This document shows positions 1 through 64,000 of a DNA stretch of 64,000 nt, one piece after another. Source of the DNA: Stylophora pistillata (taxonomy: Eukaryota); the NCBI RefSeq assembly GCF_002571385.2, contig NW_019217906.1:134956-198955 (forward strand). Reading direction: 5' to 3'. A program made the position numbers and the translations under genes. Under the pieces are notes generated by a model. The model had not been told where the DNA came from, did not search any database, and saw nothing but the letters and a program-made list of their open reading frames with translations. The first letter of the stretch is position 1. The number at the start of each line of letters is the position of its first letter.

Positions 1-66
1 TATACAAAGAAATGTATACTATTTTGGAGGGAAGTGCTGATGGAGTATTGTAATGCTGATTTTATG

Positions 67-260
67 AACGACGGTGAGCACAGTAGGGCACTCCATCAGG
101 ATTTGGCCACCGTTTCCGAAGATCTTCCACAACACAGACTGGCATGACCTTTCAAACATCTTCCACGTAACATCCCAATGCTTCCTTCCTGGCTATGTAA
201 ATAAGATCGCGCTATAAACCGTGGCGGTTTAGAATTGTATAAAAACATCTATTGTCGATC
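67..260 (-). pseudogene. Decayed fragment resembling the P2X7 C-terminal-like (nanor-type) accessory protein of KolobokP-type transposons
   Basis: A minus frame reads ...YIARKEALGCYVEDV*KVMPVCVVEDLRKRWPNPDGVPYCAH. This resembles the 'RxVLPSCVVxxIRxxFPxPDGxYxGF' terminal motif of that family. It has an internal stop and a frameshift. Recognised from memory only. Confidence 0.35.
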
Positions 261-1110
261 TCTTGACTAATGAGCTCGTGCTGCAGCTCGACACATGTTG
301 CCGCTGCATTTTCCGTGGCTTCCTTGTCTTCGGAAACTGTCAAAGAAAGCAAAATTAGAATGATGCATGAGAACATAACCTGTTTTGAACTGGTAAAGCG
401 CTGTAAGGACATCGTTCGAGAACGTTGCAAATGGCGGGTAAATATATGTTTCGGCAAACTAAAAAACCCATAAGATTTTGTAGCTAGCAGAAAAGGGCAT
501 ACAACTTAGATTAAAAAGTATGACCCAAAATATGGCCTTGAATTATTTATCCGTTTTGCGAGTTCCCGATCATTGGAAACAGCACTTTGAATATTATTTA
601 TGTAACACGGTCTGACAGTGTTATACAATACCCCCTCGGATCGGACTTGACATTACATTGGCATATACAGTGCGAATAGTGGAATAATATCAGTTTGTAA
701 TCTTGTTGTAAATATGATTCTTTGAAGAGCCAACTTACCCTGGCGTTGATTTTTTCTTTCGTGGTATCTCTACTCGAACGATCTCCCCGTTGTTCACGGT
801 AAGCCAACCGTTCAGTTCCTCGATTAAACTTTCGTCTAATAAAATTCTAATCTGTGAAGTACTACTTGGTATTAGCTAAAGATATTTCAATTCTAAGGCA
901 AGTAAAGACAGGAAAGGCACAGCAATTCTCGTATACCTTACCTTTCGAGTGTTCAAATCGGCCGCCATTTTAAATTTGATCCGCGCACGTCAATGGTGAG
1001 TGACAAATTAGCGCAGGTCTTCCCAGGGAAGACTTCCTTGCGTTTGCACATGACGTCACAAATTTCGCGGGAAAGTTGAGTCGCCATATTGGTGTTCCAC
1101 ATTTTTCAAC

Positions 1111-1955
1111 ATGGCGGGATATCCTCTCTCTGATTATGCGAACACGCTCGATCCCCACGTGAAAAAACGTTATTTAGAGAAGATTTCTTGTGTTGGAATC
1201 GATCCTCTCTTGTTCTCAGACAAAAAATACGATCCAGAGTGCCTGCCTCTGGTCGAATCGATGGATTTGTTGTTGTTTTTGGTGATTGACACGAGTTATT
1301 ACAGTAAAGACTATTTTAAGGCGTATAGAAGTCTACAGAACATGGTTGTAAACATGAAAGTGTTGCTATTGAAACTTATGAAAAGATCATGAAGGAAAAG
1401 CACATCAACTTTCAGGTAACGAAATGTGGCACGTTTATCAATAAACAATATCCATGGTTACATGCCACACCTGACGTTTTGTGTAGGTGTGATTGCTGTG
1501 GGAATGGATGTGGGGAGGTCAAAAGCCCCTATTGTTTAAAGGATATAGACTTGGAGCTGTATATTAACAAATACAACTCATGCCTACTTTTACCAAATCC
1601 AACAGTAAATATTCACTGCTGAAAAGCTTTATTGTGACTTTGTTGTTTGTGGTTTTCGTGAGCAAATTGATCTCTTCTGTGAAAGAATTTTGCCTGATGT
1701 CAGACACTGGCACTCTGTTGTTTCCAAACTTAATCACTTCTGGAGATACTGTGTGCTACCAGAAATTTTGGGAAGGTGGTATACTCAAAAGTGAAGTTTG
1801 TCTCATTCATCCCCTTATCCCAATTGTTTTTGCTTGTTTTTGCAGACTGGCAGCTAGAGGGCCTGTGGTAACATGCACAAACCAAGCATGTCCCATCTCT
1901 ACTTTTCATTTATCTTGTTTGAAAATTACAAAAGTACCTAACAAGTGGTTTTGTC
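1111..1955 (+). pseudogene. Fragmented YqaJ-like (lambda-exonuclease fold) + PHD-finger transposon accessory gene
   Basis: N-terminal Y..L....KKRYLEKI...GIDP motif; YqaJ core [37 protein letters not shown]; PHD CFCR...VTCTNQACPISTFHLSCLKITKVPNKWFC. Split over three frames with deletions; runs into the N gap. Confidence 0.75.
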
Positions 1956-2495
1956 NNNNNNNNNNNNNNNNNNNNNNNNNNNNNNNNNNNNNNNNNNNNN
2001 NNNNNNNNNNNNNNNNNNNNNNNNNNNNNNNNNNNNNNNNNNNNNNNNNNNNNNNNNNNNNNNNNNNNNNNNNNNNNNNNNNNNNNNNNNNNNNNNNNNN
2101 NNNNNNNNNNNNNNNNNNNNNNNNNNNNNNNNNNNNNNNNNNNNNNNNNNNNNNNNNNNNNNNNNNNNNNNNNNNNNNNNNNNNNNNNNNNNNNNNNNNN
2201 NNNNNNNNNNNNNNNNNNNNNNNNNNNNNNNNNNNNNNNNNNNNNNNNNNNNNNNNNNNNNNNNNNNNNNNNNNNNNNNNNNNNNNNNNNNNNNNNNNNN
2301 NNNNNNNNNNNNNNNNNNNNNNNNNNNNNNNNNNNNNNNNNNNNNNNNNNNNNNNNNNNNNNNNNNNNNNNNNNNNNNNNNNNNNNNNNNNNNNNNNNNN
2401 NNNNNNNNNNNNNNNNNNNNNNNNNNNNNNNNNNNNNNNNNNNNNNNNNNNNNNNNNNNNNNNNNNNNNNNNNNNNNNNNNNNNNNNNNNNNNNN

Positions 2496-2680
2496 TTCAA
2501 GTTGTCCCTGTGCAACAACAGACAAATAGCAGTGACTGTGGAGTATTTGCTGCCACCTTTGCTACATGCCTTGCTTATGGTATACACCCTGAAACAATGC
2601 AATTTGATGTCCCTAAAATGAGAAACCATTTATATCAGTCTTTAAAATCTGGTGTATTGAAAATGTTTCCTAAATTTTAG
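2496..2680 (+). pseudogene. C-terminal fragment of a Ulp1/C48 cysteine protease, probably transposon-borne
   Basis: VPVQQQTNSSDCGVFA matches the Ulp1 catalytic Q-Q-x-N-x-x-D-C-G motif, followed by FD..KMRNHL...L...FP. The 5' part is in the gap. Confidence 0.75.
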
Positions 2681-2779
2681 ACTGCTTAAGGTACATCTAC
2701 AGTTAAAAAATTTTTGGAGAGAAAGAATACCCACTTTATTATAGTGAAAATAAAATAGTTGCCCGATGCAATGGACCTG

Positions 2780-3090
2780 CATACTTGAATGCTCAAGATG
2801 GAGGGTAGGGACCCAGTCTACGTTGAATCGATCCCAATCTTTCGCAGCTTCTTCTGAAACGAAGTGCCGGCTGCAGACCCTATCGCGTTCTTAAATATCA
2901 TCAGTTAAGTCATCTCTACTTATCGCACAGATCCACATTCTTCTTCGCTCAGAAGTAAGTTCTTCGGTGTACTCTCCTTGACTATACTGAACACGTGGGA
3001 CACGAAAAAACATTACTTTTTCGACGTTAGACCCTTTCTTCCCTGTTTTTTTTCCACAGCTAATGACAAGGCAAGGGACTGTGATAACGA
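2780..3090 (-). pseudogene. THAP zinc-finger N-terminus of a transposase (disrupted)
   Basis: CLVISCGKK...FFRVP...[30 protein letters not shown]...DWVPTLHL has the THAP C2CH pattern, W and terminal (W)VPTL motif, with one in-frame stop. No DDE domain follows. Confidence 0.8.
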
Positions 3091-3415
3091 AAATATAAAT
3101 ATTACACGATTGTCTTCTCAAAACCGTAAAATGTGCTCCAAATGTTTCCTGTCACAATACTCAGAGCTGATTATCATGGAACACCAACATGGCGGATGAA
3201 GTGGGTTACCATGACGATAAAGAAATTTGGTCACGTGAGTGAAAACAGCGCGCCATCGTGTTTAAGTTACACAGTAAAATGGTAGAAAACGGAAGTGGTT
3301 TCTCCATAATTCACAACGCTGTTATCATTTTAGCAAGGTTCGAAAGAATACGGTTTGTTTTATTATAGAAGCAGAAATGGGTTTTAAACACAGATAAAGG
3401 ATCATTGGAATAGAA

Positions 3416-6400
3416 ATGTCTTTCGCCGTGATTTATGCAGGTAACGTGACATCTAGTCGACTCGTCGAATCGTGCAGAACTTAATTTTTATAACGTCTTA
3501 TAAACATCCAATTCAGAGTGTACAGCCACGCAAATAATAATTCTTGATACTTCTTAGGAAGAATTTTACAGTTGTATTGTTTGAGCTGTCGCTAAGTAAT
3601 ATTTATCGATGTACGCGAATTTAATGTTATTATTAAACCACCTTCATAATGGTAATTTCAGTTTATCGTTAGCGAACCTTGACTACATAAACATAGAAGA
3701 ATCCATATAAAAGTATTTTTGTTTGGCCGTACTGACGAGTTTGACACTAAAAACTGCACCTTATTCTGTCGCTAAGTAATATTTATCGATGTACGCGAAT
3801 TTAATGTTATTAGAAAACCACCTTCATAATGGTAATTTCAGTTCGTTGTTAGCGAACCTTGACTACATAAACAAAGAAGAATACACATAAAAGTATTTTT
3901 GTTTGGCCGTACTGACGAGTTTGACACTAAAAACTGCACCTAAGTCTTATTTTTTATCGGCACCAACATTTTAATCTCAGAACGCATAGAGTGAAGCCGT
4001 AGCTGACTTGCTAAATGTGCTCGTTTTTAAGAAAGAGATCAGTAGTGTAAATTACCGAGAATTTACGTTTAAGACCGAGGTAAACATTCCCACACAACTT
4101 TTTTGATTTAATTTGTCTGCCATTTTCAGGGTCTAAGTTACGTTCGATCCAAACAGTTTTAAGAAGCAATTTAGAGTTCATAGAACAGTTCTCTCTGTGC
4201 TTGGATCGAGAAATGAGATCGATACCAAATTGGAGACACTTGGCAGCAGAACTTGAGGTCGACGTGGATGTAATCAGACGCTTAGAACAGTACCGCGACT
4301 TCAGTCCTACCATCCGATTATTTGAATATCTCGAGCAGAAACGACCAGATTTGACAATTAGACATCTAAAAGACGCTTTTGTGGAGATAAAGAGAAACGA
4401 CCTTGTAAGGTTGCTGGCCGTAGAAGGTATCATTATCGAGACAAATTGTAACTGCCCCTTGGAAATAATAAATAACCGAGGGAAATCAGGGAAATACTAA
4501 TCGGCATGTGTGCTGAGGTTTGTTGCTTTTGATTGGCAAATTTTGGAAGGAAGGTGGCCCCTTCACCATCCTCATAGGTTGAAGAAACCATCAGAATGAA
4601 TTTTGAAAAGCTTTTTTTTCACTCCTTTATGATACAGCTTGTGTGGTTGTTTGTTGTAGCTCTCATGAGATAGTTTTGTCAAATGCTAACCGAAACCAAT
4701 ATCCAAAGTGTACTGGCTTTCTTCAGCTTATGACTGTTGTGAGTCGTGGTGAACGCGCTATAGTTAAATGTTAAATGCTAGACATAAGCTTTCTTTTCAA
4801 GGTTAAAAAGCGTATTTTTATTTTTGATTATATAAATGATACAGTGCAAATTCATTCAAGTTATGAGTTATGGTGCAAGTGCAACATGACTGAAGTTTAA
4901 GAGAAGGCAAGAGAGGATACTTTATCCTGCTTTGGCGAAGCTCTTCGGTTGTGTATACATTCTATGTTTTCTTTGTGAAAATCAGTGTTTCCTCTGTATT
5001 CTAAATTTTTTCAACTTATCTTTTAGCCAGTTCTGGTGACTCTGAAAAAGTCAAAGATGCAATTAGAGCTGATCTTTTGGACGAAATTGCCTTGGCTTTG
5101 GACGATTCTTCACTGGTTCTGTCAAACTGGAAAACCTTGGCAGTGAAATTGGGTGTGTCCCGAGATGCTTGCCGGGAAATGGAGAGACAATCGATGGAAA
5201 GTCCAGCTGGAAAACTGTTCCAGTATTTGGCTACCTCTCTCCCAGAAATGACGCTTTCGAGTTTGAAAAAAGCTCTGGAATCTGTTGAGAGGGGGGATCT
5301 CATTAATTTCCTTCTGGAGCAGAACCTAGGAGGTGATGAGCGTGTATATCGGAAAAAAAAAAAAAAAAAAAACCTAATAAGAAAAAAGGAAATTTTATGT
5401 CACTGAGGCCTGAGTTTTTTTTTTGAATACAAACCTTGTGATCCTGGTCTAGTGAAGGAGGTAATTACAGGAAAACTTGTAGGCTTTTATATTAGCTATT
5501 GCACCAAATTAATAGCAAATTTTGGTAAGGTATGAAAAGCCTGGCATTCTACAGAGAAAGTTGACGAACTATGATCTCATGATACATTTGTTGTTCTTCA
5601 GATGATGTGGTTCTTAAGAATATTATCGTCCCTGGATCGGACCTCCATGAAAGGATGACCCAAGAACTTAATCGTGAAGGACCTGGCATCAAAAACTGGA
5701 GACATGTGGCATCGAAGCTGAAAATCCCAGCTTATGTATATGGAAATTTTGCTGACTTTGAGCAAACCAGGAAAAGTCCTACAAAAAAAATCCTGGAATG
5801 GGTGGTCGCTCGGTTTCCTGGAAAAACATTAAGTGATCTTGCTGAGGCATTAGATAAGATTCAGCGTAATGATGCCATTCAGATAATATCAAAGTACTAT
5901 CCAGACACAGTTGGTGAGTGCATTACTGCCTAAAGAGAACTTTTAAGCCTCGCAGAAAAAATTGTTTCATTTAACTTGTCTGTTGGCATTCTTGCAATTG
6001 CACCATCAGCCCAATGTACACATGTATGCTGTCGCTATTATGATATTTATTCTTACATGTAATTAGGGGTCTTGTGTACGCAGGTTGATATCATATGTTG
6101 AATATGCATGAACTTCTACGCATCCCATGTGCAGAGAATGGTTCAAAGAACCCTGGACAGTTTTTATGGATCGTCTAATTTATCTGTTTCAGATTTAGCC
6201 CTAGAGAAACTAAGTAGTTCATCCCAGGAGAGCGTTACAATGCCAGATTCAACAGATCAGGTAATATGCACTAGCCACAAAAAGACAGAACATGGTTCAT
6301 CCAAAGAGAGCTTTACAATGCCAGATTCAACAGGTCAGGTGCTGTATACTAGCCACAAAAAGGCAGAACATGGTTCTCGTCCCAGTCAAGGTAAAAAGAA

Positions 6401-9400
6401 CATTATTTCACGACAATTCCGTTATGTGTGAATGTGTTTTTTAGGAAATATTTAGCGCTTTGTTAGCATTATAGTGATTGCACCATCAGTCCATATTGTA
6501 GTCAAACGTCCAACACGCTACATGTCGTTTAATCGATTTCACGAAATGTACAATATAAGCGAAAAGCGATGCGAAGCAAGCGGTGGAAACGTTGTATGAC
6601 TAGGACAGCTAGGAACACGAAAACGAAAAGCGGAGAAGACGGTAAGCGAACTGGACAAATGAAACGTGGCGATGGCAAAGCACAAGTGAGCTAAAAAACG
6701 CATGCAAAAAGGCATTAACGAGACGAAATTATGCGAAAACACCCAACAGAATATTGATTAGGTAAAGGCGAAGAAAAAGACAAAGAATGCGATAATGAGA
6801 GGAAAAAATGCGCTTACAAACGAGAAAACAAACAAAAGAGACAAATACAGCCATGCGGCGGTAACAGCCCAATGTGCACATGTATGCAGTCGACATTATG
6901 ATATTTATTTCTTACATGTAATTATGGGTCTTGTGTATGCAGGTTGATATCGCATATTGAATATGCATGGACTTCTACGCATCCATGTGCATTGAATGGT
7001 TAAAAAAACCTGGACAGTTTTTATGGATAGTCTAATTTATCCGTTTTAGATTTAGCCTTAGAGGAACTAAGTTGTTCAATTCAAGAGAGCTTTACAAAGC
7101 CAGATTCAACAGGTCAGGTGCTATATACTCTGGGGCGGATCCAGGATTTAGTCAAGGGGGGTTCGGAGAATTGTCCCCATCCGGAGGAGTCCGAGATTTT
7201 GAAAATTAGGTCTTCGGAAACATGATTTCCAGCGTTCTGAAGGAAAATTTAGGGGGTTCCACCGAACCACCCGAACCACCCCTGGATCCGCCCTAGATAC
7301 TAGCCACAAAAAGAAAGAACATGGTTCTCGTCCCAGTCTAGTTAAAAAGAACATTATTTCACGACAATACCGTAATTTGTGAATGCGTTGTTAGGAAATA
7401 TTTAGCGCTTTTAGGGAGCTTTCAGTCGGTGAGTGCATTGCTACCTCAAGAGAGCACGATGGTTTAAAAGAGTCTATTGGGTCTTGCAGAAAATTGTACG
7501 TTTTTCATTAACTTATCTGTTCGCGTTCTTGCAATTGCACCATCAGCCCAATGTGCACATGTATGCAGAGGACACTATGATATTTATTTCTTACATGTAA
7601 TTATGTCTTGTGTACGCAGGTTGATATCGCATATTGTGTTTGCAAGTTGATATCGTGTATTGAATATGCATGAACTTCTACACATTCATGTGCTTTAAAT
7701 GGTTAAAAAAAAACTGACTAGTCTTGATGGATAGTCTAATTTATCCGTTTCAGATTTAGCCTTAGAGGAACTAAGTTGTTTAACTCAAGAGAGCTTTACA
7801 ATGCCAGATTCAACAGGTCAGGTGCTATCTACTAACCACAAAAAGGCAGAAAATGGTTCTCGTCCCAATCAAGGTAAGAAAATCATCATTTCACGAATAT
7901 CCCGTAACTTGTGAATGTGTTGTAAGGAAAGTGGTTAAGAAGTTCAGAACGATTTCTGTCGGTATGTTTCAATTAGTGCTTTAAGGGAAAAGCTCTTGAA
8001 AAAAATTATAATCCTAGTTAGGAAAAGTATCTTTGAAGGATGCTACGTACTTTGCACCAGAGAAACAATGATAATGGGGTTATAGTTCTATTGCAGTGTA
8101 AGATTTTCTCTTCCCCACTTGATGTCTTAAAAAATCTCAGTCTACATTGCGGCATAAAAGGAATGATATTAGTATGCACTTATTCAAAGTCCATGACAAG
8201 GGCAAAGGAAGGAGAAAAGCTTGCTTCGGTTTCCTAACAGGGAAATGATAACTCTTTGCTGGTTAGCAAAGAAGGAAAGTTACTTAAGTCATTTATTACA
8301 TCCATTTTGAAATCACTGGTGGTCCCTGTAATCTGATTGGCTCTAACTGGTGCGATTTATTCACGAATCGCACCATTTTTTGCTCTAAATCGCATCTTTT
8401 TTCCAATCAATGAGGAAGTTACACTTAAAACAAACAACCACTCAGATTTCAAGGCTTGTTCAAAGTGATCAATCAAATTGCAGGAAAATGAAAGACAAAG
8501 AGTATCATTTGGCAAACTTTGCAACTTTTTTGCTCAGTCAGTACTGCATCAATAAAATATTTGGATTGACTAAGTCCTGTATTTCAAAATGGATGCAATA
8601 AAGTGGTAATTAAACCTTGTGTCGTGCAATTTTGGTCTGAAATCATACTTGTGATTTCAAATCACGCGTATGATTTCAGCCCAAATTGCACTCCATTCAG
8701 TTCAATTATCATTATGTATGTCCCCTTTATTCCCTTTTCAGATGTAAAAGTGGAGGAAGAATCTGGTTACTATGGAGGTTTGTCAGATCGAACAGTTTTA
8801 GTGGGCGGCTGCGATACTTGCGAAGGCTTCAATGTTATATATGCTTTGTCCTTAAAAACGGCAGATGTAATTGTTGAAGAAGAAAATCAGAAGATTGTGG
8901 TGATGGCCTCTACATTTCCGTTCGGATTCACGCAAGAGCAATTTGAAAAAGTCTTTGGTTTACCAGAAGCTGATAATTTTCAAAAGCGTCTGAATTGCTT
9001 TAAGGAAAGTAATCTCCTTCGCTACGACAGAAGAAAGTGTCAGTATTTCCTTAATCGTTCCACTATAGATTTCTTGTCCTTGAAGCCCTATTACAGAAAA
9101 GCCAAATCAATTTTCACTCGTCACTACAGTGACTTGGCTGTATCCCTTTGCAAAACATTCTTGACTAAAGATTGCAAGACAGCAATTGATCAGTACAGAT
9201 CTGAAAAGGACAACATTCGAGAAGCCATGGCTTGGTGTGGAGGTGATCATCTTGAGCTTGAACAAACCGTAAGAGAACGAGCTATTGCCGCGTTCAATGA
9301 AGCAGCTACATTTCTTGCCAAAGTGATGCCCAAACAAGAGTTTCAGTCGCTCTTTTACAAGCTTGCTTGTCGATGTGCCTTTCACATGCAACTTCGTTGT

Positions 9401-11286
9401 GCTTGCTTGACTAACATTGGAATGAAAGTTGTGTTAAGCTGTACATGTACACCTTATATTTGTCCAAGAGCCTTAAATCAAGCAAAGGAAATTTTGACTC
9501 GAGCAAATGAGCTTCAGTCAACAGCTAAAGGTGTTTGCGACGCAACTCGTGCCCAGTGCTTGAGCAAGCTTGGATTCTGTTATGTTCGCGAGGGGCGCGT
9601 TGAAAAGGGTTTTGAATACATCGACGTTGCTTTGAAATTGCGAAAGGAGAAAGCAGAGAAATCCAAGAGGAGCAAAGACGAAGTCATGTTGGCCGCTTGT
9701 ATCAATGATTTGGCAGGTTTGTGACAATTTCCTTTTTATTCTATTTCATTTTTTTCATCATATTAGATATTTACGAATGAACAGTATTGAGAAGGAATTA
9801 TTTGAAACATGTCATCTCCATTTAATCTATGCTGTAAAACCTGTTGATTGTATATATAGGATCCACTGATATTTTGGGAGAGCTTGGCAAAGCATAGCAA
9901 GATCAAAATTGCTTAGGCGTCGTACATCTACAGAGATGGTGGTATAGGTTCGTATGTAGAAAGAACTAAACAGCCCCACCTCACTCTAGTTTCCTAAATG
10001 GCTCTTAATTGTTAAGGTTAGAGCAGGTCTCAGAAGAGAAAAGCGCAATTTTGAATAAAGGAAGTCGGTATGTCATTGAACTCCTTAAATTTATCACTTT
10101 ATTTGTTTTACTTTTAGCTTCTCAAATGGTGCAGCGAAACCATATGCTGGCTATCCATACAAGGCTGCAACATGTACTTCCTGTTTATGAAAAGAACCTC
10201 GGTGACCATCCGTTTACGGCAACGACAATCAACTGGATTGGTAACAGCTACCACGCTTTGGGCGACTACGATAACGCCATTAAATATATCGGTAAATCCG
10301 TAGAGATGCGAGCAAAACTTTTGGGGCCTCATCAGGAAACAGCGAGGTCTCTTTACGATCTAGGTGTAGCCTTCACTGCGAAACAGAACTACGAAACGTG
10401 AGTAAAGATACTCTGCTATTTATTATTCAGCATTTTATAGATCCCACACCCTCTCATCAAAAGTTAACAGCAGAAGGGAGAATAAGGAACCTCGACACGA
10501 CGGCATACAAAAACCTTTATTAATATGAGCATTTGCTCCTTCTTGTAATTAATATAACTCTGTCAAAATTTCAAGCCTAGAGGAGCACAGTCATTTCCAT
10601 AAAAGGCCAATTACGTAGTTGCGTGACGACGACTTGTTAATGTGTAATGTAGCGCAGACAAGTGTGATGCTCGAGCTAGCTGTCGTTTTACTTGTTGACT
10701 CACTTCCTATGTCTTATTATCTGGTTGTGCTGCTGCCACGTGAACCTCCTTGCATTTTGAACCTCCTTGCATCTTGAAAAACTCCTATGATTGATCTAAA
10801 GCTGAACTATCTGTAAGTCAAAATTATACTGCGAATGTGTTTTCTCCCTTTTTTGCACCGTAAGGCTATGATTTGAACAGCAAGACGGACGAACACTGTC
10901 TTTCTTGAATGGTTTCTACTCTTTACAGATCTTAACATTCAATTTAGATTTCATATGTATAGCAATGTATCAGAAAGATGTCAGTCTCTGACACCTAAGG
11001 AGAAAGAACTTCGAGGAAGTGCTTCATTTACCACTGTATCTATTTCAGTGCCCTTAAATATCTTGAAGAGGCAGTTGGTTTACAAGAAGAAGTATTAGAC
11101 ACGTACGACGAGCTGATTTACACTCACCAAGCCATGTCCATTGCCCTTCTTGGTCTTGGAAGAATCGAGGAGGCGGAAGAAGAAATGAAACGCTCGGTTG
11201 AGTGTGCGAAAAAGTTAGATTCTTGGGAAGCTCCTTCAGAAATGATCGGAACCCAAGAACTAGAATTCGACTGGGAGCATTTTTAA
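3416..11286 (+). CDS. 3x Death domain - (NTPase-deleted STAND remnant) - TPR protein, paralogue A, ~916 aa
   Basis: Exons 3416-3440 (tentative start MSFAVIYAG), 4130-4426, 5027-5332, 5602-5913 (three Death domains with NW..LA..L and SP(T/A)..L(F/L)..L...R.D), 6193-6390, 7754-7873 (linkers), 8742-9716, 10118-10397, 11049-11286 (TPRs with LGDHPFTATTINWIG; stop TAA). All introns are GT-AG, the frame is open, and the exon layout matches paralogue B. Confidence 0.85.
3586..3942. repeat. Tandem duplication, 2 x ~180 bp
   Basis: ctgtcgctaagtaatatttatcgatgtacgcg...aaaactgcacct occurs at 3586 and 3766 with few substitutions. Confidence 0.95.
5945..7925 (+). repeat. Triplicated intron + linker-exon unit within paralogue A
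   Basis: Three copies of ...cagcccaatgt(a/g)cacatgtatgc...agATTTAGCC...cgtccca(g/a)tc: exon copies at 6193-6390 (with an internal 78-nt duplication), 7050-7341 (MITE-interrupted, donor lost) and 7754-7873. Confidence 0.9.
7129..7297. mobile_element. MITE inserted into the second linker-exon copy
   Basis: 17-bp TIR tct(g/a)gggcggatccagg. The empty site in the sister copy (gtgctgtatactagccac) implies a TAC duplication; an imperfect 8-bp ctatatac/ctagatac is the alternative reading. Confidence 0.85.
8290..8714. repeat. Non-autonomous element with subterminal IR + terminal hairpin
   Basis: IR tttattacatccattttgaaat (8292-8313) / atttcaaaatggatgcaataaa (8581-8602), followed by the palindrome gtgcaattttggtctgaaatcatac...gtatgatttcagcccaaattgcac. 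Confidence 0.7.
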
Positions 11287-23800: not shown

Positions 23801-24060
23801 TGAAAGAGGCAGTTAAATTGCAAGAGGAAGTGTTAGACACACACGACGAGCTGATTCACACTCATCAAACCATGTCAATTGTTTTGTGTCATCTTGGTAA
23901 AAAAAAGGAAGCCGAAGAAGAAATGAAAAAGGCAGAGGAGTGTGCGAAAAATTTGGATTCTTGGAAAGCCCCTTTAGAAAGACTTGAGAGCCGCGAAGAG
24001 AAAGGGTGGATGGCCGTTTCAAGCATTCCCGAAGCAGAGCCAAGAATTTCAAAATTCTGA
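14870..24060 (+). CDS. 3x Death domain - STAND (NB-ARC-like) NTPase - TPR NLR-like protein, paralogue B, ~1115 aa
   Basis: Exons 14870-14927 (tentative first exon), 16869-17153, 18240-18578, 19446-19763 (Death), 20190-20297, 21354-23039, 23372-23651, 23787-24060. STAND motifs: LVGR, Walker A APPGYGKT, Walker B ILIIENIDD, sensor-1 VLTSRE, LEPL, GGIPL, WHD LHP. TPRs with LGDHPATATTLNWIG. Frame and phases are consistent. Confidence 0.9.
16269..16556. repeat. Tandem duplication, 2 x ~150 bp
   Basis: gtacaccgcacaagccatcgctttgcaaat...cataacttttggatttta at 16269 and 16419. Confidence 0.9.
17242..17277 (-). mobile_element. 36-bp truncated copy of the tRNA-containing retroposon
   Basis: Flanked by a perfect 15-bp TSD acatagttgctttcg (17227-17241, 17278-17292). 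The insert matches the element end at ~58457-58483. Confidence 0.75.
17412..17776 (+). mobile_element. tRNA(Thr-AGT-like)-containing retroposon with a 5' inverted, permuted segment
   Basis: 12-bp TSD attaaatgctat (17400-17411, 17777-17788). tRNA-like core 17633-17704 with A-box and B-box but mismatched anticodon and T stems. 17412-17552 is an inverted copy. Confidence 0.85.
21008..21326 (-). repeat. Dispersed non-autonomous element (second copy 43507-43825, opposite strand)
   Basis: Near-identical reverse-complement match to 43507-43825; subterminal IR plus a long terminal palindrome. Confidence 0.9.
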
Positions 24061-25014
24061 TTAATTACCTTCTGCCCATAGCGCACTGTATCAGTTATCA
24101 TATTTTCAGTCGGTCGCTTTTTATCGAGCCGAAATGACTTCTTCGTTATACGAGGCAAAATTTCAACATAACTTTTGTAACTGTGTTCGCGAGACAAACC
24201 AAGCTAGACATGACATACATGTGTATGCACAAAAAAATCAATTAAAAAATCTGTGATAAAGATGAATTGTAAGAATTTTTATTACTGTCGTGGATTTTTA
24301 TACCCACTGAGGGAAGGAATTCCCACCTGTAAATGGTTTAATTCCGCCATTGCGCTACTGTACCATGTAGAGGCAACGGAATGCGTAAAATATGCGACGG
24401 TAGGACACCGAAAACAAGGCAAAAATACGGACTGTCAGCGGAGCAACCAAATGGGCGCACTAACCGATCCTAAACTTGGATTCCCCCCCCCCCCCAACTT
24501 TTGAGCTTGACCTTTTTACCTTTTTAACAACGAACCTTAAGGCGGATCATATTTTCTCGTTATGCACAAGGCTTGAGAGGCAAATACATGTAGATAAGAT
24601 CATTGATCCGTCACTAACGTTTGCTGTAATTTCCTTCTTTTGTACATCGTTTGTCACGGGATTCATGGTCAATGGTGAGCCTCAAGTCCTCAAGTTTACC
24701 TTTAGCAAACAAAACACAAAGCGTGACCAAGAAAGGAGTGGGGGAGGCTAAAGCTAAAATTTCTAGTCGCTTCTCGAATGCATCCGCTGGGCTCGTTGAA
24801 AACTGAGGAACTGGTTCTTATAACTGTGCGAGTCTTACTAAATTGCGAGATTAAGTATTATTTTTCATTTTTTATTTTTTATTAAATGCGTTTAACTGAG
24901 TCACCCTGGCCCCGTCAGTAGACTTAGAAGTGATAGAATTTGCACTCAAAAGGATCGCAGAGAAAGCTTTCTTAATAGTTACACCCGCCATTGATGATAG
25001 AGGTCTTTACAACT

Positions 25015-28000
25015 TCAAGATATTGTTTCGTCAGTCTGACTCACATCCATATCATTATCGCCTTTCTTACGTCTTCCTCGTTTGGAAGTTCTCTTGGAAA
25101 CTTCCATCTTTTCACTCGTGTCCTCATGTTGTATATTTTCTTTTGATTCCTCCTCAACCTCCATTCCTGCACCAGTTTTAGAAACATGTTTTCTCCTCTG
25201 TTTTTTCTTTGTTTTCTGAACTTCCATTTTCTCTTCAATTACACAGTTCTCACTCGCTAACCTCTTTTCCTCATCGCCATCTCGTAACTCCTTGTTCGAC
25301 TTCAGCAAAGTAAGTTTATTTACCGCAGGAACCCCTACCATGAAAGCATCAGGCACAGGGAGCCCCAATATTTCAGGAAGCATGTACGGTTTTAACCAGC
25401 CGACCAGAGGTGTTCTTCCACAAGTGTAATGCGTCCTCTTGTGAAAGAACAACAAACCATCGACCTAAAATCAATTAAATAGTTTTCAGGAACAAACAGT
25501 ACCAATATAGCATGAGATTGAATAATGAGAGATCACCCTCCTTGTAGGTATCTTAATTAAAACTGTTCAAGTTAGCTTGTTAAGAGGATGTCATTTGAGA
25601 TAAATTTAATAGTACCTAAGCAATAGGCCATTTTACAGTTGTGTACTTAGTTGCCAAGCCTTTGATTTGGAGTGAGGCTGAAGGTGACCTTGTTGTGATA
25701 GAGACCTGTATCTAGTTAGCATAATAACACAGTGACTTACATTTGAAAGGTAGCAATGTTTGTATCATAACAAGGTCACCCCCAGCCTCACTCCCATTAA
25801 AAGGCTTGGCAACTGAGCACACAACTGTAAAATGGACTGTTAACCACTCCACTTGTAACAGATATGTTAGGCCTTCTGAATATTTGTTCTATTACGAATG
25901 CTCTCTCCCTTTCTGTCAGTTATTTTGCAGAATTTGGCACCATATCAAGTAAAGAAACTTTAGGGTGATAAGTCTGGTCCCAAGGACATCTATTGTATTT
26001 TGAAGAGAAGTTATTTGTCCATCATGCACTGTTGTAGGATCAAGTTAAGAACACTAACACTGAGGAGAAAATTGCAAGTAATTTTTTCCAAGTTAAATTC
26101 ATACTGTGAATGATGCCCAAACACTTAATTGACTACCTTGGGGCGACAAAGTTGTTGGTTAAACAATTTTGTGTCTTTTTTTTTGTCAATTTGCAATGAA
26201 AAGAAATCCAGTTAGGAATACACTAAGATACCACTTCTCGTCAGTTGTCTATTTTTCTTACCTCATTGACTGATGTGACACTGATCAAAGCCTCAGAAAT
26301 GGAACTGGCATCACATGGATGATGATGCAAACTGATAAATCTGTACTGATGAATAATGAGCAGAAATGTGTTAAGATAATTTATATCTTCCCTAAAGAGA
26401 GCTTACATGAATCAAACTCAGGATTTCCCCCTTTACATTGTTTCCATCAGTTTTCAAAATATCAGCTTGTTTGTTTGTTTTATGATGCTTTTTTTCAAAT
26501 ATAAAATATTGTTTTTGAACAAATATGAATAAACTAATGAAAAATATAATTATGAGTATAACTTAGCAGTGGCATATGATCTTCCAAAAGGGACTTCATC
26601 CTCTAATTCTGGGTTAAAATGGAATTTGGAAAGTTGTTTTGGTGGAGAGAGAAAATCCAGTGAACATAAAAAAATCCTGGAGCAAGGAAAAAATCCAAAG
26701 CCAAACTCAACCCTCATGTAAAATCAGGTGTGGAATTGAAACTCATCACCATGCTGAGAGGCCATTACCCTTACAAAAGCGCCAATCTTCTTTTCCCAGA
26801 GTGTATGAACCCATAGGCTCTTCATATGACTTGATCATGTCATTAAAAAAAAAAAAAATTTTCAAAACTGTCATGAAATATTTCCTTCAGCATTACAGGG
26901 CTCAAATCTCCTTTTAATTCAAAACAGGCAATTTTGAGTCCTTAAGTGTCTAAGGGAAAGATTTAACAATAGTTTTGAAATTTTAGAATTTACAAGGATT
27001 TGCGTGGAAAACCATGTCAGCATGCATGACTGGGTGGCAAAAGTTATTTTTCTCAATACAAATACTTCTAACTTTCGGTGGCCGTTACAATCACTACTTT
27101 TGAGATGTACGGCTGAAAATTCTCAGGTTTCCCAATTTTAGTATGCTCTTTCAGCTTGCGCAAACAAAATTTTTCAAAAGTGAACTGTTTTTGTGTCTAC
27201 CAAAAGTTGATCATGTGATCAAGTCACGCAAAGAACCCATTAATTACAATCCTCTTACTGGGTTGTCAGCCGACGCTTGTGTCACCAAAGGCTCTTCCTG
27301 AAGCTTTGTCTGCAGCCAGTAAAACCTAAAATCTGTCTGAAAGACAGGAAAATGAAAAAGAAAAGCAATGACATCCGTTTTGTCCACACACATTTCTTGA
27401 TAGGTTATCAACAGCTTCCAAATCAGAGATCACAAAATGAAATACATATGATGGCTGTAAAAAATCACTAGGCAAGCCTCATCAGTAGTAGTGCAGACAG
27501 GCCTTGACACTAACTTTTCAACTTACTAGCCAAGTGGCTGGTGACACTGCAGATGTCAGTTACAACAATTTCAGTTAGTTAACTAGCCAAACTGGTGGGC
27601 TATTGTGGAAATAAAAAAGCATGAGCCAAAACTGACTTTCTACAAGTCTATGGCTAGTTGGCTACCGTTAGTGTAGTGTCAAGCCCTGGCAGAGCTACAT
27701 ATTTCTACTGTTATTAGGGGTTTTGCCGCCTTTTTTTTGTCAGTGGGCCCTGGGACCCACTCAGTCAGCTTGGTTTCCCAGGCCCGTTCAGTTCAGAGCT
27801 CATGTGTTGCATTTTTTAGTTTCAGTAGGTTTCACCTTAATTTATCACCTCAGTTTGTCAGTTTATCATTCATCGCAGCACCATTCATGTAAGTTTTCAA
27901 CGTTCCGTTATTTTATTGTTTTTGCCTTGTCGTATTTCCTGTTTTCTGTTTTCGTTTCATCGTTTTCTGTATTTTATTTACATGTAGTTTCACCATTTGA

Positions 28001-31000
28001 CACTAAAGGAAAATAAACCACTGATTTGTATACTCTTCGTGTTTCGGTTGAACACTACGCTAAGAACGCGACAACTGTACCTCGCTGTCATACACAGGAT
28101 GACCTCTCCAGGTCATGACATCCAACACATGGAAAGTGTTTGTTAGTCCATTGAAGATACAGTCCAAGATGGTGTAATCTAAATTTTCAGGTGTAGAAAT
28201 ATATGTACACGTAGTTTTAGGTATCTTACATTGCGTACTCACTGTACAATTACCACATATACTTATAATGAAGATAACAATAAAAGCTCTAAATTTTTCA
28301 AATTAATTGAGGTTATACTAAGGGGACTCTTAAGCAAGGCAAAAAAAAGGAAAAGAAAATTAAAAGGTGAAAGTTATGGCCAGCCTTTACACCTTCATCT
28401 TATATTGAGAAGTTTAAAGCAAATAATAAGTAAATAAAGAATCTATGACAGCTGTATTACAATTTTGCAAATCATTCACTGGTCATTGTTCAGTAGTCTA
28501 AGTTGATAATCACTTTCATACCTCCAGGTTTGAGAGTTTTTGGACTTCCTCCAGGGAGTAATGAAGAAAACTTGTTCACCCTGTAGCCACTTTTAGTGTA
28601 TGCAGCAGTATATCCCTATATTATTTTACAATAAATTATAAGGACATATTAAACAATTATAGGTCAAAATGAAGTTAGTAATACTTAATTGGAAAAAAGT
28701 CTCCCTGAACTTTACTTTGCATGCATGGTAGGCACTTTCTATGAACAGGTGTCAAATCCACACAATCAGTTGTGAACAACAAATTGGAAGCTACATGTAC
28801 CTTGAGCCTCAAATAAACTTACACTTGCACATAGATTAGCAAGTGTTTGGGAGCATGTGGTGTACAGAACTAGGCTGTATATATTAACTTACATTTGCGG
28901 CAATGACAAGGTTCCTTTTGCCCACTGGACAAATAACCATCAACCACTCCCCCTTTAAATCATCAGGAATATCAACAAGCCACTCGGATAACATCAGCTA
29001 AAACAAAAAGAAGGAAAGAAGGGAGAAAAGAAAAAATCAATTTTCTGATCAAAGATTTTGATCCCAATCTATACCATGTAGTGAATAATAATTAGGCTGG
29101 CAGAGAAAAGAGATAATAAATGACTCTGTTAAGCTTTCACTTTACTATGAGCAAGGTAGAAAAAAAGTGTATTTAGATTGGTCTAGAAAACTGAATCACT
29201 TTTGTTTTCTGAACAAAATTAGATCTCCTCAAAGAGCAACAAAACAAACTTTATTCTTATTCTGATTACAGACATACATAATTAAAATTCTTATTACAAA
29301 AATACATGAATAAAATGGTTTGCCCCGCAAATAACTAAGAAGCTAGTCAGGAGCTACAAATTTTCAATCATAATATGAATACATTACTGAGTAAAACTGT
29401 AATGATAATTTTAAAGTGATCCAAACTTGAGACATGAATAAAATTATGAAATAGCCACACCTGATATGCATAAGGATTAAATTTCTTTTTACGACTTCTC
29501 CTGCTTTTCTTGTCACTCTCCTCAATAAACTCCATCTCCTACAGTATACGTCAACCATTAATTTCCAGAACTTGTAGTAAATGGCAGATATAACAATAAT
29601 CAATCATAGCAAAGAAATGATGGGATGAAATGGATAAGTTCAAAATAAATAACGATTTTTTAAAAAGCATGTTTACCTCTGTCTCGACATCTTCAACTTC
29701 TAAACATCCTTCCACCAGTTTTCTTGCATAGTTGACATAGTCTCGCCTGTGTCTGAGGATACAAAATAGAACATTACATACAATATCAAGTACAACACAA
29801 TGTGCTGAGTTACCACTAACAATTTCCAACAGCAATGACGTCAGTAAACTTAGAAATAAAGTGAAGATGCATGAAAAGAATAACTTATATAAGAAAAACA
29901 TAATTATTTTATCACAGCATGTATAGGGCCTGATGTCATTAATTTTCCACATGGACAGAACATACTTTTTCTGCTCCTCCAACATTCTTTTCCTTCGTAA
30001 AAACTGATCTGGTGTGTTACTGGGCTTCATTTTATACTGTGTCATCCTGATGGCATGTAAACATAAGTCAGTGCTTAGTATTACAACATCCCCATTGTGG
30101 CAAAAAATACAGGGGCTTTTTCTTTAGCCGTAGCAGTAATAATATATATCATTCTATAGCTGCACAGTACCACAGTGTAAACATTGTAGTGGCTCAAAAG
30201 AATAATGATAAGTATACAATACTTTTAAAGTTGTCTTGCTCCAAATAGTTGCTATGGTCATTCTTTACTCATGAGTATTCTAGATAATCACAAATCTCAT
30301 TGTTTAACCCCCTAACTCCCAGAAGTGATTTATAATTGAAACTTCACCCTATAATATCCATACACCATCCACCAAACAAATAAAGAAAATACTCAGACTT
30401 ATCAGGTAGAGGTTGTTCTCTTGATCTAACACCAAATTCTTGTAAATAATTTACAACGAAATGTGTAGAAGTTAGAGGGGAGAGTCGACAATCAGATTTT
30501 GGGATTTAAAAGGTTAATGGAGCCACTAAGTCATTGCTTGCTTTCAATTAATTGGGGAAATCAAGGTCTACTCTTACATTTTGGGGGGATCTTTTTGGGT
30601 GTAGGGGGAGGGGGACTGGGGGGAACTCTGTACACATAAGTACCCTCGATTTCCAGAGCACATTTCTGTGCTGACAGATACATCTACTTAATACTCTTTC
30701 AACGCTATCACACATTAAAAGAGATATAAAGTGCACTTGTCTGAGAGAAGACCTGCGAGTGACGTCTTTGCAAGAGGGGCAAGATCTACACATACATGTG
30801 CACATCCGCGAGTTTTTCGACTCTCACTAAACCCCTTGGACGAACCTTAAAGTATTTCTGACGATGCACTACAACTGTGAGGGAACAGGAGACCCAGGTT
30901 GTACTGAAGTCTGGTTTACACTGACGATCTTACCTTGGATGGGGCGCTGAAGTGTCGTTTGGGTCAGAGGAAACTGTAAAACTGGCTGCGAATGATTCAG

Positions 31001-31013
31001 AAAGACCCTCCAT
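25015..31013 (-). CDS. SNUPN: Snurportin-1 (m3G-cap snRNP import adaptor), ~407 aa
   Basis: Ten exons: 30934-31013, 29966-30046, 29677-29752, 29461-29538, 28893-28997, 28522-28615, 28081-28178, 27259-27336, 26262-26345, 25015-25464. IBB N-terminus [32 protein letters not shown]...[19 protein letters not shown]. Cap-binding motifs [67 protein letters not shown]. Confidence 0.97.
25622..25841. mobile_element. Long-TIR hairpin MITE (family copy at 46983-47202; related ends at 35344-35524)
   Basis: ~70-bp inverted arms aataggccattttacagttgtg...cacaactgtaaaatggactgtt; the core is shared with 46983-47202. Confidence 0.85.
27498..27688. mobile_element. MITE with a 5-bp TSD (hAT5-like)
   Basis: TIR cagg(c/g)cttgacacta at both ends, flanked by gcaga on both sides. 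Confidence 0.7.
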
Positions 31014-31415
31014 TTTGAAACAAAAAGAAGCGAAGTTTAGCCGTTCAGTCCCGAAGAACCACAGGAATATTTAATTGTTCAATGCATAACTATCTCGCCT
31101 TTTCACAGACTAGACGATTTTAATCTCGAAATAATTGTTCAAAATTCTTCAATTTCCCTCCAATTTCCCCCACATTTCCCCCACATCTTCTAGTGAGCCC
31201 ACGATTTACCAGCAGTTTGTAAGAGAAGTCCATAACACGTGACATTCATGTGACATGCGAACGCCTGGCGGAGTTTGAAAGAGGTGGAAGTGTCTTGAAG
31301 CGTGAACATCTGAAGAAATCCTTGTCTCGATCGTGTAAGGATTGCTAAAGACAAAATGGCCAGAGTCGTGTACTTATAGGAGACTCACTGAGCAAGTCTG
31401 TTAACTGGCTACACC
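31014..31415. promoter_or_regulatory. Putative bidirectional promoter between SNUPN and the Slob/PXK-like gene
   Basis: Divergent ATGs about 400 bp apart; E-box cacgtg near 31236 and GGAAGT near 31286. Positional inference only. Confidence 0.6.
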
Positions 31416-34400
31416 ATGGGATCGTTTGTTGATTACATGGGAGATCATGTTTGGGTACGTGTTAATGCATATCTTGTGCATTTCGAAGAACAAAAGTTCA
31501 TGAATTGTACAAGGAAAAATTATAATGGATCAGCGTGTGAATGCAAGAATTTTTAATGGGAAAACTTTCAGGCAATTAAGAGCGCTTTTAAACTCAAATG
31601 ATAGTATAACGATGAATCAACAACAATAACGTTAACGAGAAGTGCCTTTTCCACACTTTTTTTGCACGCGACCACAAATGTCATATACATGTAACAATAC
31701 AAGAATTTATTAACCAAATGTGCTTCGAAGAGTACAAATAACATGCTAGACGAGTACAAAATATCACGCGATATTCGCCCGTGTTACACACTCAAATCAA
31801 CCAGATAATGAAACACAAGGTTATATTTATTCCCAAAACTTCGAGCACATGCGTTTTTTCTCTTTTACCCGACACCCTTTTGGGTTCATGAACTCGACAA
31901 AACATGTCACGCACTCTACACCCGCACTGAAACAACAATTTGGCTTGTTGGATAATAAATCTCTTATTGGACGTTTTGTTGTGTAGTATCGCAGAGTATT
32001 TTTACGAGCTGTGCCATATTTTGCTGCAGCATATAATACAAATTGAAAAAGAAAAATAGAATTATGAAAGATCAAGAGTTGGAAACTCACTGTTTAACAA
32101 AGAACCAAGTTTTTTCAGAAAAATCCATTTTTTTTAAACAATCAAATAGGTCTATTTAATGTAAAATCAGGTGAAAAAGTTAGGGTTAGGGTTAACCTAT
32201 TGACGTCTAGTGTGCCCGTAAGTGCCCATGTGGAACCACACCCTTTCTACACCTTGTGACATCATCACTTTTAATGCTGGAGCATGACTTTGAGCACGTA
32301 CTTAAACAGGTTGAAAATATCTTACGAATGATACCAGAATGAGCGCAACTGAGTGAAGGAGATTGGTGAAATAGCCAAAAACCAGGTAACTTTGACCTGA
32401 AAATCTCCACGAAAATCTTGTTCCATGACCCACCTACCTTTCTGAGCATTTGATTTGAAAATAATGAGTAGTTTCCAAAAAAATCTTTACGCCAAAATGA
32501 AGCCTACTAAATTTGCAGCAAGTGAGGAGAAACTTCAGGCAAGGAAAGGGGGAAAAATTGCAGGAGAAAGAGAGAAAAGTAAAAGTCGTAAGTGGGGCAG
32601 TACTTTTCAACCCATCACGAAATTTTGCTTTCTGCGCCTGCCCGAGATTTTCAGGCCGCCATTTTGCATTTGGATCAAAAGGCCGTCGAGTGACAAGCTG
32701 TGAATGGGTTTGTGGTAAGTTTGAGCTTTTAAAACCACAACAGTGACCCGAAATCTGCTCGACTAGCTTCAAAATACAGTTTCTCATTAAAGCAACAGCT
32801 ATTAATGGGTTAACTAAAACCAATGATGTGACTTTTAACAGCTGAAACAGCTAGGAATTTTTGTGTTGCTTTGATTGCAAGCAGTTATTTGATATTAAGA
32901 ACATAATAATGTACCTAATATCATAAAATTTGTTTTCAAGGACATTGAGTGAATCCAGTGAGGAAAAATATTGCAGACTGTTCACTGATTGACTGAGTGT
33001 TGGTATAAATTTGTCTTTTTAGCTTCCAGTCCTGATTGCTATTGGCATTGCATTCTTGTTAATCATCATAGTCTGGATAATCTGTAAACGCTGGTTGGTT
33101 CTTTGATTGTTTCATTGTTTCATTGTTATTGCAATTTATTTTTATTGTTGTTAAAGTTATTGAATAGTTGTTAATACCTTTGTAAAGCACCAGGTAGGAT
33201 ATGGTTCTTATTAAACAGGGCTCCAAACTCACTTTTCTCTTAAGCGGCCATCTGGCTACCTTCAATCATAAATAAGTGGCCTGAATTAAAATTTTTAGGT
33301 GCCAGCAAAATTTTTATTGAGAAAGAAAACAAGAGGCACTTAAATTGTTTAATACATGTACTCCAAAATGTACTTGATGGCTGGCCAATTTACCAAGTAT
33401 CCTGGGGCCTATAGCTAGCATACAAAGCAAAATCTTAAAGTGAAAGTCATGGAACATAAGAAAAATTTTATGAAAACTTTCTTATCCCTTTGACTTCAGA
33501 CCATGAAAAATAACTTTGCAACTCAAACACAAGTTGTTATATTAGTGACCAATGCTGCACATGTAGTCACCAACATTTTTTAATCACTAATTTGGAGACC
33601 ACAACAGTTACCACTTGAACAGCTGTTAAGAAATGTAGTTCTCAGCATAGTGAAAATTGATAAACACCTTAGGGCCAAAGGGCTAATCAAGGGCTCTTAC
33701 TTGGGTCTAGGGCTCTAAACATCATCTTTAGAAACTCTTTATAGTGGCCAATTTATATTGTACAGCTGTACATGTATGTAAGAATCACATTCGTAGTGGA
33801 CCGTGTAAGCATTGCTTAGCAATTTGAAATTTCAAAGAATTTTCATTAAAAACAGTGTATCTCAGAGTGTTGCATGTACTTCACACCACTCATGCTCAAA
33901 GGGGGAAAATTAGACCCATCTTCAAATATATAAGTCTGTAATATAATAGGCTAAATTTGGTGATCGAATAGTTCTTTTTTTTTGTATGGTTCTAGGAAAT
34001 GGAATCGTTATGTGAGTCGGATTGGCATTGAAGAGGAAAGATCATTAATTGAGAAATGGGACGAAGAGAAAAGACTTCAGAAAAGTGTAGAAAGAGGTAC
34101 AAGAACTGTGAAGAATTTATGAAACTAATTTGCAAATGATTAAGTTTGATGTGTGACAGTGCTTGAAAATCATGTTAACTCAGTCAATAATGTTAAATAT
34201 TGTTAATTTTGTACTTTTTTGCATAGAAATAGGTCATAGGTTTAATTTGTATAACTGCAGTATGAAATGTTGATATGCAAAAGGTAGGGAACTATCTAAC
34301 CTTGATGATTTCCTCTTCAATCCAAAAAGGCCAATGAGTTTTTAAACTTGATATTGCAGATGCAGTGTTGCTGAATTGCTACTACTATTTAAAGGATTCC

Positions 34401-37400
34401 AAAAAGTATAGTTTTATTGACCATTTACCAGATATGGGTAAGAAACAGGAGCCGAGTGTTCATTTCTGTAATTTAAAGTAAAAAACTGTTAGTACTATTA
34501 TTTCACTTAACTCAGAAGAGATTATAAATGTGCAAAATTTTTGTCATCAGAATTTTGAAATATGTGCTGGACATGTACATTTCTGTAATGATAGTGATAA
34601 AAAGCATTTACTATAAGGTTATTTATGCCATGATAACATTACAGAGTAGCTGAACGATGTGGTCTTATCTAAGTCAAGTTTAAGAAGAAGCAGGAAATTA
34701 CAGTCATAATTAAAACTAAAAATACATAATGGAGACAACAAATTTAATAAATTTAAATGTGTATTATTCAGAGGGAGTTTTTTTCAATTAATCATGTAAA
34801 ATTTTTAAACAAGCTTTTCATTCTTGCTTCATTGTCAAGCTTGTTCCAGAGTACAGTGCTCATGTATTGGATAGCTATGAGGCTATGCCACTGGGGCTTT
34901 TATCACAGATGTGTGTGTTAGGGGTTTGTTCAGTCCAATACTTTCCTTAATCTGTCATAGATATAATCATTAAGAATATACTTATCTTGTGAATCAGCAG
35001 CTATGAATATACATGAAGGATTGTTCAGGATGGGGCAAGTATTCAACTATACCTATCCTTAACAATTACACAGGTAGCAGAGTAAATAAACAATGGTTCC
35101 TTGTAAAAGATAGTAAACAAGACATCAATGCTGTGTTGACGATGACACCCTGGAGCTCACAATCTGTGATTCCCTTTACCAAAGCCACAAAGAAAACTTT
35201 GAAAGAACTTTTCTCACTGTTGCAGGTTTGAATTTCCTTCAAATCAAGCTATGTATCTTTACAACTGGCAAAGCAAAGTTGTAATTATATAAATTTTTAA
35301 CAGTTCATCTGTATTGCACTTTAATCTCAAGGTTTTCAATGGCAATAGGCCATTTCCAAATTCCAGGTGGTCTCTTTTTCAAAACTAGGCCTGGTGCTCA
35401 ACACTTCTTGTGACAATGAATTTAACTTGCATTTGAATGAAAACGTATCATCTTATGACAGCTAGGATGAGCACCAGGAGTCACTTTGGAAAAGAGGCCA
35501 AGGGTAGTTCCGAAATGGGCTATTAAAATTCTAGGAAGTTTAATTTCCTTAATTTGCTGCAAAAAAACTTTGATCATTTTCAACAATGATACCTCATTTG
35601 TTTCCTAGTAGAAAACTCTTGGTCTACCCTAGAGAGCCATTTGTTACTTAAATGCTGGTAACAGTCAAGTACTTCTTTAAAGAATGGCCTCAGTACTGTA
35701 ATTATGATAAACTCATGAAAATAATAGCGAAAATATATCTGTACTTATACTGTGCATATTTTAACTTGCATATGTGCACTTACACTTTACTGACATGTTT
35801 TTTTGATGCTACTTTCCTTTGCCAGTATCCTTACCTTTTTCCATTGATGAACATTGACTATATCTGTACTTATACTGTACATATTTTAACTTGTATATGT
35901 GCACTTACAGTTTACTGATATGTTTTTTTAATGCTACTTTCTTTTGCCAGTATCCCTACCTTTTTCCATTGATGAGCATTGACTTTGTATTTAGTCACAA
36001 CCTTGTGATGTTCATCCATCCATACCGATCTGCTGGATCATTAAAAGATCTCATATATGGGGTATGTGAGTAGAGAGGCAGTGAAACTTTACAACCAAAA
36101 TGCGCATATGTTGTTCAATGTTTATTTTGTTGATGTAACAAGTTTAATTTTAACCTTGGTATTATTATTAGAATTTGTGTGTCTTAAATTTTAAATGTTT
36201 GATATTTTAAAACTTCCCCACTCCTGATCTGTTAAAATATAAACCACGGCTTATTGAATTCAGTTTGTCGTTTCCTAGGTTTCAAATCATATTTGGTGAT
36301 GATGATGATGAAACTTTATTAAGGTGTCTAAAGAAACCTCCTAGCTTAGGTTAGAAACCTGTGCTAATTAGGGGACACAACATAAATAAATATAAATTAA
36401 AGTAAAAGTATTTAAATATAAGCGTAAGTATAAATGATATCAATATTTACAGTATGACAAATGTATTTTTGAATTACAAAGATGACAGCACTTGCATCCA
36501 TAATCCATTAGTATAACTAAATCTAATATACGTATTTTGTTTTTGAAACATTTTAAGATGGTAACTTCTCTCAAGTCTGGGGATAATTTTCCCCAGAGAC
36601 TGGGCCCTAAATGGCGGAGGGAGTGCTTGCCATATGTTACTGTATTGTACCTGGCAGCGGAGAAATCAAACTGCCTTAGGTTATAGTTAGATCTATGCTT
36701 AATAAAAATGTCATTAATATAGGAGGGACATAGATTATCCTTGGCTTTATACATTAAAACACAAACGTCTTGGAAAGTTCCGCCGTCAGTTGACCTTAAG
36801 CCTTTGCTTTTCTCGTTATGCAAGCAGGAGAAGCTTAATCGAGCCGTAAGTTAGCCAAGGGAGTGGGGCAAAAGCAAGGAAGAAAAGCGATGAGCCAGGA
36901 GGGGACGAGGTAAAAAAGAAAGGAAAGTTTCCCTACCTTGTGCTCTTCCCTTTTTTTCCCTCACTCTCGCCTCATGCCCTTGCAGGACTGACAGTTTGCT
37001 CGTCGAGTTTCTTCCCCTTGGATAAAGGGAGACAGTGAGGCCCTGTACATAGGCTGCAGTTGACTTGAAAACATAAACCTGATTCGTAAAGAGGATAACT
37101 TAGTAGGAACGGAAAATTTTTCAATCCCGTCGTCATATCTGATAAAGAATGTAAACAGTGCTTTTCATAATGCGCTGGCTTGTTGATTTTGCCAGGTTTT
37201 TCCATGTTTAGTTTTGTAAACGCATTTATGCATCATCGTTGCTTAAAATTCTTTGCGTTACCTCCAGTCTCGTCCACAGTCATCTTGGGATGAAAAGTAC
37301 CAAGTGAAGGGAAAAGCTCTTTCCCTTACGCAAATTCGTAATTTTGGGCGACAAGTCTTAGAGGTAAAATTCAAGCTGCCTTTTGTAAATCATAATAAAA

Positions 37401-40400
37401 GCAAAGTAATATGTACGTAAGGCTGTCGCAATATAGAGTATTTCCTACATGCCTACCAACTGCTTCCCAAGCTAGTTCGTATTTTTTGTGCATTCGTTTT
37501 CTTCTTTACTTTGTGTTCTTTCGTTCTCCTGTTGTTTATCCTTTTTTTTATTCTCTTCTTTATTTGTTCTTTTCGGTCTCAAGTTCATTCACTCGTGAAT
37601 TTTTTCTTTCCTCGTTTCGCTCTTCTCTCACCAATGTGAAAAGGGGGTACGTTTCTAAAGAAACTGTGACGCAGCGTCCGTAGGGGGCGAAACTAGATCA
37701 AGATAGCTTGATCATTTGAATTGATAATGTAATTTGACCACCGTTAGGACTCTCAAAAGCTGATGTTTGGAGTGTTAGCCTTTTGTCAGGGCGAATGGCG
37801 AAGGGCTTTGACGAATGGCCAACGCTGGAAACGTCAGGTTTTAAAAGAAACTTCTTACGGTGGCTAATTTGCATTATCAATTCAGTCAATAAAATCAAAT
37901 TATCAATATCTAATGTGGCCGCGCATGCAATACGCAATCTGCAGAGTGCCTTTTTGAGTTTGTTTGCTGAGGTTCTCAACTTCACCAGTTTCTTTGTTGT
38001 CTTTTAACTTGTGAACAGGCGCTGGTTTATCTGAGAGACAAGGGCCTCCCAAGATGTGGTCATGTTCACTCTGGAAATATCTTTGTAATCAATGGAACGG
38101 CTAAGTAAGTCAACTAAGATTCTTCGGAAGTACATAATGGCGTAAGCTCCAAACTAATTCCAGAAAAATCAGTCACAAACTTTCTCGCCTTCCATGGAAC
38201 TAATGAATTATATTACAGAGGTCTTCCCTGCACTTTCAGGTTTTAACATGAATTACTTCTGCCGGTGTTTGATGGTATTGTACAATCCTTCCCTCATAGA
38301 GAAATTTCCTACAAGTACTGCAGCACTTCACCAGGCGGGATCACGTCTGTGTACTTAGCATCTGTTTGTTTATTGGTATCTTGAATGTTTTTACGTTTTG
38401 AAAGGAAACATTTACTGTGTACTATGTACAGACATAGTACATGTGTTAGAGTGGCACCTGTAATGAATCACCCTAAATTTTTTCGGTGAAGCAATATCAA
38501 TCAAGCGACTTACTTGCCTAATTTCTGTTCGTAGGCTTTCTGGCTTTGAAAATTCTTTGTTTGGCTGGAAGTCAAGGCTTTATCCTACCATTAAAAAGCT
38601 TTTAAAAGACAAAGACGATGATATTGAAGTTATTCAGTTTGGTAAGGATGTAACTGATTTTAAAGATTCCAGTATACTCTAATCTATACTAAATTGTTGG
38701 CAGGCTCTCGTTGGCGTAGCGATACGATACGCGAAGATGGCGGTTTTCGAGTCGGCGAGCAATGCACATGCAAGAGATTCGAAAGGGTTCTCATTTTTTT
38801 CGCACCAGACCACTCACAGACCCCTCGCACGCACGCACGCTTCGCTCCTGGGCTCGAGTCTCGTCGTTTTCGCTGCTCGTTCTCAATGCATCGCCGATAA
38901 GAGCCTTCTTGTAGGCTGGATAGGTACGTGTTTTTCTGAGATTGCACTGAATTTACACGGATCTTCTCTGGGTCTTATTGGCTCCCTGTGAAGCTTCCTT
39001 TTTTTTCTGTTCGGCCGTTGTGGTTGCACGGTATTTGGTCTCACGACACTGGACAAGCAGGTACTCTCTTCAGTATATTACCTAGAGATCTTCGCCTCTA
39101 AAAACGCTATTACTCGTATCCTTCTTATACAGGACACCTGCTGTATGAAATGCTGGCGGGGTGGGAGTTGACCACAGCAGAACCAAGGAGAGAACAGCTG
39201 ATAAACTTTAGAAATACCCCAGTTGTGGAGGTTTGTAATTTGAATTTGTGCAGCATGAGGTTAAAACTTTCACTGATGAGATGATTTTCAGTCTCTTGTA
39301 ACGCTATGAATGGACGTTTGGAAAACTTAATGACGCCAATCGTTTAACCTTTTTGCAGGTTATAAATTTTATATTCTTTAATGAAAGTGAAATGTATCCA
39401 ACCTTGGATGAGGTAAGTGTGAATCTTATTCTTTGGTGGTCTTCCATTGTTGATGCAGGCATGCAAAATGCGCTTTGAATTTCTGATTTTAATGTATGAG
39501 ATCCTGTGCTACTGCTGATTTTTATACATATGGGAAAAAGGTTTCAAGTGATGGATGGTTTGGAAATATCTTTCACTAGAAAAGTTGCATATTCAGTTTT
39601 CAATACAATACAGTCTGTAGGCCTTTTAAATGGAGTTAAGTAAACTATACATAAGCAATCAGAATAGCTAATCGGGGGAAGGGTAAATAACGCAAGGAGC
39701 CAATAAGAACGCAAGTATATACTTGATTCAAAGATGCACCAAACACAGCCTTGGAATTCCATCCAATCACAGCTGAACATAACAACCTGAAGAAGACTAG
39801 CGGTATGCAGTGTAAACGTCGCGATTCGCGGCTTCCGAAGTGACCTCGTCGAGAGATAAACGATTACATTCTCTTTTAAATACATATTTCTGGCCTGAAG
39901 CGGGAAAGACGCAAGTGAGCCAGTCAGGGTTGGCTCGTTGTTTTGTTGCATCTTATTTCTTACGAGTGTGGTAAGAGATGGCTAAACCAATCAACGAAAC
40001 GGTTTCCATTTTAACAAAAGCAATACAATAGCAGATTACTTTGAACACTAAATTGAAAAGCAGTTTTGTTGTCTTTTAGCTTGTAGCTCATTCACTCTTC
40101 AAGGGAGGTGATATCAGTGGACTTAAAAAGTTTAACCCCGGTCCAGTGAGTGGAATACTCTTCTCTTATCTTCCTCCTTTTGCGTGTCTGTCTAGTTCCC
40201 GTCTGTCTTTTTCTATTCATTGAAAGACATTTTTTTGGACTTTGGACGACATTGAAATACCTCGCGCTGTAAATTGATTTTTTTTCTTTGTTTAGGTCCG
40301 TTTTAGTTCAAATGTGAAACAACTCCTTAAAATATACAGCAATGACGACGAGGAAAGACCAAGGTATAACTGATATTCTTAAACAGTTTTGTGCTATTTT

Positions 40401-41808
40401 TATAAACTATATATAATTATTGAAATCCTCTCGAATTCCTATGGGAAATTAAAGTCTTTAGACACACAAGTTCATTAATCTTTCATTGTTACTTTTTTAT
40501 TTGCTCCTTTATTCCTTAGTCCGTTCCATAGTTCTCGAGTTTCTTTTTTTCCCTCTATCAACCGCTTGCATCACACTTTACCTTAAAAAAAAATTAAATA
40601 AATAAATAAATTTTATCATGCAAAGTAAATGAACCCAGCAACTCGCTGTTTTGTTTGGTTTGCTTATATTTGACTTCTGTTTTTTTCTTTTCGTTTTAAA
40701 GGAAACGAAAAATGTCTTCGAGAAAATCAAAACTAGATGACGGCAAAGCAGTTAAGAAAGAGAAAAGCTCTTCCAAGTGAGTTACACAAAGTAATCCAGT
40801 TTAGATGACGCAAATGTCTTGCTGATAAACTTCAGGAGGGAAGCATCTTTAGTGTTTCAAGAGCATGCGTGACTGTCACGGCCCAGTTAACATTAAGTTT
40901 TAAGACTTCTTTATATGCGCAGTAGCTATATTTTTGCTGAAACATGTCGCACTGACTAAAGTAAAATTATCCTGCAACAAATTTAGGTGAAAACCTTCTT
41001 TGTCATTGTGCAACTTACTCTTATGATTAGTGCATCAGTACTGTGTTGTCTTACTGTCACAAAATAGCAAGTACATGAGACCATAGTGGATGCCAAATGG
41101 TAGAGGGTCCCTTCCAGCCGGATCTTATTCCTGTTCCGGGGGGAAGTCACTACTCCCCTGGATAGAATGTTCCTCCCCCCCGGATTTTTGTTCGGCTCCC
41201 CTGATAGTTTACCGGTACTCATTAATAATTCTGAGTGGAGAGTACTAGATGATTTCAGCTTATTTTCCCGCAAACAGTTCGTAATGACCGGCGAGGTCTT
41301 GCACCTGGAACCCTGGACCCGATGTCCAGCATGCTAATTGTAAGACCGCCCACCTTAAAGAGGCTGGAGTCAGGACTGTGAAATTATAGTGGGAGCAAGC
41401 CTTGCGTTGTGTCCTATACGAATAGAGGGAACTCGTTCCTGCCCTGTGCACCACGTGCGCTTGATGATAGATGAAGAAAAATATTAATCCCTCCCACATC
41501 CCACATTCAAATCCCTCCGTAATTATTGTTCTTCTATTTCCAGATCAAAAGCTAAACGTGCGTCTGTTGACGAAAAAAGTGTTCCGCCCGTTCAGTTCAT
41601 GGCGACCTATCCGCCGAAACCACCTCCGCCTCCCATCCCTAGAGAAGTACCACCCCCTCCTCAGTTAAAACGTCCACCAGTGTCTGTAGAAAAAGTTGCG
41701 CCACGACCTCCAAGCAGCTCTGGCCGAGGAGCACTCTTGAGTCAAATTCAAAGAGGTTCAAGGCTAAAAGCAACCAAAACGAACGACAGAAGCGCCCCGC
41801 GAGTGTGA
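31416..41808 (+). CDS. Slob/PXK-like pseudokinase with N-terminal TM helix, Pro-rich region and C-terminal WH2, ~488 aa
   Basis: Fifteen exons: 31416-31454, 33023-33093, 33996-34096, 34360-34437, 35074-35225, 35951-36061, 37268-37363, 38019-38104, 38535-38641, 39133-39230, 39359-39412, 40080-40145, 40296-40363, 40702-40776, 41544-41808. Motifs DMGSRVNKQWFLV, GSLKDLIY, GRQVLEAL, GHVHSGN, LSGFEN, FGHLLYEM; WH2 GRGALLSQIQRGSRLKATKTNDRSAP. Confidence 0.88.
32192..32813. mobile_element. piggyBac-like non-autonomous element
   Basis: TTAA at both ends with imperfect TIRs cctattga / ttaatggg. Confidence 0.5.
35735..35985 (+). repeat. 125-bp tandem duplication of an intron end + exon start
   Basis: ...tttgccagTATCC(T/C)TACCTTTTTCCATTGATGA..ATTGACT, with exon starts at 35826 and 35951. 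Confidence 0.9.
36298..36775 (-). mobile_element. 5'-truncated LINE (CR1/L2-group) 3' end
   Basis: ORF2 C-terminus LMYKA...CPSYI..IF...YNLR...YNTVTYGKHSLRHLGPSLWGKLS.DLR...FK.KI, followed by a 3' UTR and (CAT)n tail. Confidence 0.8.
41100..41352 (-). mobile_element. Degenerate tRNA-derived SINE (CORE/V-like)
   Basis: The minus strand reads a decayed tRNA head (ggcggtctt...tagcatgctggac...ggttcc), then ctctccactcag...aatgagtaccgg and caggggagtag...gaataagatccggc, typical of SINE central and 3' domains. Confidence 0.5.
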
Positions 41809-43506
41809 ACAGCAGCTGCTGATTTTAGTCGATTATTGAATGATGCAGGACATTAGTTAATCCTGTGTGTGACATTGATGCCACCGCTTTGCAGAGGACG
41901 TAAAAATAAGTGCAAGGTCTGTTTGTGCAGGAGATGAAAGTGAGAGACAAGTTTTCTGAAATAAGCTCAATTTGTTGATGTACTTTTGACGTGTCGAAGT
42001 TCAAACTGGCAATCGTAGCTAAAATGAAACTTTTCCGTTTTGAATTTGTGATTTTTTTCAAAAGATGCTCTGAATAGAGCTATTTTAAATGCCATCATCA
42101 TCATCGCCATTTTATCTTTTTTTTTTTTTAAATATTAGTTTAGTCATCCGTTCTGAATTTCTAAAGATTATGGAGAAATCTCAAGTTCCGGCTCGGACAG
42201 CTGATCTCAAAAATGGCAGCAGTGAGAACTCATTATTACTCATTAGTAATGGAAATTACAAAAAAAATTATTTCAATTGCCAAGCAAATCAAAATTAATA
42301 TATGATTTCAAATTACAAAATTTTTATTTTACGGTCACGTAAAGAGACCAATGAAAATAGAGAATGTGCGTTGGGTAAATTTGTTTGTTTCAAAAGCCAT
42401 GTGGGATCGTATTTCAGGTGGCATGTAGCAGATTGCTCGTCCAAACACAGGTTTCCTTCCGGTGAGAGGAGAAAAATGTCCATAGTACGTGTATCGTTTT
42501 TAATGCGTCCCAATATTGCGATCATTACGTCAGGCTCTGTGCAGTTGCTACAGTGTCAGCGATCCTACAAGTTTTTAAACCGGTAAAAGACTCAACAAAG
42601 CCAGAGTTTGTTCACTTGTTCCATTTTATGATTGTGTGCTGAAGTGCTTTTTCTCCTTCAGCGCCTGAAAGGTCTGTCTCTTCAGAAAATGAAATCTCCA
42701 AGTAGAGTTAGATCTTTTTTAGCACGTCACGCAAGGAGTGTCCGCGTGACAAGGCTCAACAACAGCTACATGAAGACTAGCCGGATAGTGTTTACTCACT
42801 AAATTTACTTCTTTTGTATTCTATTGCAATCAATCCTTGTTTTTAACTTTGCGAGGAAACTTAGGCAATAACAATGAAATAAGTTCTTTTTTAGATAGAG
42901 AAAGAGAGTAGATTGTCAGTGTTTTTGTTAGTTAATGTGATGTTATAGAAGATATTTATTTGCTCAGTTTGAAAGCTTCTAATCGCTTTTTAATTGACTA
43001 AAGGCTAAAGATAAATTATAAGTACTTTATGCAATATATCGTCATTAATACATGACGTAATCATTTACAAGGAAAAGGGCATTCAATGCATTGCTACTGC
43101 TCGCATTGTTTTTCAAGTCATTCGCTCTCCTTGTAAAGAAGGATCTTTTGCACTTATTTTTTGTAATTATTTTTCGAAAGGAAAAATGAAAGAAATTTTG
43201 GATTTTTAAACATATAGTGTTCATTTATTTTTATAAGCTTTCTTCAAAACATCAGTTTTCACAATTTCTTCGATATGCAACAGGATGACTTTGAAGCAGA
43301 AATAAAACTCATCATTGAATGTCTTCTGTACTGTAATAAAATTGCAAAAAAATTAATAAATGAAATGTTTGTCTGTTGCTTGATATCCTACGTCACGAAA
43401 GTACCAGAAAATTTTAACCATTTAACCCCAAGAAGTGATAAACATGTAACTTCTCCCTATAACATCCAAATATTATTTAGCAAATAGGCAATGAGAATAT
43501 TCAAAC

Positions 43507-43825
43507 TTATTACATGACTCGGGCAGTCAGAGAGCCAATAACTAAAATCAACCAATCAATATGCTCAATTGCCGGTCAATATTCTCTCAGTATTGGACTA
43601 GCCACTGTTCCGAATGGTCCTGAACGATACCGCACTTGTGTCCCTTTGAAATTCAGTCGTATAATAAATCGCTTATTAACCAAGCTTGCTCGGGACCGTA
43701 CTGGAAGAATATCGGCCTTCGGTCTTTTTTGTACGGACCTCGCTGCGCTCGGTCCGTGCTGTCAAGACCTCGGGCCGATATTCTCCCAGTACGGCCCTCG
43801 CGCTTGGTTAGTAAGATATATTTAT
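43507..43825 (+). repeat. Second copy of the 21008-21326 element, nested in a piggyBac-like MITE
   Basis: It interrupts the 43414-43932 MITE at a ...ctta|tca... site (compare the uninterrupted copy at 30304-30517) and is flanked by TTA. Confidence 0.85.
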
Positions 43826-44899
43826 CAAATAGAAGTTGTTATCGTGATCTAACATCGAATTCTTGTGACGAATTTACATGAAGCAGCTGGAGGGGAGAAT
43901 TAACTATTAGATCCTAAGAATGAAAGGGTTCACAAAACAGTCACAACATTTTCCAAGATAAAAAGAAAGGGAAACGTCTTCCAGCTCTGAATGAGCATGT
44001 TAGTCCCACGAAATTCGAGAGGGCCCCTTAAACTAATTTTGAAGAATGGCAAAATGAATTTTAAAAAGGAATCAAAGGTAAAACCGTACGGGAAAGATTT
44101 CACTCGTAGGGTATTCATTACGCACGTCAGTGTTATTGTTAATTATTTTACGACTGTCCTGAGCTTAAGGATCAACTAGAGAATATGTATTCGACATGAT
44201 GATGATTATTTTGTCTCATTTAACACGTAACAGTTCACCAACATAGAGTAGAAGGAAGAAGCTGTCCGACCACTGCTTTCTCATGGATCAGTAACCACAC
44301 TAATATAATTTGAATGAAACAAAAACAGACAAGTATAGAGAATGGAGAGCAGAAATGATAAGCCTGGCAGAATTTTGTTTTCTATCTCTTAAATGTCTTT
44401 TTGCGAAACGTTTCTAGTTAAACGTGTCTAGCAGGTTGAAATGGCTAAAACAAAAAGCCGTAGCTCATTTTTTTTAAATCTCGTTGATTGACATCTTCAA
44501 TTCTTTTTACCCAATGTAAATCTGATCCCTTTAAAACATTTAAGATAAAAGGATCCCACTAGAGTGCTTATCTCCTCTAGACGCGAAAATCAACCAGTGT
44601 ATTATCATCTGTCAAAAAAATGTAAATACGGTATATCCTTTTAAAACATGAATATTCGACTGAATTTAAATTTCCGGAAGCACATCTGGCTCGCGCTGTC
44701 TAAAGCGACAGCCTCTCAAAAACATTAAAAGGAATTGCGCTTCGAGAGGGCATTTTGAGAGAGCTTCAATCAAAGCATCGGCTCATGGTAGAAATGCTAC
44801 CAGTTCTCGTCTTGTTGTTTGTGGTGCTCGCTTAGACTTAATTTTTCGTCCTCTTCCTGGTGAAAAGGAGAAGAAGAAGAGGAAAGGAAAAGACTTAAA

Positions 44900-46854
44900 A
44901 TGTTTCTGGTGGTATTTACGCGTTTTGGACATCTACACCATGACGTTGGAGTGCTATTTTTAATTATCTCGAGTCAATTCGTGATTTCGTTTACAACCTC
45001 GTCAACGTCCTCTCCGAAAACCACAAACACTGCAGAGATTTTATCCAGAAAAACGACCAGACATGCCTCCAGCGCCCAACAAAGCCAACCAGCAAACAAT
45101 TCACAAATATTTAGTTCAACGACGACAATTTTTCTGACAACAGCGACAGAAAATCAGAGTTCCGTGAGTGAAAGTTTAGTCAAGAGACGTCGATGTTCCC
45201 GTGAACGTAACGAGGACTGTCCTAAATTTGTCGATAGATATTCGTCATTTTATCTGAAGGTGGGTCCAAAAAATGCGAAATTAAATTGTGTGGTTTTTAG
45301 ATCTGAAATACCTTGTATATCATGCAATTAGCGCGCGGCTTGACATATTATTTAGAAAATATCAAAAACAGTTCATGAAGTTTAGCGTATTCATATATTC
45401 AATTCATGGTGCTCTCTTTGATAATCATTACAAGATTCTATCGAAGAGGAGTTTGAAAAATATTCAGATACTAATAATGCGTATAAACATCATCTATCCA
45501 CAAACCTCAGGGGAAAGCTCAAGCATAGATACGAAAAAAGGTTTGTTCGGTTTGGGTGGGTGTCTTGAATACTGAAATTGCATTAGGACTTAGCCATAGA
45601 AGTTAATAACTTTTTTCTTCTCAATATTAAACGACTTACAGAGTGAATCATGGATATAAATGTATTTATTTTAATAGATTATTTTCAAAAAAGGAGTTTT
45701 CTATTCCATTTTCATCCTCTCATTACGCTAAAAATGTCTGTTTTTCTTCAAAGTTGGCTGGAAGAAGTTATTGTTTACGAATATTTTCAATTATTAACTG
45801 AACAAAATTATCTGGCCTTTCGGAGGGGCAGCTCTTTCTTCGAATCAAATGAAATGAAATTAGAAGTCGGATACGAATATTTTTGAAAGACCCAATGATT
45901 CGGCATTGTTAAAAAAAATACACAGTTTAGTTGGCAACCTTAGATTGGGTTTCTTTTTGAGTGGAAGAGAATTTAAATCAGCTTTCCTTCCCCTAGTGTT
46001 TATTCCTGTTCATGTGTTTTATTGTGCATAATCAATTTAAAACTCAAAAACTTGTTTTGACTAAAGCTTCTAAATCTTGATTTATTCCACTTTGAAATAA
46101 CCCTCGGGGACAAAATCAAAACTTTGAAAATGAAACCACAGCTCCCGTTGAACTTGCGGCCTATGGTTCGCTCAAAAAAACTTGAGCAATAATTGCGGCT
46201 TTTGTGAACAACAGAGAAACAACTCTATACAGAGCTGAAACATTCGACAAAACAGCAGATGCGACAAAGCATTTATAAGGAAACCGCATCGGACATCACA
46301 AATTGCAATCCATTATATTCGAAAAAAATTTCCTAAATACTTCTAAAATCTAATTCAAAAGGCAACATTACTCTGAGAAGTCTTTAAAGCTCAGCACGTG
46401 CTTTTTTGATTGAAGCAAGTGAATTATGCGTAAAAAAATTCGACTCAGTTGCACGTTTTATTCGGCTATACTAGTATGAATGATAAATTTCTTAAACTGG
46501 AATAGTGCAAAACTGAAGATGGCTCCCTGTGATGTTTTCTTTTGTTCCTATCGGCTGTTATAATTGCTATAATGTAATTTTCACGTAAGTGAATCGAGCA
46601 AACTCGGTGTCCAAAATGCTGGGGGCTGTGTTTGAATGTTACTGATGCCCTCACTTTTAAGTTTGATCCAAGTTTGTATTGGTTGACAGATTGGAGGCTG
46701 GTTAATGCTGGGTATCGTTTTGGCGGGAATCACGGCGCTCGGTGTCACGCACTTCTTGGGGATGAGAACAATGCACAGACCAAGGAGAAGAGAACTGTCA
46801 CGCATTTTGTGGGTTGAAGCTCGTACAAAGTCTAAACTGGCCAGATTTGTTTGA
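44900..46854 (+). CDS. Unknown type I membrane protein with an S/T-rich (mucin-like) ectodomain, paralogue 1, 174 aa
   Basis: Exon 1 44900-45259 (hydrophobic leader, S/T-rich, C-x7-C, ends FYLK|gt). Exon 2 46690-46854 reads IGGWLMLGIVLAGITALGVTHFLGMRTMHRPRRRELSRILWVEARTKSKLARFV*. Phase-0 intron; the paralogue at 53822-56557 supports the model. Confidence 0.8.
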
Positions 46855-46982
46855 CAGAAGTATCTGGCATCGTGCAAAAAATTAATTAAGACAAATTGCC
46901 CAGTCCATCCGAAAGCCTGAGATGCAGACATTAAAGAGAAAGAGCTACCGGTTGTTACCATTGTAACTCCATACAAGTGGAC

Positions 46983-47202
46983 AATAGTCCTTTTTACAGT
47001 TGTGGGCTTGGTGGTCAAGCCTTTGAACAGAAGTGAGGCTAAGGGTGACCCTGTTGTGATAGAGACCTGTATCTAGTTAGCACGATAACAAAGAAATTTG
47101 AATTTGAAAAGCAGCAACATCTCTATCATAACAAGGTCACCCTTAGCCTCACTCCTGTTCAAAGGCTTGGCTACCAAGCCCACAACTGTAAAAAGGACTA
47201 TT
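46983..47202. mobile_element. Long-TIR hairpin MITE
   Basis: aatagtcctttttacagttgtgggcttggt...accaagcccacaactgtaaaaaggactatt; homologous to 25622-25841. Confidence 0.85.
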
Positions 47203-48527
47203 GAGAAAAGAAATATCTTATTCAATTGTACGTGTAGACTGAATGGAACCCTAAGACAGAGTTTCAAAGTGATTTAAAGACTTTTGAAGAGTTTCACCAT
47301 CAATGGAGAACATGTTATGCAATCTTCAAGATGAGAAAAAAAATAGATATTTTTCGGTTCTTTTCCGAGGTTTATAAAGTTGCAGCTTACTTGCAAGGAT
47401 CATGGTTTAAACAGATAAGAGGCGCACTGCTTTCTTTACCTATTAATAGCATGTGCTGACCATTATTAGAGAAATATGTCAACCTAAATGTGTCATCAAA
47501 ATTTGGAATCAATGCGACTTTTAAGAGCCAACGGAATTCAAGGAAAGATACTAGAACGAAACAAGTTCATGGAGAGCAAATAAATAGAGGTGCATCTTAT
47601 CAAGAGTTTACAGGAGAATGGTCGAAACTGTAACTTTTATGTTTTACAAAAGGTGAAAATTCTCATTATCATGACTGTTAGCACTGAGGCGAGGGTTGAT
47701 AAAAGAAGTGTACAAAAGAATATTTGTTTTTTGGTTAAACTTTAAAGACAGCGCGTACCTCTGCATTAATATTGTAAAAAGATTGTGGTTATTCATCGCG
47801 GTGAAAACCAACAATTACTGATGATAAAATTTTATGGTTTGTCTCAAAATGTTGCCATTTTTGTCATGTGGATCGCGACTTATCGACTACGTACGGACTG
47901 AAGAAAACCAACAGCTTTATGGTCAGTGGGTACCTCTCGCGAGACATGCGTGAAACAAAGTCTAACACTTCCATGTTAGAAAGTACATTACTCTCAAGCT
48001 CAGGTTTGGACATAAGGAAAGTAAGTGTCTCCTTTGAAAGACCTACTCCTTGAGAAGACAAAGGAGCAGCAGACTAGTTTAAGGACTTGTTCGATTTTCC
48101 CTTACTCTCATCGATCTACGAGACTTTTGTTAAGCCATTCATCGAATGGGCTACCATCGATCAACAATAAACAACGGCTAAAGTTTCTTTAAATAACCGG
48201 CCCTTTAAGTTTGGTTTCGTTTGGTCCAGGATTAAAAGTTGTCCTTGAATTCTCTTGAAATGGAGCGTATATTGAGGGGATTACCTTAGCGCAAGAGGAA
48301 ATTGAAGGAAAAAATATGAACAATTAAAACTGTCTGCAAACCTGCAAAACTAAATCAGAAATCGTTGGCTAACCCTCACTTAGCTCAATCGTGCTTTGAA
48401 CGAAGCAGTCGACTTGCCTCTCCAGCTCAACTTAAGAAATGTAGCAAAATATTTACAACAATCTTGACTAGTAATTAAAAAGACTGCACTTGCTCTTCCC
48501 TTGCGACCTCTTCCCACTTGCTCTTCC

Positions 48528-50907
48528 CTATGGCTTTTTGCCCTTTCCCTCTAAGGAGTCAGGCTTTGGCACAACGGGAGCTGCATCAGCTGATCCAACC
48601 CCTGATAGGATTGGATCATGCTCCAGATCACTGGCCATTTCCCAGTCGTTCTTAGGATCATCCAGATACTCCTCTGGTTCCTCGATTTTCTTCACTCGGT
48701 TGTTTATCTTCTCTCTGAAGTATTTTACGTATGAAATTTCATTTTTCATCATGTTTTCGCAAAGTTTTCTCTTCCTCTTAGGAACGTTTTTCTTGAGAGA
48801 ATAGCCCTTCACGTAAACTCCAGTGTACGCCTCGTCCAAGAAGTTTCCCTTTTGCAAACAAGCTCTTGTCAAAGCTTCGTTTCTATGTCTAAAAATCTTG
48901 AGTTCTTTTTGAAAACTTGGTCCCTGAGCCTTGACGTTTTTCCAGAACGTTCTATTAAAATGCTTATACAGCATAAAATCTGCCTTGTTCCAGCTTTTTA
49001 TATCCTCGCTAACTTCCTTGTTTATAACCTTCTGCTTCTGCTTATCTTGCCGCTCGTTCAACTTGAAGTACAAAATATCCTTCAACTCCCAGCATAAGAG
49101 ACGTTTTAGAAGCAACAGGGACTCATCGAAATGCTCTAGAATCATAACCAGATCAAATTCTTTGTCCAAGAAATTTATGTATCGTTCAACCGCCGTCACA
49201 TTTTGGAAGTATCGAAAGTCCAAACCAAGATCGAAAAGCATCGGGTTGCGTACTAAATTGAGGGCCAAGGTTGTTTTCATCAAAGGTTTTATCTCTTGAA
49301 ACGGTGGTGGAAACTTTAAAAACGTACCCAGAGGATCTTCTTCGTCTTTAAAACCCAACGGCTTCGCAAAATGCATGAAGTTGAACACAGATTCGTATTG
49401 GGTGACCGGGTCCCTGAGTATTGTTATGTAGCGACTGCTCTCCTTTGGAAATAAATAATTCATTGGCCTTTTGTTGAACCTCGCGTGATTGCAGAGAATA
49501 TTTGCCCCAAAATTGTACAGAGGTGCACTGTATGAGACGCGAAATCTTGCTGGCCACAAGAAGGTGAAAAGCTGCTTCTGCCTTGGTAGCACAAAAGTCA
49601 AGTTATTCTTGTCTCCATATCGATTAAGAATATTTGTGATGGTGCTACTACCAGTTTTGTGAGTTTTAAGAAAGAGAACGTGATTTATCGGGGAGCAGGT
49701 TTGCTTTTTGTGATGTTTTGGAAGCTTTTGATTCTTAGAGCTCGGATGGTTCTCTGGTTGTGATGATATGTTTACAAACTGATATTCTGTTTGGTCTGCT
49801 TTCGGTTCTTCAGCCAATCGAATGTCAGCTCTTTTGAGCTGCAAATTCCTTGTGTATATTACCCTGTTTCAAGAAATCAAATTATATGCGTCATTTATCG
49901 GTTGTGTAGTTCGTGTAGTTCACCCCTAGCTAGTAAATCCTAATTAGAGTGCTTTATTGCCTATTCAGCCTTTCTTTATGCAGACACAACCTGTTCTATC
50001 CATGGCAATAATTTCATTTTCTAAGCTAAGAATAACATCGAGTTTTTACAGGAGAGAATAACTCTAAGCAAATACAACCCTGTGTAAACCCTGTTCAAAC
50101 GACCCGAGAAAAATATCTGCTATTTTTAAATCACCTGCAGCTCGATAGGATGTCTATTCATTCAAAACGTAAACATCGAAAGCCATGTTCGTGCCTTTAT
50201 CCAAGAAATATAAATTCCTCATTCTACACAATAAAATTTAGAATAATATAATTGTGAAATGTGTTAACCATTCTTTCCGAAAACCGAGGAAATTTGAAAT
50301 TTAAGTTTAATCTAAACTGTCCTCGTGTGTAAACATTGACTTCATTTTAGGCAATAGTCTAGGAGGTTTGAGAAGTTTAAACACTGATTTATTTTCATCA
50401 AATGAGATTGAAATAGCTGTGGTTCTGCGGTATCTTTATAAATTCGGAGACAATTGATTAAACGAATTGGTCCTCTAACACGTTGTTTTCTGAATTTCTA
50501 TTTAATGTAACAGCGTTTAAAATGGCTTTGGAGGCCGGGTCGAAATTGCTGGAAGGCTACTATCCGACATTGAAAAAAAAAACGCTCAAATGAGGACAAG
50601 AGAACAACTAATAAAGCTTTGAAAGTGCAGCTGTACTATAAATCTGGAGCAAAGATTAACACCTGCAAGGATTTGAAAATATTATTGACTTTCCTGTCGT
50701 TTGAATAAAGGAGGGCAGAATTTTTTTTATCTGGAGAAATGCCTTTATTTTTATCAAGATATGTACGAGATCTTTTATTACTTACTTGTGTTCTACGGTA
50801 GGACAACGAGCTGTTGACGGCAGATTGTTCACTCCATAAAAAACGATGCATATCAATGAAATTACGGAAACACAACCGAAGAGGGTCTTTATATGAAACG
50901 CCATCAT
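48528..50907 (-). CDS. Galactose-3-O-sulfotransferase (GAL3ST / galactosylceramide sulfotransferase-like), 485 aa
   Basis: Exon 1 50786-50907 encodes a type II anchor MMAFHIKTLFGCVSVISLICIVFYGV (phase 2); exon 2 is 48528-49863. 5'-PSB FLKTHKTGSST, CNHARF, 3'-PB TILRDP.TQYES, RNPMLFDLG, FDLVMILEHFDESLLLLK..LCW, WNKADFMLY.HFN. Confidence 0.95.
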
Positions 50908-52299
50908 CAGGTTCGTCACCGATGAATTCACATTTCATGTTTTCATGTTTGTCTTTGGCAACCCAGTTCTTTAGACTTGTCAATTCACGCGTGCATCGAC
51001 TTAAATCGCTTTGTGGCCACTTTCCCCTTCCAAAGGAAGACAAAATCTCTTTGTTTATTCCATGTGTGAATGAATGAGGCTGCGTGTTTTCAACTGTCTC
51101 CGATTAATCATTTATGGTATATGGCCATCCTTTTGTCCATAGCATCCGCTTTATAGATCGAGTCGACCACACACTTTGCCTTAGTGATCCCAAATCTTAA
51201 TATTTTAAGATATCCATTTCATAGTATTTCCAGTGTTAACCTCTCATCAAAATAACTAAAACCTCAAAGGCAGGAAGAAAAAATTGGTAATTTATGTAAA
51301 GAAGACTCGATCAACAGCAGGTTGCTCCGAGTGCTTGTAATTCAAAACGCGTTAAGTTGGAGCATGTGACCACCTAAAGGAGCTCGGGCCTAATTACATT
51401 CTAAAACTGCCAAGAGCAGAGTACTTTTGTAAATTAAGGGTTTTGACGTTGAGTTGATATATCTAACCTCTCTAACTGATGCCAAAAGAAAAGGAGAATT
51501 TCTGTCCACCATTTAACCTCGAAGTAAGCTTGTATTCAATGTGGCGTGGCGATGGAAGAGATCTATAAATTAAATGCAATCAGATTTGAAGTCATTTGAA
51601 ATGCTCATGACGCCATGTCAAGAGAAGATAATGATACAGAGAAGGACGTTTCTGATCCAGGCCGTGAGACATATTAGTTTCACTGAAATCATTGATTTAA
51701 ATGAGATGTATTTTCTGAGTAGTCCGCATCAAATGTAACATCCATTTTAATCTTCTGCAGTAAGTACTATTCCGTTCTAACAGTTGTGAAGAAACTCGTG
51801 GTTGGTATGGGTTAACTTTTCATATGTAATCATTTCCGATTTCTTCGAGTTCATTGAAGGTCTTTTGCCACAGTAGTTGGAATACTCAACTCATGCAATT
51901 TGCTTTGTTACTTGCCTTCATTGAACACCTGCATAACGGTACTTTTGTTGACCAATCCCGATTGTGGCTAAATATAAGTATTGATGGTCTCTCTAGAACA
52001 TTGTTTTTCATCGTAGTTGGCAGCTGAGTTTGTGCTCGTAATTTCATTTTTCTTTCATAGGATCAACATCTCGTAGATAAGTAGAATTTTTAATTACTTC
52101 TCGATTTTGTTTTCTATGCTGCTCTAGCCCTTCCGTAATTGAGATAAGTATTTTTTATTTCAAAGCTGTCAGTTTAATCTCCGTTTTCTTAGTTGGAATA
52201 TTCAAGGTGGAATCTCTTAACTTCACAGAGAAACTTTCCGCTCTTTTGTGTCCTTATTCATATATTGCAATTTGTGTTCTGATAAACCCACACCCATTT

Positions 52300-52440
52300 G
52301 TACCTACGGCTGAGTTATGAACACGTTGGAGTCTGGAGATATCTTTTTTCGGGAGACCGTACAAGAGACTCTTGCTGTACAATAGTCCAATTTAGATGAC
52401 ACAAAGGCGTGTACCATTTTTTCCGTGCTCGATTGATCGG
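52300..52440 (-). mobile_element. Degenerate L2-type LINE RT fragment
   Basis: TEKMVHAFVSSKLDYC...SLLYGLP (frameshifted), a hallmark motif of L2/CR1 ORF2. Confidence 0.65.
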
Positions 52441-52901
52441 GACAATGCCAAATATTCCCTTCTTGTTATCTGTCTACAGCGTCAACCTTAGCTAAAACAA
52501 ATGTTGCGGGCTCTGAAATTAAAACATGCACCTTTGTGGGTCAGACTCTCGGATTCCGGGCTCTGTTGCTCTACACCATTGACATACTCTTTGTTGAGCA
52601 AAGTCATAACGAAATTCAAGCATAACACGCATCCTGCATACTGCTAGGATCAGCAATGTCGGTAGCACCCTCAGGCGAGCGGGGGCGAACACGAGGCAAA
52701 CGCGAGGCGAGCGTGAAGCGTGGATTACGCGCGAGGTAAGCTTCGGATAACATGAAAAACCTGAAACAACAAGAGGAAAATTTATCTTGATTTGAGAGCG
52801 TCGCCTTATTACTTTAAGTTAGTTCTTAGTCCTTTAGCGTCCTGAAATTAAAGGTTGCAATGAAGAATTAATATAACAAGAACAAAACATTATCAATTAT
52901 A

Positions 52902-53249
52902 CAATCGAACCTGTACAAGCGGTAGGGCGCTAAATAAAGGTTCCACAGAATAGGGGTATTGTGAAAAACGGTAAAAAACGCCATTTTGTGCCTTAAGTGA
53001 AAACTTAACTATTTGAAAGCTTTTTTTCTTAGTATTATTTGAGTGGTCCCGCTTTGTGTGACCGTTCAATACAGGTGGAAGGCGATACAAACAGGCCGTC
53101 AGGACACAGAAAGGGTGACTAGGACCGCTTAATCAAGGAAGCCGCTTAAATTACAGTGTTTAAGGGGTAAATAATCAAGGCCTCTGACAACTGACCGCTT
53201 AATACAGGTTGACCGCTATATACGGTGCTGCTTGATACAGGTTTGGCTG
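52902..53249. mobile_element. Tc1/mariner (pogo/Tigger-like) MITE
   Basis: TA TSD; imperfect TIRs caatcgaacctgta / tacaggtttggctg; internal ccgcttaatacagg repeats. Confidence 0.7.
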
Positions 53250-53821
53250 TATTGTGTTTTCCACTCTGTTTTGCAGAATACTTGTCAGTCAAAGACTTCC
53301 ATAAATGGATTCAAATGATTAAGCCCTTTGATTGGATGGGACCGGTTTAATTTTGGTTGTATGTGGTGCAAACAATGTAACTAGGAGGTAAACATTAATT
53401 TCACGCTTGGAACAATCGAAAACTGCTTTTGTGATTAAAAAAAATGTTTTTTTAAAATAATGATAATGAAATGAGGTGATAAAATTAGGAAAAAGTGAAG
53501 GTTTTTGCCCTTTTTTTTTAGCAAAGCAAAGATAAATTAATAAAACAAACTTCACGATTGTTTTCATAATCAGTCAAGAAACCCTGGAAAACGATATATT
53601 TCAGCTGCAACTCAAAGCAGACAGTACGTGGAATATTAAACAATGTTAATTTAAGAATTTAAAAGTAAGTTTCAAAATGCAAATGAATCTTGGAAAAGTT
53701 AGCAGCCACAAACAGCTGCAACGATAATGAAAGTCGTCCTGAATAATCAAATTACCTTTGGTCAGTGTAAACCGCTAGGTGACTGAAGAACTGGCAAAGA
53801 ACACACCACAGTGAAAGTAGA

Positions 53822-56557
53822 ATGCTTTCTTCGCAAAATCACTTCTTACGCATAAAATTCATACTACTGTTGTCTGTATATTTTGGAAGTCTGTATTGTG
53901 GATTGATTGATGCGAAAGAAAACCAAGTGAAAAAATCTACTGCTGTTGCTGCGATTAAAACGTCATTAACTATGAAGATTGAACCTTCTATGAAGATGGC
54001 CCGATTTCGAGAGAACCATGCAACTAAGACATTAGCGGCAAGCTTGGAATTCATGTCAATTTATTCCACATCCAAAGTGTCAACAGGACAAGAAACAAGG
54101 AATCTAGAAAAGTCAAGTTTTTCTGAAGCCGTAATGCGACAGTCACGTATAACAAAACCCTGGCGCAGTTCTACTTCCCTAAGCAGCAATGCATTGACTT
54201 CGCGAGTCAATTCAGATCTACCGCATGCTAAAACGTCCATAAATTTCTTGCCGAAACTTCCATTTTCTGTTGTTCCATTTTTACCGAATCGGACAAATCA
54301 TTTTCAGTTGAATTCGACCGCCGCTCCAACAACGCCGAGCTACGATGAAAATGGAGACTGTTCCTCGGAAAAAACGGTTGAGAAATCATGCGACACTTAT
54401 GTAACCAAATGGGTCAACTTTTACGTGAATGTAAGTATTTCTAAATGTTTCAGAACTGAAATGCTATGAATTATAGTTATTTGTGATGTATTTTAATCCT
54501 TCTGGCCTTTAAATATGATGTTCTCATATACATGGGTAGAATGAAGCAAAAAGATGCCGAAAACATTACTTAGAATTCAAAATATCATTAGTTTTCGTAG
54601 AACAATTATCAATTTAATTACGATTATCATTAAAGGGTGATAACTAGTGTTATCGGATGAGAAAAACGACTTGTGTACATCTAATTTGGCGCTCTACTGA
54701 GCCATGATATCAATAGCCACACGCATATTCAAAGAAAAACTGAATATTAAGTGCCTACCCTAGTTGACGACAGCTTTGTAATAATCAAGCGAATCAAATT
54801 ATTTCGACGGTTAGCAGATCTTACGATGAATTATAAATCATACTTATATTTGAATGCAACACACGTCCGTGATATTGCTAACTACAACGTACGTGGGAAG
54901 ACGGCTCGATCAAAGTCAACTTAATTTCGATCAGGAGCAAGAAATTCAAAAATAGTAACCTGAACTGTGAAAAGGGAAACAGCAAAAAAAAAAAAAACAG
55001 CCATTGCGAAGGAACCTAGGATACGAAAAGAGCTTTTACTAAAAATTCAATGGCAGACCGAAAAAATACATAATCATTTAAGCGCTAAACAGGCATGCTT
55101 TGAACACCTGCCTCCTCAGTTACTTGCAAGGCGCGATAATGACCCTTAATGGACGTTGATCGAGCGTTTAGTCCATGAACTCGAGGAGATAAAAGTAAAA
55201 TCAATTTCGAGAATATTAAAAAGAACATGACTCGACTCTTAAAAGGGAAAAATTGCATTCACCAGGAACATCTGCGATGATAATTTTCAATTGCAAGGTA
55301 ACTATCAGTGTCTAAGTGACCATGGTGACAGACCACGGTTCTTGCATTTTTATATTGTTTCAGTTCTGCGTACATTATTTAAGACGTCCGCAGATTAAAA
55401 CCGTCATCAAAAGTCCATTACTGCAGTTACAACGCAGACCTTCATAATTCAAACGTAGATCATAATTAGTCACTCATGTTGACTCGAAAAGAGAGGAAAC
55501 TAAAAATTGAATTTAGTGAGTCTAAAAGCAATAACACCCTGAGGCAAAGAAAATATTTACGAAGAATCACCTATACGAGCTCGAGAGGATCGTTTTACAG
55601 TATCCGCTGATCTAAGTAAAATATATATTTGCTTTGCTATAATTATTAAACTGATCATCATAACAATTGCAGCTATTTCACTTATTCCTCAGGATTATGC
55701 GGTGCTCATTTTTAAAATTAGAGCAACAGTATTGTAATTACTTCACCTAATGTGACTTCATCGAGAGATGATAACCCTCAGCAAATCAAAGTACTCACTT
55801 CTCGATAACCATTTTAAGCTATTAAACTAAACGAGCAATAATGTCTTTCTTTTTGGTAAGGAATTGAATTTTTTGTTCAACGCTACCATGTTGTTTCTCG
55901 AGGGGAGGGTGGGGTGGGAGGGGAAGGGAGAGTGTAGCGATCATAGTTCGTTATAGTTAAAGTGCAGGGGAAACTTCTCAACTAATAAGTGACCATAGAA
56001 AACATTAAAAATATATTTTCAACGGAGCTTTTTAAAAACGTAAGTTAATGCTCATCATTTCATTGATTTGTGCTCTGTTATCATGTATTAAATTTCAGTT
56101 TGGTAGTTGATCGGAAAAATTTTAAATTTGACTTTCCGAGACTTTGAGGACGTTAAGATTGTTTCGCCTCCGCGGGAGTGCATGCCACCTTTTTTTAGGT
56201 CATGACGTCCTGAAAAGTCATTTATTCCCAGGCTCGTTAGTATCAAGATATGCAAGTAAAAAGTGCCACTTTTAAAATAACTAGATCCTCCACTTTATTT
56301 AAAATCACCAAAAATATTTACAAAAGTTTGATAAAAACCCTAAAAATCGAAAAACACATTAAAATGTCCATTAAAAAAGTGCCACTTTTTGTTTTAATTC
56401 ATAGATTGGAGGATGGATAATGCTGGCAGTTGTTCTTGTCGGAATTACGGTGTTGGTTTCAACTCATTTTCATGCCAGGAAGAAAACGAAAGAGTTGAAG
56501 AGATTACCGCAATTAATGTACAATGAAATACGTCGCAACCGAGGACGCTGGGTGTAG
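53822..56557 (+). CDS. Unknown type I membrane protein with an S/T-rich (mucin-like) ectodomain, paralogue 2, 253 aa
   Basis: Exon 1 53822-54430 (signal peptide, S/T-rich, C-x9-C, ends FYVN|gtaagt). Exon 2 56405-56557 reads IGGWIMLAVVLVGITVLVSTHFHARKKTKELKRLPQLMYNEIRRNRGRWV*. Confidence 0.85.
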
Positions 56558-57003
56558 AAAAAAGCGCCAAAAAATTGATGAGTAAAGTATCGGAGAGACC
56601 TTCATCTTGCGATGGCCGAGTCAGAATATCATTTTACTTTATTGAGTTTGTTACACCGTAGTATCAGCAACTGGAGAAGAAAACAGGACGATGTTCTTTT
56701 TTTCCTAGTACGGTCTACGTCACTGAAGACATGAACGTAACATCAATGTTAGAGTTATTGTATGAAATGCCACACAGAACTTTAATATAATCTATACTGG
56801 CTCTAACGTTAAATGTTAAACTTCGTTTGAGCCAAAAAACTGCGTTAAATATTAACTATAGTCTGCGCTTTAAGTTGTGATTTAGCACATGGACTTGACG
56901 AAAGTGGTAGACCAGTACGCTATCACAATTTTTTGCAATGCAACAGCATTTTTGTTCAATAAATGTAAGAAATGGTGCTCATGCAATCTACCGTCATGTA
57001 AAA

Positions 57004-57392
57004 AATTATAACATAACCAACGTAAAGCGCGCGCTCTGATTGGTCAATTTAGCGTCCACCATTTGCCCATGGGTGTACGCAGCTGACGTGAGCAAATGCA
57101 AAGACTATTTTTCCGCGCGCGCTTGTTTTTTCTGGTCACGTAAGATTTGTTAAATAAAAGGGAACTCTTTAGCTACAATGTGTTAATGTTATGTTATAAA
57201 ACAAATGGTAAACACCACAGCGTACACTATTGAGTTATGGATGCACTTGGGACGTTTGCTAAGCACTTAAGAAGCTAGAGTCGCTCTCGGTTATCGCCTC
57301 GAGCGACTCTTACGATTCGTTCGTGCTTAGCCGCCATCTCGCGTGCATCCATAACTCAATAGTGTACGCTGTGGTGTTTACCATTTGTTAAA
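57004..57392. repeat. Non-autonomous element with subterminal IR + long terminal hairpin
   Basis: IR ttataacataac (57006-57017) / gttatgttataa (57188-57199); perfect 47-bp inverted arms at 57200-57246 / 57343-57389 with further internal pairing. Confidence 0.85.
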
Positions 57393-58066
57393 TATAGCAG
57401 GGACAAAAACTAAGGACCGAAAGCTCAGTTTTAAGCCAGCCTCAATGCAGGTGCTTCTATAATGCTCATCAGCGTCGCCGTTTTGCTTCACCTTTGTGAT
57501 ATTTAAAAGTACCATTTAAAGAGGTCGCAAACAGATATGACTTTCTTGTTTTAGCAACATGATATTAAAATTAGTACTCGGAGTAGAAAAGATTTCTTGA
57601 CACATTGTCGTAGCATCTTTAGAAAGGTTGATATTTTATCTAAAAAAATTAAAATTTTGTAACATGGCAAGCTTTTGTAGAGTTCAGGATATAAGTTTCA
57701 AAAAGATGCAGCATGCAACTACGAGACACATAACGAAAGGCTTCAAACTCATGAAGACTTAAAACTACACAATTCCAGCCTCAGAGAACTTCAATTCTAG
57801 ATTAATTTATGTTCCTTTTCATGTATATCAGTGTTTGAAACCTCCCTCAGGTAAATCACGATCGTGAGTCGATGGACCAATAAAGGTCATAATGAAATTT
57901 ATACTGAGTTGTCTGACCTTTGGAGAGGGACCTCATTCATCTTGCCACTGAATGATACTGACTTAAATCCTTCATGGTATTTCGTACTACATATTCCATT
58001 ATAGGGTTGGAAAGAGATTTTTATCAAGAGATTTTTACACAATAGACAAAACTGCGACACAAAATT

Positions 58067-61000
58067 CTATCCATCAGTCGTACCCAGACTTCTTGCTCCA
58101 CAAATAAGTGCCCTAAATCTTCCAGTGGCTCTCCTTGATAGCTTGGACTTTGTCTCACCTGTCCTTAAAGCCTGCAGCCTCTCTTTATACTTCCTCTCCT
58201 TTAGCGACAGATTCCGCAAAGAGAATCTATGTCGATCTTTTATGAAAGCTTTTCGGACAGAGTCCGCTCTAGATTCCCTCATCTGTTTTGCCAGGTTGGC
58301 AAATACTTCATCGACACCGATGTCATTCTTGGCAGAGGTTTCAAAAAATGAGCAAGATAAGGTGGCAGCGATTTTTTTCCCGTTCTGATATGAAACTTCT
58401 CGTTCATCGTCTAAGTCGCTCTGAGGACAGACAAATAAAATATTAAGAATACTACGTATGATGCACGATCCTCGCAGTAGAGAGTGCTATTTATGCAATA
58501 GCGAAATTCAGACCTGAAAAAAATCAGGCCTGTACGGGATTCGAACCACTGACGTCTGCGATACTAGTGCAGCGCTCTACCAATTGAGCTAACAAGCCAA
58601 CTGGGAGCAGGCCGTTAAGTTGATTCGTAATAAACCCGTGGTGATAAATCAGATACGATGAACATATGAACTTCATATATTCATCGTATCTGATTAAGAA
58701 TGCTGTAGAACAGAAACCAGGAAGGAATTTTTTTCGCCTCCAGCGACAAGTATATGTGAACATCATTATGCCTGTTCGACTTTTGATGTCGTTATTTGAA
58801 AATGAGGACACAATTTGATTCAGACTGCAGCGTATTAGTGAGGGAGCTTTATTTTTCTCTTTTTTCACTGAATCCCGCCAGTAGGAGACGTTATTAAGAT
58901 TCTCTATAATTTTAAAAATTCTGAGCTGATTTCAAAGAAATAAATGCAAAGTGAGAAAGACTAACAACTCAAGCAGATACCACAAAACAATTCACCCAGT
59001 GTAAAGACAACAGCTCAAAGACGAACAAAACGCCATGCACAATCATCCAAATTAAAGTACATCAATCCATAGCAATAACTACAATAACAATTAAGAAAAC
59101 ATTGAATAATTTTGCTCACTTTGTTTCCAACCAAAATAATGGGGATTTGAGGTATAATCTTGTCCTTTTCTCCTTTGGCCGCAACGATCTGTTCATGGAA
59201 AGATGCGATTGCAGTGGAACTGGAGCGGTCTGTTATGGAATAAACCAATAGGAATCCGTCCCCATTCTTTATGTATTGGTCTCTCATTCGCCGGAACACG
59301 TCCTTACATGAAATCATTTACAAGTCAAACACATGAACGTATACGTGAATGTAACAAACAATTCATGATAGGACAGAGAAAAGGGCAAAGTTGGCTTGAA
59401 AGAAAATGCAGTTCAAAACGATGATTTATCAAGCGAGGAGCCGAAAGTTATAAATATCATGTGTTATTTGTAACTTTTAATTATTTTAAAAGTATCAAGT
59501 AAACTCCTCATCACGAGTTGGAGACCAATGTTACCACAGGATTAAGCCATAGCCGTTTGGTGCGCAAAGTCACGGTCCTAGCATCAAATTACCGGAAGTT
59601 GAGAGGGTAGGTAGTTTAATCTTCGAGTTAAAAATGGTTGTGCTTCAAGGTCGTGGGAGTGCAATTGAGGTTGGATAAACTCACGTTTCCTGCCGTGTCA
59701 ACCACCGCAACTTTGATTGGGTATCCATCCACTTCAATGTCTGTTTCGTAGTTATCCTCTTAAAAATAAACCAAATTATAGAGACATTTTAAATACCCAT
59801 GTTCCAGTGGATCGAATGGTTTTTAAATAGACTTTTGCAGTTATTTGTTTCTGTCACCTTTTTTAGCACGGTAAGAGCTATGCTAGACCAGATTTACGGA
59901 AAAGTTGTACGTTAAGACGTTAAAAAAATGATGTTGAAATTGTCTTAGTTCGCATCCNNNNNNNNNNNNNNNNNNNNNNNNNNNNNNNNNNNNNNNNNNN
60001 NNNNNNNNNNNNNNNNNNNNNNNNNNNNNNNNNNNNNNNNNNNNNNNNNNNNNNNNNNNNNNNNNNNNCTATAGATATTCTAGTCTTCTCGGATAAGGAC
60101 GAATAAAATGGAGGTCCCGTCTCCTGCAGGGTTAGGGGAAGGAGACGTTAATTTCCCACACACGAGATTACTGTGTGATGGATGTCCTCCCCTGGGGTGG
60201 GATGTGTGGGGGGGGAAAAAGGTGAGGTCGTTAAATGGACTAAAGCGGCTGCCAGAGGCGTCTGATAATGCTGACGTCCGATCTCAACCTTAGTAACACT
60301 GTAGACCTTAGCAATTCAGCCTACGCTGCTATTAAGGTATCGAATCATTCACTTTCACTTTCACTTTCACTGTTCTCAGATTCTAAACAAAGTGTTTTTG
60401 TTCTTGGTTTAGTTTTGTGTTCCTGTTTTGGGTTGGGATCGTGTTCTGGATTTTTGTGTAGCACGATTTTGCAAAGGCATTTTGTTTTGAGAACAGTGGG
60501 GGTTTCGACTGTTTGTGGTTAGATTGCAGTTTCTTTGACATCGGGTTTTTCACTAAGCCGTATGTTTTGGGTTGGTGGTTTGGGTGTGCCAATATTTTAT
60601 AAATTGTAGTGATTTTATTCTAAATGTTTTTTTATTTTGCCATATTCCTGTTGGCCTCAACAGGTGACGAGCCAATTCTTTCTAAAACAAAAGGGAGAAA
60701 ACGACGAGTCAATGAAGAACTCGTTTAAAACATTTCGTGCGGGAGCTATCAAATCTTCAGCAAAAGGTGAACAGCGTTTTTTTTAATTCACCTCCCAAAC
60801 ATTTCATTAATAATTTCAGCAAACAATGAAAGGCACTCGGTTCAGATTCGCTGCTAAAGAAATCAAATCAAACTCCACAGGACGTCGCTTTCAAGCGCTA
60901 ATTCAATTTGTTTAAAAATCCGCCTAATTGAACTTATATAAATCTCATCTATCGACCTGTTACGTCATGTCTATCTTTCTGTCAATTTAATATCCAATTT

Positions 61001-61084
61001 GACAGTTGATAAATCTGTCCAACGTACCTATTGTGGGGTCATAGCTGTCCGAGAACTCTTGGCAAACGGATCGAATGCTCAAAG
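58067..61084 (-). CDS. Atypical Ras-subfamily small GTPase, 5'-partial (P-loop exon not found in the window)
   Basis: Exons 61028-61084 (ALSIRSVCQEFSDSYDPTI), 59685-59758 (EDNY...VVDTAGN), 59120-59302 (DVFRRMRDQYIKNGDGFLLVYSITD...LVGNK), 58067-58420 (SDL...FFETSAK...basic tail). G2-G5 are present and phases are consistent. Confidence 0.9.
58454..58692 (-). mobile_element. tRNA(Thr-AGT-like)-containing retroposon, second long copy
   Basis: The tRNA-like core 58527-58598 is nearly identical to 17633-17704; 12-bp TSD attaagaat(a/g)ct (58442-58453, 58693-58704). Confidence 0.85.
60069..60372 (+). mobile_element. SINE body with a Meta/MESC-like central domain and (TTCACT)n tail; head lost in the gap
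   Basis: gtcttctcggataaggacg...aggtcccgtct...gacgttaa resembles the MetaSINE core; 3' microsatellite ttcactttcactttcactttcact. Confidence 0.5.
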
Positions 61085-64000
61085 CTGAAAATCAAGATAA
61101 ATGAACAAGGTAAGTCTACTTATGTCAGCACAAGCGATGAAGTGGCTGTTGTGTCCATAGTTATGTTGTTATATTAACCCTCGGAACTGTTGCCTCGGCG
61201 CGCGTGGTTTTCATATGAAATTCGAAATGTGGCTAAGGTATAGTTTTCTCTCCAATCCTTAAACAATTATTTGTCTTGATCGGGACCAAGAGGAACTGAC
61301 ATCGTCATCAGATACTTGTAATGATACAACTCGCCTTATAAAAGCTGTATTCGTTGATTTAAGCATTCACATTTCGGCTTTGCGTTCCTCTTAAAAGAAT
61401 AATTGACACCGTGGCATAACTTTTCATTATAGTGCGCTGCGAAATGTTTCTTTAAACTCACATCTGGCACATCTGGGAAAAATTCCTTGTTAAATACATG
61501 TGATCGTTTCGAAACTTAGGAATATTTAAGTTTACAATTAGATTTCAGGGAAGCCCTGAAGTCTTCATTAAAATGAGTATTTCTATACTTATAAAAAAAA
61601 ATTATTTTACATCTTATCTTAAGATGAAAAAGTAAACAACGATTTGTCGGAAGGGGTGCTTTTTGACTATGATAACAAAATGGGGTATCTGTACACGTCG
61701 CCAACCGCAGGGTCATCACCGGTAATTGCTGCACTTAGATCAAATCTTTCCTTGATGTTTTCAAATCCTTGATATACCTTTCGTCAAAGTAGCGAACGAT
61801 GTTTGGAAAGCAAATGAAGATTAATGGTGAGAGCATCACAGCGGTCTTTATGATTATGATGAAAATTTGACTCTCACTTTGACGAACAGATTGGAAGACA
61901 AGTTCTATTTACATTCGACCTCGTTGAGAAAACGTTTGAAGTTATCTCGTGTTTCTCATGCAGGGAAGCACGTCTGAATCAGTTTAAAATATCTCTAAAG
62001 CCGAATCTGCTTTGCGATAAAACGTACAGGCAGTTTCATTTCTTTAATTTTACTATTTGTAGAGGGAAATGTAGGCGACCCTTTAAAAAAGGATATTTTG
62101 ATACTTGAAGTTCAAGTGAGAGTGTCAAGTGCGCTTTCATCACCCCCACTGACTTACGAAAAACTCCAAATAACGCAAAAGACTTGAAATTGTATCTTGT
62201 GGACATTTCAATCGGTCCTTTCGTGGCCTGATTTTACCTCTGTGAACAAACGATGGTCAAATTAACGATATTTCACGCCGCTAAGTGATGAAAGTATGCA
62301 CTGAAAACAACACGCAATACCCCTCTCTGCGTGATAACTTCAGCTCTCTTTGTAAACGGATAGCATTGCTTAAAGCAGCAGCGGGCACTGAATAAGACGT
62401 AACGCTACTTCTGTGTATTTAAACAATAGATTTCAGTGTTAATTTAACTAATTTTGTTAATTTGGACAAGCAAACACGTATTTGTGTCAAGAGTAATAAG
62501 CAGATATTAGTGTGGACTTTTCGCTCCACTGTGCCATCTGTCTTTTATGGCATTCAAATTTGACCTCTTTAGTAACATCTTTTGAGAGAGGTATTTCACA
62601 AATCTTAATTTTATTATAAGTGCAAAGCTATAATTATACGAGCAGGTTACCGCAAAAAAATAAACCACCCACTTTCATTAGATCGGCTTTCATCCTGACT
62701 AACTTGAGGCATCCGCGTTGAATGGGACTGCGTGATCTCGATCTTGCTATTTATGCCTCACCCTTGATCAGAAATATTTATGCGTGAAGCCTACTCTCAA
62801 ACTTTTATTCACGGCCATTACAACTCTTAGCGTTATAAATGACATCAAGAGGCGGTAACTGTTTACACATTATGCGTTTACTAAGCATGCAAAATGAGCC
62901 ATGTTCTCTTGCGAGACGATCGACGATCGGCTATCATCTTGATTTAAACTCATCAAAGACTAAATATACTCTACCAGATTTAGGAAATAAGCAGTTAACA
63001 TTATCCGTCTTTGCAGACGAAACTACATCAAGTCAAAAAGATCATCGAATTGTGGTGTATTGTACTGTGCCCTTCAAAAGCTATCTGTTGTCATCATTTA
63101 CAGATCTTAATCAAAGATTAAATAAACTGCCTTTTGTCTTTTTATCGAGATTGTGATGCTCCGCAAACATTCCACTCCTTTAATTCGCTAATTAAAAAGA
63201 CACCCAGTTGAGAAACTACCGCTTTCAGGTCACGTTTTTAAAAAAAAAAATGCTGAAGCTTAGAATGAAACTAAAAAATAGATATTTCTAGTTAAATCAA
63301 GATAATAAGCAAATCAAGACTTTTCTCTAGTGAATCATAGCATTTGATAATGATAGAAAAAAAAAACAGTCATCGGAAGATCAATTGCACGATTACTTAG
63401 GATCTAAACCACGAATTTCCGGTTGAGTGAAAGTAGATGGGTGATATCAAAGTTGTAGTTACACAAAAAAGCTGTCGATATGATGTTAATTCTGGCATTA
63501 ATCTTCAAGTGTATCATCAGGAATTATTGTTTAGGGTTAAAAACAGTCGACAACTTTTGGCTGGGTGCAATAAGAAGGTTCCTTAGGCACAGGAGCCATT
63601 CAGTGAGGAAAATATTGCATTTTGTGACAATATGGCCTTTGTTTTTCTTGGAGATCGTTGTTTAGCTAGCTATCGTGTCCAAATGGCAGCGATTTCACAT
63701 ACTAAAAGGGTCGTAAAAACTATTTATTGAAAGCTGTCAGAGCTGCATTTCAATGAACGATTCAGTACAGCGTTGTGGACAGAACCTAAACAAATTAGAC
63801 AGTGTTTTCTATTGATGCATATGTATTTGATGATTCCATTTTTAAAAACCGCACACGAAAAGACGAATTTCAGGAACTTTTCCCTCATCAACTTCCTGGA
63901 GCACCACTTTGAGTTTTAAGAGGGGAGAGATGTTCTCGATTGTCTTCAGCAGGGAACAAAATTTCCTGGGTCGAAATAGGCCTACAGTGATTAAAAGGTT

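What the first reader, a model, noticed from the sequence alone, without database searches (positions are those of the whole stretch)
3416..24060. Tandem NLR-like pair: an intact 3xDeath-STAND-TPR receptor beside a preserved paralogue lacking the NTPase switch
Seen: both genes share the layout Death-Death-Death-linker-big exon-TPR-TPR. The big exon is 1686 nt in B but 975 nt in A (net 237 codons shorter, in frame). A aligns to B up to the strand just before Walker A (LVGG..C...ADVIV vs LVGR..C...SVEIV). It then jumps straight to the winged-helix region (EENQKIVVMASTFPF vs QENQRILVMFSTFPY), losing Walker A/B, sensor 1 and GxP. The paralogues are substantially diverged, yet A has no stops or frameshifts and keeps all splice sites, which argues against a dead pseudogene. 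Established: Death/NB-ARC/TPR combinations occur in coral NLR-like repertoires, STAND proteins need the NBD to oligomerise, and linked sensor/helper pairs are known in plants. Inference: A is a switch-less partner (decoy, dominant-negative, co-sensor or constitutive adaptor) that couples to B through the tandem Death domains. This would be a paired-receptor module I do not know to be described in cnidarians.
Basis: partly seen in the sequence, partly recalled or inferred. Interest (0 to 1): 0.88.

Follow-up and report, generated by a model that had tools for sequence, protein, structure and literature searches.

The report
Switch-less member of coral Death-STAND-TPR array
One gene in a row of at least eight related immune-receptor-like genes of the coral Stylophora pistillata has cleanly lost its nucleotide-binding "switch" but is still transcribed and partly under selection; it is a variant inside a fast-evolving gene array, not a dedicated partner of the neighbouring gene.

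Summary
Gene A (RefSeq LOC111328789) and gene B (LOC111328786) share the layout Death x3, linker, big exon, TPR, TPR. A's big exon is 975 nt and B's is 1686 nt. One in-frame deletion removed everything from just after strand beta1 to the start of the winged helix: P-loop, Walker B, sensor 1 and the GxP helical domain.

The deletion is real. An independent DNA run and poly(A) RNA contigs cover the junction, and the junction occurs once in the genome. A is transcribed and spliced.

The "pair" reading fails. A and B are the last two of eight head-to-tail paralogues on this scaffold, with more copies elsewhere. B is the most divergent member. A's Death exons are sister to those of G6, an intact member about 30 kb upstream. 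A's 3' half groups with intact genes from probable Pocillopora. Nothing else found carries the deletion, so it arose on A's own lineage.

On that lineage HD2 and TPR stay constrained (omega 0.29) and the winged helix drifts (omega 0.84). A uniform-decay model is only weakly rejected (p=0.04). RNA depth suggests most transcripts lack the Death exons.

Best reading: a retained, switch-less derivative in a birth-and-death array. A young expressed pseudogene is the main rival.

The parts
3416..3442 (+). Gene A, first coding exon of RefSeq isoform X2 and of PFX26578.1 (ATG at 3416). Isoforms X1, X3 and X4 use another first exon that I could not place.
   Evidence: Exact mapping of P0115 and P0218 to the window.
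4132..4425 (+). Gene A, Death domain 1 exon.
   Evidence: Pfam Death at 25.5 bits. Exon limits from P0115 mapping, within 2 nt.
5026..5331 (+). Gene A, Death domain 2 exon.
   Evidence: Pfam Death at 33.1 bits. Mapping.
5601..5913 (+). Gene A, Death domain 3 exon.
   Evidence: Pfam Death at 36.8 bits. The RNA joint 5913|6193 is GT..AG in two poly(A) runs.
6193..6389 (+). Gene A, linker exon copy 1. It is phase 1-1 and contains an internal 78-nt duplication.
   Evidence: RNA joint, frames, repeats, P0115/P0218 mapping.
7049..7111 (+). Gene A, linker exon copy 2, cut short by the repeat inserted at 7131-7297. It is used only in the RefSeq X2-type models.
7131..7297 (.). High-copy interspersed repeat inside linker unit 2.
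   Evidence: DNA word depth is about 78,000 against about 150 in the flanks, and loose ends lead to other copies.
7753..7873 (+). Gene A, linker exon copy 3. Its donor at 7873 is spliced to the big exon. In RNA contigs this exon is continuous with upstream sequence back to at least 7264.
   Evidence: Joint 7873|8742 in poly(A) contigs and 6 raw reads. RNA contig covers 7264-7871 plus 8740-9211. Frame continuity.
8292..8664 (.). High-copy repeat in the intron, ending about 80 nt before the big-exon acceptor.
   Evidence: DNA word depth is about 100,000-200,000, with many loose ends at 8291-8293 and 8664.
8742..9716 (+). Gene A, big exon (975 nt). It holds the N-terminal remnant up to strand beta1, then the winged helix, HD2 and the first TPR-like helices. 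The NBD and HD1 are missing.
8873..8878 (+). Deletion junction (..ATT GTT | GAA GAA..). About 726 nt are missing relative to G6, and the net difference from B is 711 nt.
   Evidence: Nucleotide alignments to G6, G5, PocX and C444a. The junction is unique in the genome. It is covered by independent DNA and by RNA.
10118..10397 (+). Gene A, TPR exon 1.
   Evidence: TPR_12 at 50.3 bits. RNA joints on both sides. Limits.
11049..11286 (+). Gene A, TPR exon 2, with the stop codon at 11284-11286.
14870..14929 (+). Gene B (LOC111328786), first coding exon of isoform X1.
   Evidence: Exact mapping of P0223.
16871..17152 (+). Gene B, Death domain 1 exon.
   Evidence: Pfam Death at 35.3 bits. Mapping.
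18239..18577 (+). Gene B, Death domain 2 exon.
   Evidence: Pfam Death at 19.5 bits, below the cut-off. It is homologous to D2 of the other array members. Mapping.
19445..19762 (+). Gene B, Death domain 3 exon.
   Evidence: Pfam Death at 35.5 bits. Mapping.
20189..20296 (+). Gene B, single linker exon.
   Evidence: Mapping of P0222 and P0223.
21354..23039 (+). Gene B, big exon (1686 nt): an intact NBD-HD1-WHD-HD2 module of APAF-1-like STAND type.
   Evidence: P-loop GYGKTS. AlphaFold2 model with pLDDT 83.5. Foldseek hits 6mfv at 4e-10 and APAF-1 1z6t at 8e-9. Exon limits.
23372..23651 (+). Gene B, TPR exon 1.
   Evidence: TPR_12 at 72.2 bits..
23788..24060 (+). Gene B, TPR exon 2 with the stop codon.

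Best explanation
Gene A (RefSeq LOC111328789, Stylophora pistillata) is one member of a head-to-tail array of at least eight genes. These genes encode three Death domains, a linker, an APAF-1-like STAND NTPase module (NBD-HD1-WHD-HD2) and a TPR sensor.

Shown:
- A single in-frame deletion of about 720 bp inside the big exon removed the NBD after strand beta1, together with HD1.
- The deletion arose on A's own lineage. For every segment, A's closest relatives keep the NTPase.
- A is still transcribed and correctly spliced.
- On A's branch, HD2 and TPR remain under purifying selection at the family's normal strength.
- The winged helix, which in STAND proteins packs against the lost NBD and HD1, evolves almost neutrally.

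Inferred:
- A persists as a switch-less derivative. Without a P-loop it cannot bind nucleotide or form a STAND oligomer on its own.
- Its conserved HD2-TPR surface could still bind whatever the intact paralogues sense. In the minority isoforms, its Death trio could also do so.
- A would therefore act as a competitor or modulator of the array as a whole, not as a dedicated partner of B.
- RNA depth suggests the main transcript starts downstream of the Death exons, so the major product may be a Death-less WHD-HD2-TPR protein.
For: - Array and layout.
- Deletion anatomy.
- Deletion is real: an independent DNA contig and RNA contigs cover the junction, and the junction is unique in the genome.
- Transcription and four GT..AG joints.
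- RefSeq isoforms X1-X4 have open frames.
- STAND fold of the intact module.
- No other protein has the A-type junction among 5.8 and 1.8 billion sequences. The shorter hits keep GGIPL.
- Closest relatives are intact: G6 for the Death exons (100% bootstrap) and the PocX genes for bigC and TPR (97%, or 74% with C444a added).
- Codon models on the A branch: all segments 0.38-0.41 (p about 1e-5 to 1e-8 against 1); TPR 0.17; HD2 0.42; HD2+TPR 0.29 (p=4e-6); WHD 0.84 (p=0.017 against background, not different from 1).
- Uniform relaxation is rejected at p=0.041.
- RNA depth in the stranded run is 2-3 on Death exon 3, 6-7 over 7273-7873, and 10-22 on the big and TPR exons. Junction reads are 6 against 22 and 16.
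Against: - The age of the deletion along A's branch is unknown. Low omega may largely reflect time before the deletion.
- The uniform-decay model with about 10% of the branch neutral is only marginally rejected (p=0.04).
- The family is reticulate, with discordant segment trees. Sister assignments, and so branch estimates, are approximate.
- Truncated and dead copies are common in this family: G1, G4, the remnant at C123:2183-3672, L014 and L017. The prior for decay is therefore high.
- A carries other structural damage: a triplicated linker exon, repeat insertions, and an RNA form that keeps 7264-7752, which has stops in frame.
- Omega on the Death exons (0.48) is not significantly below 1 (p=0.07).
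- There is no protein-level or interaction evidence.
Confidence: 0.5

Rival explanations
1. A is a young, still-transcribed pseudogene. The deletion disabled the receptor recently, and the open frame and low omega are inherited from the time before the deletion. The gene is on its way out, as expected in a birth-and-death array.
For: - The array holds several dead or truncated copies: G1, G4 with a TAA, the degenerate remnant at C123:2183-3672, L014 and L017.
- An in-frame deletion has a 1 in 3 chance of arising.
- The uniform-relaxation model with f about 0.1 fits almost as well.
- The deletion is absent from the nearest relatives.
- The dominant RNA form keeps intronic sequence with stops, and the Death exons are weakly covered.
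- Corals are described as evolving such families by birth and death (PMC10236652).
Against: - The winged helix has accumulated a large excess of non-synonymous change on the A branch (omega 0.84, branch 0.71 against 0.38). TPR has not (omega 0.17). This heterogeneity is unexpected if all parts lost constraint together (p=0.04).
- About 880 codons and all splice sites are intact.
- Expression is robust in several independent studies.
Confidence: 0.35
2. One reading: A and B are a dedicated two-gene module, in which a switch-less co-sensor, decoy or adaptor works with its intact helper and couples to it through their tandem Death domains, as in linked plant NLR pairs.
For: - A and B are adjacent on the same strand and both are transcribed. 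B-type full-length transcripts P0112 and P0225 exist.
- Both carry three Death domains.
Against: - They are 2 of at least 8 tandem members.
- B is the most divergent member, and A-B Death identity is 47-51% against 78-83% for A-G6.
- They lie head-to-tail, not head-to-head.
- No integrated domain was found.
- Most A RNA appears to lack the Death exons.
- No conserved A-like/B-like pairing was seen in the Pocillopora scaffolds. There the A-related gene is intact and sits beside a G3/G5-like gene.
Confidence: 0.07
3. The deletion is an assembly artefact or a private allele of the sequenced colony.
For: The scaffold has many gaps. The reference data set is among the best holders.
Against: - A DNA run from a different 2024 study gives a contig with zero differences across the junction.
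- Poly(A) RNA contigs from two further studies cross it.
- Raw stranded RNA reads cover it.
- 20 runs from 10 studies hold the stretch.
Confidence: 0.02

Closest known systems
Coral NB-ARC/AP-ATPase-type NLR-like genes with Death effector domains and TPR repeats, expanded by tandem duplication (Hamada et al. 2013 as summarised in PMC4083563; PMC10236652)
   Same: B and the six other intact members have this make-up: N-terminal Death domains, an APAF-1-like NTPase module and C-terminal TPR. They lie in tandem, and copies are born and die.
   Different: A lacks the defining NTPase, so surveys that start from NACHT/NB-ARC domains would not list it. Even the intact members miss Pfam NB-ARC and reach only sub-threshold AAA_22 and nSTAND3 matches.
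Arabidopsis NRG1C, a truncated helper NLR that antagonises its full-length tandem neighbours NRG1A and NRG1B (bioRxiv 10.1101/2021.01.27.428547; PMC12177489)
   Same: Both are truncated members of a tandem NLR cluster, are expressed, and could interfere with full-length neighbours.
   Different: Going by that paper's title, NRG1C is N-terminally truncated. A has an internal deletion of the NBD and HD1 and keeps both ends. Antagonism is shown for NRG1C and is only inferred here.
Vertebrate CARD-only and PYD-only proteins (COPs, POPs); from my own knowledge, not checked in a paper here
   Same: They are death-fold-containing derivatives of neighbouring signalling genes. They lack the enzymatic or oligomerising part and act as competitors.
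   Different: They consist of one death-fold domain only. A keeps a large HD2-TPR sensor part, and its main RNA may even lack the Death exons.
Plant paired NLRs (RGA4/RGA5, RRS1/RPS4); from my own knowledge
   Same: Linked receptor genes with a division of labour.
   Different: Plant pairs are head-to-head, both partners keep the NB-ARC, and the sensor carries an integrated decoy. None of this holds for A and B.
APAF-1 (PDB 1z6t) and the archaeal STAND-TPR protein 6mfv
   Same: The predicted fold of B's big exon matches their NBD-HD1-WHD-HD2 order.
   Different: Sequence identity is 13-14%. The N-terminal effector is three Death domains rather than a CARD. The sensor is TPR rather than WD40 (APAF-1).

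Membership tests
STAND NTPase, APAF-1/AP-ATPase-like (gene B and the intact array members) | Walker A P-loop GxxxxGK[ST] | tested here: met
   GYGKTS at B big-exon aa 72-77. G72, G74 and K75 are invariant in 63 homologues.
STAND NTPase, APAF-1/AP-ATPase-like (gene B and the intact array members) | Domain order NBD-HD1(GxP)-WHD-HD2, followed by a repeat sensor | tested here: met
   AlphaFold2 model with pLDDT 83.5. Foldseek hits 6mfv at 4e-10, APAF-1 at 8e-9, then NRC2, MalT and CED-4. GGIPL motif with P251 invariant. TPR_12 downstream.
STAND NTPase, APAF-1/AP-ATPase-like (gene B and the intact array members) | Match to Pfam NB-ARC (PF00931) or NACHT (PF05729) above the gathering score | tested here: not met
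   Only AAA (23.2 bits against a 21.2 cut-off), AAA_22, nSTAND1 and nSTAND3, the last three below their cut-offs. phmmer against the PDB found no STAND hit. Membership rests on motifs and predicted fold.
STAND NTPase (gene A) | Presence of the P-loop NTPase domain | tested here: not met
   B aa 69-307, approximately, are absent from A. No AAA-type Pfam hit occurs in A's exon or in P0116. A is a derivative of the family, not a STAND NTPase.
Death domain superfamily (PF00531) | Pfam Death match above the gathering score (22.6 bits) | tested here: met
   A: 25.5, 33.1 and 36.8 bits for the three exons. B: 35.3, 19.5 (below the cut-off) and 35.5 bits. Whole proteins score 81.9 bits for A and 76.8 bits for B.
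Paired (sensor/helper) NLR module of the plant type | Two genes forming a specific unit: head-to-head with a shared promoter, conserved as a pair, both with an NBD, and the sensor carrying an integrated domain | tested here: not met
   A and B lie on the same strand within an array of eight. A has no NBD. There is no extra domain. A's nearest relatives are G6 and PocX, not B.
Paired (sensor/helper) NLR module of the plant type | Physical interaction of the two partners | tested here: inconclusive
   Complex prediction of the two Death trios gave no verdict. This needs an experiment.
Pseudogene | Stops or frameshifts, lost splice sites, no transcription, omega near 1 | tested here: not met
   The frame is open over 876-941 aa. 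Four introns are spliced in RNA. Omega is 0.38-0.41 overall. Only the WHD segment is near 1. A very recent loss of function cannot be excluded.
Truncated-NLR antagonist (NRG1C-like) or death-fold decoy (COP/POP-like) | Derived from full-length tandem neighbours and expressed | tested here: met
Truncated-NLR antagonist (NRG1C-like) or death-fold decoy (COP/POP-like) | Demonstrated inhibition of the full-length relatives | not testable with these tools
   Needs co-expression or knock-down experiments.

The most novel reading that the evidence does not exclude
A is a selectively maintained, nucleotide-switch-less regulator of a coral Death-STAND-TPR receptor array. Its conserved HD2-TPR surface would sequester the ligand or cap assemblies of the intact paralogues, and in minor isoforms its Death trio could do the same. 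It may be expressed mainly from an internal, repeat-associated start. That would make it a cnidarian counterpart of plant NRG1C or of vertebrate CARD-only and PYD-only decoys, reached by an internal NBD deletion rather than by terminal truncation.
Probability: 0.3. Interest if true: 0.7.

Novelty: new variant of a known kind. Interest (0 to 1): 0.45.

Why it matters
Coral NLR-like repertoires are catalogued by their NACHT or NB-ARC domains, so derivatives that have lost that domain are invisible to those surveys. This locus shows that such a derivative can remain expressed, keep an open frame, and stay under constraint on its sensor half.

If A modulates its intact relatives, negative regulation by truncated paralogues would extend to cnidarians. 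It is currently known from plant NLR clusters and vertebrate inflammasome decoys. It would also give a concrete, testable entry point into how corals tune a large cell-death and immune receptor family.

If A is only a dying copy, it is an ordinary snapshot of birth-and-death evolution. The data also document strong domain-level mosaicism within the array: Death exons and sensor halves have different histories. This is relevant to how coral receptor diversity is generated.

Tried and rejected
- Complex prediction of B's Death trio (P0222 aa 1-300) with A's Death trio (P0116 aa 14-316) gave no verdict. It is not evidence either way.
- phmmer of B's big exon against PDB sequences gave only spurious ubiquitin and designed-TPR hits. 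The fold search was needed to classify the module.
- Searches for an A-type deletion elsewhere found none. I searched the 1.84-billion representative library with A's exon, the 5.8-billion collection with full-length A, and the same collection with A's exon ORF. The short hits P0170, P0171, P0173 and P0176 looked promising, but they keep HD1 (GGIPL) and are simply broken or partial ORFs.
- Cluster look-ups found no allelic A variants from other populations, so no test could be made on changes that arose after the deletion.
- IQ-TREE on 112 sequences timed out. FastTree was used instead.
C444a was therefore analysed only from L007.
- Earlier-findings look-ups by place, and by the five words together, returned nothing.
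- I considered that the NBD might be encoded elsewhere in A's long intron (6.4-8.7 kb). tblastn found no trace. That intron holds a triplicated linker unit and repeats instead.
- I considered a chimera formed by unequal crossing-over at the junction, because A's 5' and 3' halves have different nearest relatives. A is similarly close to G6 on both sides of the junction (71% and 79% nt), and the family is mosaic in general. A simple internal deletion is therefore the more economical reading.
Database proteins returned by the tools (P0115, P0116, P0222) were used instead, and exons were searched by reference.
- N stretches were left untouched.
Full report
**Identity of the locus.** The window is Stylophora pistillata scaffold C123:134956-198955. 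The scaffold length of 673,121 bp and the RefSeq accessions come.
- Gene A is LOC111328789. It has isoforms X1-X4 of 941, 937, 920 and 880 aa, and the genome paper's model PFX26578.1, named "Nephrocystin-3", of 876 aa.
- Gene B is LOC111328786, with isoforms of 1115 and 1082 aa; PFX26579.1 is named "Kinesin light chain".
- Neither has a described function.

**Check of the observation.**
- Pfam finds a Death domain in each of A's three exons and in B's D1 and D3. B's D2 is below the cut-off at 19.5 bits. TPR_12 is found in the TPR exons. Weak P-loop matches (AAA, AAA_22, nSTAND3) occur only in B's big exon.
- BLASTP aligns A's big-exon aa 91-372 to B aa 307-588 at 60% identity without a gap, and the stretch before it only weakly.
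- In a six-paralogue alignment, A follows the family up to LVG..C.E and the beta1 strand (..ADVIV against ..AVEIV). It then continues directly at EENQKIVVM. This skips Walker A (GYGKTS), Walker B (LIIENID), the LVLTSR sensor strand and the GGIPL helical domain.
- The exon limits are 8742-9716 (975 nt) and 21354-23039 (1686 nt), both with canonical AG/GT.
- At nucleotide level, homology to the closest intact copy stops at ..ATT GTT and resumes at GAA GAA AAT. About 726 nt are missing and there is no real microhomology.

**The deletion is real and A is expressed.**
- Twenty public runs from ten studies hold the stretch.
- I laid four runs on window 5500-11400. A DNA run from a 2024 study, different from the probable source study, gives a contig over 8679-9192 with no differences.
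- Two poly(A) RNA runs give a contig that joins 7871|8740 and runs through the junction to 9211.
- Stranded raw reads cover all exons in sense orientation.
- GT..AG joints are seen at 5913|6193, 7873|8742, 9716|10118 and 10397|11049. All keep the reading frame.
- The junction sequence occurs once in the genome. Other copies match only from just after it.

**What the intact module is.**
- An AlphaFold2 model of B's big exon (63-sequence alignment, pLDDT 83.5) shows beta1 at 64-68, the P-loop at 69-75, the Walker B strand at 139-143, the sensor strand at 193-199, helical domain 1 to about 306, a winged helix at 309-366, a helical domain 2, and TPR-like helices.
- Foldseek's best matches are a STAND-TPR protein (6mfv, 4e-10), ADP-bound APAF-1 (1z6t, 8e-9), plant NRC2, MalT and CED-4.
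- The intact genes therefore encode APAF-1-like STAND NTPases, although they miss the Pfam NB-ARC and NACHT thresholds.
- The deletion in A removes the NBD after beta1 plus all of HD1. It leaves WHD, HD2 and TPR.

**It is an array, not a pair.** Searching the whole genome and reading the 135 kb upstream shows eight same-strand copies with the same exon layout on this scaffold:

| Copy | Position on C123 | State |
|---|---|---|
| G1 | 3' fragment at about 26 kb | One stop, no Death exons |
| G2 | about 38-44 kb | Intact |
| G3 | about 48-54 kb | Intact |
| G4 | about 61-70 kb | In-frame TAA in the NBD |
| G5 | about 91-99 kb | Intact |
| G6 | about 108-114 kb | Intact |
| A | about 139-146 kb | NBD and HD1 deleted |
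| B | about 152-159 kb | Intact |

- A degenerate remnant lies at 2-4 kb. Further copies lie on scaffold C444, and distant families occur elsewhere.
- B is the last member. Snurportin-1 and a sulfotransferase gene follow it.

**Relationships.**
- Pairwise identities and nucleotide trees give ((G2,G4),B,((G3,G5),(G6,A))), with B the most divergent member.
- A's Death exons are 78-83% identical to G6 and 47-51% to B.
- Database searches with A's exon and with full-length A found no other protein with the A-type junction. The shorter hits retain GGIPL and are broken ORFs.
- In a tree of the C-terminal 282 residues, A groups with P0127, P0128 and P0130. These are 596-606 aa big-exon proteins with intact NBDs, representing more than 300 member sequences from Tara Pacific coral metagenome scaffolds. 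I infer these are Pocillopora.
- With the DNA of two such scaffolds, A is sister to these "PocX" genes in bigC (97%) and in TPR (97%). In the Death exons A is sister to G6 (100%), and PocX groups with G3/G5 (99%).
- Adding the intact S. pistillata copy C444a lowers the supports to 74% for (A,PocX) in bigC and 71% for (A,C444a) in TPR exon 1.
- The family is therefore mosaic through gene conversion or recombination, and strict orthology cannot be claimed.
- For every segment, however, A's nearest relatives keep the NTPase. The deletion therefore arose on A's own lineage, within or after the Stylophora-Pocillopora divergence.

**Selection.** I fitted GY94-type branch models with my own script.

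| Segment | Sister used | Omega on A branch | Test results |
|---|---|---|---|
| All, 715 codons | G6 | 0.376 | vs 1: p=9e-9; vs background 0.30: p=0.19 |
| Death | G6 | 0.48 | vs 1: p=0.07 (G6 branch 0.53) |
| WHD, B aa 307-400 | PocX | 0.84 | vs background 0.33: p=0.017; vs 1: p=0.66; branch length 0.71 against 0.38 in the sister |
| HD2 | PocX | 0.42 | vs 1: p=0.013 |
| TPR | PocX | 0.17 | vs 1: p=2.6e-5 |
| HD2+TPR | PocX | 0.29 | vs 1: p=4e-6 |

- The G6-sister rows are and the PocX-sister rows.
- I also tested a model in which all three segments relax to neutrality together for a fraction f of the branch. It fits best at f=0.1 and is rejected against free segment values only at p=0.041.
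- My reading: the domain that lost its packing partners has drifted, and the sensor half has not. This favours continued function after the deletion but does not prove it.
- The single exonic variant seen between individuals, 9022 C>T, is synonymous.

**Transcript structure.**
- A's linker exon, with its flanking intron, is triplicated. The units lie at about 5971-6440, 6865-7390 and 7508-7921. Copy 2 is broken by a high-copy repeat at 7131-7297.
- All copies are phase 1-1. This explains the RefSeq isoforms that use one to three of them.
- In the RNA data, however, the form that carries the 7873|8742 joint is continuous back to at least 7264. That stretch has in-frame stops.
- Depth in the stranded run is 2-3 over Death exon 3, 6-7 over 7273-7873, and 10-22 over the big and TPR exons.
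- Junction reads number 6 (7873|8742) against 22 and 16 downstream. The 5913|6193 joint has no raw reads.
- Either there is strong 3' bias, or most A transcripts start downstream of the Death exons. In the latter case the main product would be a Death-less WHD-HD2-TPR protein. This is inference.

**Interpretation.**
- Shown: the anatomy, the reality of the deletion, its expression, the array context, the lineage-specific origin, and heterogeneous constraint.
- Established knowledge: STAND proteins need the NBD for nucleotide-dependent oligomerisation, so A cannot act as a switch.
- Inferred: A survives as a switch-less competitor or modulator acting through its conserved HD2-TPR part and, in minor isoforms, its Death trio. 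It would act on the array in general.
- The main rival is a young, expressed pseudogene in a birth-and-death array. This is the model proposed for coral tandem families (PMC10236652; tandem NACHT/NB-ARC pairs and triplets in Acropora, PMC4083563).
- The nearest functional analogy is the truncated NRG1C, which antagonises its full-length tandem neighbours in Arabidopsis (10.1101/2021.01.27.428547).

- Read laying was given 5901 letters.
- N runs were not filled.
Exons were searched by reference, and tool-returned database proteins were used for full-length queries.
- Exon codon alignments were concatenated only inside scripts, for the evolutionary analysis.

Noticed in passing
window 5971-7921: The linker exon of gene A and its flanking intron are present as three tandem units of about 700-860 bp. 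Copy 1 has an extra internal 78-nt duplication. B, G5 and G6 have a single linker exon. This explains the RefSeq isoforms X1-X4.
   Followed up: yes
window 7131-7297 and 8292-8664: Two very high-copy interspersed repeats lie in A's long intron. DNA word depth is 500-1400 times that of the flanks. The second has a variable hairpin-like centre at about 8655-8664 and ends about 80 nt before the big-exon acceptor. Either could supply an internal transcription start.
   Followed up: partly
C123:26142-29023 (L008, L033): G1 is a 3' fragment that starts at B aa 285, has one TAA and has no Death exons. RefSeq annotates it as XP_022789039.1 'Nephrocystin-3'. A 674-aa transcript-derived protein (P0103) is nearly identical but carries the NBD and lacks the stop. 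An intact allele or copy therefore exists outside this assembly position.
   Followed up: partly
C123:66677-68383 (L004) and C123:43095-43845 / 68500-69953: G4 has an in-frame TAA in its NBD (..KDIG*CPT..). Its TPR exons are nevertheless 97-98% identical to those of G2, while the big exons are only 76% identical. This is a sign of recent gene conversion or partial duplication.
   Followed up: partly
L045, L046 (Tara Pacific coral metagenome scaffolds) against the window: Segment trees disagree. A's Death exons go with G6, and A's bigC and TPR go with the PocX genes. PocX Death exons go with G3/G5, and G6's TPR goes with G5. There is domain-level mosaicism across the array and across genera. 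L046 also shows that the array (a G3/G5-like gene followed by PocX) is conserved in that coral.
   Followed up: yes
C444:50194-54909 (L007) and C444:114782-118165 (L014): A second cluster lies on another scaffold. L007 is an intact big exon, 74-75% identical to PocX, and its reported 'stop' lies upstream of the exon. L014 is a fragment 96% identical to G4. This could be a second array or partly a haplotig.
   Followed up: partly
C123:2183-3672: A degenerate remnant of a big exon, with 2 TAA, 5 TGA and 1 TAG, lies at the 5' end of the scaffold. It is a long-dead array member.
   Followed up: no
window 25015-30045 (- strand) and 48528-49844 (- strand): Downstream of B the array ends. Exon-sized ORFs match snurportin-1 (the m3G-cap-binding domain and the N-terminal motif). 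A single 438-aa ORF is a galactose-3-O-sulfotransferase (Pfam E=1.5e-73).
   Followed up: partly
window 16665-16808 (-) against 16706-16843 (+), and 43499-43555 (-): Sequence just upstream of B's Death-1 exon matches itself in inverted orientation. The first 19 codons of the ORF running into B's big exon recur at 43.5 kb on the other strand. These are probably small repeats in B's introns.
   Followed up: no
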